DNA of 44,763 nt from the UHGV virus genome UHGV-0246887, one strand, 5' to 3'. The notes beneath the pieces were generated by a model. It made no database searches. It worked only from the letters and a program-made list of their open reading frames with translations, and was not told where the DNA came from. Positions 1-44,763 of this stretch are shown one piece after another. How positions within the stretch are numbered: the stretch's first letter is position 1; the number at the start of each line of letters is the position of its first letter. The position numbers and the translations under genes were made by a program. This DNA is from a virus.

Positions 1-1
1 T

Positions 2-532
2 ACCCGCTACCAGAAACTGGTCCGCTACATGATCCGCATGGTGCGCAACGTGGTAGACCTGGCGCTGCAAAAACACCACAAAGTCAAACTGCTAATCGTC
101 CAGGGTAATCATGACGAGTCAGGCATGATTTGGCTTGCTGAGATGTTCAATACCCTGTATGAGAACGAGCCACGCGTCGATGTGGACACGTCCCCGGACG
201 TCTACAAAATGGTGCAGCACGGTAAGACCACGCTATTTTTCCACCACGGACACAAAGCGCGATTCGATGTTATCGAGCAGGTTATGATCGCTAAATTTAG
301 ACAGGCATTCGGGTCGAGCGAATACAGCTACGCGCACGTAGGCCATTTGCACCACCAGAAGATTGTTGAATCCCGCAACATGATTGTTGAACAGCACAGG
401 ACGCTCGCAGCGAAAGACGCCTACGCCAGTCGTGGCGGATGGATGTCCGGTCGCAGCGCAAACGTCATCACCTATAGCGCCAACTACGGCGAAGTTGCAC
501 GCTTAACCATTAGCCCGGAAATGTTGAAGTAA
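2..532 (+). CDS. Calcineurin-like metallophosphoesterase, C-terminal part (5' end lies at 44153..44763; gene wraps around window ends)
   Basis: Frame is open from position 2 (TRYQKLVRYMIRMV...) and contains GNHDE and GHLHH phosphoesterase motifs; it is in frame with the ORF running off the window end. Confidence 0.6.
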   Translation, partial: TRYQKLVRYMIRMVRNVVDLALQKHHKVKLLIVQGNHDESGMIWLAEMFNTLYENEPRVDVDTSPDVYKMVQHGKTTLFFHHGHKARFDVIEQVMIAKFRQAFGSSEYSYAHVGHLHHQKIVESRNMIVEQHRTLAAKDAYASRGGWMSGRSANVITYSANYGEVARLTISPEMLK

Positions 533-662
533 CGGCGACCCGTAACCCTCCCAGCCTGCCGATTTGGTGGGCTTTTTTGTGCCTGTTATAATCCACCTTA
601 GATGGCAGGGCCGTCTCCTATGTTGCCGATGGTCGGCGCATATGAACAAAAGGGCTTATATT

Positions 663-1214
663 ATGGCAGAAATCAAAGTTAAGGGCCGACGCGCCAAACT
701 GGACGGACGAGTAGCAGTAACCCCGCGCCGTAAACCAGGCGAGCAAACCGAGCACACCAATCTCGGACCTGAAATCGAGTACGGAAAGCGCCGCAAAGGC
801 GGTAAATGCGGACGCCCTACGGACTACCGATCCGTTTACTGTGACCAGCTTCGCCGCTATTTTGCCGACGCCGACGCCTGGCAGGTCAATTACTCCGATA
901 AAGGCGCTGCGCAAGTAATCCCCCGCAACAAAATTCCAACCTTCGGTCGATTTGCCGCGGAAATCGGCGTGGGCGTGGCTTGCCTGTATCGCTGGGCGCG
1001 CGCACATGAGGAGTTCGCCGAGGCGATGGCGGACGCTATGGAGCTACAGAAAACGTTCCTGATGGAAGCTGGCGGCGTAACCATCGCGGCGGGCTTCGCT
1101 ACGTTCCTGCTTAAAGCTAACCACGGCATCCGGGACGATGTACCGCTGGATGACGACGATGATGATAACGGCGACGTCGTTGTCGAACCTACCGGCAAAG
1201 GCCAGGGTGATTAA
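663..1214 (+). CDS. Terminase small subunit (putative)
   Basis: ATG with AAAGGG RBS inside ORF 564..1214; about 180 aa with acidic C-terminal tail; stop overlaps the large terminase start (TAATG); position immediately upstream of the large terminase. Confidence 0.5.
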   Translation: MAEIKVKGRRAKLDGRVAVTPRRKPGEQTEHTNLGPEIEYGKRRKGGKCGRPTDYRSVYCDQLRRYFADADAWQVNYSDKGAAQVIPRNKIPTFGRFAAEIGVGVACLYRWARAHEEFAEAMADAMELQKTFLMEAGGVTIAAGFATFLLKANHGIRDDVPLDDDDDDNGDVVVEPTGKGQGD

Positions 1215-2599
1215 TGCGTAACTATGCGGCAGAACATCGCGCCCTTGAACGAGCGATCGCAAAGCGAAACAGACCGCCGCGCCCGACACGCGTTGCGCAG
1301 GCCGTTCGCCTGTATCAACCTGATTGCCTTCCTCACCAGGTTGAACTACTGCGCGACACAAAGACCAAAATCCTCGGCCTGTGTTCCGGCTTCGGCGGTG
1401 GAAAGTCATGGGTCGCGGCACGTAAGGTCATCCAGCTTCTGACACTGAACCCAGGTCATGACGGCATCGTGACAGAACCGACTATTCCGCTCCTGGTTAA
1501 AATCATGTATCCGGAACTGGAGAAGGCATTCGACGAGGCTGGCTTCCGGTGGAAGTTCAATAAGCAGGACAAGATCTATAACGTGCTGGTGAAAGGGAAA
1601 TGGACCCGCGTTATCTGTGAATCAATGGAGAACTATACCCGCCTGATCGGGGTCAACGCCGCATGGATTGTCGCCGATGAATTCGACACCACGAAACAAG
1701 ACGTCGCGCTGGCGGCGTATCACAAATTGCTCGGTCGTCTGCGTGCGGGCTTCGTCCGCCAGTTCGTCATCGTGTCAACGCCTGAAGGCTACCGGGCGAT
1801 GTATCAAATTTTCGAGGTGGAGAAGGATAGCCAAAAGCGCCTGATCCGGGCGAAGACCACCGACAACCACCATTTACCGGCAGACTTTATCGACACGCTG
1901 CGCAGTCAGTACCCGGCGAACCTTATTGACGCGTACCTGAACGGCCTGTTTGTTAACCTTACGTCGGGCGCGGTGTACAAGATGTTTAATCGCGAGGAGA
2001 ACGCCAGCACCGAAGAAGTACAACCGGAAGACACGCTGATTATCGGTATGGACTTTAACGTCACGAAAATGGCGGCGGTTGTGTATGTCAGACGGCAGCG
2101 AGTCACCGAGAACAAGGAGTTCCGCGACGAGATTCACGCGGTGGATGAATTTGTGGATCTGTTTGATACCCCGGCTATGATTGAGGCGATCGAGGAGCGC
2201 TACCCCGATCATTGTGCTGCCGGTCGTGTTGTCGTTTACCCGGATAGCAGTGGCAAGTCCCGCAAAACGGTTAACGCGTCGTCGTCCGATATCGCACAAC
2301 TGGAAGACGCTGGCTTCGATGTGGAATATGACAGCGTTAACCCGCCAGTGAAAGACCGATTGATCGCGATGAATACGATGATGTGCAACTCGAAGGGGGT
2401 GCGCCAGTATTTTGTCAACCTGGATAAATGCCCTACACTAGCGAAATGTCTGGAACAGCAGGTGTATGACCTGAAGAAAGGCGAACCGGATAAAACTGCC
2501 GGTGTGGACCACATGAATGATGCCGCGGGCTACCCTATTGCGCACTTGTTCCCTGTGATTCGTCCGATCGCCGTTGTTCCAACCGTAGACTTCTACTAA
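1214..2599 (+). CDS. Terminase large subunit
   Basis: 461 aa; Walker A-like GLCSGFGGGKSW; acidic ATPase/nuclease-type motifs (VADEFD); sits between small terminase and portal. Confidence 0.85.
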   Translation: MRNYAAEHRALERAIAKRNRPPRPTRVAQAVRLYQPDCLPHQVELLRDTKTKILGLCSGFGGGKSWVAARKVIQLLTLNPGHDGIVTEPTIPLLVKIMYPELEKAFDEAGFRWKFNKQDKIYNVLVKGKWTRVICESMENYTRLIGVNAAWIVADEFDTTKQDVALAAYHKLLGRLRAGFVRQFVIVSTPEGYRAMYQIFEVEKDSQKRLIRAKTTDNHHLPADFIDTLRSQYPANLIDAYLNGLFVNLTSGAVYKMFNREENASTEEVQPEDTLIIGMDFNVTKMAAVVYVRRQRVTENKEFRDEIHAVDEFVDLFDTPAMIEAIEERYPDHCAAGRVVVYPDSSGKSRKTVNASSSDIAQLEDAGFDVEYDSVNPPVKDRLIAMNTMMCNSKGVRQYFVNLDKCPTLAKCLEQQVYDLKKGEPDKTAGVDHMNDAAGYPIAHLFPVIRPIAVVPTVDFY

Positions 2600-2610
2600 G
2601 GAAACCGACC

Positions 2611-4131
2611 ATGACCGTTAACGTTGACAACCAGCACCCGCTCTATGCGCGCATCTCGCCAGAGTGGAAAATGATCCGTGACTGCGTAGCAGGGGAGCGC
2701 GCCGTGAAGGCGTGCGGCCCTTTGTATCTGCCACATCCCTCCAGCGGGGACAATACCGACCCTAAATCGCGGGCGCGGTATAAAGCATATAAGCAACGCG
2801 CTGTATTCCTGAACGCCACCGCCCGCACACTAAACGCGCTGTTAGGCGTTGCCTTTGCGAAACCGGTAAGTCTGGACCTTTCCGGGGCAATGGCTGACCT
2901 GATTGATGACGTTGACGGCAGCGGTATGCCGCTGGCGCAACTCCTGCGCGGTGCTATGTCTGAAGTTCTGCAATCAGGCCGTGCCGGGTTTATGGTCGAC
3001 TACGACCGCCAGGCGCATTTTGACGAACTGGGTAACGTAGTACCGCAGACCGCCGCTGAAATGGCGGCACACCGCCCGCTTATCCGCCTGTATACGGCTG
3101 AACAGATCATTAACTGGCGGCAGACCCACGGGGTCGACACGCTAATCGTGCTGAAGGAAACGGACGAAATCAGCACCGAAGACCCGGACGACTTCGCAAA
3201 CCACGAAGTAACGATCTGGACCGAGCTTCGCATGATTGCAGGTAAGGCCCACGCCCGCCGCTGGTTTTACAACGCTGACACGTCCGAGGTGCAGATGGAC
3301 TTGCCGCGAGGCTTCACCCGCACCGACCTTGTACCATTGGTGGATGCCTCCGGTAATGCGCTAACTCAACTGCCATTTTGCTGGTGTGGCGCGGTGGACA
3401 ACAACGCGACACCGGACGCCGCACCGCTGGCGGATATTGCGTCCATCAACATTAAGCACTACAACGCCGAAGCGGACGTCGCCGAGATTGCGCACATCGT
3501 GGGCCAACCTACACTCATTGCGACTGGTCTGACCCAATCATGGGCGGACAAGAACCTGAAAGGAGGCATCGCGCTCGGGGCAACTAAGGGCGTTATCCTG
3601 GGCCAGAACATGGACGCCAAACTGCTTCAGGCGGAGGAGCGCAACTTGTCTGTTGCACTGTGTGAGCGCCGCGAATTGCAAATGGCTAAACTGGGCGCGG
3701 CCCTGGTCGAGAAGGGGACCGCACCTAAGACGGCAACCGAGGCGGCCTATGATGCACAGACTGATAACAGTATCCTGTCACTGATTGCCGGTAACGTCGA
3801 GAAGGCTTTCAACCGTGCGCTGCAAATCGTCAAGCTGTTCACGGGCGACACCGCAGATCAACGCGTAACGCTGAATAAGTTCTACACCGAAATCACGGTT
3901 GACGCACAGCTTATGACCGCAATGATGGCGGGTGTGCAGACAGGTACGGTCCGTCTGGCGGACTTTATCAAGTGGATGATGGCCCAGGGCGTTATTGATG
4001 ACTCGCAAACCGTCGAGCAGGTGGAAGACGAACTGCGAAATCAGAATCCATTGCCTCAAATGTCCCCGGATGCGGTAGAATCGTCCGAAGAAGCCCCGGA
4101 CGAGGTAGCGGACAATGGCGAAGACAATTAA
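2611..4131 (+). CDS. Portal protein
   Basis: 506 aa ORF directly after terminase with acidic C-terminus; RBS AAGGAAA upstream; canonical gene order. Confidence 0.8.
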   Translation: MTVNVDNQHPLYARISPEWKMIRDCVAGERAVKACGPLYLPHPSSGDNTDPKSRARYKAYKQRAVFLNATARTLNALLGVAFAKPVSLDLSGAMADLIDDVDGSGMPLAQLLRGAMSEVLQSGRAGFMVDYDRQAHFDELGNVVPQTAAEMAAHRPLIRLYTAEQIINWRQTHGVDTLIVLKETDEISTEDPDDFANHEVTIWTELRMIAGKAHARRWFYNADTSEVQMDLPRGFTRTDLVPLVDASGNALTQLPFCWCGAVDNNATPDAAPLADIASINIKHYNAEADVAEIAHIVGQPTLIATGLTQSWADKNLKGGIALGATKGVILGQNMDAKLLQAEERNLSVALCERRELQMAKLGAALVEKGTAPKTATEAAYDAQTDNSILSLIAGNVEKAFNRALQIVKLFTGDTADQRVTLNKFYTEITVDAQLMTAMMAGVQTGTVRLADFIKWMMAQGVIDDSQTVEQVEDELRNQNPLPQMSPDAVESSEEAPDEVADNGEDN

Positions 4132-5218
4132 TCAATATATGGCGGATCGCATGATCCGCCGTCACATCTTCACCCAGCGCCTGAGCAATGACCAGGCGCG
4201 GAGGGTGCTGGCTATGTGGGAGAAGTTCCGGCCCACGTTACTGGGTAAGCTGACCGAGTTACTTGATGGCAAAAAGTCCATGAATAACAAAGCACTTACC
4301 ACACTGTTAACGCAACTCGACAAGACCGTCAAAACGGAACTGCGCACCGAGTTTAAGGCGTTGGCTGAAAGCCTTCAGGAGTTCGCCGACACCGAGGCTG
4401 ATTATCTCGCCGACACATTAACGGCAGCGATCCAGCCGGTAGTCGCCGTACCGGCGGTCGAGGTGGTTGGCGTAGTGACCGGCGCGCAGATCGCAGCAAC
4501 GGCAATGAAAAACCCGTTCCAGGGTAACACCATGATGCAATGGCCGGATTCACTTTCAGAGTGGACAAGGACGCAGATCGGCAATCAGGTGCGCGCCGGA
4601 TTCATCCAGGGCAAGCCGACTATGGAAATTATCGCGGACGTGAGGCGCGCGCTCGGCGGTCGTAGTGCGCAAGCAATCTCAAGCGTTGTTAAGTCCGCAG
4701 TCAACCACTATGCGGCGACCGCCCGCGAATTAATGGTGAAAGCTAATGACGATATTCTCGAAGGTCGCCAATGGTTGTCCACATTGGACACTCATACTTC
4801 CCCTATGTGCCAGCTACGCGATCGCCTGTTTTATCCTGTTGACGTCACTCCCGACACCAAAGGAAAACGCGGCGGGAAAGTGGTGGCGGGATCACAATAT
4901 GGCGCTGGACCGGGCAAGCTGCATTATTGCTGCCGTTCGACGGAGACGTGGAAAGTCAAAGGTATGGAAGATTGGCCCAGTGGTAAGCGTCCGGCACTGA
5001 AGGCTGACGCAGGCAGATTGCTGAGTGAGCAGGTAGACGCGCAGACTGATTTCTTCTCATGGGTGCAGCGCCAGCCGCGCCATATCCTGGAGGAGTTATA
5101 TGGAGTGCAACGCGCCGACCAGATTATGCGCGGCGTGAAAGTGCCGAAGATGTTTACCGATTCTGGCGAACTGATGACTATTGCGCAGCTTAAAAACCGG
5201 GGGTTATGGCGTGATTAA
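4115..5218 (+). CDS. Head morphogenesis / minor head protein (SPP1 gp7 or Mu F-like)
   Basis: 367 aa ORF overlapping the portal stop; conserved position after portal. Confidence 0.6.
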   Translation: MAKTINQYMADRMIRRHIFTQRLSNDQARRVLAMWEKFRPTLLGKLTELLDGKKSMNNKALTTLLTQLDKTVKTELRTEFKALAESLQEFADTEADYLADTLTAAIQPVVAVPAVEVVGVVTGAQIAATAMKNPFQGNTMMQWPDSLSEWTRTQIGNQVRAGFIQGKPTMEIIADVRRALGGRSAQAISSVVKSAVNHYAATARELMVKANDDILEGRQWLSTLDTHTSPMCQLRDRLFYPVDVTPDTKGKRGGKVVAGSQYGAGPGKLHYCCRSTETWKVKGMEDWPSGKRPALKADAGRLLSEQVDAQTDFFSWVQRQPRHILEELYGVQRADQIMRGVKVPKMFTDSGELMTIAQLKNRGLWRD

Positions 5219-5540
5219 ATATGCAGCAATCGGACTGGTTATCGGTCTGGTGGTAGGATTCTGGCTAGGTGACTCCTATCGTGCTGGCGTAGTGGCGGAG
5301 GCGGCGCAAGAAGCGCAAGCCGAAGCCCAACGGCAGCAAACTAAAGTTATTGAGCGCTCCGTGCAGGCCGAACAAGCCCGCGACGTAGAATACCGGACTA
5401 TAACGAAAGAGGTTGTTAAATATGTTACGCGCCCTAACCGCCCTGATTGTAGTTTTGATGCTGAGCGCGTGCGGATCAAGCAACGTGCCGTTGATGCCGC
5501 TAACGGAGTCGGCACTGCGTCCGCCGTGCAAGTTCGATAA
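5211..5540 (+). CDS. Putative i-spanin (Rz-like), GTG start
   Basis: N-terminal transmembrane helix (IKYAAIGLVIGLVVGFWLG) followed by Ala/Gln/Glu-rich helical region; C-terminal region resembles Rz (ANGVGTASA); contains an embedded out-of-frame lipoprotein gene. Confidence 0.45.
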   Translation: MIKYAAIGLVIGLVVGFWLGDSYRAGVVAEAAQEAQAEAQRQQTKVIERSVQAEQARDVEYRTITKEVVKYVTRPNRPDCSFDAERVRIKQRAVDAANGVGTASAVQVR

Positions 5541-5652
5541 CCCGTCCGCGGACCCCGACGAAGATTTGATGATTGACGTGAAAAATATGGAATGCGGCGC
5601 GAAGCTAAGGGCGCAAGTGCTGGAGTTGCAGCAAATAATTAAGGGGCCGTGA
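5422..5652 (+). CDS. Putative o-spanin (Rz1-like outer-membrane lipoprotein)
   Basis: Signal peptide with lipobox LSAC-G (MLRALTALIVVLMLSACGSS), proline-containing mature part; starts in the +1 frame inside the i-spanin candidate; RBS AAAGAGG. Confidence 0.5.
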   Translation: MLRALTALIVVLMLSACGSSNVPLMPLTESALRPPCKFDNPSADPDEDLMIDVKNMECGAKLRAQVLELQQIIKGP

Positions 5653-5669
5653 TGGCCCCTTTTTCTTTA
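5641..5669. terminator. Bidirectional rho-independent terminator
   Basis: GC hairpin AGGGGCC-gtgat-GGCCCCT followed by TTTTCTTT; lies between convergent genes. Confidence 0.55.
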
Positions 5670-5705
5670 GCGCGGAATGCCGCCACCAATAGGCCGCTTT
5701 GTCAG

Positions 5706-6218
5706 CTACAAACGCCTCGGCATGATAACAAGGAAGGCCCCGCCTTTGAACAGCACACGTGTCGCATTGTCGGCCCCCTGGAATTCCAGTTTTAAGCTCT
5801 CAACCTTACGGTCGAACAATTTAGCAATTTTGCAGGCGTCGGATAGGTATTCCCCTTTAAACCCGATAGCCTCCACTTTAGCGCTGGTGAACGACGAAAC
5901 TCTACGCCAGTCGGGGAATCGGCCGTCTACGTTCTCCATGGGCAGGGTCCCTATTAATACGTCTTTACTATCAAAGAACGCTGCGGAGGTGTCATCTATG
6001 TTGCAGTATTCGAATTTAGTAGGTAAGCGGCCTCTAATTGATACTATTTTACTTTCACCTTCGGGTACAACCGCAGACCCACAGAACAAACGATGTCCGT
6101 CGGAGGCCACGATGAATCCTTTCTCGTCGAAAAATACACCATTCAGATAGTATCGCACGTCATTAGTTGCGGCGCACATCATAGCGGCTTTAAGATCGGC
6201 ATAGTTAACTTTAATCAT
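5706..6218 (-). CDS. Truncated DNA polymerase III beta sliding-clamp (DnaN)-like protein
   Basis: Translation contains DVRYYLNG, IVASDGHRL, VDGRFPDWRRV and C-terminal FLVIMPRRL, matching conserved DnaN segments (domain II start, domain II end, extreme C-terminus) but only about 170 aa; GAGGA RBS before ATG at 6218. Confidence 0.7.
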   Translation of the reverse strand: MIKVNYADLKAAMMCAATNDVRYYLNGVFFDEKGFIVASDGHRLFCGSAVVPEGESKIVSIRGRLPTKFEYCNIDDTSAAFFDSKDVLIGTLPMENVDGRFPDWRRVSSFTSAKVEAIGFKGEYLSDACKIAKLFDRKVESLKLEFQGADNATRVLFKGGAFLVIMPRRL

Positions 6219-6234
6219 TGTCATTTCCTCGTTG

Positions 6235-6266
6235 TTGGTGTGCAACCAATATAGCGCAACCAATTC
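6235..6266 (-). promoter_or_regulatory. Promoter-like region with two ATTGGTTGCA motif copies upstream of the clamp-like gene
   Basis: Minus strand reads TTGCAC-N18-TATATT with motif copies in the spacer and at +1; the same 23-nt string GCTATATTGGTTGCACACCAACA recurs at about 40638. Confidence 0.45.
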
Positions 6267-6366
6267 CAGCAGTGCAAGCGAATTTTGCGATTATTTTTAT
6301 CGCTGATAATATTAAGGCGTGAAGTCAAGCGGGTGGCCCGCTTTGCCACAATCCCAGGGGGATAGC

Positions 6367-7068
6367 ATGAAACTTACTAAAGCAGAATATGACGCGTTGC
6401 CGGAAGGTATGAAGGCGCTTTTTGTTGCCGATGGCGACGGGTATAAATCAACTTTCATGACCGCAGAAGAAGTACAGGCGGAGATCAAGGGTCTGAAAGA
6501 CAACAACGCGAAGCTGGTGAGCGAGAAGAAAGCAGAAGCTGAACGCCGCGCCGAAGCCGAGCGACTTGCGAAAGAGAAAGAGGAAGCCGCTGCGCGCAAA
6601 AATGGCGACCTCGAAGCGATCGACAAGTCCTGGAAAGATAAGTTTGCGAAACACGAAGCAGACACATCGGGAAAAATCGAAGCCTACCGCAAGCAGATCC
6701 ACGACCTAACCATCGGCAGCGCCGCCAAAGACCTGGCGTCGAAGCTGTTCGGTAAGAATGCTGGGATCATGCAACGCCACGTAATGGACCGCCTGACGCT
6801 GGAAGACGGCGAAGACGGCAGTCTGAAAGTGCGTGTCTTGCAGGATGGCAAACCGTCCGCGCTGACGATGGAAGAGCTTGAAAAAGAGTTCCGTAATAAC
6901 GCCGATTTTGCGTCCGTCCTGGCTGGCACGCCAGCAGGCGGCGCGCCTAGCAAACCGACGCAGGTTGTCGAAGATGTGAAGTCGAAAATCACGATGGGCC
7001 ACAGCTTCGGTATCACTGACCTTACGAAACAGGCTGGTGAAATCATCGCTAAGATGGGCGACGAGTAA
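6367..7068 (+). CDS. Scaffolding protein (putative)
   Basis: Highly charged, coiled-coil-like sequence (AEAERRAEAERLAKEKEE); located between head morphogenesis and major capsid genes; RBS AGGGGGA. Confidence 0.55.
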   Translation: MKLTKAEYDALPEGMKALFVADGDGYKSTFMTAEEVQAEIKGLKDNNAKLVSEKKAEAERRAEAERLAKEKEEAAARKNGDLEAIDKSWKDKFAKHEADTSGKIEAYRKQIHDLTIGSAAKDLASKLFGKNAGIMQRHVMDRLTLEDGEDGSLKVRVLQDGKPSALTMEELEKEFRNNADFASVLAGTPAGGAPSKPTQVVEDVKSKITMGHSFGITDLTKQAGEIIAKMGDE

Positions 7069-7075
7069 GCAGATT

Positions 7076-7098
7076 GCCCGCGAAAGCGGGCGATTTTG
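7076..7098 (+). terminator. Weak terminator or attenuator between scaffold and capsid genes
   Basis: Hairpin GCCCGC-gaaa-GCGGGC followed by GATTTTG. Confidence 0.35.
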
Positions 7099-7165
7099 CT
7101 AGCGCGGAAATCTAAGGTAACATTAACGTCACTGGGCGAATGCTCACAACTCAAAGGATTTCGAT

Positions 7166-8266
7166 ATGTCTTTAACAGTGTTCCAGCGTAAACTCGTTAC
7201 CGCGGTTACGCAAATGATCCCCGACAACCTGAACGTTTTCAACGCCGCCGCCAATGGCGCTGTTGTTCTCGGTACTGGTGAAGTGCTGAAGGATGTTATT
7301 GAGAAAATGTCCGTAGGCTTGATCGCCAACCTCGTTACCGACCGTAACGCCTACGCCCCTGTCGGCACTCCGGCAACCGCGAAAGTTCTGGCGCGTATGC
7401 TGACCAACTCGGTTAACCTTTCCGCAAAAGTGGGTCCGGTAGCAATCACTAAGGCTATGATGGCTAAGATCGAAACCAACGTTAACAGCGTTGCGGCTGA
7501 GATTGCGGCACAGGCTACTCAAGCGATTATGCTGCACTACCTGAAAGCTGGTATCGGCGCAAGTAAAGCGGCGATCGAAAGCAACGCAGCGGCAAAATAC
7601 ACCCAACCGGCGCGCGTTGACGGCGTTGGCGGTCGTACCTTCCCGACCCTGGCAGACTTCCCGCTGGCGGCTTCTAAGTTCGGCGATCAGGCGTCTTTGA
7701 TTAAGTCCTGGTTTATGGACGGCGTTACCTGGGCAAACTTCATTGCGTACCAGGCACTCCCTTCCGCTGAACAGGTATTCGCAATTGGCGATCTACAGGT
7801 AATGGGTGATGGCCTGGGCCGTCGATTCATTATCTCCGATGCCGCTGCCGATGCTATGGGCGCTGGTAACATGCTGGGTCTGGTTCCTGGCGCGGTTGCA
7901 GTTACCACCAACGGCCTCGATATGCTGGCGCAGGAGAAAGGCGGTAACGAGAACATCGAACGCTGGTGGCAGGGCGAGTTCGACTTCAACGTGGCCGTTA
8001 AAGGCTACCGACTGAAGGCGTCCGCTCGTACCCCGATCGAAGGTGTGCGCTCGTTCAAACTGGACGATATTACCACTTCCGCTAACTGGGAACTGGACCA
8101 GGGCCAGGTAGACAACGCACCGGCAACCGTGCAGGACGTTGGCGCTGTGGGTGATGGCGATACTAAAGGCCGTCGTAAGACCCAGGCCGCACAGGCAGTG
8201 CCTACCCGTCACATCAAGGAAACGGCTGGCGTACTGGTTACGCTGACTGCGACTACCGCGTCTTAA
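7166..8266 (+). CDS. Major capsid protein
   Basis: 366 aa ORF after scaffold, strong RBS (AAAGGA), followed by strong terminator; position and size. Confidence 0.7.
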   Translation: MSLTVFQRKLVTAVTQMIPDNLNVFNAAANGAVVLGTGEVLKDVIEKMSVGLIANLVTDRNAYAPVGTPATAKVLARMLTNSVNLSAKVGPVAITKAMMAKIETNVNSVAAEIAAQATQAIMLHYLKAGIGASKAAIESNAAAKYTQPARVDGVGGRTFPTLADFPLAASKFGDQASLIKSWFMDGVTWANFIAYQALPSAEQVFAIGDLQVMGDGLGRRFIISDAAADAMGAGNMLGLVPGAVAVTTNGLDMLAQEKGGNENIERWWQGEFDFNVAVKGYRLKASARTPIEGVRSFKLDDITTSANWELDQGQVDNAPATVQDVGAVGDGDTKGRRKTQAAQAVPTRHIKETAGVLVTLTATTAS

Positions 8267-8280
8267 CGGGCGCAAATCCC

Positions 8281-8309
8281 AAAGGGGCGGGCTTATGCCC
8301 GCCTTTTTT
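8281..8309 (+). terminator. Rho-independent terminator after capsid gene
   Basis: AAAGGGGCGGGC-ttat-GCCCGCC followed by TTTTTT. Confidence 0.7.
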
Positions 8310-8324
8310 ATAGGAGTGAATACA

Positions 8325-8825
8325 ATGTATGGCGACCCGCAAACCTTTATTGATTATGCCGCTGCGCGAGGCGTTGAAGTCACGCTGAGCGATGCAACGC
8401 GACACCTTACCGTCGCTAATGACTTCCTTAACGGCATCAACTGGATCGGAGAACCCGCAGACCAGACCGGAATCGACGCATGGCCCCGCATAAATTACCC
8501 ATCGGACGGTAAGCCGGTGCGCGACACGCTCACTGAAGTTGTGGCAGTAGTGCCTGCAGGGCAGATCGTAGATTTTGCATCAATCCCCATTGCCGTCGAG
8601 CAAGCCGTTTACAGGTTGGCGATGTTGGTGGCGGACGAGGTCGATATTTCTCCTGTTGGCAGTGGTAAGGAGACTATCCGCGAAACTGTTGGCCCGATCA
8701 CGATGGAATATGACCCTGCGACGATTGGTAGCGGTGTCTCGTTCCCGTGGTGGGATGGCTTGCTGGGCCACTGGATTGACTCCGACGGCAACGCAGCGGG
8801 TAATTTTGACGTATTCCGGGGGTGA
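8325..8825 (+). CDS. Head-tail connector region protein (putative head completion/adaptor)
   Basis: ATG with AGGAG RBS just after terminator; 166 aa; position between capsid and tail genes. Confidence 0.45.
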   Translation: MYGDPQTFIDYAAARGVEVTLSDATRHLTVANDFLNGINWIGEPADQTGIDAWPRINYPSDGKPVRDTLTEVVAVVPAGQIVDFASIPIAVEQAVYRLAMLVADEVDISPVGSGKETIRETVGPITMEYDPATIGSGVSFPWWDGLLGHWIDSDGNAAGNFDVFRG

Positions 8826-8826
8826 T

Positions 8827-8943
8827 ATGAATCCTGCATTACTGGCGGCTATTATCGCCGCAAATACTAAACGCCAACCAGAACCGGAGCCAGCACCAGA
8901 ACCAGAACCACCGGTACGGGAGGATGATAATGGCGGGCTTTAA
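8827..8943 (+). CDS. Small Pro/Glu-rich hypothetical protein (38 aa)
   Basis: ATG 3 nt after preceding stop with GGGGG RBS; PEPEPAPEPEP tract. Confidence 0.3.
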   Translation: MNPALLAAIIAANTKRQPEPEPAPEPEPPVREDDNGGL

Positions 8944-9283
8944 TTACGCAGGATTAAAGCGGAAAGTGAATCCGCTGATTAAAAAATTCGGCATGACCGT
9001 TACGGTTACGCGTCCGGGGTCGGTTGACCGCGTAGACGGCGACGAAGTGGTAATCCCGCCAACGTCGTTCGACGTCATAGGTCTTCGCGAGGAGTACAAG
9101 CCTAGCGAGATCGACGGAACGCGTATCGTTGCCGGTGATGTGAAGTTTTTATGTCGGGCGGTTGAGCAATTGCGGGTGGGCGACATTGTTAACCTGAACG
9201 GCACTGACTACCGGGTCGTCAACCCTAACCCACTGCAACCGGCTGGGACGACCATGCTGTTTCAACTACAGCTAAGGGGCTAA
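8930..9283 (+). CDS. Head-tail joining protein (putative)
   Basis: GGAGG RBS 6 nt before ATG; 117 aa; connector gene position. Confidence 0.45.
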   Translation: MAGFNYAGLKRKVNPLIKKFGMTVTVTRPGSVDRVDGDEVVIPPTSFDVIGLREEYKPSEIDGTRIVAGDVKFLCRAVEQLRVGDIVNLNGTDYRVVNPNPLQPAGTTMLFQLQLRG

Positions 9284-9284
9284 C

Positions 9285-9878
9285 GTGGCTGAAGTCTACT
9301 CATTCGCCGCCACTATTGCTACGTGGGTGGATAAGACGAAGGAGAACAACGATAAGGCGGTGCGGGCGTACGGGATGCAAATACTCGGACGCCTTATTGA
9401 GATCTCCCCGGTGGGCGACCCTCGCCGGTGGAAAATTAACAGGGCTTACGCGCTGGCCCGCCAGCACGCGAACAAGGTGAACGCCGCGCAGCGTCGCAAG
9501 AATGGCGGCAAACTGAAGCGCGGTCAGAAGAAGCACGCCAGTGTGCTGGTATCATTCAAAACTAAAAACGGCAACGTCACGTTCCGCCAGCGCGGCTGGG
9601 CCGCGAAGAATTACACCGGGGGGCGCTTCCGGGGGAACTGGCAGGTGACGTTCGACCGCCCGGCTGTGGGCGCTATTGACCGCGTGGACAAGGCCGGAAC
9701 GGCAACATTAGCCGCTGGGCGTGAAGTGCTGGCACATTACGATTCGAGTGAATACGGGTCGATCTGGTTTACTAACAACGTGCCATACGCGCAGCGCCTA
9801 GAGTATGGCTGGAGTAAACAAGCGCCAGCGGGGATTGTTCGCGTCGTAGCGGCAGAAATTAATTCGAAGGTGAAATAA
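9285..9878 (+). CDS. HK97 gp10-like head-tail/tail completion protein
   Basis: GTG start with AAGGGG RBS; C-terminal NNVPYAQRLEYGW resembles gp10-family motif. Confidence 0.45.
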   Translation: MAEVYSFAATIATWVDKTKENNDKAVRAYGMQILGRLIEISPVGDPRRWKINRAYALARQHANKVNAAQRRKNGGKLKRGQKKHASVLVSFKTKNGNVTFRQRGWAAKNYTGGRFRGNWQVTFDRPAVGAIDRVDKAGTATLAAGREVLAHYDSSEYGSIWFTNNVPYAQRLEYGWSKQAPAGIVRVVAAEINSKVK

Positions 9879-10300
9879 TGAGCAATACCGCAATCCGCAA
9901 AGCGCTTAACAGCGTGGTAGAAGAGTTATCGGCGAGCCTGAGCACAAGCCCGCGTCCGATCAAGGTTAACTGGGAGAACGTGCAAGGGGACCACGCAAAC
10001 GGGAGTGGTGTCTACCTGGAGCCGTACCTGCTACCGGCCCCGACCCAGTTTGTGGGCCTCCAGCAAAAGGGGAGAATCTATGCAGGCGTATATCAGGTTG
10101 CCGTGGTGTTTCCCGCAGGAACTGGAACACAGTACGCGAGCGAACTGGCGGACGCCATCGCTACGTCTGATAAGTGGCTGGCGGTGAAGATTTCCGGTGC
10201 GTCATTTCAGCTTCAGGACGCGCCATACACCAGTTCAGTGATTGAAGACGTTGATCGCGCCCGCATCGTGGTTACAGTACCCTACACCTGTTGCGCCTGA
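9878..10300 (+). CDS. Tail terminator/neck protein (putative)
   Basis: 140 aa ORF overlapping the previous stop (ATAATG), immediately upstream of major tail protein. Confidence 0.45.
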   Translation: MSNTAIRKALNSVVEELSASLSTSPRPIKVNWENVQGDHANGSGVYLEPYLLPAPTQFVGLQQKGRIYAGVYQVAVVFPAGTGTQYASELADAIATSDKWLAVKISGASFQLQDAPYTSSVIEDVDRARIVVTVPYTCCA

Positions 10301-10361
10301 TTTGGCGCTATTCTGCGCGTGCTGTATCATTAAACCGTATATCTAAACAGGAGCGTTCATT

Positions 10362-11087
10362 ATGGGTTATCAACTTCCTAACGGGTCTAGCGTCCAGATT
10401 GGGTCCGTACTGGGCAACGGCATCGCTGTTACGGCAGCTACCAACGCCGCCGCGTCGATCTCCGACCTTACGCAAGGTTGCGTAATTACCTGCGCGGAGT
10501 CTCACGGTCTGGCTGTTGGCGACGTTGTTATGTTCACTAAAACCCCGTGGGTCCGTGCGCTGAACCGCGCGTTCATCGTTGGTAAAGTATCGGGGAACGA
10601 CGTTACACTGGCGCGCTTCGATACTCAAGACGCCACCAAATACCCGACCGGTGCTTTCGGCGTAGGCACACCAGGAGAGGTGGTGAAGGTGTCGAGATTT
10701 ATCGACTTCCCGTTTATCACTAACGTCGCCGTGTCTGGTGGCGACCAGCAGACTACTACCTTCCAGCCGTTGCAGGTGAATACCGCGATTAGTCTGAATA
10801 CCACGAAAAACCCGTTGGTCCAGACTTACACCTTCACCCATGACGAAGAAGACCCGATCCGCCCGATTCTGGAAGACCTGGACGACACACAGAAAACCAC
10901 TGTGATTAAGTTCACTAACCCGGCAGCGGCAAGCGGCAAAGGTGAGATCCGCATTTACCCGGCTAAGGTGTCTTTCCGGAAGATTCCATCGGCTGAAGTA
11001 AACAACGTGGAGACGGTGGAGTCCACTCTGACCATGCAATCCGATATGGTTATTTACCGTAAGGACCTGGTTGAAGCGCTGTCGTAA
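10362..11087 (+). CDS. Major tail (tube) protein
   Basis: 241 aa, RBS AGGAG, followed by strong terminator and then chaperone/tape-measure genes. Confidence 0.7.
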   Translation: MGYQLPNGSSVQIGSVLGNGIAVTAATNAAASISDLTQGCVITCAESHGLAVGDVVMFTKTPWVRALNRAFIVGKVSGNDVTLARFDTQDATKYPTGAFGVGTPGEVVKVSRFIDFPFITNVAVSGGDQQTTTFQPLQVNTAISLNTTKNPLVQTYTFTHDEEDPIRPILEDLDDTQKTTVIKFTNPAAASGKGEIRIYPAKVSFRKIPSAEVNNVETVESTLTMQSDMVIYRKDLVEALS

Positions 11088-11117
11088 TTTGGTCGCTTAA
11101 ATAGCGGGTGTTAATAT

Positions 11118-11141
11118 GGGGCCAGTACGGCCCCTTTTTTA
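11118..11141 (+). terminator. Rho-independent terminator after major tail gene
   Basis: GGGGCC-agta-CGGCCCC followed by TTTTTT. Confidence 0.7.
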
Positions 11142-11156
11142 TTGGAGAATACTACA

Positions 11157-11519
11157 ATGGCAAAAGCACCACTCTTCACACTTGACCCTAAGCCGACCTT
11201 TAAGCTGCCGATTGAGATCCCGCGCCCCGGTGAAAACGAACCGGGAAAAATGACGTTTACCGTGCGCCACCGCCCGATCGACGAATTTTCGCAGACCATG
11301 CAGGATACTGAGCGCAAGTTGTCGGAATATGACGACAATGATCCTGACGGCTTTAACGTTATGGTCGAGGCCATCATGCACGTCGCAGAAGGCTGGAATC
11401 TGCCGGACGAATTTAACGCGGAGAACGTCCGCCGCCTGGTGGTCAACTATCCGCGCGCGTTCGGCGTGTTCCACACGTCGTACTATCTCGAACTGATGGG
11501 GTTGCGTGAAAAAAACTAA
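11157..11519 (+). CDS. Tail assembly chaperone (lambda G-like)
   Basis: 120 aa acidic protein directly upstream of tape measure; ends in slippery run G AAA AAA C. Confidence 0.65.
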   Translation: MAKAPLFTLDPKPTFKLPIEIPRPGENEPGKMTFTVRHRPIDEFSQTMQDTERKLSEYDDNDPDGFNVMVEAIMHVAEGWNLPDEFNAENVRRLVVNYPRAFGVFHTSYYLELMGLREKN

Positions 11520-11833
11520 TTGAGGCGGCGCGACGCTTTTATGGCCCGCCGCCACCCTCCGAAGATTTAGCCGCAAGTTTATGGGGTGCGGCCCCCGAAG
11601 ATGTTTGTCCGCCTGTTGCGCTATGGCCCGACAACGCGAAGGTAGTCGCAGTCTTCACAGATTGCTCCACGCAATGGCGCACCGGATTTGGCGGCGCATA
11701 CGGCATCGACTACGGCGTGCTGGAGTGGTTATTTAAGATGCACGGTATCGAAAACGAGCAGCGCGCGTTTAAAGATATCAAGCTAATGGAACGAATCGCG
11801 CTTGAGGAAATGGCGCAACAAAACCCCGCATAA
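11157..11833 (+). CDS. Tail assembly chaperone frameshift product (G-T-like fusion; -1 shift at 11510-11516)
   Basis: Slippery heptamer A AAA AAC at 11510-11516, stem-loop GGCGGCG...CGCCGCC 7 nt downstream, and open -1 frame to TAA at 11831-11833. Confidence 0.55.
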
Positions 11834-11980
11834 TGAAGCGAGACAAACGGGACGTCCCGTTTTGTCCCGCCCCTGTAAAACTGCATATCTACTCACTTCC
11901 ACTGCATAAACTCAAAACGGGACAAGCGGGACGTCCCGTTTTGTCACGCCCTGTAAATATGCATACATATGCAGATTTCG
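11834..11980. repeat. Palindrome/iteron-rich non-coding region (AAACGGGACGTCCCGTTTT twice; CTGTAAA-N-TGCATA twice)
   Basis: Direct reading: perfect 18-19 bp palindromes and CGGGAC(A/G) hexamers. Confidence 0.6.
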
Positions 11981-12152
11981 TGCATAAACCAAACGGGACA
12001 AAAAGCGGGACAAACACGAGGCGGGACAAAGCGGGACAGCACCCCCGTCCCGCCCCGGATGGCGCGGCTTCCAGAGGAGCGGGACAGCGGGACAGCACCC
12101 CAGTCTTTCAGACTAGACGGGGGTCAACGGCCCCCCTCGTCTGAGACTGAAT
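11981..12152. repeat. Copy A of a ~172-bp duplicated element with six or more CGGGACA iterons and a 3' GC hairpin
   Basis: Near-identical to 40291..40463; the ORF-track translations of 11833..12144 and 40199..40453 share an identical peptide string. Confidence 0.8.
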
Positions 12153-12217
12153 AAGGTTTGTTTTGAAATCGCTGATACAATATCCATCGGCAACTGCATA
12201 AAAAAGGGGACTGCATA

Positions 12218-14860
12218 ATGGCAGATCAGGCAGCAGGCATCACGCTAAAGGCTGATGTTGCACAAATCAGAACGGCAAATACTGTGCTGGACTCCTTCGC
12301 ACAGAAATCCGAGAACACAGAAAACAAGGTTAAGAAATTAAACGACACCCTCGGCAAATCCAAAAAGGTGACGAGTGACGCCGCGGGCGGAATGGAAAAG
12401 CTGGCAAACGAATCGCAGCGCGCCGCCGATGGCATGACGAAACAGGAGCGACTCGCCAACAGGTTAGGCATGTCGACTAAAAACCTGGGCTTTGCCTCGC
12501 GTAACGCCGCATTCCAGTTACAGGATATCGCAGTTACGCTTGAGATGGGTATGCCGGTACACCGCGTTATGCTTCAGCAGTTACCGCAGCTAACTGGGGC
12601 GTTCGGTGGATTGGGTAACACTCTGCGTTATGTTGCTGGCTTCCTCGGTCCAGTTGGGATCGGCCTTGCTGCGGTAACGGCAACGTTAGGCGTGGGCGTA
12701 GCAATTACGTCCCGCGCAGAGAACCAGGTCGCAGCGCTTAACAAGACGCTGGCGCTGTCAGGTAACATTTCCGGCCTAACGGCAAACCAGATCCTGGTGC
12801 TATCCGAGAACGCCGAGCGCATGGGCGGGTCATTCCGCAAGACGCGTGACACAATCCAGGCGCTGGCGGCGGCGGGTGTGAAAGCGGGTGGTGACTTCGG
12901 CGCATTGGCTAAGGTAGTTAATGACTTTGCGAAGGTGTCCAGCCAGCCGATCGAGGATGTTGTAGCGGCGGTGGCGAAGCTGTCAACCGACCCCGTTGGC
13001 GGACTGCGTGCGCTGGCGGATAAGTATCACGTCGTAAACGAAGCGCAGATCCAGCAGGTACAGTCGCTCGTTGATGCGGGTCGTGAGACAGACGCAGTTG
13101 CGCTGGCTAACAAAACAGCCGCTGCGTCGTTCACCAGCATGACCAATGAGATCAAGGCGAACATGGGTACGCTTGAGCGATCTATGAACGTCGTCACATC
13201 GGCAGCCAAATCAATGTGGGATGCCATCCTGGATGTGGGCCGCGCGCAGTCCTCCAATGAATCCGAGATGAAAGCGCGCGAATCACTGCAGCGGCTGACC
13301 ACGGCTTACTATGCCGAGATGAAAGCGGTAAACGCTGCCGGTGGGGTAATGACTGAAGCGCAGAAAGCACGTATTAACATGCTTTACAGCGAACTGGTCG
13401 CCCAGGAAAAAGTGGTGGCGTCGCTCACCCTGCGTAACCGTGCTGAGCGAGACAACGCCCGCGCCGCAGACGAATCCGCAAAGGCGAACGAGGAGGCCAA
13501 CCGCACTGCCCGTGACCGCGCCGCGTTCGAGAAGGAATACGCCACCAACGCTAAGAAGCGCGCCGACGAGATCGCCCGCCTCAATTTGCTGAATAAGCGC
13601 GGCGTTATTGATGAGAAAGAACTAGCCGAGGCGGTGAAGCAGGTAAACGAGCGGTACAAAGACCCAGCCCCGAAAAAGGCCGCGGCTGTTCGCGTGGATG
13701 CCGGTATGAAAATGCTGGAAGTCGCACGGAGCGAACTGGCCCAGCTTCGAGAATCCGGCAAGCAGATCGAAGCCAACGCGGCTACGCAGACCCGCACGCA
13801 ACGCGCTCAAGCTGCCTTAAACAAGCTGATCGCCGACAATGAGCAGTTAATCGCTGCGAGCAAAGAAAGAGCGCTAACGGCAGCAGAAAAGCAGCAATTA
13901 GTCGAGTTCGGGCGCGTGAAGGAAGTCCGCGAGCAGATCGTCGAAGAAGCCAAATTGCTGGATGCGAAAGAGCAGCAGGTTAAGGCGCACGCGCAGATCG
14001 ATGCCTTCGTTAAGAACCAGAATGCCGAGCTAAAAGCCACCGTGGCGGGATATGCGCTTTCCACTCGCGAAGCGGCTAACCTGCGAGAAGAATTGCAGCT
14101 AATTGATCGCCTGAAGCGGGTGGGCGCTAGCGATACCGATATTGATCTGGCGGTGTCTAAGCTGCGCGAAGTGCAGGAAGCACAGACCGGTGCTAACGCC
14201 TCGCTATGGGATGGCTTCAGCCGCGGGCTTAAGGATAGCGTTGATGAAATGGGTAACGGCTATACGCAGATGACGTCACTCACAAAATTCACGTTCGGCG
14301 CTATGCAGGACACGATGAACGAGTTTTTCGAGACTGGCAAGCTGAACGCAAAAGATATGGTTAAGTCCATTCTGAGCGAATTAATAAAGCTGGCTACCTC
14401 GCAGGCATTCAAGTCCATCGTTAGCGCTTTCGGTGGCGACGGCGGCAAAAACGGATTGTTCGGCGCTATCTTCTCTGGCCTAACTAAGAATGCGGACGGA
14501 GGAGCGTACGCAGGGGGCAATCTCGCGGCCTATTCGGGGCAAGTGGTAAGCCAGCCCACCTTTTTCAGTTACGGCGTCCAGGCGTTCGCAAAGGGCGCGG
14601 GATTGATGGGGGAGGCCGGACCCGAGGCCATCATGCCGCTGAAGCGCGGGCCGGACGGGAAACTGGGCGTTGCCGCGTCTGGCGCAGGCGGTGGTATGGT
14701 CGTGACGACTAACGTTTACACGGGGACCGGTAAAACGGATACCAGTGTCAGCGGGCCGGATCCCCGTACCGCGCAGGCGTTCGGCAAGCAAATCACCGAG
14801 GCGGTGAAGGCCGAGATCGTGAAGGCGACGAAACCGGGTGGTGTACTTTACAAACGATGA
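12218..14860 (+). CDS. Tail tape measure protein
   Basis: 880 aa, coiled-coil-rich, Ala/Gly-rich transmembrane-like central segment, downstream of chaperone frameshift gene. Confidence 0.85.
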   Translation: MADQAAGITLKADVAQIRTANTVLDSFAQKSENTENKVKKLNDTLGKSKKVTSDAAGGMEKLANESQRAADGMTKQERLANRLGMSTKNLGFASRNAAFQLQDIAVTLEMGMPVHRVMLQQLPQLTGAFGGLGNTLRYVAGFLGPVGIGLAAVTATLGVGVAITSRAENQVAALNKTLALSGNISGLTANQILVLSENAERMGGSFRKTRDTIQALAAAGVKAGGDFGALAKVVNDFAKVSSQPIEDVVAAVAKLSTDPVGGLRALADKYHVVNEAQIQQVQSLVDAGRETDAVALANKTAAASFTSMTNEIKANMGTLERSMNVVTSAAKSMWDAILDVGRAQSSNESEMKARESLQRLTTAYYAEMKAVNAAGGVMTEAQKARINMLYSELVAQEKVVASLTLRNRAERDNARAADESAKANEEANRTARDRAAFEKEYATNAKKRADEIARLNLLNKRGVIDEKELAEAVKQVNERYKDPAPKKAAAVRVDAGMKMLEVARSELAQLRESGKQIEANAATQTRTQRAQAALNKLIADNEQLIAASKERALTAAEKQQLVEFGRVKEVREQIVEEAKLLDAKEQQVKAHAQIDAFVKNQNAELKATVAGYALSTREAANLREELQLIDRLKRVGASDTDIDLAVSKLREVQEAQTGANASLWDGFSRGLKDSVDEMGNGYTQMTSLTKFTFGAMQDTMNEFFETGKLNAKDMVKSILSELIKLATSQAFKSIVSAFGGDGGKNGLFGAIFSGLTKNADGGAYAGGNLAAYSGQVVSQPTFFSYGVQAFAKGAGLMGEAGPEAIMPLKRGPDGKLGVAASGAGGGMVVTTNVYTGTGKTDTSVSGPDPRTAQAFGKQITEAVKAEIVKATKPGGVLYKR

Positions 14861-14894
14861 TAAAATGGCCCTCACTACAACGTGGGGGCTTTTT

Positions 14895-15494
14895 ATGTCA
14901 CAAGGTACAATCACACTAACGAAAGGAAGTAAGACCGTCACGGGCGCGGGAACGGCGTTCCTTAGCGAGATCGGGAAGGTACTCGTATTCGCCCGCATCG
15001 ACGGCAACGACTACACCGGCAAAATTGCGGCATTCAACTCGAACACGGTCATTACTCTGAAAGATAACTGGGCCGGTCCGACGAAATCCGGTGCGGCATA
15101 TGAGCTAATCGAAGCACACGACCCGCGATCAAACGAATGGCCCTATTACTGGCACATGCAATTGCAAGGCGGCGGAGACGTGCAGTTGTCTTTCCGGTCC
15201 GAGGAATTGCAATTTGGTAACGGTTACGGACAGAACATCGCGGACGGCCCGAACGCCGAAACGAAACAGTTCCCCGTGCAATTCGTCGGGCTGACTACGG
15301 ACAAATGGTGCGACCCTAAACTGGTTTACAACTTCCTTCGCGGTCACTTCGTAAAACCGTTTGTCGTCACAGCACCAGATGGCGAAACAGGTTTATTCGT
15401 GGTCGAGCGTTCGAGCTTGTCGTACACGGACAACGGGCACTACACGGCAACGGTATCCGCCACCCTTAAGACTGCTATTGGATTCGTAAGATGA
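14895..15494 (+). CDS. Minor tail protein (lambda M-like or distal tail protein)
   Basis: ATG with GGGGG RBS inside ORF 14838..15494; position directly after tape measure. Confidence 0.5.
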   Translation: MSQGTITLTKGSKTVTGAGTAFLSEIGKVLVFARIDGNDYTGKIAAFNSNTVITLKDNWAGPTKSGAAYELIEAHDPRSNEWPYYWHMQLQGGGDVQLSFRSEELQFGNGYGQNIADGPNAETKQFPVQFVGLTTDKWCDPKLVYNFLRGHFVKPFVVTAPDGETGLFVVERSSLSYTDNGHYTATVSATLKTAIGFVR

Positions 15495-16279
15495 ATAAAC
15501 TTTATCGCGAGGCGACGCGCTTTGACCCATCGGGCCGCGTTCGCCTGATTCACATTGACGCGCAGGACGTGGAACCAGGCGACGGCGCGATCGGAGCGGG
15601 CCATCACTATTTTCATTACTGCTTCATTCCGCACACTGCCGAGGATATTGCTGCCGCTGGTGGTGACGAGGATAAGCTAAAACCTAAATCCATCTTCTTC
15701 GGCGGGCAGGAGTTCGAATTCTGGCCCTTCGATCTGTCCGGCCTTAACTTCTCCACATCGACGGCGGCAGAACCGCAACTAACAATCGTCGATATTGGCG
15801 GCATAATAACCCGGCTGTCGCTGAACCACGACCAGCTACTTGGCGCGAAGGTTGAGATCATTGATACGTTCGCGAAGTTCCTGGATAACGGGACAGATCC
15901 AGACCCGACGCAGAAACGAGTTCAGGAGTATTACATCGACTCGCAGGTCGGGCGCAATCCGGGCAAGCGAATTACCTTCGCACTATCCTCGCCTGCGGAT
16001 ATGGAAGGGCAGGTCGTTCCCCGTCGCCAAATCATGAATATGTGCGAATGGGCGCTCAACGGGAAGTACGCCAGCGGGGACGGGTGCACCTGGAACCTTG
16101 CGAAGCCCGGTATAAAGTATTACGACGAGCGAGGTAATGAAGTCATTGCGATGAATATGGACCGATGCGGCGGCTGTTTGTCCGACTGTTATCTTCGATT
16201 TGGGCAAGGGCTTGCGGACCCGAAAGCGGCGGTGCTGGACTTCGGCGGCTTTCCTGGGTCCAGATTAATTAAGGGGTAG
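15491..16279 (+). CDS. Minor tail protein L-like
   Basis: 262 aa; C-terminal cysteine cluster (CGGCLSDC) as in lambda gpL; gene order M-L-K-I-J. Confidence 0.6.
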   Translation: MNKLYREATRFDPSGRVRLIHIDAQDVEPGDGAIGAGHHYFHYCFIPHTAEDIAAAGGDEDKLKPKSIFFGGQEFEFWPFDLSGLNFSTSTAAEPQLTIVDIGGIITRLSLNHDQLLGAKVEIIDTFAKFLDNGTDPDPTQKRVQEYYIDSQVGRNPGKRITFALSSPADMEGQVVPRRQIMNMCEWALNGKYASGDGCTWNLAKPGIKYYDERGNEVIAMNMDRCGGCLSDCYLRFGQGLADPKAAVLDFGGFPGSRLIKG

Positions 16280-16281
16280 CC

Positions 16282-17022
16282 ATGTTAACGAAAAAGGTTA
16301 AAAGCGATATCGCCGCGCACGTTGCGGCATGTCTGCCGGAAGAAGCCTGTGGGTTGGTAGTCATGGTGGGTCGCAAGCAAGTATTCGTACCATGTCAGAA
16401 CGTATTCGAAGACCCGACCGGCGTGCGCTCACGCAAAGACGCGTTTACTATTAGTGATATGGCCTGGATGGATGCCGAGGATATGGGCGACGTCGTGCGC
16501 GTAGTCCACTCACACCCGGGTCAGCGCGAGTTAACCCCCTCACTGGGCGACGTTAACGGATGCAACGGCAGCGGCGTCGTCTGGACCATCACTAACGAAT
16601 ATGGCGACTTTATCGAGATCGACCCGGAAGACCCGCCGCTGGTGGGTCGCCGATTTGTTCTCGGAATTACGGATTGTTATGGCCTCGTTATGGACTGGCA
16701 CAAAAAGCAGGGAGTAAATTTGCCAGACTTCCGCGTGCCGTATAACTGGTGGGAGACAGGCGAAAATCTGTATATGGATAATTGGTACGGTGCAGGCTTC
16801 AGGGAATGCGAGGAGAATACGCCTGGGGCGATGGTCATCATGCAAATCAGCGCGCCAGTACCTAACCATGCCGGGATATTCCTTCCAGGCAACCAACTAC
16901 TACACCATATCTACGGCAGTCTGTCGAGCGTGATACCCTTCCGGTCAGGATTTTTCCGCGACAATGTGGTTAAATGGGTACGTCATAAAGACCTACCGGG
17001 GAATATCACAGAATGGCAATGA
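16282..17022 (+). CDS. Tail assembly protein K-like (JAB/MPN + NlpC/P60 domains)
   Basis: HSHPG metalloprotease-like motif and C-terminal NlpC/P60-like region; position. Confidence 0.65.
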   Translation: MLTKKVKSDIAAHVAACLPEEACGLVVMVGRKQVFVPCQNVFEDPTGVRSRKDAFTISDMAWMDAEDMGDVVRVVHSHPGQRELTPSLGDVNGCNGSGVVWTITNEYGDFIEIDPEDPPLVGRRFVLGITDCYGLVMDWHKKQGVNLPDFRVPYNWWETGENLYMDNWYGAGFRECEENTPGAMVIMQISAPVPNHAGIFLPGNQLLHHIYGSLSSVIPFRSGFFRDNVVKWVRHKDLPGNITEWQ

Positions 17023-17630
17023 CCACGTTTAAATTGTACGGCGTCTTAGGGCGTCGTTTTGGTAAAGTGCATAAGCTGGACTGCTTCACACCGGGAGAAG
17101 GCATCACCGGCCTGTGTGTGAAGTTGCCTGGGTTACAAGACTTTTTAATGTCGGCCCACCTGGACAATATGATGTTCAAGGTGCGCAAAGGCAACCACAC
17201 GATGACCGGTTATGATGAGCTTGGCGAGTTCCACGGCAACCGCGTAGTGACCATCGCGCCGGTTATGACGGGGGCAAAAAGCGGACTGGGCCAATTGCTG
17301 GCGGGTGTCGCGATTGTAGTGGCGTCGTTCTATACTGGCGGACTTGCTACTGCCGCTTTCGGGGCTTCGGCTGCAACCGCTGCCGCTATAGGTACGGCTA
17401 CATTTTCGTTCGGCATGTCGCTTGCGCTGGGCGGTGCTATGCAATTGCTGTCCCCACAGCCGAAAGGATTGCAGACAAGGCAGGACGTGGATAACAAAGC
17501 GTCGTACGCGTTCGGCGGGCCAGTGAATACAACAGCGCAAGGCACGGCGCTTGGTGTATTATGGGGCGAGCGTGAGATCGGCGGCGCTATTATTTCAGCC
17601 GGAATAGTAACCGAGGACTTGAACGAATGA
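17013..17630 (+). CDS. Tail assembly protein I-like
   Basis: 205 aa with Gly/Ala-rich hydrophobic C-terminal half; between K-like and J-like genes. Confidence 0.55.
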   Translation: MAMTTFKLYGVLGRRFGKVHKLDCFTPGEGITGLCVKLPGLQDFLMSAHLDNMMFKVRKGNHTMTGYDELGEFHGNRVVTIAPVMTGAKSGLGQLLAGVAIVVASFYTGGLATAAFGASAATAAAIGTATFSFGMSLALGGAMQLLSPQPKGLQTRQDVDNKASYAFGGPVNTTAQGTALGVLWGEREIGGAIISAGIVTEDLNE

Positions 17631-20600
17631 CGATTATCTACGACGTCACGGGCCATAAAGGTGGCGGCGGAAAACAGCACACCCCACAGGAGACGCCAGA
17701 CAGCCTGCATTCGCTGGCTAAAATCCGCATCTTGCTCGCACTGGGCGAAGGGGAGTTCGAAAGTATTACCAGCGCCAGCGAATTGCGGCAGCGTGTATAC
17801 CTGGACGGCACGCCGATCCAGAACGCCGACCTGTCGGAAAACTTCCCCGGCGCGCGCGTGGAGTTCCGCCCAGGCACACAACACCAGGATGTGATCCACG
17901 GATTTTCAGCGGTGGAAAGTGAGCAATCTGTCGGCGTAAAACTGGAAAACGGCACGCCGTGGGTGCGCCAGATTAACGATACCAGTCTGGACGCTGTTCG
18001 CATTCGCATCGGCATTCCAGCCTTGTACACTAACGAAGATAATGGCGACCTGGTGGGCGGGCGCATCGACTATAAGATAGTTGTGTATACGGATAACGCC
18101 GACCCGCGTGAGTTCAGATTCGCCGCCGTTGGTAAAACAATGTCGCTATATGAGCGCGACCACCGCATCGAATTACCTCCGAACGTTAACACCGGCTGGC
18201 GCGTGGAGGTGCACCGCATAACGGCAGACTCCACATCGGCGAAAGTGGTTAATGATATCCAGGTGCAGTCCATCACTGAGATTATTGACGCCCGCCTGCG
18301 TTACCCGCTAACCGCGCTGTTGTTTGTGGAGTTCGACGCCAAAGCGTTCCAGAACATCCCTCGCGTGTCCATTAAGTGCAAAGGTCGCAAAGTTCTAATA
18401 CCGAACAACTACGACCCGATCAATCATACCTATTCCGGGGACTGGGACGGCACGTTTAAACGCGCATGGACGGATAACCCTGCGTGGCACTGGTACGATA
18501 TTTGCATTACTGAGCGCTTCGGCCTCGGTCGGCGTATCAAACCGCAGATGTTAAACCGATATGCGCTTTACCAGATTGCGCAGCGCTGCGATCAACTGGT
18601 AAGCGACGGCAACGGCGGGCAGGAAATCCGATTTAAGAATGATATGTACATCCAGTCTCAGACAGACGCCTGGACCGTGCTTAAGGATTTAGCAGCTATC
18701 TTTGCCGGTATGACCTGGTGGGGCAACCAGATGTTGAATATAGTAAGTGACCAGCCGGTCGCAGCGGTATCGCACACCATCACCAACGCCTCGGTCATTG
18801 ATGGTCGATTTGACTACGCGTCCGGTAGCCAGAAAACTCGGTATTCCACATTCGCGGTAGCATACGGCAACCCGAAGAACCACTATGAAGATGCCATTGC
18901 TACGGGGCAGCGTGTCGAACTGGTACGCCGCCATAAGATTAACCGTCTGGATATAACGGCGATCGGCTGTACGCGTGAGTCAGAAGCGCAACGACGTGGG
19001 CACTGGGCGCTAATCTCCAACCAGCTTGACCAGCAAGTTAGCTTTAAGGTTGGCATGGAGGGTCTTTTCTTTATTCCGGGTAGCGTAGTCGCGATCGCCG
19101 ATACAAACATTTCTGGCGGCTTCGAGACACGCGGCGGTCGCCTGTTGTCGGACCCAGGCACGCGTACCGTGCTTAACACAGACAGCGAAATCACGTTCCG
19201 CCCCGGTGATAAATTCCTGGTGCGCACCGATAGCGGTAATGTGGAGACTCGCGAGATCGCCAGCGTCAACGGCAACAAGGTTACGCTAAAAACCGCACTG
19301 GACGCCGACCCTATTCCAGACCAGCCGTTTTGCGTTGATGGCGACGATATCCAGTTGCAGAAGTTCCGCATCACCGACCTGGAATATGACGACTCTACCA
19401 GCACTTTTTCAGTGCGCGGGATTGAGTACAACGACAGCAAGTATGACGCCGTTGATAATGGCGCGCGCCTTGATCCTGGTATCTTTACGCAAGTTCCTGA
19501 CGGCGTAATGAAGGGGCCGGAATCCGTGACTATCACCCCGTCGCAGATTTCATCGCAAGGCCAGCTAATCACCAACGTGGATATTGTTTTCCCGCCGGTG
19601 AAGGATGCCGTTGTATATGAAATCCAGTGGCGACGCACCAGCTTGCAGAATATGGAAATCCAGTGGGGTAACGACTGGGTGAACATTCCCCGTACGGCTT
19701 CGAACGGTGCGCACATCCCGAACGTGTTTTCCGGCAACTACCAGGCCCGCGTCCGCGCGATCGGTATGGGCGAGATTTCCTCCCCGTGGGTGTCGTCTGC
19801 CATCACGCCGGTGGAAGGTCGTCTCGGCGGTCTTAACGCGCCTATCATCACCAACGCGATTTCGGGCCTTCACCAAATTTTGTGGAAGTGGAACCACAAC
19901 AACGCCGCTACGGATATTTCGTACACCGAGCTTGAAGTGCGTAAGACGGGCGAAACGGAATGGAAGTTCTTAACCAACGTCCCATATCCTGGGTCGGAGT
20001 ATGCGCAAACGTCGCTGGAGTTCGGCATCTATCAGCAGTTGCGCGCCCGTGTAGCGGATAAAATCGGCAACCTATCGGACTGGTCTGCCCCGTTTGAAGG
20101 GCAGGTGAGTGACAATGTTGACGAGTATATGAAGGGGCTTGATGACGAGTTCCTGACTTCCGAAGATGGTAAACGCTTCCAGGAAGCGATCGACACCATG
20201 CCGCAAGGCATTTATGAGGCTATGCTCACCGACGCGCAGCAATTGTTTAACGCCCGCGCCGAGTATAAAGGGATTTATGCGGAAATCACGGTGGCGTATA
20301 ACGTGGCGGCGGACGCGCATAAAGCCGTAGCGCAACTGGAAACGTTGATCGGCACGCGCCTTGATGACGCGGAAGCGGCGATCCACACGTTGCAGACGGC
20401 GCAGAGTACGCAGGAACAAGCGTTTGCCCAGTACCAACAAACTGTTGCCGCTAAGTTCGGGGAACAGGAAGCCGCCATCCAGCAGGTGCAAACGGCAACG
20501 GCAGACGTAGCTGGCGCGCTGGCGGAGTATAAGACCCAGGTAGCGGCACAGTTCGGTCAGCAGTCCGCCGCGATAGAGCAGAAGATGACGTCCTCGTTTA

Positions 20601-21073
20601 ACCACTCCGGTGGTAGCGCCACATACAGCCTTAAGGCTGGCGTGACGTATAACGGGACTTACTACGATGCCGGTATGCAGCTTTCCGTTGTGACGTCGGG
20701 CAGCGCGGTTAAATCGCGTATTTCGTTCAAAGCCGACCAGTTCTATATCATGCACCCATCTAATGGGTCGCTTTCGTCCGCGTTTATCGTTGACGGCGGG
20801 CAGGTGTATATTGACACGGCACGCATCAAGGATGCGTCAATCAACTTTGCGCAGATCACGGACACGCTGCAATCAAATAACTTCGCTTCAGGGTCACGCG
20901 GCTGGCGTATCCTGAAAGGCGGCGCTGCGGAGTTTAACGAAGTAACGGTCCGCGGCAACCTGTACGCCACATCGGGTAACTTCGGATTCTCTGGTGGTAC
21001 CGTGACGATCGACAAGACAGGCGTAAACGTGCCGTTACCTGGCGGGGGGAGGGTGAAAGTAGGGACGTGGTAA
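17627..21073 (+). CDS. Tail tip / host specificity protein J-like (central fiber)
   Basis: 1148 aa, lambda J-like size and position at the end of the tail operon. Confidence 0.8.
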   Translation: MTIIYDVTGHKGGGGKQHTPQETPDSLHSLAKIRILLALGEGEFESITSASELRQRVYLDGTPIQNADLSENFPGARVEFRPGTQHQDVIHGFSAVESEQSVGVKLENGTPWVRQINDTSLDAVRIRIGIPALYTNEDNGDLVGGRIDYKIVVYTDNADPREFRFAAVGKTMSLYERDHRIELPPNVNTGWRVEVHRITADSTSAKVVNDIQVQSITEIIDARLRYPLTALLFVEFDAKAFQNIPRVSIKCKGRKVLIPNNYDPINHTYSGDWDGTFKRAWTDNPAWHWYDICITERFGLGRRIKPQMLNRYALYQIAQRCDQLVSDGNGGQEIRFKNDMYIQSQTDAWTVLKDLAAIFAGMTWWGNQMLNIVSDQPVAAVSHTITNASVIDGRFDYASGSQKTRYSTFAVAYGNPKNHYEDAIATGQRVELVRRHKINRLDITAIGCTRESEAQRRGHWALISNQLDQQVSFKVGMEGLFFIPGSVVAIADTNISGGFETRGGRLLSDPGTRTVLNTDSEITFRPGDKFLVRTDSGNVETREIASVNGNKVTLKTALDADPIPDQPFCVDGDDIQLQKFRITDLEYDDSTSTFSVRGIEYNDSKYDAVDNGARLDPGIFTQVPDGVMKGPESVTITPSQISSQGQLITNVDIVFPPVKDAVVYEIQWRRTSLQNMEIQWGNDWVNIPRTASNGAHIPNVFSGNYQARVRAIGMGEISSPWVSSAITPVEGRLGGLNAPIITNAISGLHQILWKWNHNNAATDISYTELEVRKTGETEWKFLTNVPYPGSEYAQTSLEFGIYQQLRARVADKIGNLSDWSAPFEGQVSDNVDEYMKGLDDEFLTSEDGKRFQEAIDTMPQGIYEAMLTDAQQLFNARAEYKGIYAEITVAYNVAADAHKAVAQLETLIGTRLDDAEAAIHTLQTAQSTQEQAFAQYQQTVAAKFGEQEAAIQQVQTATADVAGALAEYKTQVAAQFGQQSAAIEQKMTSSFNHSGGSATYSLKAGVTYNGTYYDAGMQLSVVTSGSAVKSRISFKADQFYIMHPSNGSLSSAFIVDGGQVYIDTARIKDASINFAQITDTLQSNNFASGSRGWRILKGGAAEFNEVTVRGNLYATSGNFGFSGGTVTIDKTGVNVPLPGGGRVKVGTW

Positions 21074-21079
21074 ATGAGA

Positions 21080-21101
21080 AGGGGCCATCCGGCCCCTTTT
21101 T
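21080..21101. terminator. Bidirectional terminator between J-like gene and convergent minus-strand gene
   Basis: GGGGCC-atcc-GGCCCC followed by TTTTT. Confidence 0.65.
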
Positions 21102-22074
21102 AATACATATTCGGGATGACGAGTAGCGGGGTAGGTACGGCAATATTTTTACCTGGCATCTGGAATTGCCGCCGTGAGTAGTTGCCGATGACGCGGTTTT
21201 TAGCGACGCGCACATTATTACCCGCCATACGTATACCGTTCATGCGGACGTGGTTATAGCCCCCGTTGTTCTGAATCAGCGCGCCGGTGTATGAAAGCTG
21301 GATTAGGCTATTTCCGATATTTTGGTCGCCTGTGCCGATGTTAATCGTGCGGTCATATACGAACGGCTTGTTCACTGTCGAGAACGTGACCTGATTCTGG
21401 TTATTCGTCATGGTGATCCCGGCCCCTGGCGTTGGCGGTGTATTGTTGAATATTACCAGGTCCATGTCCACCGAAGCCGCCACATCGTCGATGCCTCCGT
21501 AGGACGCGTTGCGGACGATAATACTGCCACCATCGAAGCCTACTGATACGTTTCCGTCATCCCAGCGGGCGAACGGGACACCGCTAACAGGCAATGCCAT
21601 ACTCCCGTTGACGCGCACGCGCTTCGCGTATCTACAGGTCATCAGCTTAGACACGTTGGATATGGCGGTGAAGTCCGTCGAGTTAGCCACCAGTAAACCC
21701 GCGTTACGCGACCCAACCGGCAGCACTTCCATTATGACGCCCGCCCATTGTGGTAAACCGGAGTATGCGCCATACGCATCCTCACCGCGCAGGGTGATTC
21801 CACTATTACCGTTGCGAGTAACCGACGTGACGTAAAACGGATCTGGTATTACCAGGGTCTGGTCGAACACTTCAAACACCTCTACCGGGCGAGTGAGCGC
21901 GACGATGACCTGCGACCCATCCGTAAGCGGGGTATTAATGGTTAGTGTCTTGTTGGACTGTGCCCGCTGGTTAAAGCTGGTGCAGTATGACGGCGCGCGG
22001 AGTCCGGCGGTAATCTCCATTACCGGCCTTCCGTCGTTATAGTCGATAAGTATTCCAGCGCCCATTATTACCAC
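21100..22074 (-). CDS. Putative receptor-binding protein (encoded opposite to tail operon)
   Basis: 324 aa Gly/Asn/Thr-rich beta-type sequence; reverse orientation directly downstream of J and coupled to a lipoprotein gene, as in T5-like RBP/llp loci. Confidence 0.4.
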   Translation of the reverse strand: MVIMGAGILIDYNDGRPVMEITAGLRAPSYCTSFNQRAQSNKTLTINTPLTDGSQVIVALTRPVEVFEVFDQTLVIPDPFYVTSVTRNGNSGITLRGEDAYGAYSGLPQWAGVIMEVLPVGSRNAGLLVANSTDFTAISNVSKLMTCRYAKRVRVNGSMALPVSGVPFARWDDGNVSVGFDGGSIIVRNASYGGIDDVAASVDMDLVIFNNTPPTPGAGITMTNNQNQVTFSTVNKPFVYDRTINIGTGDQNIGNSLIQLSYTGALIQNNGGYNHVRMNGIRMAGNNVRVAKNRVIGNYSRRQFQMPGKNIAVPTPLLVIPNMY

Positions 22075-22289
22075 TCCCGTGATTTAACTGATACTGTGCC
22101 TGAGAAATTGCCGTCGCTATCTGAAGACAGCCCCGTGAATCGCATGTCCACATCTCCTGCCGGGACTTTTTGCCCATCAACGTAGCGCAACATGCAGCTA
22201 CCGTAAGCAACCGTAATGCAATCGCCGTTGTTGCGATCTGCGGCGCAACCGGACAAAAGAACCGCACAAATCATAATTAAAGTTTTCAT
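22068..22289 (-). CDS. Small outer-membrane lipoprotein, candidate superinfection-exclusion factor (Llp/Cor-like)
   Basis: MKTLIMICAVLLSGC signal peptide with lipobox; 73 aa; AGGGGA RBS; stop overlaps start of the RBP candidate. Confidence 0.55.
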   Translation of the reverse strand: MKTLIMICAVLLSGCAADRNNGDCITVAYGSCMLRYVDGQKVPAGDVDMRFTGLSSDSDGNFSGTVSVKSREW

Positions 22290-22369
22290 GGTATCATCCC
22301 CTATATTTGGTTGAGTTTTAGTATTGCACCGCCCAACCAAGAATGCAACCAATTTATGAGGATTCAGCT
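22290..22369. promoter_or_regulatory. Divergent control region with motif copies (TTTGGTTGAG, CCAACCAAG, TGCAACCAAT)
   Basis: Direct reading; lies between the divergent lipoprotein and tail-fiber genes. Confidence 0.4.
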
Positions 22370-24283
22370 ATGGCAGCGGGTACACTATCCGTAACGAATA
22401 ACAGCAAGGCGGTTGTCGGGGTAGGAACGACGTTTACCGCGTTTACAGCTGGCGACTTCTTAACGCTGGTGGTGGGTCAAGTCCCCTACACCGTAGCGAT
22501 CGCGTCCGTTGAAAGTGCAACCGCGCTAACGCTGGTGCTGCCGTTCGACGGCCCTACGGCAACCGGCCTAGCGTGGGATGGCGTTAAGCGCGACACCATG
22601 TCGCTGGCGACGATGGGCGTAACCGTCCAGGCACAGAAAGCGTTGCGCTTGATGATCGCAGATGAAAACAACTGGCGTGCAATCTTCGGCGACGCTGAAG
22701 AAATCACAGTGACGTTACCTAACGGGCAAGTTATGCAGGGCATGTCGTGGGGCTATTTGTCCTCCTTGCTGAAGGAAGTAGACCCCGTTGAGATGCGCAA
22801 CCTTCAACAACAGGCCGAGACGGCGAAAAACCAAGCTGTTACCGCTAAGGGGCAGGCAGAATCGGCGCGCGACGCAGCTAATACGGCGAAGACTGGGGCG
22901 GAGACGGCACGCGACGCCGCTAATACTGCGAAGACCGACGCGCAGACCGCAAAAGGCCAGGCCGAATCCGCGCGCGACGCCGCTAATACTGCGAAGACCG
23001 GAGCAGAGAACGCTCGCAACCAGGCGCAAGGCTACCGTGATGAGGCGGAAGGTTTTAAAAACCAGATTAACCCTGCACTATTCGTGCAGAAGTCCCAAAA
23101 CCTGAATGACGTTGCCGATAAAGCTGAGGCGCGCGCTAACTTGCAAGTTTTATTTGCGTCAAACTCTAACCTGGGGGATACCGACCTCAACACGCTCAAC
23201 AGCACGAAGGAAGGGCGTTATTACCAGACAACATCGGTGAACGCTACACCAGAGCGTAACTACCCGTTTCAGGAAGCCGGTTGTCTTACCGTGTTTAAAA
23301 CCGGCGGGGGTAGTGTCGAGGCGTGCGTCCAGGAATACACCACGTTTTCAAGCCTACGGCGCTTCGTCCGTTCGCTCGCTGGGGCGGTATGGACGGAGTG
23401 GAAGGAGATCTACCTGCAAGGGTCGTCCCCAACATACGAAAATATCGACTCGACAGGACGAGTTAGATCTGAAAAGGCATATCCAGCATTCGAGTGGGTG
23501 TCGACGAGAGTAGCCGACGATTTCATCGGTAAGCGAGTCAGCATTGAGAACGACACAGGCGTTAATATGTATATGTTCTTCATGCAGAAAGACAGAACCG
23601 CAAACAGACGTGTCGTAGCGTTCGCAAGGCCAAACTCTACTGTTTTCCACTTCGTAGGGTATAACGGCGGGCTACCTACAGGCGGCGACAGCGCCCCGTC
23701 GAATAACGTTAACTTTAACACGCAACCGCAAGGCTGGCGTAAGGTGTCCGGCGGCTGGCAAAATGCACCGCTAGCCGGTAACAATTACGGGACACTATTC
23801 ACGCAATGTATGCAGGGTGTCGCGCAAGGGGATTCGAAAGACAACGGTACATCTGGCTTGTGGTATTCACAGCGATATATTAATACAGAATCGCGGATGT
23901 TTATCCGAAATCAAACAAACAACGCAGCCTGGGGCGGGTGGTATGAATTAACTAAAACGGCAGTCTCGGATGAACGCCTGAAGAATGTAAAAGGGGATTT
24001 GAATGTTGAAGGTGCGCTCGATAACATCAACCGCATGGAATTTAAAATATTCTCGTTTAAGGATGAGAAGGCCGGTAAGGGGTATCGTCGCGGTGTTATC
24101 TCGCAGCAGATTCGCCAGATCGATAAAGAGTACACGAAGGAGATCGGCGGGTACTATCACCTCGACCAGACACCAATGCTACTGGACGCCCTAGCGGCAA
24201 TTAAGGCGTTGCGTGCGCGTGACGAGGCTAATAAAGCAGAGATTGCAGAACTGAAGGCGGCTATTGCCGAATTGAAGAAATAA
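22370..24283 (+). CDS. Tail fiber protein with C-terminal intramolecular chaperone (peptidase S74-like) domain
   Basis: Three tandem ARDAANTAKTxAx repeats; C-terminal SDERLKNVKG...coiled coil resembles auto-cleaving chaperone domains of phage fibers/endosialidases. Confidence 0.65.
   Translation: MAAGTLSVTNNSKAVVGVGTTFTAFTAGDFLTLVVGQVPYTVAIASVESATALTLVLPFDGPTATGLAWDGVKRDTMSLATMGVTVQAQKALRLMIADENNWRAIFGDAEEITVTLPNGQVMQGMSWGYLSSLLKEVDPVEMRNLQQQAETAKNQAVTAKGQAESARDAANTAKTGAETARDAANTAKTDAQTAKGQAESARDAANTAKTGAENARNQAQGYRDEAEGFKNQINPALFVQKSQNLNDVADKAEARANLQVLFASNSNLGDTDLNTLNSTKEGRYYQTTSVNATPERNYPFQEAGCLTVFKTGGGSVEACVQEYTTFSSLRRFVRSLAGAVWTEWKEIYLQGSSPTYENIDSTGRVRSEKAYPAFEWVSTRVADDFIGKRVSIENDTGVNMYMFFMQKDRTANRRVVAFARPNSTVFHFVGYNGGLPTGGDSAPSNNVNFNTQPQGWRKVSGGWQNAPLAGNNYGTLFTQCMQGVAQGDSKDNGTSGLWYSQRYINTESRMFIRNQTNNAAWGGWYELTKTAVSDERLKNVKGDLNVEGALDNINRMEFKIFSFKDEKAGKGYRRGVISQQIRQIDKEYTKEIGGYYHLDQTPMLLDALAAIKALRARDEANKAEIAELKAAIAELKK
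22800..23030 (+). repeat. Tandem ~39-nt coding repeats in the tail fiber gene
   Basis: Repeated gcgcgcgacgccgctaatactgcgaagac units; they generate repetitive ORFs in the other frames. Confidence 0.6.
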
Positions 24284-24287
24284 ATAG

Positions 24288-24311
24288 AAGGGGCCGTATG
24301 GCCCCTTTTTT
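24288..24311. terminator. Bidirectional terminator between tail fiber gene and minus-strand early operon end
   Basis: AGGGGCC-gtat-GGCCCCT followed by TTTTTT. Confidence 0.7.
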
Positions 24312-24885
24312 AGTTTGAGTTTTCCCAGTCCATTTTGCGCCGCACTAGCGGGCTTTCGTAATACTCCTTCCCATCCACTTCCACTAAGGGCCAGTCATTA
24401 ACAATGACGTAAGGCTCTGCGATATCCTCGATCACGCCGTGCGCGCTATGTTGTCCGAAATCTACGCCCACCAGGATAACCCCGGCAACGCGACGAGTGA
24501 GATACTCGCGAGCGCAACGGGCCTCGACCAGTCCTCGACGTATGCCGCTGGTGGCCTTAACCTCGTAGGTCCAGACGGCATCGATCACATGTTCTCGGAA
24601 GTCGGGGCCGGATTTTACCTTGCGCTTGCCGACCATGATAATATCGCCGCGGTCGATCGTGTTAGCGCTAAACAGGCCGGTACGCATTAGCAAACCTTGC
24701 GGGATACAGCTACGCCCGCCCGCCTGTCCTTCGAGGTACATGCCAGCAAACATCTCGCCCAGCACACCGACAAGACGGCTTTGCTTGCAAGCGTCGGACT
24801 TGTATCGCCACTGGTCAAACTCGATGCTGGCAATCATTGCTGCCAGGTGGAATTGTTTACCGGTTATTTCATATTCGCCGTACAT
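24310..24885 (-). CDS. Hypothetical protein, possible PD-(D/E)xK nuclease fold
   Basis: GDIIMVG...IDAVWTYEVKA resembles a D...ExK motif; last gene of the minus-strand operon. Confidence 0.35.
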   Translation of the reverse strand: MYGEYEITGKQFHLAAMIASIEFDQWRYKSDACKQSRLVGVLGEMFAGMYLEGQAGGRSCIPQGLLMRTGLFSANTIDRGDIIMVGKRKVKSGPDFREHVIDAVWTYEVKATSGIRRGLVEARCAREYLTRRVAGVILVGVDFGQHSAHGVIEDIAEPYVIVNDWPLVEVDGKEYYESPLVRRKMDWENSN

Positions 24886-24926
24886 TGTGTGGTCCTCATT
24901 GATGCGGGCCGAAGCCCGCGATTAAA

Positions 24927-25478
24927 TTATTTAAGTGCGCCAGTCACAAGTGTTTTTTCCATGTTACGGAAATCTTCCGGCGTCATGAGGATTTTAGACC
25001 CGTCCTCGCCAGTGAGCACGACCATAGGCTGGACGTCCTGATCTGCGATGCCGAAATTAGCGGCTTTAACCGTTTTACCGGGGGTAAATGCGTCTCCTGT
25101 TTTGACGGGCCAACCTTTGAGGCTATCGAATTGTGCTGCCGTTGTATCGATCTGAATCTCGTCATGCACGGTCATGTAAGACTCGCCCAGCAGGGCGGCA
25201 TACGCCACCAGGTCCACGATGTTATCTTCCTGGTGCTTACGGGTCTGGCGCACCAGCTTCAGGCAGATCAGGAAGGTCCAGGCTTCTTGCTCGGTAAGGT
25301 CGCGCCCGGTAAGCGCGTTAAACACGGCGGCGATCTGTCTAGCGCTGCGTTCCTCTTTCGCGTTGTCATAGCCGTTTTCTTTCCCGCGCTGTTCCATAGT
25401 GGTGGCGGCGTTTTTGCAGTATTCGTATGCTTTCACAGTATTACCCTTTTTAGTGAGGGGGCGGTATTGCCCCGACAC
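24927..25478 (-). CDS. Hypothetical protein (start uncertain)
   Basis: 183 aa ORF; alternative GTG start with AAAGGG RBS further in; no confident family assignment. Confidence 0.4.
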   Translation of the reverse strand: MSGQYRPLTKKGNTVKAYEYCKNAATTMEQRGKENGYDNAKEERSARQIAAVFNALTGRDLTEQEAWTFLICLKLVRQTRKHQEDNIVDLVAYAALLGESYMTVHDEIQIDTTAAQFDSLKGWPVKTGDAFTPGKTVKAANFGIADQDVQPMVVLTGEDGSKILMTPEDFRNMEKTLVTGALK

Positions 25479-25489
25479 GTTTACTATAG

Positions 25490-25511
25490 TGCAACCAATC
25501 TATTGGTTGCA
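25490..25511. promoter_or_regulatory. Palindromic motif pair TGCAACCAAT-cta-TTGGTTGCA
   Basis: Perfect inverted repeat of the recurrent motif in an intergenic gap. Confidence 0.5.
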
Positions 25512-25970
25512 AGTGAATTTTGCAACGTTTATTGCGTAAATTTTCGGGACCAAATCACCACACGCCCGACGAATCGCCGCGATGTTCTTCTCGCAATCTT
25601 CAATGATGACCAGTTCAGACACGTCCGCGTAGCAGACCATTTTGAACACAGCGCACGCCTTAAACTCTGGCGGCGGGGTGTCGTCCAGCGTGTGGCGCAT
25701 AAACAACCGGCCTACCGGGAAGACCTCCAATTGCTCGGCGGTGGTGTCCCAACATTCTCGCTGCCGGTTTGTCAGATACGCTATCTCGAAGCCTTGCTCT
25801 TTGTACATGCGCAGTAGCGGCAGCATATCCATGTTCAGATCTTCGCGGACGTGCGCTTTGTGCCACTTTGCCCAAAAGGTTGATTTCGTTTTTATCCCCG
25901 GCACCAGGTCGGCACGCGCATCGCTTGAACCGTTAATAACGCCATCCAAATCGCAAATCAGTAATTTCAT
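25500..25970 (-). CDS. HAD-family phosphatase (possible nucleotidase or polynucleotide 3'-phosphatase)
   Basis: N-terminal DLDGV (DxDG) motif, LTNRQ and IEDCEKN later motifs. Confidence 0.55.
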   Translation of the reverse strand: MKLLICDLDGVINGSSDARADLVPGIKTKSTFWAKWHKAHVREDLNMDMLPLLRMYKEQGFEIAYLTNRQRECWDTTAEQLEVFPVGRLFMRHTLDDTPPPEFKACAVFKMVCYADVSELVIIEDCEKNIAAIRRACGDLVPKIYAINVAKFTCNQ

Positions 25971-26200
25971 TTTAAGCTCTCAATAAGGGTTTCTCGGGCG
26001 CTTCGCGCAGTAAAGGAGTTGCATACGAAATGGCAACGCTGGGTCATGACAAGCCAACCGGTGAGATCAAGGCCCATGATGCGTCCGGGGTGGGACGCGC
26101 GCACCACATGATTGCGTCGCGGGTCGATGTTATAGTCTCTTTGCATTTGGTCTACTACCGCGGGGTCGCGGTCAACGATTAAGATATTCATGTAACTCAC
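25967..26200 (-). CDS. Hypothetical protein
   Basis: 77 aa ORF with overlapping start/stop to neighbours. Confidence 0.3.
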   Translation of the reverse strand: MSYMNILIVDRDPAVVDQMQRDYNIDPRRNHVVRASHPGRIMGLDLTGWLVMTQRCHFVCNSFTARSARETLIESLK

Positions 26201-26657
26201 TCTCGCTCATTATTTCAATTCGTGCGCTGCCGATTGGCGGCGCTTCGTCAAAGATTATCAATTGCTGGCACTTGTTATTGCTCGGCCCGACTTCACCGGT
26301 GACAGCGTGTATAAATCTAATCCGCCAGTCCAGCAGAATTATCAGGTTTGCAGTCTTCCTGGCCAGCTTCGCCCACTTCGTCGACGTGTCCTGATTCAGT
26401 AGCATGACCGTCCGGCGTCCGTGCGCTGCGCACTCTACCCACGGCAGCGGATCGGAATACGGCGGATTGCACCACTTCCACCCTTTCAACTCGGACCAGT
26501 CCACATCAAGCGCGCTGTGTTCCGCCGTGAAGTAACGCGGTAGCAGATGATTGGCGTCGCTTGCCGCCATATCGTAACGGAATCGGAACTTACGGCGCAG
26601 CGGTTTAAATAAAGCTGGCGGCGTGCGCCAGCTATCTTTTTGCTCACTCTTCTGCAT
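26172..26657 (-). CDS. DNA N6-adenine methyltransferase (phage Dam family)
   Basis: DSWRTPP...FRYDMAASDANH...WCNPPY motifs. Confidence 0.7.
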   Translation of the reverse strand: MQKSEQKDSWRTPPALFKPLRRKFRFRYDMAASDANHLLPRYFTAEHSALDVDWSELKGWKWCNPPYSDPLPWVECAAHGRRTVMLLNQDTSTKWAKLARKTANLIILLDWRIRFIHAVTGEVGPSNNKCQQLIIFDEAPPIGSARIEIMSESELHEYLNR

Positions 26658-27108
26658 GACCTGGATCTATCGCGTATAAAGGGACTTTATTGCCGGTTTT
26701 CATAACGCGCTGGACGCGCTTTGACTCCTCGGCGCTCATTGGGCGCATATCAGTGCTATAACCACCGTTTGATGTATGCCGCCACGCTATCAACACCAGA
26801 TCTTTCCGGTCGATCTTAGACTGGCGGCCCTTCGGTCGCACGTACGCCTCGGCCCGTTTGCAATGCTCGCGCAGACCTTCGGCAGTAATGCGGTTTAGCG
26901 CGACGGTGGTTGTGTACCCGGTGCGCTGCATAATACCCATCAACTCATACAGCAGTTCGAAGCGCTCCTCTAACTCCTTGCGCATCTTTTCCTCGCCTTC
27001 ATAGCTCGCCAGGTAGGTATCCGCCAGCGCGTTCGCCCGTTTGACCTGTTCGCGGGCTTCGAGGCATTGCGCGGCCCAGTAATTTTTCTCTTCTTGTAAA
27101 ATTTTCAT
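26644..27108 (-). CDS. Hypothetical protein
   Basis: 154 aa ORF, coiled-coil-like N-terminus; no family assigned. Confidence 0.4.
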   Translation of the reverse strand: MKILQEEKNYWAAQCLEAREQVKRANALADTYLASYEGEEKMRKELEERFELLYELMGIMQRTGYTTTVALNRITAEGLREHCKRAEAYVRPKGRQSKIDRKDLVLIAWRHTSNGGYSTDMRPMSAEESKRVQRVMKTGNKVPLYAIDPGHAEE

Positions 27109-27126
27109 CGTGTTGTCTCCAGGTAT

Positions 27127-27156
27127 TAAAAAAGGCGTCCAAACCGGACACCCTTA
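27127..27156 (-). terminator. Possible terminator/attenuator (minus strand)
   Basis: Minus strand GGTGTCC-ggttt-GGACGCC followed by TTTTTT. Confidence 0.4.
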
Positions 27157-27159
27157 AGA

Positions 27160-27190
27160 TAATGCAACCAATATGATTATGCAACCAATT
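27160..27190. promoter_or_regulatory. Two direct ATGCAACCAAT motif copies
   Basis: Direct reading; intergenic. Confidence 0.5.
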
Positions 27191-27513
27191 TACGAATAAA
27201 AATTTGGGTCGCGTGCAACGTCTACTAGATACAGGTTACTCATGCGATTGCCGTAGTGCCCCGGTGTGCGCTGGCGGCACACAACGGCGAAGCCTGGTGG
27301 AATTGTATTGCCCGTCTCGATAATCCACGCCACGCGTGCGCCAGACAGCGTCTTGCCGTTGTATTCGATGCGCGTGCCACCATCGGCAGTGTTAAGGTTG
27401 CCAATCTTACAGCCTGTGGACTTCAGGCGAATGACACCGGTCTTGCTGTCGTAGGAAAAAAGCTGATTGGTCATTGCCACTGAAAAGTCGATTGCGTCGA
27501 ATGCAGTATTCAT
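27190..27513 (-). CDS. HNH-like homing-endonuclease-family protein, probably degenerate
   Basis: ARVAWIIETGNTIPPGFAV and NLYLV resemble HNH_3/AP2-type HEG proteins but the His-Asn catalytic core is not evident. Confidence 0.4.
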   Translation of the reverse strand: MNTAFDAIDFSVAMTNQLFSYDSKTGVIRLKSTGCKIGNLNTADGGTRIEYNGKTLSGARVAWIIETGNTIPPGFAVVCRQRTPGHYGNRMSNLYLVDVARDPNFYS

Positions 27514-28220
27514 TTTAAATTTTCCTCGTTAACCGCTATCGCGAAGCCGCGCGGGGTGAGTGAGCGGATTAATTTTGTACGAGCGGATTTACCACCGAGG
27601 CGACTATACTGCTTCGAGTACCCTTTTTCAACGAAAACAGGTTTCTTCTCGGGCATACGGAAGCCGTTTCCAGTCCATAAGCAGGTCAGCTTCGGATATG
27701 AATCGCGGGCGTTGATGTATTCAGGGAAGAGCGGGTGTACGTCATCCTCTGGCAGATATCCGCCATACTCCCACGGGTCAAACGAGTGATCCGGCTTACG
27801 CCACTGGGTGGAAAGCACGCTGCGCGGATTCTCAATCATATATGGCACTTCGAAGAAATCACCCAGGTAAGCTGCGATCTTCGCGGTGCGCACCGCCTTA
27901 AGCTGGAAGGCCGGGTCGCGGGAGCGTTTGCGCGGGAAAGCTGGCGCACCGCTCACCGCCAGATCCGTACACGGCGGGAATGCGTAAATGATATCCGGCG
28001 TGCCGAAATCGCCATTCATCGCGCGATCCACGAAGTCCAGGTCGATAAACTCATTACGATAGCGAATGCCGCGACCATAGATCCGGTAGTCAAGGTAAGA
28101 CCCGTGATCGGCTTCGGAGTAGTTGAAGCAATAACACTTATGCCCCATCTCGGCAGCACGCTCAATCATCAAGCCGCTGCCGTCAAACAATGACCAGATT
28201 GTCATTTTAGCAATAGTCAT
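27510..28220 (-). CDS. DNA (cytosine-5)-methyltransferase-like protein
   Basis: FDGSG (motif I-like), FPPCTDLAVSG (PC catalytic motif), IENP (ENV-like); short for a complete C5-MTase. Confidence 0.5.
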   Translation of the reverse strand: MTIAKMTIWSLFDGSGLMIERAAEMGHKCYCFNYSEADHGSYLDYRIYGRGIRYRNEFIDLDFVDRAMNGDFGTPDIIYAFPPCTDLAVSGAPAFPRKRSRDPAFQLKAVRTAKIAAYLGDFFEVPYMIENPRSVLSTQWRKPDHSFDPWEYGGYLPEDDVHPLFPEYINARDSYPKLTCLWTGNGFRMPEKKPVFVEKGYSKQYSRLGGKSARTKLIRSLTPRGFAIAVNEENLK

Positions 28221-29641
28221 TTGCGCGCCTTTTTAGCTTTCATGTATTCCATTAAATCGTCCTGTATATCTCGCTTACTGTCGCGACGTTCGGCGACCAG
28301 TTCATCCAGTGTGCCGCGCGCCTGGATAATGTAGACGAATACCGGACGAGGGTGCCCAGCTTGCATCTGGCGTACAGGCCCGATACGTTCCACGATCTGC
28401 GCAAAGTGCTCATAGTTCCAGGTGTCGGAAAAGATAGCAAGGTGGTGTCCCCCATCCTGCAAGTTAAGGCCGTGACCCGCCGATGCCGGGTGCGCGAACA
28501 TGATGGGGATCTCGCCCCTATTCCACGCTTCCATATCCTTATTTCCTTGCTTTCCCTTACCCATCGCGACGCCGTGCGGGAATTTCTTCTTAAGACGTGC
28601 CAAGTCATGCTTGTACTGGTATGCGACGAGCAACGGCGCGCCGTTCAACTCCTCCACGATACTTTCCAGCGCGTCCAGTTTAGCGTCGTGGATTTTAACC
28701 CATTCGTCGGTGCGCTCGCCGTCTTCGTCGACCTTATACACGGCCCCGGAAGCAAGCTGAAGGCACTTAATAGTCTTCGAAGCAGCGTTCGCCGCCTCCA
28801 CCGTTCCGCTTTCCAGTTCGGCAAATAGCTCCGCCTCAAACTGGTCATAAATCTTGCGGGCTTTCTTCGGCAGGTCCACAACAACCGGCGTATAGATTGG
28901 CTTGTCACACCCGAAGTATTCAGCCGCATCAACGGTTAGCGACACGTCGGACAGTCGTTGTTGTATTTCTTTCTCGGAGTTCTTAAGCGGGGCGTGCTGC
29001 ATCGTGAAGCTGCCAGGCTTAACAGGCTTGCTAATAAACCAGCGGTCTGTGAATGCCTTATAACTACTGCCGAGGCGTTCGCCACCGTCGACAAACCACG
29101 TCTGACCCCACAGGTCTTTCAGTCCGTTTGGTGCGGGTGTGCCGGTTAGGTTAATCCAGCGCTTGACGTGCTTATGTGCAATAGCCGCCAGTGCGCGAGC
29201 GCGCTTGCTGCCTTGCTTGCTGCGGTAGCCTTTCAGCTTAGTGGATTCATCGGCAACAACGACCGTAAAGGGCCACTCGTCGCCGCAATACTCTACAAGC
29301 CACTCAACCACATCATAGTTAACACAAACCACGTTAGCGTCGCTCTCCAGCGCTGCAATGCGGTCCTTCTCTGGACCAGTGCCGTCTACTACCAGCAGGG
29401 CTGGGAAGCGCCATTTCTCCTGCTCCGGGGGCCAGGTGCCGGACGCAACGCGCAGCGGGGCCAGCACCAGTACGCGGTCCTCCTGGTTGGACAGGATACC
29501 CGTCTGGAACATTTTATTCAGCGCCCACATGGTCGCGCCGGTTTTACCAGACCCCATTGTCGCCCAAATATTGCAGCGCTTATGCTTGAGGATGAACGCG
29601 GTTATCAACTTCTGATATTCGCGACGTCGGAAACGTGCCAT
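28217..29641 (-). CDS. SNF2-family DNA helicase
   Basis: ATMGSGKT Walker A, VVADEST DEAD-like box, LTGTPAPNGLKDLWGQ SNF2 motif; start chosen at ATG 29641 with RBS. Confidence 0.8.
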   Translation of the reverse strand: MARFRRREYQKLITAFILKHKRCNIWATMGSGKTGATMWALNKMFQTGILSNQEDRVLVLAPLRVASGTWPPEQEKWRFPALLVVDGTGPEKDRIAALESDANVVCVNYDVVEWLVEYCGDEWPFTVVVADESTKLKGYRSKQGSKRARALAAIAHKHVKRWINLTGTPAPNGLKDLWGQTWFVDGGERLGSSYKAFTDRWFISKPVKPGSFTMQHAPLKNSEKEIQQRLSDVSLTVDAAEYFGCDKPIYTPVVVDLPKKARKIYDQFEAELFAELESGTVEAANAASKTIKCLQLASGAVYKVDEDGERTDEWVKIHDAKLDALESIVEELNGAPLLVAYQYKHDLARLKKKFPHGVAMGKGKQGNKDMEAWNRGEIPIMFAHPASAGHGLNLQDGGHHLAIFSDTWNYEHFAQIVERIGPVRQMQAGHPRPVFVYIIQARGTLDELVAERRDSKRDIQDDLMEYMKAKKARK

Positions 29642-29645
29642 ATCT

Positions 29646-29870
29646 TTATTCCGCCTTTTTCCAGACTTCTGTTTCACTGTTCCAGTTCCTTTTTGTGGCG
29701 TCGTAATTGGTGGCGTGTCCGATGTGCACGCCGGTCGCCCGGAAGCTCTTAAATTTTTGCCAGCACACCGTTAACGGCAGCGGGTAATTCATGCCCGCGA
29801 TAAACCATACGCGATCGCCTGGTTTGCATTCGCCCAGTGTGGTGAGTCGGTAGTGTTCTTTCATCGTCAT
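29646..29870 (-). CDS. Hypothetical protein
   Basis: ATG with GGGAG RBS; 74 aa. Confidence 0.35.
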   Translation of the reverse strand: MTMKEHYRLTTLGECKPGDRVWFIAGMNYPLPLTVCWQKFKSFRATGVHIGHATNYDATKRNWNSETEVWKKAE

Positions 29871-29907
29871 GTCTCCCAAAAATGGCGGGACAAGCCCGCC
29901 GTATTAA

Positions 29908-30081
29908 TTATTTTTGCTCTGCGCGGTAGCGGCGCTGCCGTTCGCGCTCTTTCTTATTGCGGCACGATTTGCACTCTGCCCGATACCCGTCTGGACTGCG
30001 CGCAGTCTTACCGGTGTATTTGTGGAACTGGGATAGCGGCTTTACACAGCCGCAATTACTACAACGTTTTTCTTCAATCAT
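29908..30081 (-). CDS. Stand-alone zinc-ribbon protein, paralogous to N-terminal modules of the neighbouring HNH endonuclease
   Basis: CSNCGC...ECKSCRNKKERERQRR closely resembles CRTCGERKPL...ECRSCANKSRRE in ORF 30397..30999. Confidence 0.45.
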   Translation of the reverse strand: MIEEKRCSNCGCVKPLSQFHKYTGKTARSPDGYRAECKSCRNKKERERQRRYRAEQK

Positions 30082-30121
30082 CTCTAAAATCCTCGATATG
30101 GCTAACCGGCACACTATACCG

Positions 30122-30400
30122 CTATGCGACCAATTCAGCAACCAATAAATCGCAGTCGGATATGTTGTCGATAACGCGAACGTCAGCACCGCGGCGGGCC
30201 ATTCGCTCATATTCACGTACCTGGTGCGGCTTCGGTTTTCCTCCGGGGCGCTTCACTTCGACGAACACTATTTTGCCGTTGATGATAATAATCAGGTCGG
30301 GCGCACCTGCGCGCCCCTCCCATGCCAGTTTTCGGCAGAATCCGCCAACATCTTTCACCCGTCTCATCAGGTGGCTTTGAATCTTGCCTTCTGGTGTCAT
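30122..30400 (-). CDS. VRR-NUC domain nuclease
   Basis: GAPDLIIIINGKIVFVEVKRPGGKPKPHQ matches VRR-NUC D...EVK motif; ATG overlaps upstream stop (ATGA). Confidence 0.7.
   Translation of the reverse strand: MTPEGKIQSHLMRRVKDVGGFCRKLAWEGRAGAPDLIIIINGKIVFVEVKRPGGKPKPHQVREYERMARRGADVRVIDNISDCDLLVAELVA
30127..30148. promoter_or_regulatory. Two motif copies (CGACCAAT, GCAACCAAT) upstream of zinc-ribbon gene
   Basis: Direct reading; minus strand has TATAGT -10-like hexamer downstream. Confidence 0.4.
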
Positions 30401-30999
30401 TGTCGGCTTTTCCTTACGGCAGCGATGGCAGGTCCGATAAACTTCTTCATTTCGTCCGGGGTAAACCGATCCCCGCGGGCTATGTTGCACTCTACGCAGC
30501 ACGGCACGCAGTTATCTTTCGTATGGCCTACTGCGTTGTCGAGTCGGTCCGCGCCATTGTCGCCGGTGAATCCGCAGTATGCGCACGGCTGAGAAGTAAG
30601 GCGCAGCACGTCCTCTGTAGTAAGGTCGGTGCTTAGCCCCTTCCTTTCGTCTGCCTTACGGTACTGAAAGAGTTTATAGTAAGCGCGGATCTCGGGTGTC
30701 CGGTGGTTGTACTCACGGCGTGACTTATTAGCGCACGATCGGCATTCTTTACGAATATGTGACCCGTTTGCTTGGCTTCCGGGCCGGAAGTTTTCCGGCG
30801 TGAGCGGCTTGCGCTCACCGCACGTACGACATGTTACGATCTCCCCGGTGTACTCTCGCCATACTTCTCTCGGCGGCGCGCCTCTTTCCTTATCCCGTCT
30901 CTCTTTCTTATATGCCGCCATGCATTTGGCGCACCACGACTGGCCCTTGTTGAAAGCGGACTCATCTTTACCCGTATTACAACGCCCACAATGTTTCAT
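30397..30999 (-). CDS. HNH endonuclease with two N-terminal zinc ribbons (free-standing homing endonuclease candidate)
   Basis: C-terminal DRLDNAVGHTKDNCVPCCVECN HNH motif; two CxxC...CxxC ribbons; GAGGTG RBS. Confidence 0.7.
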   Translation of the reverse strand: MKHCGRCNTGKDESAFNKGQSWCAKCMAAYKKERRDKERGAPPREVWREYTGEIVTCRTCGERKPLTPENFRPGSQANGSHIRKECRSCANKSRREYNHRTPEIRAYYKLFQYRKADERKGLSTDLTTEDVLRLTSQPCAYCGFTGDNGADRLDNAVGHTKDNCVPCCVECNIARGDRFTPDEMKKFIGPAIAAVRKSRQ

Positions 31000-31065
31000 A
31001 TACACCTCGAAAAAGAAAACGCCAGACAATAATGCCCAACGTTTCCGCTAAAAGCAACATTTCCG

Positions 31066-33357
31066 CTACTTGCGGTAGCGATACATGCAATCGCCCTCTG
31101 CGGCAAGTGGGAAGCCTTTCGCCCAAATAGGCAGGTCGCACATCAGCGCGCAAAGCTCCTCTGTCGTGTAGTCGTCGGTGTCCGGCACTTCTGTGATCAA
31201 TTCATCATGCACCGATAGAACGATTTCATAGCCCGCAGCTTCAACGCCAGGCATTGACCAGGCGAGAATATCACGGCACAACGCCTGTACTATGTTCTCC
31301 GTCAGTTTGCCGCCGTAGGTATACTGGAAGCCCCACTGGCGCGTCGTCTGATTCTCGCCCTGATATTTAATGCGGGTGCTGGTGCGTTTCTTGCCGGTAT
31401 CTTCGTCAATCTCGGTAGTGACAGACAGCGCTATGCCGGGGTAGCTCATGATGCGCCCCGACGGCAACTCAATTTTCAACCACCACCCCGCGGCGTTCGG
31501 GTCGTCGCGCTCCTCGTCAAAGGTTGGGTCGTGCTTCGCCTTCGTGCGCACAATCTTGAGCGCTTTCCTACCGTCCGGGCGAACGTTAGCGCCAGCCCAG
31601 TATGCTTTGCCCGGATTGCGGATTGCACACAACACCGCGTCCTCAAGCTCGGCCCAAAAGGCGACCGTCTTCGGGTGAGCCTCGCGCCACATGCGTTTGA
31701 TTGCGTCACAAGTCAGCCATACGTTTTTCGGAAGTATGTATGTTGGGCGCTCGTCTTTCTTGCCTGGCTTCGGTGGGCGTTTCGCTTCGTTAATGCGGGC
31801 GTACTCATAACCGCGCTTCGCCGCCGCCCAAATGTGATCGGGGAATGTACCCTTCATCACGTCCGCCATAGCGTAAAGGTCGAGGCCCAGGTTTTTAGCG
31901 AACTGCAAGAACGCCGCGACGCCGCCACCATAGCCCAGTCCCAATTCACACGCCTTACCGATCTGGCGCAAGTCTTTGCGGTTGGCTTTAATGTAGTCCG
32001 GGTCCAGGCCGAACATCTTACCGGCAGTCTCACAATAGATATCGCGACCGGCCCTAAACACCATTAGCGCGGTTTTCTCGCCCGCGATCCAGGCAAGTCC
32101 ACGCCCTTCCACGTTGGAGTAGTCCGCTACGACAAACTTCTTGCCCTTAGCCGGGATAATGCACCCGCGAACGGTCGAGGCTGTTAGCTTAGATATGTCA
32201 TACGCCCAGTGCGCGGTCCCGCGTAACAGGGAATTGATGCCGTTGGTGAGCATGTGCGACCGGACCCAAAAAGCAACGTCGCTCTCGCCTTCGCGGCGCT
32301 TAATCTTCCCTTCGTGATCGTCGCTATACTCGCCGCGTGCCAGGTTTTGAGGCTGGAAGCCTTTACCCGCCCAGCGCAGCGTGCGCTTTGCGCCACCATA
32401 CTGAAGACACCCACGGCGGCGACCGTCGGCAGACAGGCCATTAACGAGCGGATTGTACTTAGTCGATGCCGTTGATGACGCGCCGAGGCGCATTTCGATA
32501 AGCGCTTTGCCTTCGTCTGGGAAGTCCTGGTCTTCAAGCAGGTCGTTAAGTGTGGATTTCTGCGCGTTGTGGATTGTGAACGCCGGGGCGATATCACGCA
32601 GGATTGGCAGGAAGTCATTGCCTGTCAGTTTACCACCAAATCGCTCCCAGGCTTCCTCCTTCAATTCTTCCTTATGCGCCTGCACCGCTTTGATCGCGGC
32701 GTTCGCCAGGTCAACGTCCACATAGAAGCCGCGGTCGTTGATCAACTGGTCAATAAGCAGGATTTCGTCTTCCTTCGGCGTGTTGCCCCAGTCCGGTATG
32801 CGCCAATAGACTTCCCTCATAGCGATGATATCCAACGCGGCATAGCGCAGGAATTTAGCCCACTCCTCGGGGTGCGTCTCGCGCGTGTAGCGGCGGATTT
32901 TGTAGGTCTTAGGGGTTGGCTTACAGAATCGTTTGATCAGCGCCTTGCCCGCCTTATCCTTCGCGTGCTCTGCGTCAACGCCCAACACCTGGCACTGCAT
33001 ATCGAGGCCACCCGGCAGCGCGTGTCGAAAGGCCATAATCATGGTGTCTTCGATCTGGCACACTGGCAGGTCAATGCCCCACTTCTCGCGAATGACCAGG
33101 CGGTCAAACAGGAGGCCGTTAGCCATCACTATTTTTGCTTTCTTGCGGGATACCCTGCGGAGCGCCTTGCGCAGTTCACGCGGCATTGTTGGGGACTCGG
33201 TGCAATCCCATGTCTGCACGCGGCCCTCGTCGATGGCGTAGGTGCAAATCATAATCTCGGTGGTTGGGTGCTCTGCGTAGGCATATGCGCCCACTTTCTT
33301 CAGATCCACCCCGCTAAATGTCTCGGTATCGAGAAAAAGTCGTTCGAAGTCTTTCAT
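31066..33357 (-). CDS. DNA polymerase, family A (Pol I-like) with 3'-5' exonuclease domain
   Basis: N-terminal LDTETFS exonuclease motif, C-terminal SVHDELITEV motif C; 763 aa. Confidence 0.9.
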   Translation of the reverse strand: MKDFERLFLDTETFSGVDLKKVGAYAYAEHPTTEIMICTYAIDEGRVQTWDCTESPTMPRELRKALRRVSRKKAKIVMANGLLFDRLVIREKWGIDLPVCQIEDTMIMAFRHALPGGLDMQCQVLGVDAEHAKDKAGKALIKRFCKPTPKTYKIRRYTRETHPEEWAKFLRYAALDIIAMREVYWRIPDWGNTPKEDEILLIDQLINDRGFYVDVDLANAAIKAVQAHKEELKEEAWERFGGKLTGNDFLPILRDIAPAFTIHNAQKSTLNDLLEDQDFPDEGKALIEMRLGASSTASTKYNPLVNGLSADGRRRGCLQYGGAKRTLRWAGKGFQPQNLARGEYSDDHEGKIKRREGESDVAFWVRSHMLTNGINSLLRGTAHWAYDISKLTASTVRGCIIPAKGKKFVVADYSNVEGRGLAWIAGEKTALMVFRAGRDIYCETAGKMFGLDPDYIKANRKDLRQIGKACELGLGYGGGVAAFLQFAKNLGLDLYAMADVMKGTFPDHIWAAAKRGYEYARINEAKRPPKPGKKDERPTYILPKNVWLTCDAIKRMWREAHPKTVAFWAELEDAVLCAIRNPGKAYWAGANVRPDGRKALKIVRTKAKHDPTFDEERDDPNAAGWWLKIELPSGRIMSYPGIALSVTTEIDEDTGKKRTSTRIKYQGENQTTRQWGFQYTYGGKLTENIVQALCRDILAWSMPGVEAAGYEIVLSVHDELITEVPDTDDYTTEELCALMCDLPIWAKGFPLAAEGDCMYRYRK

Positions 33358-33524
33358 TGCTTAATCCTCACTACGGCGTCAGCGCTGCCGATCATGGAGA
33401 AGATGCCGTCTGACAGGGCGATCTCTCCGCCGTTGTTGCGAATCTCGGCAACTGCGAAATATTCCCCCAGTAGCTTGGACCATACTTGCATTCCGACTTT
33501 TACTTCGCTAGCTTTAATACGCAT
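33354..33524 (-). CDS. Small hypothetical protein (56 aa)
   Basis: ATG with AGGA RBS; stop overlaps polymerase start. Confidence 0.4.
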   Translation of the reverse strand: MRIKASEVKVGMQVWSKLLGEYFAVAEIRNNGGEIALSDGIFSMIGSADAVVRIKQ

Positions 33525-33582
33525 TTTTCGTTGTCCTATTAAAAAGCCCGCATTAAGCGGGCTTGAATAGTGGGCTTTGCCC

Positions 33583-34365
33583 TTAACGGCGGCGACGTTT
33601 ACGTGGTGCTTCGTCTTCGTCGTCGTCCTCATCTTCGTCATCGCGTGGCTTACGACGTTTACGAGGTTTCTCGTCTTCGTCATCATCATCGTCATCGCGG
33701 CGCTTGGACTTTTTGGACTTGCGCGGCTTGTCGTCTTCGTCATCGTCATCGCGACGTTTTGACTTTTTGGACTTGCGCGGGCTTTCATCTTCGTCATCGT
33801 CGCCCAGGTCCTCGTCTGAGCAAGAAGATCCGCCACCTCCGAAGGCTTCGCCGTCTTCACGGAATCGCAGACCCAGCAAGCCAGCCCCGAGACCCTTGCC
33901 GTTGGTATTGTTCCATGCCCAAATATCAAGGGACACGTTGCAATAACAACCGGAGTAGATCTCCTGGCCTTCAATCTCGTCGCCGTCGATGGTCAGACCT
34001 TGTTCAGTCTGCTTCTCGCCGAGTGACGTTTGAATGATTGGTTGTTTGAACGATTTGGCGTTGATATACAACATGCCTTCGAATTCTTCGGTTACTTCAT
34101 CGCGCTCGTCGCCGTCGCGAACTGCACATTCCTTAGAATCCTGGGCGTAGTGGCGGTCCATCCACTTATCGGCATTCTTCTCGGATTTCAGCTTGTCGGT
34201 GAGCACTGCGCGCGCTGCCGCTTCCACTTTGTCCACCTGCGGATCTTCTTTATCCAGAAGAATCACGGCACGGTATGCCGGTTTTTGCCCATCCTGTTTA
34301 GGGGTATCACGTTCCCAAATTTTAAGGAAGCATACGCGCACATTTTTCAGGTTGACTTTAGCCAT
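33583..34365 (-). CDS. Putative ssDNA-binding protein (DUF2815-like) with repetitive charged C-terminal tail
   Basis: N-terminal MAKVNLKNVRV... and YSGCYCNVSLDIWAWNNTNGKGLGAGL resemble DUF2815; C-terminus is repeats of DDDDEDDKPRKSKKSKRR. Confidence 0.5.
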   Translation of the reverse strand: MAKVNLKNVRVCFLKIWERDTPKQDGQKPAYRAVILLDKEDPQVDKVEAAARAVLTDKLKSEKNADKWMDRHYAQDSKECAVRDGDERDEVTEEFEGMLYINAKSFKQPIIQTSLGEKQTEQGLTIDGDEIEGQEIYSGCYCNVSLDIWAWNNTNGKGLGAGLLGLRFREDGEAFGGGGSSCSDEDLGDDDEDESPRKSKKSKRRDDDDEDDKPRKSKKSKRRDDDDDDEDEKPRKRRKPRDDEDEDDDEDEAPRKRRRR

Positions 34366-34415
34366 TTTCCAATTCCTCATTTTCACATGTATCGGGGTTA
34401 TTGTGAGCCACCCCG

Positions 34416-34440
34416 TTCGGCTTGGTTGCTAATCTACTTG
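34416..34440. promoter_or_regulatory. Two CTTGGTTGC motif copies
   Basis: Direct reading; intergenic between membrane-protein gene and SSB gene. Confidence 0.4.
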
Positions 34441-34455
34441 GTTGCGCCTGAGCGG

Positions 34456-34698
34456 TCAAGCATTTTCATTAAAAAGATTTCTGGTCACGTAATTGGTGGC
34501 GTTCTCGATCCAGCTTAACGGCTGGCGGTCGATGTTCTTTTCCACCCAATCGACGGCAACTTCGCTATAGCCGTTATCCAGCCAGCGGGTCGGATGGCGA
34601 ATCATCCACGCCACCATTAACACGCCTTGCACGCAATGCAGGATAAAGCCCAGCGCTCCGAGCAAAAACATCAATAAGATTGCGAATACTTTATTCAT
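34456..34698 (-). CDS. Small membrane protein
   Basis: Two hydrophobic helices (AILLMFLLGALGFIL, VLMVAWMI). Confidence 0.4.
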   Translation of the reverse strand: MNKVFAILLMFLLGALGFILHCVQGVLMVAWMIRHPTRWLDNGYSEVAVDWVEKNIDRQPLSWIENATNYVTRNLFNENA

Positions 34699-36121
34699 TG
34701 CTTAAGTCCTCGTCAGTAGCTTCCGACCACGCAGGGCGCGGGTCGTCGATTGGTGCTAACACCGGTTTGGCAGGTGCGCGCGTGATTTTATCACACAGCT
34801 TCGCCCACACTTTCGGTTTTTCGTCCTTCAGTACCTTCTCGGCATCCGTAGGGCTGAGCAATGTTTCTTTGTACATCACATCGCGCTTGATCCGGGCCTT
34901 CGTGAAGATTTCAATAACTTCGCTCTCGTCCGCCCACTTACGGATCCCTTCCTTACCGGCAACCATCTTGAGGCCCAGCGATTCGCCATCGCCCGCCATT
35001 ACCGCTTTGAATACCGCGGACTCGATAGCTTTGATGTGCTGGCGCATTGCGTCCAGGCCTTCATAAGCCTTGCGCAGTTCTGTGGCGGTCATAGCGCCGG
35101 GGGCCGCTTCTTTCTTGCCACGCTTCGCACGTCGGGCCGCCTTCCGGGCTTCGCGGGCCATATTGCGGTCGTGATTGGCGCATTCTTCCTCGGTCGCCAC
35201 GCTCACGTCGTCGCCCAGGTCTTCGTCGGTTGCCGTTGGAGGTGTCATCGTGTCGATTGCGGCCTTCGCCCGGACGCTGCACTGGTCCGCAAATCTGCAC
35301 CACTGGCACGCATCAACGCTCGGTCTGAAGTCGGCGCGGGTGAGTCCCTTTTTTCCTCTGGCGTACGCTTCCAGCGCGGCGATAGCGCGCTTGGATGCAA
35401 ACTTCGCGAATATCTCCAGGGCTTCTACCGAAATATCCCATTCCGACGCCCCACCGCAATACGGCTGGAAGATAACCAGGCGCACAGACGTAATGTCGTA
35501 CATGGTTTGCAGCTTGCGCAGCAGGCCGAGCGCGTACAACATAAGCTGTTTGTTTTCTTTCGCCTCGACCTTATGCCGCCCAGTCTTCAGGTCGCCAACA
35601 ATCAGCATGTACGTGCCGTCGGTCTTCTTCATGACCATGACCATATCCGCAGTGCCGAACGTCTTAATCCGGTTGCCGTCGATCTCGAAGCCTGAATGAA
35701 GGACGCGGGTCAGATCGGCGCGCATCTCAAGCTGAACAAACTCCGCCACTTCGAGGAGCGGTCGCCAGTGGTCGATGTATGCGTCGCACTGTTTCACCAT
35801 GTCGTCGTTGACCAGCACGCCGCCTTTCGGCGCTTTCGGGTGCGCCTTTACCGGTCCCTTACCTTCGTTCTCGACGTAGCACCCTTTGTACGTCTTCGCG
35901 GTTATCAGCTTCTCCCCGGCAATGATGCGGTTGAGCACGACTTCAGATACGGTGTGCATACTCGTACCGTTAATCGCCGCTTGCCCGGATTCGTTCGGGA
36001 TATCTTTTTCCACCACCAGGGCGGCAGGGCAACCCATCCATTTTTTAGCACCAGACGGCCCGAGTAATGAATGTTCCGTATTACTACCGGATTGTGTTTT
36101 GCGCTTCGGTTTAATCGCCAT
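34691..36121 (-). CDS. DUF2800-like PD-(D/E)xK exonuclease (Cas4/RecB-like)
   Basis: N-terminal LLGPSGAKKWMGCPA, GDLKTG, C-terminal cysteine pair CQWCRFADQC; co-occurs with DUF2815 and family A polymerase. Confidence 0.5.
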   Translation of the reverse strand: MAIKPKRKTQSGSNTEHSLLGPSGAKKWMGCPAALVVEKDIPNESGQAAINGTSMHTVSEVVLNRIIAGEKLITAKTYKGCYVENEGKGPVKAHPKAPKGGVLVNDDMVKQCDAYIDHWRPLLEVAEFVQLEMRADLTRVLHSGFEIDGNRIKTFGTADMVMVMKKTDGTYMLIVGDLKTGRHKVEAKENKQLMLYALGLLRKLQTMYDITSVRLVIFQPYCGGASEWDISVEALEIFAKFASKRAIAALEAYARGKKGLTRADFRPSVDACQWCRFADQCSVRAKAAIDTMTPPTATDEDLGDDVSVATEEECANHDRNMAREARKAARRAKRGKKEAAPGAMTATELRKAYEGLDAMRQHIKAIESAVFKAVMAGDGESLGLKMVAGKEGIRKWADESEVIEIFTKARIKRDVMYKETLLSPTDAEKVLKDEKPKVWAKLCDKITRAPAKPVLAPIDDPRPAWSEATDEDLSNE

Positions 36122-36309
36122 TATTCCACCCTTGAAAATTGAGCAATGTAATAATCGTGTTCAACATTGGCCCGCTTCGCGGCATTGTTCATGGTAGCCG
36201 CCAGTCCTCGAGCTTGCATCCAGCAGCAATTCCAGTTTTGATTCATAACAATTTCTGGTTGCTCGTCGCCGGTAATACGGCAACGAAATAAAACAAAGAA
36301 TATAGCCAT
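36121..36309 (-). CDS. Hypothetical protein
   Basis: 62 aa ORF with stop/start overlap. Confidence 0.3.
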   Translation of the reverse strand: MAIFFVLFRCRITGDEQPEIVMNQNWNCCWMQARGLAATMNNAAKRANVEHDYYIAQFSRVE

Positions 36310-36561
36310 TTATTTCGTCTCCCAGCGGTCGATTGTTTTTGCTTCGGATGCAACTGCGAAGCGAACATATTCCAGATTGGAATCCGCCCAAATATAAAAG
36401 TCGGGATTAGTAAAGGTGGTGCGCTTAATTTGCGCGGGAGTGTTGCGGCGTTTATCAATTACGGCAACGCGCGATTGAAAGCTGCCGATGCGTTCGAATA
36501 GCCAATAATACGGGCGCTGGTCGCGGGAGTCCACCGCCTCGATTAGCGTGAAGCGTGCCAT
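36310..36561 (-). CDS. Hypothetical protein
   Basis: 83 aa ORF preceded by GAGGACGAG RBS. Confidence 0.4.
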   Translation of the reverse strand: MARFTLIEAVDSRDQRPYYWLFERIGSFQSRVAVIDKRRNTPAQIKRTTFTNPDFYIWADSNLEYVRFAVASEAKTIDRWETK

Positions 36562-36570
36562 TGTCTCGTC

Positions 36571-36601
36571 CTCTAAAAAGAGGCCCGCAGATTAGCGGGC
36601 C
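36571..36601 (-). terminator. Terminator/attenuator after first early gene (minus strand)
   Basis: Minus strand GGCCCGC-taatct-GCGGGCC followed by TCTTTTT. Confidence 0.5.
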
Positions 36602-36609
36602 GGAATACA

Positions 36610-44763: not shown

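Follow-up and report, generated by a model that had tools for sequence, protein, structure and literature searches.

A probable two-component spanin of the overlapped Jersey family in the head-gene region of a Dhillonvirus-type coliphage genome

The overlapped gene pair at 5211–5652

The window analysed here, a stretch of 44,763 nt, is ~94% identical to Shigella phage EP23 and, judged from its sequence, is a Dhillonvirus coliphage (an HK578/EP23-like siphophage of E. coli). We examined two plus-strand genes at 5211–5652, which were found between the head-morphogenesis and scaffold genes, in agreement with a first-pass annotation that had placed them in the head-gene region. The overlapped Rz/Rz1-type arrangement proposed there was recovered, with both open reading frames (ORFs), the transmembrane (TM) segment, the lipobox and the overlap all present.

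The upstream gene (5211–5540) starts with GTG and encodes a 109-aa Rz-like protein (i-spanin), with a predicted N-terminal TM helix at residues ~4–20 and a predicted helical domain in the periplasm. The hydrophobic stretch is IKYAAIGLVIGLVVGFWLG, with a maximum Kyte–Doolittle 15-residue mean of 2.49, so that sequence and hydropathy bore out the TM anchor assigned earlier to this product. Beyond this segment the protein is hydrophilic (31% charged residues), and its single conserved cysteine, Cys80, was invariant in 18 of 18 Dhillonvirus sequences. A Pfam scan gave no significant match for the i-spanin, the o-spanin or the holins, nor was any match to lambda Rz seen in it; spanins and holins were then assigned to families via PHROGs, where the i-spanin matched phrog_2536, ‘Rz-like spanin’ (E=3.7e-36). 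A single-sequence AlphaFold2 model of low confidence (pLDDT 65.4) placed a helix at residues 4–72, a loop at 73–83 and a second helix at 84–97, in agreement with the two helices and linker published for the ‘EP23 to SO-1’ i-spanin subfamily (Kongari et al. 2018, PMC6139136). This model and the published predictions for relatives tentatively suggest a helical or coiled-coil periplasmic domain. An in-frame TTG at 5181 was considered a less likely start: no Shine-Dalgarno sequence accompanies it, homologous proteins have N-termini that line up with translation from the GTG, and annotated relatives all use GTG.

The downstream gene (5422–5652) lies in the +1 frame and overlaps the 3′ end of the i-spanin gene. 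Its ATG is preceded at a distance of 9 nt by a Shine-Dalgarno sequence, AAAGAGG (5406–5412), which sits within the i-spanin coding sequence and was present in 18/18 relatives. The 76-aa Rz1-like precursor (o-spanin) carries the signal peptide MLRALTALIVVLMLSAC and, as judged by pattern and hydropathy, a lipobox, LSAC, that ends in Cys17 and is followed by Gly at +2; across the 18 relatives the lipobox reads L[ST]AC. Cys17 is the predicted lipidation site, and Gly rather than Asp at +2 is compatible with sorting to the outer membrane. The mature protein would comprise 60 aa with 7 prolines, and its Cys36 and Cys58, spaced 22 residues apart, were again invariant in all 18. PHROG comparison matched it to phrog_5672 (E=2.4e-26) and phrog_1267 (E=9.5e-12). 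We found that the two genes share 119 nt and that the o-spanin gene extends 112 nt beyond the i-spanin stop, and the pair is thus overlapped, not embedded. The description of an embedded +1-frame lipoprotein was accordingly right as to frame and lipobox and wrong as to embedding. In some relatives a 102-aa i-spanin variant reduces the overlap to 98 nt.

The lysis cassette on the circular map

Two holin genes and an endolysin gene form the lysis cassette, all on the plus strand. The holins comprise 96 aa (42728–43018; phrog_2359 holin, E=8.5e-32) and 81 aa (43015–43260; phrog_2508 holin, E=2.8e-27), and the endolysin (43247–43738) is a 163-aa protein of the lysozyme family (PF00959, E=1.8e-20; phrog_7) without an N-terminal hydrophobic segment. 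The first-pass annotation had put the spanins ~37 kb from these genes, a distance that holds in window coordinates only. When the window ends were joined, a 380-aa ORF was completed across 44763 and 1, and no direct terminal repeat of 10–400 nt was found at the ends; the window is a closed genome linearised at an arbitrary point. In 10 contigs of relatives that are cut elsewhere, the lysis cassette and packaging genes were seen directly to be contiguous on one strand, in the order holin, holin, endolysin, (exonuclease), TerS, TerL, portal, head morphogenesis, spanins. The figure of 37 kb is therefore an artefact of the arbitrary cut, which falls between the lysis cassette and the spanins. Measured around the circle, 6,235 nt (~6.2 kb on a circular or concatemeric genome) separate the endolysin stop from the i-spanin start, which follows it on the same strand. 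Seven ORFs occupy this interval (orf53, a small TM ORF, an exonuclease-like gene, TerS, TerL, portal and head morphogenesis). The earlier suggestion that the lysis genes are split across the genome holds in that the spanins are unlinked from the holin–endolysin cassette; the separation is far shorter than supposed, and the layout is the conserved norm. Holins, endolysin and spanins thus do not form one contiguous cassette in this genome, and adjacency to holin and endolysin is not a defining feature of spanins. The same separation is seen in vB_EcoS_P78, where genes 31 and 32 encode the holins, gene 33 the endolysin and gene 40 the spanin.

The genome was also searched for other spanins. A genome-wide lipobox scan, the ORF lists and PHROG scans of the ORFs flanking the endolysin revealed no second spanin or u-spanin, which upheld the earlier statement that none lies beside the holin and endolysin genes. 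Candidates considered and set aside were orf53 (phrog_11068, function unknown), which is acidic and has no TM segment; a 32-aa TM peptide that matches no family and has no spanin features; and a 108-aa membrane protein upstream (phrog_2531, function unknown), likewise without spanin features. Lipobox matches at 4746, 32254 and 35922 were treated as spurious because they fall in alternative frames within larger genes. One other credible lipoprotein was found genome-wide, at 22068–22289 on the minus strand; it lacks the C-terminal TM segment of a u-spanin. The pair at 5211–5652 is the sole spanin candidate of the genome.

Family membership and alternative functions

With high probability, we consider the pair to be a Dhillonvirus two-component spanin belonging to the overlapped ‘Jersey’ family, a reading that takes in its expression, position and mechanism. 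The pair, its family and its overlapped architecture are already known, having been published in 2018: Kongari et al. (PMC6139136) placed EP23, HK578, JL1, SSL-2009a, SO-1 and EK99P-1 in the overlapped Jersey i-spanin and o-spanin families and described two constant o-spanin cysteines 22 residues apart, which correspond to Cys36 and Cys58 of the window protein. The i-spanin and o-spanin are 93% and 99% identical to those of EP23, with sizes (109/76 aa), +1 overlap and GTG start shared; the position after the head-morphogenesis gene is common to the EP23-to-SO-1 subfamily, and only allelic differences (a few substitutions) set the window pair apart. The annotations of relatives agree with the assignment: the RefSeq record of EP23 names an ‘Rz-like spanin’ and the TheodorHerzl record ‘i-spanin/o-spanin’, and the same names appear in the feature lists of SO-1 and EK99P-1.

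More distant homologues were found in Jerseyvirus vB_SenS_S528 and the Kagunavirus-like Bas70, in which overlapped genes for phrog_2536 and phrog_5672 proteins (38–48% identity) lie between head-morphogenesis/decoration genes and the scaffold gene. Homologous holins (phrog_2359 and phrog_2508) are present in Jerseyvirus SeF1. These relatives differ in having a longer i-spanin (~127 aa) with Q-rich stretches and extra small genes between the head-morphogenesis gene and the spanins, and the published overlap in Jersey is larger (155 nt). The split layout is the conserved norm across the Dhillonvirus and Guernseyvirinae genomes examined (S528 and Bas70 among the latter), and SeF1 has it as well according to the literature. 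A literature search found no published experimental test, by complementation or deletion, of any Jersey-family spanin.

Among well-known systems, the pair resembles lambda Rz/Rz1 in combining a type II inner-membrane protein with an outer-membrane lipoprotein encoded +1 in the same DNA, in the periplasmic cysteines of both proteins and in its presumed role in disrupting the outer membrane after endolysin action. In lambda, too, the terminase genes come just after the lysis cassette when the map is closed into a circle. Lambda Rz1, however, is encoded entirely within Rz, and both genes come straight after R, whereas the window pair is overlapped and found 6.2 kb further on, past the packaging and portal genes. 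Spanin genes unlinked from holin and endolysin are known from other phages. The T7 pair 18.5/18.7 is located among packaging genes, flanked by the terminase genes 18 and 19. The T4 pair pseT.3/pseT.2 is likewise placed away from holin and endolysin (PMC6139136). The sequence families of both are unrelated to the window pair, and the T4 pair is of the separated type and the T7 pair embedded.

Both ORFs are short and without Pfam matches, and many public records call them ‘hypothetical protein’ or miss the full o-spanin, as might be expected if one or both were chance frames, for example if the i-spanin sequence happened to generate the lipoprotein frame, or vice versa. Such an origin is vanishingly improbable. 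Both ORFs were intact in 18/18 Dhillonvirus sequences, all of which kept the start codons, Shine-Dalgarno sequences, lipobox and cysteines. In the non-overlapping parts pN/pS was 0.16 for the i-spanin and 0.13 for the o-spanin, as against 1.2–4.5 in out-of-frame controls, and in the doubly coding overlap the synonymous rate was ~3-fold lower, with a fall in both frames; by these measures both reading frames are under purifying selection. Furthermore, both proteins recurred at 32–48% identity, always paired, in Jerseyvirus, Kagunavirus-like and lambdoid-like contigs.

The position of the pair raises a different question, namely whether it serves a non-lytic envelope function such as superinfection exclusion, membrane tethering of head assembly or help in DNA entry. 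Its location between head-morphogenesis and scaffold genes, the presumed translational coupling to the former and the recurrence of this position throughout Dhillonvirus, as well as in the Jerseyvirus and Kagunavirus-like genomes compared, would all fit such a function. We nevertheless regard it as very unlikely, and the ‘another envelope function’ offered by the first-pass annotation found no support. In a lambdoid-like contig (L022) the gene order is holin (phrog_198), holin (phrog_217), endolysin (phrog_181), i-spanin and overlapped o-spanin; the i-spanin, directly after the endolysin, belongs to phrog_2536 (E=8e-43) and is 39% identical to that of the window, and the o-spanin is 32% identical. 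More distant i-spanins with a ‘TITKEVVKY’ motif lie beside an endolysin or a holin-like small membrane ORF in two further contigs (L024 and L025). In addition, the two proteins are like spanins in architecture, cysteines and size, no further spanin was recognised in the genome although a Gram-negative host normally requires one, and the minus-strand lipoprotein at 22068–22289 is a better candidate for exclusion.

Expression and proposed role in lysis

Translation of the i-spanin gene may be coupled to that of the head-morphogenesis gene. At the junction (5199–5218, plus strand) a Shine-Dalgarno-like GGGGG run (5199–5203) precedes the GTG at 5211, which overlaps the head-morphogenesis TAA stop (5216–5218) within GTGATTAA, and both this motif and the G-run were kept in 18/18 relatives. 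Terminator-like and promoter-like elements bracket the block from TerS to the spanins. At its downstream end, a hairpin with a T-run at 5641–5661 (−17.9 kcal/mol, z=−2.3; plus strand) takes its 5′ arm from the final codons of the o-spanin gene and can fold on either strand; it was kept in 18/18 relatives, its stem shows a compensatory A–T to G–C change, and it marks the end of the conserved block, with variable sequence downstream. Just upstream of TerS, a terminator-like hairpin (553–573) is followed by an extended −10-like element, TGTTATAAT (584–592), recognised by consensus match only. Both were present in 11/11 contigs; in the divergent L018 the hairpin has another sequence and TGATATAAT stands at the −10. 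We take the plus-strand region 553–592 as the putative start of a TerS-to-spanin transcription unit and, because such conserved elements flank the block, we infer that the spanins are probably the last cistron pair of a late operon.

A further terminator-like hairpin (43922–43943, plus strand; −19.1 kcal/mol, z=−4.6) follows the small ORF after the endolysin, suggesting that the lysis cassette and the spanins are separate transcription units unless read-through occurs. With this hairpin and that at 553–573 both between endolysin and spanins, co-regulation with holin and endolysin is no more than a possibility. One long antiterminated late transcript covering holins, endolysin and spanins, as from lambda pR′, is possible though unlikely. 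The genes are on one strand and contiguous on the circle, and just before the holin (42684–42727) an extended −10-like element, TGATATAGT, is followed by a strong hairpin and T-run, an arrangement resembling lambda pR′–tR′. Against this are the two further terminator-like hairpins and the conserved promoter-like element before TerS, and no antiterminator was identified in the window genome. A single transcript would alter the regulation of the genes and not their identity.

By analogy with lambda Rz/Rz1, the N-terminal helix of the i-spanin would anchor it in the inner membrane with its helical domain reaching into the periplasm, and the o-spanin would receive its lipid at Cys17 and be delivered to the outer membrane. 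The C-terminal regions of the two proteins may bind each other through the peptidoglycan mesh, and homodimers may be linked by disulfides between the conserved periplasmic cysteines. After removal of the cell wall by the holin pair and the lysozyme-type endolysin (42728–43738), the spanin complexes would be free to collapse, and by fusing or disrupting the outer membrane they would complete lysis. The genes, outside the holin–endolysin cassette, would be expressed as the final cistron pair of a late unit of ~5.1 kb (extended −10 at ~584–592, TerS, TerL, portal, head morphogenesis, i-spanin, o-spanin and terminator at 5641–5661), with i-spanin translation coupled through the GTGATTAA overlap. 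In the circular or concatemeric form present during replication, the genome would carry this unit immediately after the lysis cassette.

The finding contributes little in the way of new biology, as several public records of close relatives already annotate the pair. Many records, though, miss or truncate the o-spanin, with loss of the lipoprotein signal on truncation, or swap the i and o labels, and corrected starts are advisable when Dhillonvirus/Jerseyvirus phages are engineered or lysis genes are mined. Distances on linearised phage genome maps can be artefacts, as here, where the lysis cassette and packaging genes are neighbours across the cut.

In each Dhillonvirus examined, the i-spanin start and the head-morphogenesis stop overlap, and the position of the pair is similar in the Jerseyvirus and Kagunavirus-like genomes. 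It is conceivable, if decidedly doubtful, that placing the spanins as last cistrons of a packaging, portal and head-morphogenesis unit is adaptive; the alternative is a frozen accident. Were it adaptive, the placement could make the amount or timing of spanin depend on capsid assembly and not on the holin clock, or it could mark a recombination boundary beside a hypervariable moron slot.

An overlapped spanin pair of the Jersey family

Both ORFs were found at the exact coordinates proposed by the first-pass annotation, which had described a membrane-anchored protein with an embedded lipoprotein gene. The i-spanin ORF (5211-5540, +) has a GTG start and encodes 109 aa, with a hydrophobic N-terminus (IKYAAIGLVIGLVVGFWLG; Kyte-Doolittle 15-residue maximum 2.49) followed by an 88-residue domain, 31% of whose residues are charged and whose only cysteine is at position 80. 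The o-spanin ORF (5422-5652, +; 76 aa) lies in the +1 frame relative to the i-spanin and carries a signal peptide (MLRALTALIVVLMLSAC) with the lipobox LSAC, Cys17 and a glycine at +2; the mature protein has 60 residues, including seven prolines and, besides Cys17, cysteines 36 and 58. Because the two ORFs overlap by 119 nt and the o-spanin extends 112 nt beyond the i-spanin end, the pair belongs to the 'overlapped' class and not to the 'embedded' one. The i-spanin GTG is preceded by a G-run (5199-5203, +) and overlaps the TAA stop of the upstream head-morphogenesis gene inside GTGATTAA, and the o-spanin ribosome-binding site, AAAGAGG, is located 9 nt 5' of the ATG.

The spanin region shared ~94% identity with Shigella phage EP23 and with Escherichia phage TheodorHerzl, and matched 158 phage records, nearly all Escherichia/Shigella phages of the genus Dhillonvirus. 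Comparison with related phages, proposed earlier as a check, gave spanin names in several records: 'Rz-like spanin' for both genes in the EP23 RefSeq record, 'i-spanin' and 'o-spanin' in TheodorHerzl, and the same names in the SO-1 and EK99P-1 feature lists. The i-spanin matched phrog_2536 ('Rz-like spanin', E=3.7e-36) and the o-spanin matched phrog_5672 (E=2.4e-26) and phrog_1267 (E=9.5e-12); a Pfam scan returned no match for either. EP23, HK578, JL1, SSL-2009a, SO-1 and EK99P-1 are assigned to the overlapped 'Jersey' family by Kongari et al. 2018 (PMC6139136), in the i-spanin table as well as the o-spanin table; there, the i-spanin subfamily 'EP23 to SO-1' is described as two helices with a short linker and Jersey o-spanins have two constant cysteines (alignment positions 45 and 67), whose 22-residue spacing equals that of Cys36 and Cys58. 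A single-sequence AlphaFold2 model of the i-spanin (pLDDT 65, low confidence), with helix 4-72, a loop at 73-83 containing Cys80 and helix 84-97, is consistent with this description. Collectively, the PHROGs families, the annotated relatives and the Jersey-family listing indicated that the Rz/Rz1-type assignment was correct; the pair is nothing new in kind.

The o-spanin is frequently misannotated in public records. In EP23 RefSeq (L001 4908-5066) and Bas70 (L004 5839-5982) the start is ~24-35 codons too late, so that the signal peptide and lipobox are lost, and in S528 (L003 6751-7134 and 7103-7246) the i-spanin is labelled 'o-spanin'. Upstream translation recovered the lipoboxes LNGC (S528) and LSAC (Bas70). 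The phrog_5672 profile has 47 positions only and covers only o-spanin residues 32-76, and so was apparently derived from truncated gene calls.

The 442-nt spanin segment was compared between the window and 17 Dhillonvirus loci (15 of them in IMG/VR contigs and the other 2 in annotated records), giving a gap-free alignment of 17 distinct sequences. Both ORFs were intact in 18/18, with the GTGATTAA junction and both ribosome-binding sites unchanged and the lipobox (as L[ST]AC), i-spanin Cys80 and o-spanin Cys36/Cys58 all kept. The pN/pS ratio was 0.16 in the i-only part (i frame; pS 0.29) and 0.13 in the o-only part (o frame; pS 0.34), against 1.2-4.5 for the wrong frames of these parts, where pS is not informative. 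In the overlap it was 0.52 (i frame) and 0.57 (o frame), with pS values of 0.10 and 0.12. This ~threefold drop in pS relative to the single-coding parts is what would be expected under double coding. The intact frames and the substitution patterns show the ORFs to be more than chance reading frames.

Distance to the lysis cassette

The pair had been placed ~37 kb from holin 1 (42728-43018, +), holin 2 (43015-43260, +) and the endolysin (43247-43738, +), a figure that proved to be a linearisation artefact. Joining 44763 to 1 yields an uninterrupted 380-aa ORF that runs from an ATG at 44154 to the stop at 532 (+) and matches phrog_704 'DNA repair exonuclease' (E=4e-161); its product has an N-terminal HTH as well as the metallophosphoesterase motifs GDxxD and GNHD. 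Since the window ends fall within one gene, the window is a closed genome with an arbitrary cut point. On the circular map 6,235 nt separate the endolysin stop (43738) from the i-spanin start, which lies downstream on the same strand. Contiguity was seen directly in ten IMG/VR Dhillonvirus contigs with other cut sites, which share the order holin1, holin2, endolysin, orf53, (exonuclease-like gene), TerS, TerL, portal, head morphogenesis, i-spanin, o-spanin, with 5.1-6.9 kb between endolysin and i-spanin. The gene numbers described for vB_EcoS_P78 fit this layout: 31/32 for the holins, 33 for the endolysin and 40 for the spanin. Of the genes between lysis and packaging, the exonuclease-like gene varies most: identity to relatives is 63-81%, and two loci, L009 and L013, had no match.

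As in lambda, the terminase genes follow closely downstream of the lysis cassette. The packaging/portal block is all that splits the Dhillonvirus lysis genes: of the claimed remoteness, the 6.2-kb gap and the embedding among head genes stand, whereas the bulk of the distance came from the cut site. This separation is a known, conserved layout of the phage group. Unlinked spanins have a precedent in T7. T4 provides another (PMC6139136).

The earlier statement that no spanin adjoins the cassette held, as the ORFs flanking the endolysin had no spanin features; these are a 108-aa membrane protein upstream (phrog_2531, a family of unknown function), orf53 (53 aa, acidic, no TM; phrog_11068) and a 32-aa TM peptide with no match. 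A genome-wide lipobox scan gave one credible lipoprotein besides the o-spanin, a 73-aa protein (MKTLIMICAVLLSGC...) at 22068-22289 (-), which was rejected as a spanin for want of a C-terminal TM. It matched phrog_4281 and, weakly, phrog_1119 (Cor superinfection exclusion; E=8e-4); it adjoins the tail genes and has the look of an exclusion-type lipoprotein. Next to it, 21100-22074 (-) encodes a 324-aa 'membrane protein' moron (phrog_1265); the two genes lie antisense among the tail genes, just after the long ORF 17627-21073, and probably form a receptor-blocking or exclusion module.

Transcription of the TerS-to-spanin block

TerS is preceded by a terminator-like hairpin (553-573, +) and then an extended -10 element (584-592, +; TGTTATAAT), both kept in 11/11 contigs, including the divergent L018, in which the hairpin sequence differs and the -10 reads TGATATAAT. 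From TerS through the o-spanin, every gene either overlaps its neighbour or lies close to it. A hairpin with a T-run (5641-5661, +), whose 5' arm is formed by the last o-spanin codons, is kept in 18/18 relatives, and the genomes diverge downstream of it. From this conserved start signal, gene packing and conserved end signal we infer a separate late unit. The rival reading, a single antiterminated late transcript from just upstream of the holin, draws on an extended -10-like TGATATAGT followed at once by a strong hairpin (within 42684-42727, +; 12 bp plus T-run, -22.7 kcal/mol, z=-7.1) ending 5 nt before the holin ATG. This recalls lambda pR'-tR', a late promoter and a terminator needing antitermination; the hairpin could alternatively be the terminator of the upstream gene.

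Several further features were observed. The outer base pair of the 5641-5661 stem shows compensatory covariation (A-T vs G-C) that largely tracks a Lys/Arg polymorphism at o-spanin residue 74 (IIKGP vs IIRGP), so the last o-spanin codons encode both protein and terminator structure. The holin ATG has no obvious Shine-Dalgarno sequence. After the post-endolysin terminator there is a promoter-like site, TTGACT-18-CATACT (43952-43981, +), and then a tiny ORF (44011-44091, +) for a single-TM peptide, MARKDIWVLAIWTTAAFIGMVICELL, with no PHROG match. The interval 5662-6318, from the o-spanin terminator to the scaffold gene, is a hypervariable antisense slot, as are its equivalents in EP23 RefSeq (L001) and loci L005-L019; in relatives it spans 0.6-1.4 kb with often unrelated content. 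In the window it holds a 185-aa gene (5706-6263, -) of phrog_3007, labelled 'RusA-like resolvase' or 'DNA polymerase III beta subunit' depending on the record. The protein matched Pfam DNA_pol3_beta_2 only at E=0.002, and the label looks unreliable.

Function and placement of the family

The lambda Rz/Rz1 paradigm is well established. By analogy, the i-spanin would be a type II inner-membrane protein and the o-spanin an outer-membrane lipoprotein, binding each other across the periplasm through their C-terminal regions as disulfide-linked homodimers. The peptidoglycan mesh would restrain them until cleared by the holins and endolysin, whereupon the freed spanins may fuse or disrupt the outer membrane.

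Homologues of both proteins (~38-48% identity) occur in several hundred further phage records, mostly Salmonella/Escherichia phages, three of which were examined in detail: one Jerseyvirus, one Kagunavirus-like phage and Jerseyvirus SeF1, the last from the literature. These Guernseyvirinae all have the split layout. In Jerseyvirus S528 and in the Kagunavirus-like Bas70 the pair is flanked by the head-morphogenesis/decoration genes on one side and the scaffold gene on the other. SeF1 has the same families and split layout as the window, with spanins phrog_2536/5672 (genes 9/10) and holins phrog_2359/2508 (genes 63/64). L022, a lambdoid-like contig, encodes in succession two holins (phrog_198, then phrog_217), an endolysin (phrog_181), an i-spanin and an overlapped o-spanin. 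Its i-spanin, directly 3' of the endolysin, matched phrog_2536 (E=8e-43) and is 39% identical to that of the window (BLASTP 6e-19); the o-spanins are 32% identical (2e-12). In L024 and L025, more distant i-spanins with the TITKEVVKY motif have as neighbour either an endolysin or a small membrane ORF resembling a holin. Gene association thus ties the spanin family to lysis. The first-pass annotation had offered either lysis genes split across the genome or another envelope function; the former stands, and the family's place beside the endolysin in L022 speaks against the latter. The position of the spanins among the head genes in Dhillonvirus and Guernseyvirinae is a relocation shared across the lineage and does not point to another function.

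Follow-up and report, generated by a model that had tools for sequence, protein, structure and literature searches.

A truncated DnaN-like protein in an exchangeable slot of a Dhillonvirus-type phage keeps the clamp-binding-motif pocket and may compete with the host sliding clamp for its partners

We analyzed a stretch of viral DNA of 44,763 nucleotides (UHGV virus genome UHGV-0246887; hereafter the window), which is a complete Dhillonvirus-type siphophage genome, and found that it encodes a short homologue of the bacterial beta sliding clamp (DnaN). This protein, here called the mini-clamp, consists of the whole of clamp domain II, minus its second helix, joined to the C-terminal half of domain III. 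It has the clamp fold of repeated beta-alpha-beta-beta-beta motifs and the pocket into which clamp-binding motifs (CBMs) dock, and it falls outside the DnaN family proper on architecture, profile thresholds and dimer interface. Given that the docking groove is kept and the native ring-closing contacts are lost, the probable role of the mini-clamp is to capture proteins that bind clamps, and not to slide along DNA. The reading we favor, with confidence a little short of even, is that it is a free-standing CBM receptor that would compete with host beta for its clients.

An earlier annotation of this DNA, made from the letters alone (the first-pass annotation), had described a minus-strand open reading frame of ~170 codons encoding a truncated DnaN derivative, and both the open reading frame listing and homology bear this out. 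The listing gives 5706..6263 (-), opened by a TTG at 6263 that is an unlikely start for the mini-clamp; the 170-residue form in Table 1 is the most likely coding sequence because of the spacing between its ATG and a GAGGAA Shine-Dalgarno element and because the majority of homologues are 170 residues long with the N-terminus MIKV. This GAGGAA is kept in four of five aligned phages, regardless of which gene follows it. Mini-clamp residue numbers used below (R24, L27, H44, P104, M168 and so on) count in the 172-residue form. Comparison with the homologue of Escherichia phage TheodorHerzl yielded a dN/dS of 0.34, so the gene is under purifying though not strict selection, a constraint that appears only moderate.

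Over a 2-kb test region the window shares 90-97% identity with many phages, among them Shigella phage EP23, TheodorHerzl and Sodalis phage SO-1, and its gene order is that of TheodorHerzl. This order and the open reading frame listing also confirm that the mini-clamp is, as first described, a lone antisense gene among plus-strand genes, located between the spanin genes (5181-5652, +) and the scaffold gene (~6367-7068, +). The i-spanin gene and the o-spanin gene embedded in it lie within the head-gene block, directly before the antisense slot; in the sibling phage Pandora71 the holin and endolysin genes are more than 6 kb from the spanin gene, and the lysis cassette is therefore split.

The signals flanking the gene were compared across relatives. 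A GC-rich hairpin ahead of the mini-clamp stop scores as a terminator on both strands, as the earlier claim of a bidirectional terminator had it, and bidirectional terminators are annotated at the equivalent place behind the homologues in phages Snoke and Skate. The promoter-like motifs of the same account stand in part: a consensus promoter scan upstream of the mini-clamp found none above threshold, whereas the arrangement TTGCAC-N18-TATATT is conserved in five phages. The upstream region as a whole is near-perfectly conserved in five Dhillonviruses; most of the variation falls in the 18 nt that separate TTGCA(N) from TATATT, and a conserved leader and GAGGA follow downstream of TATATT. Such a pattern is expected of a sigma70-type promoter, and we infer one here. 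Two repeats are likewise conserved in the five phages and could serve as an operator: a tandem ATTGGTTGCAC repeat that overlaps the putative -10 element (6248..6277 region) and, within 6231-6366, the inverted repeat TTGGT/ACCAA where the transcript is predicted to begin. The 42-45-residue open reading frame at 6221-6349 (-) that is annotated in Pandora71 is unlikely to be a gene: between relatives its frame is broken by a 1-nt indel while the DNA remains ~95% conserved. An Rfam search over the whole window returned no match. Elsewhere in the window, a near-identical direct repeat of ~175 bp lies just upstream of the tape-measure gene (11961-12155) and again after the primase-helicase gene (40291-40465). 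Each copy carries 6-7 iterated GCGGGACA(A/G) motifs and an inverted copy and has a GC-rich hairpin at its end; both copies are also present in Pandora71, and the repeat could be an iteron-like or regulator-binding array.

Table 1. Features of the mini-clamp locus (window coordinates unless a relative is named)
Feature	Position (strand)	Remarks
Mini-clamp coding sequence	5706..6218 (-)	Likeliest form; 170 aa plus TAG stop at 5706-5708
Alternative mini-clamp start	ATG 6224 (-)	172 aa
Shine-Dalgarno GAGGAA	6225..6230 (-)	6 nt 5' of ATG 6218
Domain II equivalent (E. coli ~129-250)	5892..6218 (-)	phmmer aligns query 12-114 with beta 140-252
Equivalent of second beta-alpha-beta-beta-beta motif of domain III (E. 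coli ~310-366)	5709..5891 (-)	Native C-terminus MPxRL
DVRYYLNG motif	6138..6161 (-)	Pocket equivalents of R152, L155
SDGHRL motif	6087..6104 (-)	Pocket equivalents of T172, G174, H175, R176, L177
DGRFPDWRRV connector	5898..5927 (-)	Pocket equivalents of P242, R246, V247
VIMPRRL C-terminal strand	5709..5729 (-)	Pocket equivalents of V360, M362, P363, M364>R, R365
GC-rich hairpin AAGGGGCC-N-GGCCCCTT	5641..5661	Terminator score on both strands; between o-spanin end and mini-clamp stop
Promoter-like element	6248..6277 (-)	TTGCAC (6277-6272), 18-nt spacer, TATATT (6253-6248)
Exchangeable cassette	5684..6225	Sole part of the region without homology to sibling phage Pandora71
Slot in relative L002	3167-4065	
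Slot in relative L014	967-2325	
Slot in relative L015	972-2678	

The resemblance to DnaN is well above chance. When set against the translated dnaN of E. coli K-12, the motifs that had first been called near-identical proved to match at 8/8 positions (DVRYYLNG), 7/8 (VASDGHRL against VATDGHRL), 10/11 (VDGRFPDWRRV against VDGRFPDYRRV) and 5/7 (VIMPRRL against VVMPMRL). The profile and structure comparisons that the first-pass annotation had proposed as a check gave significant similarity: phmmer against PDB sequences matched E. coli beta at E 7e-7, a profile of 43 short phage homologues scored 111 bits against E. coli DnaN, and an AF2 model of the mini-clamp (pLDDT 94.8, pTM 0.90) searched against the PDB with Foldseek reached E 1e-7, with sliding clamps as all of its top structural matches. 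Scores for the established family models lie under their cut-offs, at 18.9 bits against 27 for Pfam DNA_pol3_beta_2 (PF02767) and 20 bits against 137.65 for TIGR00663. The PHROG 3007 profile is matched over its full length at E 1.3e-53 (residues 3-172 on positions 2-186 of 190). In size the protein departs from DnaN, with 170-172 residues in place of three domains and about 366 residues, the length of E. coli beta (PDB 2POL/1MMI).

Alignment with phmmer and hmmalign established which parts of the clamp are present. The earlier account had fused the N-terminal half of domain II to the C-terminal half of domain III, and this was wrong as regards domain II, all of which is there: residues 3-111 correspond to domain II and residues 112-172 to one beta-alpha-beta-beta-beta motif. 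That this motif is the second of domain III is indicated by a sub-profile of residues 112-172. It aligned along its entire length with the second motif, E. coli 305-366, at 22.4 bits, whereas against the first motif, 245-309, it matched a fragment at just 5.1 bits; IGF(N/K)..Y..D and V(I/V)MPxRL align between the mini-clamp and DnaN domain III. Within domain II, helix alpha2 is exchanged for a short loop, seen as a 6-residue deletion in hmmalign and in DSSP of the model, where no helix occurs between the strands at 59-63 and 73-76. In beta this helix lines the DNA channel, and more distant family members retain it. Relative to DnaN, the mini-clamp thus lacks domain I, the first half of domain III (residues ~251-309), one channel helix and the head-to-tail dimer interface.

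The leading idea of the first-pass annotation was that the fragment carries the domain-III interface and could poison the host clamp by capping beta monomers, to which we add the formation of mixed rings. The residues needed for such pairing are in the deleted segments: R103-L108 belong to domain I, and I272/L273 and I305 to the missing ~251-309. Mutation of I272/L273 is reported to make beta monomeric (PMC11139829), and the title of PDB entry 3PWE records a cross-linked R103-I305 pair in beta. With every one of these elements absent, and with the conserved residues of the mini-clamp located at the pocket and not at the sheet edges, we regard poisoning by capping or mixed rings as very improbable. 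The mini-clamp would instead be expected to exist as a soluble monomer or small oligomer.

The nearest natural truncation is beta*, said to be a UV-induced 26-kDa internal product of dnaN that comprises domains II and III. Like beta*, the mini-clamp is truncated N-terminally at the domain I/II boundary; unlike beta*, which keeps a complete domain III and reportedly acts as a clamp, it has lost a further half-domain that includes interface residues.

All segments that line the CBM pocket are retained. In one account of beta (PMC11139829), subsite I of this pocket is formed by R152, L155, T172, G174, H175, R176, L177, P242, R246, V247, V360 and M362, and subsite II by H175, N320, Y323, V344, M362, P363, M364 and R365; the LF plug of clamp-loader delta is described there as needing subsite I alone. 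The mini-clamp is identical to E. coli beta at 11 of the 12 subsite I positions, the remaining one being a conservative T>S change, and at 5 of the 8 in subsite II, where N320>K, V344>D and M364>R differ. Overall, identity in the pocket is 14/18 compared with 33/138 (24%) for aligned residues elsewhere (Fisher p 1.2e-5). In TheodorHerzl, the close homologue carries V247>F and D173>N. Across 43 family members, mean conservation was 0.73 in pocket columns and 0.41 in the rest (p 5e-6), a comparison that placed the N320 and Y323 equivalents one residue off, whereas the 14/18 count uses the corrected mapping. In these 43 sequences R24, L27 and P104 are invariant and G43, M168 and P169 exceed 90%, while in DVRYYLNG the D, R, second Y, L and N are invariant and the other three positions are at least 90% conserved. 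Because clamp folds tolerate near-total sequence divergence, with PCNA and gp45 among the structural matches to the mini-clamp at 5-14% identity, retention of the pocket points to selection on the pocket itself. Part of the enrichment reflects where similarity is most easily kept, since the pocket also contains the most conserved residues of DnaN in general. The first-pass annotation had also suggested that the protein could compete for clamp-binding partners. Among the proposed functions this one agrees best with the evidence, since no other part of the protein is as conserved as the CBM pocket, and we retain it, with the conserved groove taken as a hydrophobic CBM groove and peptide binding as putative.

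The mini-clamp gene occupies a slot whose content is exchanged among close relatives. In a blastn comparison with Pandora71, homology breaks at 5683 and 6226, almost exactly at the ends of the coding sequence, and the Pandora71 slot holds a gene with an Nmad5 domain (PF18757, E 1e-53) in place of the mini-clamp. EP23 has the mini-clamp followed by Nmad5, and CHD5UKE2 has, in this order, a 330-nt gene, Nmad5 and the mini-clamp, which its annotators remarked on as a 'possible moron'. All slot variants are preceded by the same conserved upstream region and followed by the same terminator. The mini-clamp allele is present in 16 of the 159 matching Dhillonvirus-type records, and a six-frame search of the whole Pandora71 genome found no mini-clamp (best E 0.34). 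Collectively, these findings indicate that the mini-clamp is dispensable within the genus and that the slot acts as a cassette site. Two unrelated IMG/VR loci (L066 and L071) also have an Nmad5 homologue, ~5 kb away from the mini-clamp; the Nmad5 protein was compared as a hidden clamp relative and is not one.

This dispensability bears directly on whether the mini-clamp is a processivity factor for the phage's own polymerase, the alternative that the first-pass annotation had offered. The phage replication set comprises a family-A polymerase, a DUF2800 nuclease, an Enc34-type SSB, an SNF2 helicase, a primase-helicase and Dam. To serve this polymerase, the mini-clamp would form a new homo-oligomeric ring, for instance a tetramer whose four protomers of three motifs supply the 12 motifs of a clamp ring, or a tether like UL42 or UL44. 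The herpesvirus proteins UL42, UL44, BMRF1 and PF-8 are clamp-fold factors that need no closed ring of two or three subunits and hold the polymerase tail in the equivalent groove; those of the UL42/UL44 type have two complete clamp domains and a basic face for binding DNA. Against such a role, Pandora71 lacks the mini-clamp although its replication module is the same (~92-94% nucleotide identity to that of the window), the mini-clamp is present in no more than the 16 of 159 matching records counted above, and neither a scan of the replication proteins nor the Pandora71 annotation revealed a clamp loader. The native interface segments and one DNA-facing helix are gone, and a conserved basic DNA-binding face is unlikely given the spread of isoelectric points in the family (4.8 to 10.3; 8.3 for the window protein).

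Searches for a phage-encoded client also argue against processivity. Strict CBM patterns (Q[LIVM]x[LM]F and the hexameric form) applied to all six frames gave one match, in a non-gene frame. A looser pattern applied to 61 heuristically selected open reading frames, which included PolA, found no motif at an N- or C-terminus, and its internal matches (e.g. QLEVF, QLNLY) were at chance level. Finally, the mini-clamp is unlinked to a polymerase gene in every clade examined. With a sibling lacking the gene, the channel helix missing, no loader among the proteins scanned and no convincing CBM, we disfavor the processivity alternative and judge it improbable.

Short clamps of this kind are widespread. 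An exhaustive profile search at E<=1e-30 returned 376 representatives (50% identity clusters); among the best 150 of the 376, 149 are 159-271 residues long and one is 410, so that all are short, and all but one match essentially the full profile. With tblastn the mini-clamp gene was found in 245 phage records, with hosts including Salmonella, Escherichia, Klebsiella, Vibrio and Burkholderia, and BFVD contains many viral proteins of 180-250 residues with the same fold (TMq 0.8-0.86), including ones from Rhodococcus, Gordonia and Bacillus phages. Prophage relatives of 188 residues occur in 59 of 5,426 complete E. coli genomes (e.g. NZ_CP060075.1 2047695-2048201), and these and the Citrobacter prophage relatives are all labelled 'hypothetical protein'. 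Elsewhere, database names include 'DNA polymerase III beta subunit', 'sliding clamp' and, via PHROG 3007, 'RusA-like Holliday junction resolvase'. None of the PADLOC defence models matched the mini-clamp (0 families at E<=1).

The resolvase label stands on RefSeq phage records such as NC_016566 EP23p08, NC_054639 gp41 and NC_004333 Bcep781-15, and together with the truncation itself and the dispensability of the gene it could be taken to mean that the protein is a RusA-like Holliday-junction resolvase or a decaying, functionless dnaN fragment. Neither fits the data. No RusA or nuclease Pfam family matches at E<=10 and the top structural matches are all clamps, so the label on the PHROG 3007 family appears to be a propagated misannotation; as for a relic, there are hundreds of diverged full-length members with the same architecture, the dN/dS of the gene shows constraint, and the fold is modelled at high confidence. 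We therefore consider a relic or a resolvase to be extremely improbable. The Bcep781 record carries the remark 'DNA Pol III b subunit fragment', and annotators had therefore already noticed the truncation. A literature search for functional studies of short phage clamps found annotation-level mentions only, and the single paper that treats such a gene repeats the textbook clamp function.

Many relatives also extend beyond the clamp body. In 113 of 191 distant family members (P0025-P0193 set), or about 59%, a tail of 10-165 residues continues past the MPxR strand. Tryptophan is 5-fold enriched in these tails, and in 73 of the 113 tailed members it stands in a P-x-W-[AVLF] motif ~8 residues downstream of the strand; 46 tails end in Ala-Ala and 66 in Ala. 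In the AF2 model of P0037 the tail motif (residues 196-223) forms a short helix; its pLDDT of ~80 suggests docking on the protein body. The PxW tail could be a pseudo-ligand, a motif for a partner or a degron.

Such a tail offers a possible second interaction surface, and this leads to an alternative that shares its pocket evidence with competition for clients: the mini-clamp may be an adaptor and not an inhibitor, whose pocket would recruit a CBM-bearing host factor (e.g. Pol I, ligase, Pol III or MutL) to a phage protein or to the phage DNA, or which would couple late transcription to replication. The location of the gene is in keeping with this, as a reverse-oriented homologue, either a single gene or part of a short unit, lies amid the structural genes of five phages from other groups (Kagunavirus Snoke, Skatevirus Skate, Burkholderia myophage Bcep781, Shewanella phage 1/41 and Vibrio pYD38-A). 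There is also precedent, since phage Mu C is described as using beta via CBMs for late transcription (PMC12867686). Both Mu C and the T4 gp45-gp33-gp55 system employ clamp-CBM contacts beyond replication, and the mini-clamp likewise sits in a late-gene block, but these late systems use an intact loaded ring, and no link between the mini-clamp and RNA polymerase was seen. The window protein, moreover, has no tail or second domain for another contact, the gene is dispensable within the genus, and no conserved phage partner gene was found across the 14 mini-clamp clades represented in 80 IMG/VR loci, whose open reading frames we clustered for this purpose. Weighing these points, we think an adaptor role unlikely.

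The sole neighbor that recurs in four of these clades is an HNH homing endonuclease gene, which is adjacent and on the same strand in two. Skate (L004 4927-6531) and pYD38-A (L007 2241-3765) each have a co-oriented unit that encodes proteins of ~270 and ~57 residues with the mini-clamp last; the 270-residue protein of Skate has a ParB-HTH/KorB domain, and the ~270-residue product is a possible functional partner of the mini-clamp in the Skate/pYD38-A clade only. In other lineages the neighbors of the mini-clamp are early genes or genes of DNA metabolism, or it occupies the early-left accessory region of a lambdoid prophage. The Citrobacter farmeri prophage relative (L012 8001-8567) adjoins a Bro-N gene in the early-left region between repressor and integrase, and in a lambdoid prophage with a relative in this region no polymerase gene was seen within the 16.6 kb examined, a further point against a place in the replisome.

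We return to the mini-clamp as a competitor of host beta, for which the following course of events would be expected. A sigma70-like promoter of its own would drive the gene, which runs antisense to the late genes around it and would encode an accessory factor, and in its product domain II and the last motif of domain III would supply a groove for CBM peptides of the QL[SD]LF type. Given that no phage partner is evident, host proteins are the likeliest clients, and we infer clamp-loader delta, Pol III alpha, Hda, Pol II/IV/V and MutS/MutL as candidates. By acting as a decoy for host beta, the mini-clamp may weaken host replication or repair while the phage uses its own family-A polymerase. Titration of Pol III alpha by such a decoy would harm the phage itself in relatives that possibly use the host polymerase, which argues for selective clients or for the adaptor role. 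Small phage proteins aimed at the host clamp/clamp-loader axis, as is proposed here for the mini-clamp, which would be closest to them in function, are known from N4 gp8, which targets clamp-loader delta, and Twort Gp168. These are unrelated to DnaN and bind delta or the clamp channel; unlike them, the mini-clamp is a clamp derivative and would act by mimicry of the docking site. Twort Gp168 is reported as a phage inhibitor of the host clamp (PMC8565349; PDB 7EVP).

A broader proposal, which we hold only tentatively and think somewhat likelier to fail than to stand, is that the short phage clamps form a large and ancient phage and prophage family of excised beta docking pockets, soluble mimics that capture host clients. 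Two of the half-domains might pair about a two-fold axis and so restore a full domain, in which case the product would be a crescent of three domains with a pair of pockets. Those PxW-tailed relatives whose last residues are Ala-Ala would be versions that regulate themselves or carry a degradation tag.

All bacterial replicative, translesion and mismatch-repair factors are coordinated through one hub, the CBM pocket of beta, which is also a target for antibiotics. If phages have repeatedly kept this pocket without the ring, they would have found a simple natural route to disturb the whole clamp interactome. The mini-clamp would then offer a compact natural scaffold, of 19 kDa and apparently monomeric, for studying and screening CBM ligands, and hundreds of entries that now name processivity clamps or RusA resolvases would be corrected. 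The short phage clamps would, if this holds true, constitute a new class of factors by which phages take over the host replisome and repair.

What the first reader, a model, noticed from the sequence alone, without database searches (positions are those of the whole stretch)
11834..12152. CGGGACA-iteron element present in two copies, about 28 kb apart (copy A with extra palindromes)
A ~172-bp sequence (11981-12152) recurs almost identically at 40291-40463. It holds six or more direct CGGGACA(A) repeats at roughly helical spacing plus one inverted copy, and ends in a GC-rich hairpin. Copy A is preceded by a unique ~150-bp segment with more CGGGAC(A/G) units and two perfect palindromes (AAACGGGACGTCCCGTTTT). 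Neither copy is coding. Two separated iteron clusters next to a P4 alpha-like primase-helicase recall the bipartite ori/crr origin of P4; alternatives are terminase (pac) recognition sites or late-transcription operator arrays.
Basis: partly seen in the sequence, partly recalled or inferred. Interest (0 to 1): 0.7.

Follow-up and report, generated by a model that had tools for sequence, protein, structure and literature searches.

The report
Duplicated iteron origin-like element in phage
The two CGGGACA-repeat blocks are real, conserved non-coding elements of Dhillonvirus phages that most likely form the docking site (replication origin) for the phage's own primase-helicase, with the second copy in the tail operon being a genus-specific duplicate.

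Summary
A 174-nt element (11981-12154) recurs at 40290-40463 at 96% identity. Each copy has six direct CGGGACA units, one inverted GTCCCG and a 49-nt palindrome/hairpin.

The window is a complete Dhillonvirus genome, and about 159 phage records carry both copies. The near-identity is specific to this genome. Elsewhere the two copies are 75-89% alike, because here copy A has been overwritten by the B-type middle segment.

Copy B sits just 3' of the primase-helicase gene. Related phages (phiEap-2, Pantoea AH01, SP-031-like phages, several metagenomic lineages) have one homologous element at that position only. The layout is the same but the heptamer is lineage-specific (CGGACAA, GGGGGAG, GGGATAA, TCGCAA and others).

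The primase-helicase ends in a predicted winged-helix domain. This domain is hypervariable and changes together with the iterons.

Best reading (about 0.55): an iteron origin for a self-loading primase-helicase. It follows SaPI Rep/ori and P4 alpha/ori-crr logic but uses a RepA/RecA-type helicase. Copy A would be a second origin or enhancer.

Rivals are a transcription-control module, a ncRNA and a pac site. Nothing is tested experimentally. The SO-1 GenBank record already flags both regions as repeats.

The parts
37877..40141 (+). Replicative primase-helicase gene (754 aa): N-terminal primase with a Cys/His zinc motif, then an AAA_25/RepA-type helicase (residues 357-531 match Pfam).
   Evidence: Pfam AAA_25, 1.4e-19. 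PHROG 3228 'replicative helicase-primase'. The only PDB sequence hit is a weak one to RSF1010 RepA, 1g8y. Conserved C..H..C.H.HC columns appear in alignment A3.
39875..40096 (+). Predicted C-terminal winged-helix domain of the primase-helicase (about residues 667-740). It is the candidate iteron-binding domain.
40142..40675 (+). Region B: the whole gene-free stretch between the primase-helicase gene and the next gene.
   Evidence: Sequence and ORF list. The SO-1 record annotates the homologous stretch as repeat_region 'region B'.
40255..40302 (+). AT-rich block of copy B (77% AT) holding TGAATAGTTATGCA (40269-40282) and TGCATAAAC. It is a candidate unwinding element and/or promoter-operator.
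   Evidence: It is the most AT-rich 40-nt window of the genome. TGAATAGTTATGCA-N7-TGAATAnn is shared with phiEap-2, AH01, SP-031-like phages, L160 and L270.
40290..40463 (+). Core element, copy B. Iterons CGGGACA at 40303, 40315, 40331, 40341, 40389 and 40398; inverted GTCCCG at 40356-40361; B-type spacer at 40362-40388.
40410..40458 (+). 49-nt imperfect palindrome/hairpin of copy B (CAGTCTTTCAGACTAGACGGGGG-loop-CCCCCCTCGTCTGAGACTG).
   Evidence: Stable in all folds. The stems are near-invariant and the loop is variable across the 35 Dhillonvirus copies. The arms are replaced in concert in other lineages: AGTCT/AGACT becomes ATCATC/GATGAT in L160 and ATCCTC/GAGGAT in L270.
40485..40492 (+). 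ACGGCAGC octamer 26 nt after the hairpin. It is conserved at the homologous spot in relatives and is over-represented genome-wide.
11834..12217 (+). Region A: the gene-free stretch between the tail chaperone GT gene and the tape-measure gene. This insertion is specific to Dhillonvirus.
   Evidence: SO-1 'region A'. GT and the tape-measure gene abut in Serratia Tsm2. Salmonella vB_SenTO17 has no second iteron cluster.
11838..11951 (+). Left iteron sets of copy A: two 79-nt tandem modules. Each holds direct and inverted CGGGAC units around the palindrome CGGGACGTCCCG (11848-11859, 11927-11938), followed by an AT-rich TGCATA block.
   Evidence: Repeat family D7. This corresponds to the left iterons that flank the AT block in phiEap-2, AH01, L160, SP-031-like phages and L270.
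11952..11993 (+). AT-rich block of copy A (69% AT; TGTAAATATGCATACATATGCAGATTTCGTGCATAAACCAAA).
11981..12154 (+). Core element, copy A. Iterons at 11994, 12006, 12022, 12032, 12080 and 12088; inverted GTCCCG at 12047-12052. The spacer 12053-12079 is of the B type in this genome (gene conversion).
   Evidence: The A-type versus B-type middle segments are seen. Window copy A is 90% identical to other genomes' B copies but 84% to their A copies.
12101..12149 (+). 49-nt palindrome/hairpin of copy A, identical to that of copy B.
12173..12194 (+). TGATACAAT (extended -10-like, conserved in all A copies), followed by CGGCAAC (a 7/8 match to ACGGCARC).
   Evidence: Alignment. The promoter scan did not call it because there is no -35.
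40619..40647 (+). Sigma-70-like promoter TTGCAT-17-TATATT for the gene starting at 40676. It overlaps two ATTGGTTGCA motifs and belongs to region B, not to the repeat.

Best explanation
The element is a cis-acting protein-binding array that most likely serves as the phage replication origin.

Proposed mechanism (inferred):
1. The C-terminal winged-helix domains of the hexameric primase-helicase bind the CGGGACA heptamers.
2. This gathers the enzyme next to, and in copy A on both sides of, a very AT-rich block, which melts.
3. The helicase loads itself without a separate initiator or loader, and its primase domain starts synthesis for the phage Pol I-type polymerase.

Copy B, directly 3' of the primase-helicase gene, is the ancestral site. 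Copy A is a Dhillonvirus-specific duplicate inserted between the tail chaperone and tape-measure genes. It would act as a second origin or as a distant enhancer, like P4 crr. The two copies exchange sequence by gene conversion.

The role of the conserved 49-nt palindrome and of the ACGGCAGC that follows it is not resolved. They could be a priming or loading signal, or a transcription stop.

Shown: the anatomy, the conservation, the position, the winged-helix prediction and the co-variation. Inferred: binding, melting and origin activity.
For: 1. Real and selected.
- Both copies occur in about 159 Dhillonvirus records.
- A lineage whose primase-helicase is only 68% identical also has both.
- The iterons are almost invariant and the hairpin arms near-invariant over 35 distinct copies.
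- The element is absent from E. coli genomes and plasmids.

2. Position tracks the replication gene. One homologous element lies 21-43 nt after the primase-helicase stop codon in phiEap-2, L176, AH01, L160 and SP-031-like phages, and at the same place in L270. SP-031-like phages have a single cluster.

3. Same layout, different heptamers.
- The shared layout is: left iterons, an AT block with two TGAATA units 21 bp apart, 3-5 direct iterons, one inverted iteron, a spacer, 2-3 iterons, a long palindrome, then ACGGCAGC.
- The heptamer changes by lineage and in all copies at once: CGGGACA, CGGACAA, TCGGACAA/TCCGACAA, GGGGGAG, GGGATAA.
- More distant lineages have TCGCAA, TTCCGCACA or GGGGATC arrays in the same place.

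4. A candidate reader exists and co-varies.
- The primase-helicase ends in a predicted winged helix.
- L160 and L176 proteins are 90-100% identical in every 40-column window up to alignment column 660, and 42-63% over the last ~100 columns. So the C-terminal domain and the downstream iterons were swapped as one unit.
- Lineages with the same iteron have related putative recognition helices (phiEap-2/AH01; L267/L268; Dhillonvirus/L265). Lineages with different iterons have different ones.

5. AT block. Copy B's block is the most AT-rich 40-nt window in the genome.

6. No separate initiator was recognised. The genome encodes a T7-like replication set: primase-helicase, Pol I, gp2.5-like SSB and an exonuclease.

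7. Precedent.
- SaPI Rep helicases bind 6-12 short iterons placed immediately downstream of rep, around an AT-rich centre, through a C-terminal winged helix (PMC9371898).
- P4 alpha binds origin repeats with a winged helix, and pRN1's origin lies just 3' of its primase-helicase gene (PMC4234260).
Against: - There is no experimental datum of any kind.
- Winged helices are generic. The P4 alpha origin-binding domain is not among the top structural hits.
- Co-variation rests on about ten lineages. It could reflect simple linkage between the 3' end of the gene and its flank.
- One helix class (RRP...) goes with three different iterons.
- Jerseyvirus SS3e and Kagunavirus Golestan have a homologous C-terminal domain, but no iteron array was seen after the gene.
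- In Dhillonvirus copy B the left iteron set is missing; ATTGGTTGCC promoter-type motifs sit there instead.
- The strict co-orientation with transcription, the -10-like sequences after the hairpin and the operator-like TGAATAGT units fit a transcriptional role equally well.
- GC skew gives no origin signal beyond gene orientation.
- The AT-rich divergent region at 37.3-37.5 kb is an alternative origin candidate.
Confidence: 0.55

Rival explanations
1. Transcription-control module. The AT block is a promoter/operator, the iteron stretch is a bound or transcribed leader, and the palindrome is a terminator or pause site. The module would switch on or re-start rightward (late) transcription: copy B at the head of the lysis-packaging-head genes, copy A ahead of the tape-measure and tail-tip genes.
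For: - Both copies are co-oriented with the flanking genes.
- The + strand late region holds several strong intrinsic terminators (553, 5641, 11118, 14867, 24286, 42693, 43922). Some read-through or re-initiation device is therefore needed.
- A conserved extended -10-like TGATACAAT follows every A copy, and CAAAAT/CATAAT follows every B copy.
- TGAATAGT units sit inside strong sigma-70 promoters in Kagunavirus Golestan at the equivalent place, next to a Cro/DicA-like repressor gene.
Against: - The scans call no sigma-70 promoter and no U-tract terminator in either region.
- The gene after B has its own promoter with a different motif.
- Relatives express their tail genes without any copy A.
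- Lineage-specific heptamers that change with the helicase C-terminus are not explained unless that domain is the regulator.
Confidence: 0.2
2. Structured non-coding RNA. This could be a leader or sRNA of about 170 nt that acts in cis on RNA polymerase (put/nut-like antitermination), or one that sponges an RNA-binding protein through its repeated GGGACA motifs.
For: - There are two co-oriented copies, as with nutL/nutR and putL/putR (my own knowledge).
- The + strand is purine-rich (AT skew 0.48).
- The 3' hairpin is robust, and an A-type copy folds with z = -3.1.
- The arms of the hairpin change in concert between lineages.
Against: - There is no Rfam match even at E <= 1.
- RNAalifold finds 0 compensatory pairs over 35 copies, and no conserved fold for the iteron or spacer part.
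- The window copy folds with z = -1.9 only.
- The middle segment can be swapped between A and B types without harm.
- Concerted arm changes are equally expected for a palindromic protein site.
- The hairpin has no U tract and no promoter was called.
Confidence: 0.08
3. Packaging (pac) recognition array for the small terminase.
For: Arrays of short repeats are used by some small terminases (SPP1, P1; my own knowledge). Several GenBank records are opened roughly 110 nt after copy B.
Against: - The element follows the primase-helicase gene in all lineages, not the terminase genes, which lie about 4.9 kb away here.
- Record starts are arbitrary or set by homology (PMC6563267). One record that ends exactly at the repeat looks like an assembly break.
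- Two pac sites 16 and 28 kb apart would give two packaging series.
- The phiEap-2 paper identifies only one terminase subunit, yet the phage has the element.
Confidence: 0.04
4. Selfish or neutral repeat: a small mobile or recombining sequence maintained by gene conversion, with no function for the phage.
For: The two copies exchange segments. CTGCATAA-like words occur at both ends of the core.
Against: - There are exactly two copies at fixed positions in about 159 genomes.
- The iterons are almost invariant and the palindrome arms near-invariant, conservation well above the ~92-96% identity of the flanking DNA between these genomes.
- The architecture is conserved across genera while the primary sequence has diverged.
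- No copies exist in host genomes or plasmids.
Confidence: 0.05

Closest known systems
SaPI Rep / PriRep self-loading helicase and its ori (Staphylococcus aureus pathogenicity islands)
   Same: - A helicase (fused to primase in SaPI5) carries a C-terminal winged helix that reads short iterons.
- There are 6-12 iterons immediately downstream of the gene.
- An AT-rich centre has iterons on both sides, some in opposite orientation.
- No separate initiator or loader is needed.
(PMC9371898.) This matches the layout in copy A and in phiEap-2, AH01, L160, L270 and SP-031-like phages.
   Different: - The SaPI Rep helicase is AAA+ (SF3/MCM-like) and moves 3'-5'. The protein here is AAA_25/RepA, RecA-type.
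- The iterons here are heptamers in an asymmetric array (1-2 or 4 on the left, 6-7 on the right).
- There is an extra conserved 49-nt palindrome and an ACGGCAGC motif.
- A second full copy lies 28 kb away.
- The carrier is a virulent siphophage, not a satellite.
Phage P4 alpha protein with ori and crr
   Same: - One polypeptide combines primase, helicase and a C-terminal winged helix that binds the origin repeats (as summarised in PMC4234260).
- From my own knowledge: the P4 origin is bipartite, with the same iteron present in ori and in the distant cis-required crr.
   Different: - No sequence or top structural match to alpha was found.
- The helicase class differs.
- The distance here is 28 kb (16 kb the other way round the circular map), against about 4.5 kb in P4 (my own knowledge).
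- The second copy is a near-complete duplicate of the first, not a distinct region.
- Relatives manage with one copy.
Bacillus phage SPP1 oriL / oriR
   Same: From my own knowledge: two origin-like regions about 32 kb apart in a 44-kb virulent siphophage. Each has repeated boxes plus an AT-rich segment, both are bound by the same phage protein, and one lies in the late region.
   Different: The SPP1 binder (G38P) is a separate replisome organiser, not the helicase. oriL lies inside gene 38. There is no sequence relation.
Plasmid pRN1 ORF904 and its downstream stem-loop origin; RSF1010 RepA/RepB'/RepC with iterons and ssi hairpins
   Same: - pRN1: the origin lies just 3' of a primase-helicase gene whose protein has a C-terminal winged helix. 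A long stem-loop is the essential element, and the authors note similar arrangements in phages.
- RSF1010: a RepA-type helicase (the only PDB sequence hit) works at an iteron origin.
- From my own knowledge: RSF1010 RepB' primase starts at conserved ssi hairpins in that origin.
   Different: - pRN1 has no iterons and uses an SF3 helicase.
- RSF1010 splits the functions over three proteins, and RepC reads 20-bp iterons.
- Whether the palindrome here acts as a single-strand priming signal is untested.
'Region A' and 'region B' repeat_region features of Sodalis phage SO-1 (NC_013600)
   Same: These are the same two loci. They are annotated as 'direct, inverted and palindromic repeat sequences; sequence similarity with region B/A; possible ...'.
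   Different: This is only a database note (truncated in the tool output). No paper in the searchable library assigns a function.

Membership tests
P4 ori/crr - alpha system | Initiator homologous to P4 alpha (primase + SF3/D5-type helicase + alpha origin-binding domain) | tested here: not met
   Pfam gives only AAA_25. PHROGs place it in 'replicative helicase-primase' 3228. The PDB sequence search returns only RSF1010 RepA, at E 0.53. The P4 origin-binding domain is not in the top 50-60 fold hits.
P4 ori/crr - alpha system | Short iterons recognised by a C-terminal winged helix of the primase-helicase | tested here: inconclusive
   The iterons are present, a winged helix is predicted, and the two co-vary across lineages. 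Binding itself cannot be tested here.
P4 ori/crr - alpha system | A second, distant iteron region required in cis | tested here: inconclusive
   Copy A exists in all Dhillonvirus records. However, phiEap-2-, AH01- and SP-031-type relatives carry a single element. Whether copy A is required cannot be tested here.
SaPI-type self-loading helicase origin | 6-12 short iterons immediately downstream of the helicase ORF | tested here: met
   There are seven heptamer units per core. In relatives the array starts 21-43 nt after the stop codon. In Dhillonvirus copy B it starts 162 nt after the stop.
SaPI-type self-loading helicase origin | AT-rich centre with iterons on both sides, some in opposite orientation | tested here: inconclusive
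   Met in copy A (left sets 11838-11951, right set 11994-12094) and in phiEap-2, AH01, L160, L270 and SP-031-like phages. Not met in Dhillonvirus copy B, which has no CGGGAC unit left of its AT block.
SaPI-type self-loading helicase origin | Helicase of the AAA+ SF3/MCM-like class | tested here: not met
   The domain is AAA_25/RepA, a RecA-type fold.
SaPI-type self-loading helicase origin | Origin activity and ATP-independent melting by the helicase | not testable with these tools
   This needs EMSA, a melting assay, and a plasmid or marker-frequency assay.
Intrinsic (Rho-independent) terminator | GC-rich hairpin followed directly by a U tract | tested here: not met
   The palindrome is followed by AATAAGG (copy A) or AATAAAATCC (copy B). 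The terminator scan does not call it in either region.
Known RNA families (Rfam 15), including phage antitermination and regulatory RNAs | Match to a curated covariance model | tested here: not met
   There are no hits at gathering score. At E <= 1 there is none in region A or B; the single weak hit is at 42677-42729.
put/nut-type cis-acting antitermination RNA | Conserved RNA secondary structure supported by compensatory changes | tested here: inconclusive
   Within Dhillonvirus there are 0 compensatory pairs in 32 predicted pairs. Between lineages the palindrome arms change in concert, but a DNA palindrome bound by a dimer predicts the same pattern.
pac site / small-terminase recognition array | Location in or next to the terminase genes, with packaging ends nearby | tested here: not met
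   The terS-like gene is at 564-1214, 4.9 kb from B and 10.6 kb from A. The element is syntenic with the primase-helicase gene in every lineage examined. Physical ends cannot be tested here.

The most novel reading that the evidence does not exclude
A RepA/RecA-type (SF4-like) primase-helicase of a T7-style replisome is its own origin-recognition protein. It would read lineage-specific heptamers through a swappable C-terminal winged helix, forming a third, independently evolved version of the P4-alpha/SaPI-Rep 'self-loading initiator-helicase' design that is widespread in virulent enterobacterial siphophages.

Dhillonviruses would have duplicated the whole origin into the middle of the tail operon. 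The second copy would then work as a true second origin or as a long-range enhancer that links replication to late gene expression.
Probability: 0.35. Interest if true: 0.7.

Novelty: new variant of a known kind. Interest (0 to 1): 0.55.

Why it matters
No paper in the searched library reports a replication origin for Dhillonvirus or its Guernseyvirinae-like relatives. These small coliphages and Salmonella phages are among the most frequently isolated and are used in therapy, biocontrol and defence-system screens.

A defined origin and its reader domain would:
- give a direct handle for engineering, such as origin-bearing plasmids, interference by titration, and host-range-independent rebooting;
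- explain a conserved 'hypothetical ORF' region that is mis-annotated in many records;
- add a RecA-type helicase to the short list of self-loading initiator-helicases.

The natural set of at least eight iteron/winged-helix pairs would also be a ready-made system for studying how DNA-binding specificity evolves.

Tried and rejected
- IMG/VR scan for three spaced CGGGACA units. It returned about 120 loci, but these were mostly unrelated coding tandem repeats, so it says nothing about distribution.
- RNA structure. Single-sequence folds and RNAalifold on 35 copies support only the terminal hairpin. No fold is conserved for the iteron or spacer part. Rfam was searched twice with no hit.
- Sigma-70 promoter and terminator scans over both regions found nothing convincing.
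- GC and AT skew follow gene orientation only.
- Record start points as evidence for pac: rejected. Starts are conventional or assembly-driven.
- Protein search with the C-terminal 155 aa alone found only one fragment. The full-length query worked.
- ATTGGTTGC repeats around copy B as the 'real' iterons: rejected. The motif occurs 16 times genome-wide inside sigma-70-like promoters.
- Presence or absence of the winged helix as a correlate of the element: not informative. SS3e and Golestan keep the domain but show no array after the gene.
- T7-type primase sites (GTC on the minus strand of CGGGACA): considered and dropped, because GGGGGAG and GGGATAA iterons lack GTC.
- ArgR boxes (TGAAT-N4-ATTCA, 21-bp phasing) in the AT block: noted only, not tested.
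- Literature: no paper was found that describes the element or an origin for these phages.
Full report
**What the window is.** The 44.8-kb window is a complete genome of a Dhillonvirus (HK578/SO-1-like E. coli siphophage). It is collinear with phage JLBYU60.
- Packaging, head and tail genes run on the + strand from 0.5 to 24.3 kb.
- A T7-like replication block lies on the - strand from 24.3 to 37.3 kb. It encodes Pol I, a gp2.5-like SSB, an exonuclease and a second helicase.
- A + strand block then follows: an HTH gene, the primase-helicase gene (37877-40141), small genes, and the holins and lysozyme. This block continues into the terminase genes.

**Check of the observation.** The repeat is real.
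- 11981-12154 and 40290-40463 are 174 nt long and 96% identical.
- CGGGACA occurs 18 times against 5.9 expected, and 14 of those lie in the two regions.
- Each core has six direct units, one inverted GTCCCG and an identical 49-nt imperfect palindrome (12101-12149; 40410-40458).
- The spacings are 12, 16, 10, 48 and 8-9 nt, so they are not regularly helical.
- Copy A is preceded by two 79-nt tandem modules (family D7). Each is built around CGGGACGTCCCG (exact at 11848 and 11927) plus an AT-rich TGCATA block. The 18-nt palindrome AAACGGGACGTCCCGTTT is exact only in the first module.
- Single-base indels among homologous copies argue against coding.

**Distribution within the genus.**
- About 159 phage records contain both regions.
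- The SO-1 GenBank record already labels them 'region A' and 'region B' repeat regions.
- I found no paper that discusses them.
- Across 16 genomes the A and B cores are 75-89% identical within a genome (median 84%). The window is the outlier at 96%.
- The alignment explains why. A-type and B-type copies normally carry different about 30-nt middle segments, and in this genome copy A carries the B-type segment. This is a recent B-to-A gene conversion. Other segments, such as the sixth iteron variant, also pass between copies in some genomes.

**What is conserved.** Over 35 distinct copies the TGCATAAA word and all iterons are almost invariant and the arms of the palindrome near-invariant, while the palindrome loop and the spacer vary.
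- RNAalifold finds no compensatory pair and no conserved fold outside the terminal hairpin.
- Rfam has no match.
- Neither a sigma-70 promoter nor a U-tract terminator is called in either region.
- The element is absent from E. coli genomes and plasmids.

**Relatives outside the genus.** This was the informative step. Phages whose primase-helicase is 43-49% identical carry one homologous element, always directly after that gene. These are SP-031-like Salmonella phages (30 records), Enterobacter phage phiEap-2, Pantoea phage AH01 and the metagenomic contigs L160, L176 and L270.
- The layout is the same in all of them:
  1. one or two iterons right after the stop codon;
  2. an AT-rich block with two TGAATA units 21 bp apart (TGAATAGTTATGCA is shared verbatim with Dhillonvirus copy B);
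  3. three to five direct iterons, then one inverted iteron;
  4. a spacer of about 30 nt, then two or three more iterons;
  5. a long imperfect palindrome ending in (C)ATAA or TATTCAT;
  6. an ACGGCAGC-like word, then the promoter of the next gene.
- The heptamer differs by lineage and changes in all copies at once, including the inverted one: CGGGACA, CGGACAA, TCGGACAA/TCCGACAA, GGGGGAG, GGGATAA.
- More distant lineages have TCGCAA, TTCCGCACA or GGGGATC arrays in the same place.
- The palindrome arms also change in concert: AGTCT/AGACT, ATCATC/GATGAT, ATCCTC/GAGGAT.
- SP-031-like genomes have a single cluster. In Serratia phage Tsm2 the tail chaperone and tape-measure genes abut. The B position is therefore ancestral, and copy A is an insertion specific to Dhillonvirus and to a 68%-identical sister lineage.
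- The A-type spacer resembles the spacer of the other genera (GCC..CTGCCGC..GGTTT..GCCGA). The Dhillonvirus B-type spacer is therefore the derived one.
- The 'unique 150 bp' of copy A corresponds to the left iteron set that Dhillonvirus copy B has lost.

**The candidate reader.**
- The primase-helicase is not P4-alpha-like. Its helicase is AAA_25/RepA-type, and the only PDB sequence match is a weak one to RSF1010 RepA.
- Its last roughly 100 residues are the hypervariable part of the protein. L160 and L176 are 90-100% identical in every 40-column window up to alignment column 660, then 42-63% identical. That is exactly where their downstream iterons also differ.
- An AlphaFold model of residues 615-754, built with 42 homologues, gives a confident core (pLDDT 84-90) of three helices plus a beta hairpin.
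- Putative recognition helix against iteron:
  - phiEap-2 and AH01 (RRRSLVKEM, RRRDLLRDM) share CGGACAA.
  - L267 and L268 (YGKTLAKM, YKKVLEEL) share TCGCAA.
  - Dhillonvirus and its 68% sister (STKAIDDM, NTTAINAL) share CGGGACA.
  - SP-031 (DRYKILKDL) has GGGGGAG.
- The pattern is suggestive, not proof. The sample is small, and one helix class (RRP...) goes with three different iterons.

**Most likely mechanism.** The anatomy matches the self-loading initiator-helicase design.
- In SaPIs, Rep (fused to primase in SaPI5) binds 6-12 short iterons immediately downstream of its own gene, on both sides of an AT-rich centre. It does so through a C-terminal winged helix and needs no loader (PMC9371898).
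- P4 alpha does the same with a winged helix at its origin repeats. pRN1 has its origin, a stem-loop, just 3' of its primase-helicase gene (PMC4234260).
- Here the AT block of copy B is the most AT-rich 40-nt window in the genome.
- The phage encodes a T7-like replisome and no recognisable separate initiator.
- I therefore read the element as the origin, with copy A as a second origin or a crr-like enhancer.
- The roles of the palindrome and the ACGGCAGC word remain open.

**Rivals.**
- A transcription-control reading is not excluded. Both copies are co-oriented with the genes, and the late region is studded with strong terminators. -10-like words follow the palindrome, and TGAATAGT units are promoter operators in Kagunavirus. 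The two readings could both be true, as with a transcription-activated origin.
- A ncRNA reading lacks structural support.
- A pac reading is contradicted by synteny with the replication gene rather than the terminase genes.
- A functionless repeat is contradicted by the conservation.

**Verdict.** The finding is a new variant of a known kind of system, already noticed as an unexplained repeat in one database record, and untested experimentally.

Noticed in passing
window, genome-wide; e.g. 40485-40492, 2092, 9568, 15001, 20492, 36277: The octamer ACGGCARC is the most over-represented 8-mer in the genome. It occurs 33 times on the + strand and 10 on the - strand, against about 2.6 expected per strand, roughly once per kb. 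The + bias persists inside the minus-strand gene block. ACGGCAGC is likewise frequent in Serratia Tsm2 and Salmonella vB_SenTO17 and sits just after the element in all lineages. It could be a priming, helicase or recombination signal.
   Followed up: partly
window 6242-6264(-), 22345(-), 25491/25502, 27164-27189(-), 30138(-), 37332, 40153, 40207, 40242, 40524(-), 40614, 40645, 41200(-): ATTGGTTGC occurs 16 times exactly, mostly in pairs inside sigma-70-like promoters (for example TTGCAT-17-TATATT at 40619-40647). Six copies flank element B. It is probably the operator/promoter motif of the early genes, perhaps read by the HTH protein encoded at 37537-37866. Relatives have analogous motifs (ATGTTGGCTGC, TTCCGCACA).
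   Followed up: partly
window, + strand: Chi-containing CGCTGGTGG occurs 6 times on the + strand and never on the - strand (CTGGTGG: 16 against 7). This suggests oriented Chi sites that protect against RecBCD.
   Followed up: no
window 553-573, 5641-5661, 11118-11134, 14867-14890, 24286-24309, 42693-42722, 43922-43943: There are strong intrinsic terminators inside the long + strand lysis/structural gene array, including one right after the major tail protein gene and one after the tape-measure gene. They imply read-through control or internal promoters.
   Followed up: no
window 40269-40296; L152 12895-12935; L155 915-950; L154 4150-4220: TGAATAGTTATGCA-N7-TGAATAnn places two TGAATA units 21 bp apart. 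This resembles a tandem pair of E. coli ARG boxes (TGAAT-N4-ATTCA; my own knowledge). The same GTGAATAGT word sits in the spacers of two strong promoters next to a Cro/DicA-like gene in Kagunavirus Golestan.
   Followed up: no
window 31067-31183 and 41537-41653: There is a 117-nt inverted repeat (74% complementary) between the 3' end of the DNA polymerase gene and the small ORF 41325-41654. The C-terminus of that ORF's product matches a 'DNA polymerase' PHROG, so it looks like a duplicated polymerase fragment.
   Followed up: no
window 33599-33805 and 36816-37042 (- strand genes): There are tandem 54-90-nt coding repeats rich in GTC/TTC (acidic/lysine-rich repeats in the products) in two early genes, including the 232-aa protein encoded at 36610-37308.
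   Followed up: no
window 40165-40182: A near-perfect palindrome ATATGTGGATTCCCATAT (ATATGGGAATTCCCATAT in relatives) lies between two TTAAATTTTGCGCGCATTGGTTGCC repeats upstream of element B. This 54-nt unit is present in some Dhillonvirus genomes and absent from others.
   Followed up: no
window 42677-42729: The only Rfam hit at E <= 1 (NsiR1, 29 bits, below its gathering score) coincides with the terminator hairpin at 42693-42722. It is almost certainly a chance match.
   Followed up: no

Follow-up and report, generated by a model that had tools for sequence, protein, structure and literature searches.

The closest characterised counterpart of the locus reported here is that of Escherichia phage Oekolampad (Bas18), whose receptor was identified genetically as LptD (Maffei et al. 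2021). The complex of its receptor-binding protein (RBP), RBPOeko, with Shigella flexneri LptDE was solved by cryo-EM at 2.8 Å (9RPT, 9RPW, and 9RQI; Dunbar et al., PNAS 2025, PMC12685063). According to that article, the open, 27-stranded LptD takes RBPOeko deeply inserted from the extracellular face, the interface covers ~1,700 Å2 with 22 hydrogen bonds and involves mostly EL3-5 and EL11, and the LptD substitutions D352Y and Y671N each abolish both RBPOeko binding in vitro and infection. The same article describes the lipoprotein Rtp45 of phage Rtp bound to LptDE from the periplasm, in a position between LptE and LptM (9RPS). There it makes a β-sheet with residues 318-323 of LptD and extends a hairpin upward inside the LptD lumen; this hairpin displaces EL4 by up to ~20 Å and gives an LptD conformation that refuses the RBP. 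The Oekolampad-type lipoprotein could not be expressed and was substituted by Rtp45, and as far as this text goes the blocking role of Rtp45 rests on the complex structure rather than on an in vivo exclusion assay. A 2026 preprint covering 255 phages reported that one protein family at the RBP locus tracks LptD.

A second described system, that of T5, follows the same logic: a single RBP (pb5, encoded by oad), carried at the central-fibre tip, engages an outer-membrane β-barrel, and the product of a neighbouring gene, the small periplasmic lipoprotein Llp, disables the receptor. The receptor of T5 is FhuA, and Llp acts on it by long-range allostery through the FhuA plug, whereas Rtp45 physically displaces the loops of LptD. 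Disorder of the RBP on the side facing the phage is common to the T5 and RBPOeko complexes. The Cor proteins of T1, phi80, N15, and HK022 (phrog_1119, FhuA blockers) are likewise small lipoproteins encoded near tail-tip genes and have been implicated in receptor inactivation.

We analysed the 44,763 nt of the virus genome UHGV-0246887, hereafter the window. Positions 20500-23000 matched 158 phage records in a megablast search, nearly all of them Dhillonvirus coliphages; the best were StarDew, a Shigella phage (94.9%), and Oekolampad (93%). The ORF map of the window was collinear with the full Oekolampad annotation, which indicates that the window looks like a complete genome; judged from these sequence relationships, it is a Dhillonvirus genome. 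A tRNA search of the window found none, and Tandem Repeats Finder reported no repeats over 20000-25000. The GC content and skew showed no anomaly across the locus described below, and its composition therefore shows no sign of recent foreign origin.

Two close-packed minus-strand genes had been proposed between a J-like gene and a lateral fibre gene in a first-pass annotation made from the sequence alone, and this layout was confirmed by the ORFs and their Pfam matches. The J-like tail-tip gene (17627-21073, plus strand) matched FNIII-A_GpJ, Phage-tail_3, and Phage_Tail_Tip, the last at residues 982-1118. It converges on the RBP gene (21100-22065, minus strand, 321 aa), which ends with TAA at 21102-21100, so that 26 nt lie between the two stop codons. 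The lipoprotein gene (22068-22289, minus strand) precedes the RBP gene and encodes a precursor of 73 aa, of which 59 aa would form the mature protein. Its stop codon (TAA, 22070-22068) is separated by a gap of 2 nt from the ATG of the RBP gene (22065-22063), and a Shine-Dalgarno sequence, GGGAG, is found at 22074-22078, 8 nt 5' of that ATG. An 80-bp divergent control region (22290-22369) follows, and then the plus-strand lateral tail fibre gene, whose protein carries a C-terminal Peptidase_S74 chaperone domain by Pfam. Homology to Oekolampad and AV129 points to ATG 22370 as its most likely start, and a start at 22343 is disfavoured.

The RBP gene product matched DUF6453 (PF20051) over residues 4-297 of 321, scoring 401.9 bits where the gathering cut-off is 25 (E 2e-120), and the lipoprotein matched the "Phage lipoprotein family" (PF24052) at 77 bits, the gathering cut-off being 27 (E 1.1e-21). 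These matches indicate that both genes are real and not chance ORFs. The order of lipoprotein and RBP genes, tightly packed and convergent on J, was the same in Rtp, TheodorHerzl, AV129, StarDew, and Oekolampad. The Oekolampad genes bas18_0025 (RBP) and bas18_0026 (lipoprotein) are orthologues of the window genes, with flanking genes, hairpin, and control region alike; the downstream lateral tail fibre sequences of the two phages diverge after ~450 bp. The allele of Rtp (rtp44/rtp45), AugustePiccard, and TheodorHerzl has the same Pfam families, gene order, and LptD receptor. Nevertheless, the drexlervirus Rtp belongs to a separate allele class, with an RBP 34% and a lipoprotein 36% identical to those of the window and a different matching J C-terminus, and its stop and start codons share one base where the window has the 2-nt gap.

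The claim that the larger minus-strand gene encodes an RBP was well supported. Its product was identical at 312 of 321 residues (97%) to chain C of 9RPT, 9RPW, and 9RQI, the only PDB sequence that it matched, and differed from the Oekolampad RBP by V15R, D49A, I54V, F64I, E95D, S139A, A215T, G246S, and R299Q (window to Oekolampad). An AlphaFold2 model built with a 70-sequence alignment was all-β and shared the fold of RBPOeko seen by cryo-EM, whereas a single-sequence run reached a pLDDT of only 28. The length had been given as 324 aa, which we revise to 321 aa because the Oekolampad annotation and the PDB construct both begin MGAGIL; the GTG at 22074 that the longer reading requires falls within the Shine-Dalgarno sequence and has no usable ribosome-binding site. 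An identical (100%) RBP was present in the public read-set assembly P0001. The 321-aa protein is thus the predicted terminal RBP of this phage, binding LptD of the LptDE translocon.

In regards to the smaller gene, the 73-aa lipoprotein with an LSGC lipobox proposed in the first pass was confirmed by the sequence, PF24052, and phrog_4281 (E 3e-33). The protein begins MKTLIMICAVLLSGC..., and reading of the sequence placed the lipobox at L-S-G-C, with acylation at Cys15 and with Ala in position +2; the signal peptide MKTLIMICAVLLSG is followed by the mature sequence CAADRNNGDC..., in which Cys15 is the first residue. Under the Lol sorting rule, Ala at +2 sends a lipoprotein to the outer membrane, and this is therefore the predicted destination of the window lipoprotein. 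A 94-aa version starting at TTG, as annotated in StarDew, is unlikely, as it would extend into the promoter region. The lipoprotein was identical to bas18_0026 at 71 of 73 residues (97%; differences A17V and D18E, window to Oekolampad). Its only real PDB match was Rtp45 (9RPS chain D, E 6e-9), with which it shared 36% identity (E 3e-13); Cys24 and Cys32 aligned with the Rtp45 disulfide Cys30-Cys38, and the VPAGxVD motif was kept. NCBIfam held no family for the RBP or the lipoprotein and gave only weak TraV signal-peptide matches. The reading of this protein as a receptor blocker agrees, through the Rtp45 family, with published work, and the lipoprotein probably blocks LptDE from inside infected cells as a predicted superinfection-exclusion factor. 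For this allele the mechanism is carried over from Rtp45 by homology, since the Oekolampad-type lipoprotein could not be expressed by the PNAS authors, and with an identity of only 36% an exclusion role here remains a prediction.

We compared both proteins with the T5 and Cor systems, since the locus had been likened to T5-type RBP/llp loci. The likeness holds for the functional logic and fails for sequence, fold, receptor, and gene layout. No sequence or fold similarity was detected between the window RBP and T5 pb5. A BLASTP alignment of the lipoprotein with T5 Llp covered only signal-peptide residues 2-16 (E 0.018), and a PDB search with the lipoprotein at E ≤ 1 gave no Llp match. Against Cor (phrog_1119), only lipoprotein residues 1-30 matched, at profile positions 1-32 of 78 (E 7.7e-4), and the mature part belongs to phrog_4281/PF24052 instead. 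The searches against pb5, Llp, and Cor thus gave no relationship beyond signal-peptide matches, and membership in these families was rejected. The receptor differs as well, being FhuA for T5 and Cor and, by prediction, LptD here. In T5, moreover, llp and oad point away from each other and each has its own annotated promoter, whereas in the window the lipoprotein gene comes first in what appears to be a single operon with the RBP gene.

We mapped the boundaries of allelic exchange by aligning the window with TheodorHerzl, a Dhillonvirus with an Rtp-like allele (RBP 32% identical). The identity was at least 0.9 up to ~20950, 0.3-0.6 up to ~22299, and 0.9 again thereafter. This drop indicates that the swapped block runs from ~40 codons before the end of J through the hairpin and the RBP gene into the lipoprotein gene, of which it spares only the first five codons. 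In the end of J (20950-21073, plus strand), where the identity to TheodorHerzl falls to ~0.5, the last ~30 aa are allele-specific: the window agrees with Oekolampad, and TheodorHerzl with Rtp and a Citrobacter prophage. We infer that the J end, the RBP, and the lipoprotein are swapped as a block between phages. Receptor-specific GpJ C-terminal domains have been reported (2026 preprint), and this literature model together with the co-variation suggests that the J C-terminus is the surface on which the RBP docks.

On the RBP side, residues 1-30 were the most conserved stretch among 70 DUF6453 homologues (0.78-0.87), and a Citrobacter phage protein has only residues 1-34 in common with the RBP. 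The loop at ~119-140 is also conserved (residues 119-134) and was modelled at low confidence. PMC12685063 describes poor order in the RBPOeko map for the region of the RBP nearest the phage. These observations are consistent with RBP residues ~1-30 and loop 119-140 forming the phage-proximal face that docks on J. DUF6453 genes of Citrobacter, Salmonella, and E. coli prophages encode proteins 50-56% identical to the RBP and lie directly after J in the same orientation, without an adjacent lipoprotein gene. Their position supports a structural role in the tail, and their arrangement indicates that the reverse orientation and the coupling to a lipoprotein are features of the virulent small siphoviruses.

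Taken together, we read the locus as an exchangeable Dhillonvirus host-range cassette that combines an LptD-binding RBP with an Rtp45-type exclusion lipoprotein, and we put the probability of this reading at about 0.9. The RBP would be carried distally on the J-like central fibre, with its N-terminal ~30 residues and loop 119-140 facing the allele-matched last ~40 residues of J, and would insert into the extracellular face of open LptDE, contacting EL3-5 and EL11 of LptD as does the near-identical RBPOeko. After export and acylation at Cys15, the 73-aa precursor would be directed to the outer membrane, where it would then act like Rtp45. LptDE blocked in this way would be unable to bind the RBP of a second phage, or that of progeny meeting cell debris. 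Such a module of RBP and superinfection-exclusion factor is already known, its orthologue having been solved at atomic resolution, and is ordinary in this phage group.

The last step can be weighted differently: the lipoprotein may chiefly spare progeny virions from inactivation on LptD-bearing envelope fragments after lysis, by the same molecular mechanism. Such a role was reportedly proposed for T5 Llp and Rtp45 by Braun's group, in work ascribed to Decker (1994) and Wietzorrek (2006). An operon shared with a virion protein fits late and abundant expression, but the homologous lipoprotein gene of phage SU10 is found among small genes of the early region, which suits early exclusion; the two roles are not mutually exclusive, and the present data are compatible with either. 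We regard progeny protection as the chief role as a possibility of some weight, though a doubtful one. A much smaller chance attaches to the proposal that the lipoprotein is an assembly or chaperone factor for the RBP. This would explain the translational coupling, the stop and start codons being 2 nt apart and the arrangement equally tight in all alleles examined. However, a protein with a lipoprotein signal peptide and lipobox leaves the cytoplasm, in which the RBP would assemble; its homologue Rtp45 directly binds LptDE, RBPOeko folds and binds LptDE without the lipoprotein, and the DUF6453 genes of the prophages and of Kuravirus have no adjacent lipoprotein gene. We therefore consider a chaperone role very improbable.

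The RBP itself could be something else, namely a host-directed membrane protein or moron, with J acting as the RBP as in phage lambda. PHROGs assigns the protein to phrog_1265, labelled "membrane protein, moron", several RefSeq records call it "membrane protein", and the gene has the opposite orientation to the tail operon. Nevertheless, a 97%-identical protein was purified in soluble form and solved bound to LptDE, a complex that rules this out for the Oekolampad orthologue. The all-β model, in a sequence where we saw by eye neither a signal peptide nor a hydrophobic helix, the place of the prophage homologues directly after J within the tail operon, and the tracking of receptor specificity by alleles of this gene over ~100 siphoviruses also argue against it. 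We conclude that the phrog_1265 label is misleading for this protein and that a moron function is scarcely credible. A less far-fetched but still unlikely alternative concerns specificity, in that the nine substitutions, notably the one at 299, would shift the RBP to a variant LptD (e.g. of Shigella) or let it escape resistance alleles. R299 is rare (2 of 14 close relatives), Q299 hydrogen-bonds LptD Ser350 (EL4) beside the D352Y resistance hotspot, and the host used to isolate StarDew, the closest relative at the DNA level, was Shigella boydii. Against this, LptDE of S. flexneri and that of E. coli share >99% identity, and the sites of the other eight changes are variable in close relatives. 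With an interface so extensive in area and hydrogen bonding, a single conservative polar substitution would probably not suffice to retarget the RBP.

With the locus read as an LptD-targeting cassette, genes mostly recorded as "hypothetical" or "membrane protein" receive a firm annotation (LptD receptor, RBP, and superinfection-exclusion lipoprotein), and the RBP start codon and the StarDew-style call of a 94-aa lipoprotein are corrected. The mapped boundaries, from the last ~40 codons of J to about codon 5 of the lipoprotein gene, define the unit to transplant for re-targeting a small siphovirus. Since LptD is essential, LptD-binding RBPs and their blockers are of interest in phage steering and as probes of the open LPS translocon.

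The same combination of families was also found in podophages of the Kuravirus group, exemplified by SU10. The SU10 tail needle protein gp18 carries the J-type Phage_Tail_Tip domain (PF09327). SU10_019, encoded next after the gp18 gene, matched DUF6453 (E 2e-23) and was 24% identical to the window RBP, and SU10_0104, among the small early genes, matched PF24052 (E 3e-36) and was 43% identical to Rtp45. The 267-aa short tail fibre protein SU10_016 was considered as a DUF6453-like match and rejected, as it had no similarity and matched Gp10_C in Pfam. The SU10 structure paper does not mention SU10_019, current Kuravirus models assign the receptor-binding task to fibres recognising O-antigen and LPS core, and our literature search found no paper linking Kuravirus to LptD. 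We tentatively suggest, as a conjecture we would not yet favour, that a J-type tip, a DUF6453 RBP, and an Rtp45-family lipoprotein make up a portable device for targeting LptD whose range extends beyond siphoviruses. If so, the Kuravirus needle would carry a DUF6453 RBP with LptD as its terminal receptor, an early lipoprotein would serve as the exclusion factor, and LptD targeting would extend to a podophage lineage.

We examined the signals that may drive and end expression of the two genes. The divergent region had been described as motif-rich, and this was borne out: the 80-bp spacer contains three copies of TTGGTTG, at 22307-22313 (plus), 22334-22340 (minus), and 22346-22352 (minus), and the window holds 24 copies against 5.9 ± 2.4 expected from shuffles. 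Oekolampad has 23 copies against 5.6 expected, in the same places. Genome-wide, TTGGTTG(C) appears as a promoter-associated motif: the copies are nearly always paired and upstream of genes, and at several sites the first copy gives a -35-like hexamer, TTGCAT, 17 nt before a -10-like hexamer. In the spacer, a candidate leftward promoter toward the lipoprotein gene consists of a -35 element TTGCAT (22343-22348), a 17-nt spacer, and an extended -10 element TGcAATACT (22320-22328); the lipoprotein Shine-Dalgarno sequence, GGGGA, is at 22297-22301. A consensus promoter and terminator scan called no promoter in the spacer, and its total of sites was no more than in shuffles, so that the assignment remains a reading of the sequence. 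The spacer was ~95% conserved in five Dhillonviruses, and since one of these, TheodorHerzl, has a different RBP allele, the spacer lies outside the swapped block. The lipoprotein and RBP genes would form one leftward, translationally coupled operon, driven from the 80-bp spacer and ending at the hairpin shared with J, and the operon may be controlled by a phage-specific promoter/operator class marked by ATTGGTTGC.

The GC-rich hairpin between the convergent J and RBP genes lies at 21075-21102; its core, AAGGGGCC-ATCC-GGCCCCTT (21079-21098), fills the 26-nt spacer. On the plus strand it folded with -20.9 kcal/mol (z -3.97) and was followed by TTTTT, and on the minus strand the same stem gave -15.8 kcal/mol (z -2.78) with a poor U-tract, UUCUCAUUU. 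The hairpin was absent from the output of the consensus promoter/terminator scan. In regards to the bidirectional terminator proposed in the first pass, the signal is persuasive at the end of J but less so at that of the RBP operon, and termination in both directions is plausible yet asymmetric. A near-identical hairpin was observed at the next convergent junction, at 24286-24309.

The receptor-binding protein (RBP) of the window carries Arg at codon 299 (21169-21171) in place of the Gln found in RBPOeko, the Oekolampad orthologue that has been solved on the LPS exporter LptDE. Gln299 of RBPOeko is reported to form a hydrogen bond with LptD Ser350 in extracellular loop EL4, beside the D352Y resistance hotspot. 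Arg299 is rare among close relatives (2 of 14), and the remaining eight differences from RBPOeko all fall at naturally variable positions. The best-conserved part of the family is residues 1-30 (21976-22065), with an identity to the query of 0.78-0.87 across 70 homologues, and the protein of Citrobacter phage HCF1 has only residues 1-34 in common with the RBP (82%). These alignments suggest that the N-terminal ~30 residues serve as a conserved adaptor, through which different receptor-binding bodies are attached to tail tips of the J type.

DUF6453 genes are also present in enterobacterial prophages (Citrobacter contigs L007:2825-8199 and L008). The prophage gene, whose product is 55% identical, lies 3 nt after the J gene in the same orientation, the next gene encodes a Phage_tail_C_2 protein, and no adjoining lipoprotein gene was found in the prophage contigs examined, whereas the RBP gene of the window is reversed and coupled to a lipoprotein gene. 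The reversed gene direction and the link to a lipoprotein gene thus seem to be peculiar to those virulent small siphoviruses that were examined.

In regards to the podophage Kuravirus SU10 (KM044272; L011:9089-11090 and L010:2468-2749), the tail needle gp18 possesses a J-type Phage_Tail_Tip domain, and the adjoining, unassigned gene encodes a DUF6453 member (SU10_019, E 2e-23). SU10_0104, located amid early small genes, is a lipoprotein of the family of Rtp45, the superinfection-exclusion lipoprotein of phage Rtp (PF24052, E 3e-36; 43% identical to Rtp45). The presence of all three suggests that LptD may be the terminal receptor of Kuravirus podophages, contacted via the needle tip. Our literature search found no paper tying Kuravirus to LptD.

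The lateral tail fibre gene was called at 22343-24283 by the ORF finder; its start is probably ATG 22370 rather than 22343, as this codon has a GAGGA Shine-Dalgarno sequence and agrees with the Oekolampad and AV129 starts. Likeness to relatives ends about 450 bp into the gene, which marks a second host-range swap point. At about aa 165-215 the protein has imperfect repeats of the AKGQAESARDAANTAKTGAE type, which Tandem Repeats Finder missed, and it ends in a C-terminal Peptidase_S74 intramolecular chaperone domain. Between this gene and a convergent 191-aa minus-strand gene (24310-24885) lies the hairpin AAGGGGCC-GTAT-GGCCCCTT (24286-24309), which the terminator scan called on both strands. 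It is a near-copy of the hairpin between the convergent J and RBP genes, indicating that one hairpin design is reused at both junctions. The 191-aa protein matches the unknown-function family phrog_10558 (E 8e-120) and gave no Pfam hit; a D...EVK motif, read by eye, is reminiscent of PD-(D/E)xK nucleases.

The heptamer TTGGTTG, most commonly as aTTGGTTGC, occurs 24 times in the window versus 5.9 ± 2.4 expected. The copies form clusters at 6243-6263, 22307-22352, 25492-25509 (a palindrome), 27165-27188, 34422-34444, 40154-40249, 40615-40652, and 43983-43993, plus single sites; they are intergenic, 5' of genes, and, apart from the palindrome, arranged as direct pairs. The first copy often supplies a TTGCAT -35-like hexamer, and Oekolampad has 23 copies at positions kept relative to the window. 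The heptamer has the look of a promoter or operator element specific to Dhillonvirus, for which we know of no regulator.

Within the plus-strand head-gene block, a minus-strand ORF (5706-6263) is the counterpart of Oekolampad bas18_0007. Upstream of this ORF lie a good Shine-Dalgarno sequence and a promoter-like element made of paired TTGGTTGC. The overlapping plus-strand ORF (5677-6150) is probably spurious.
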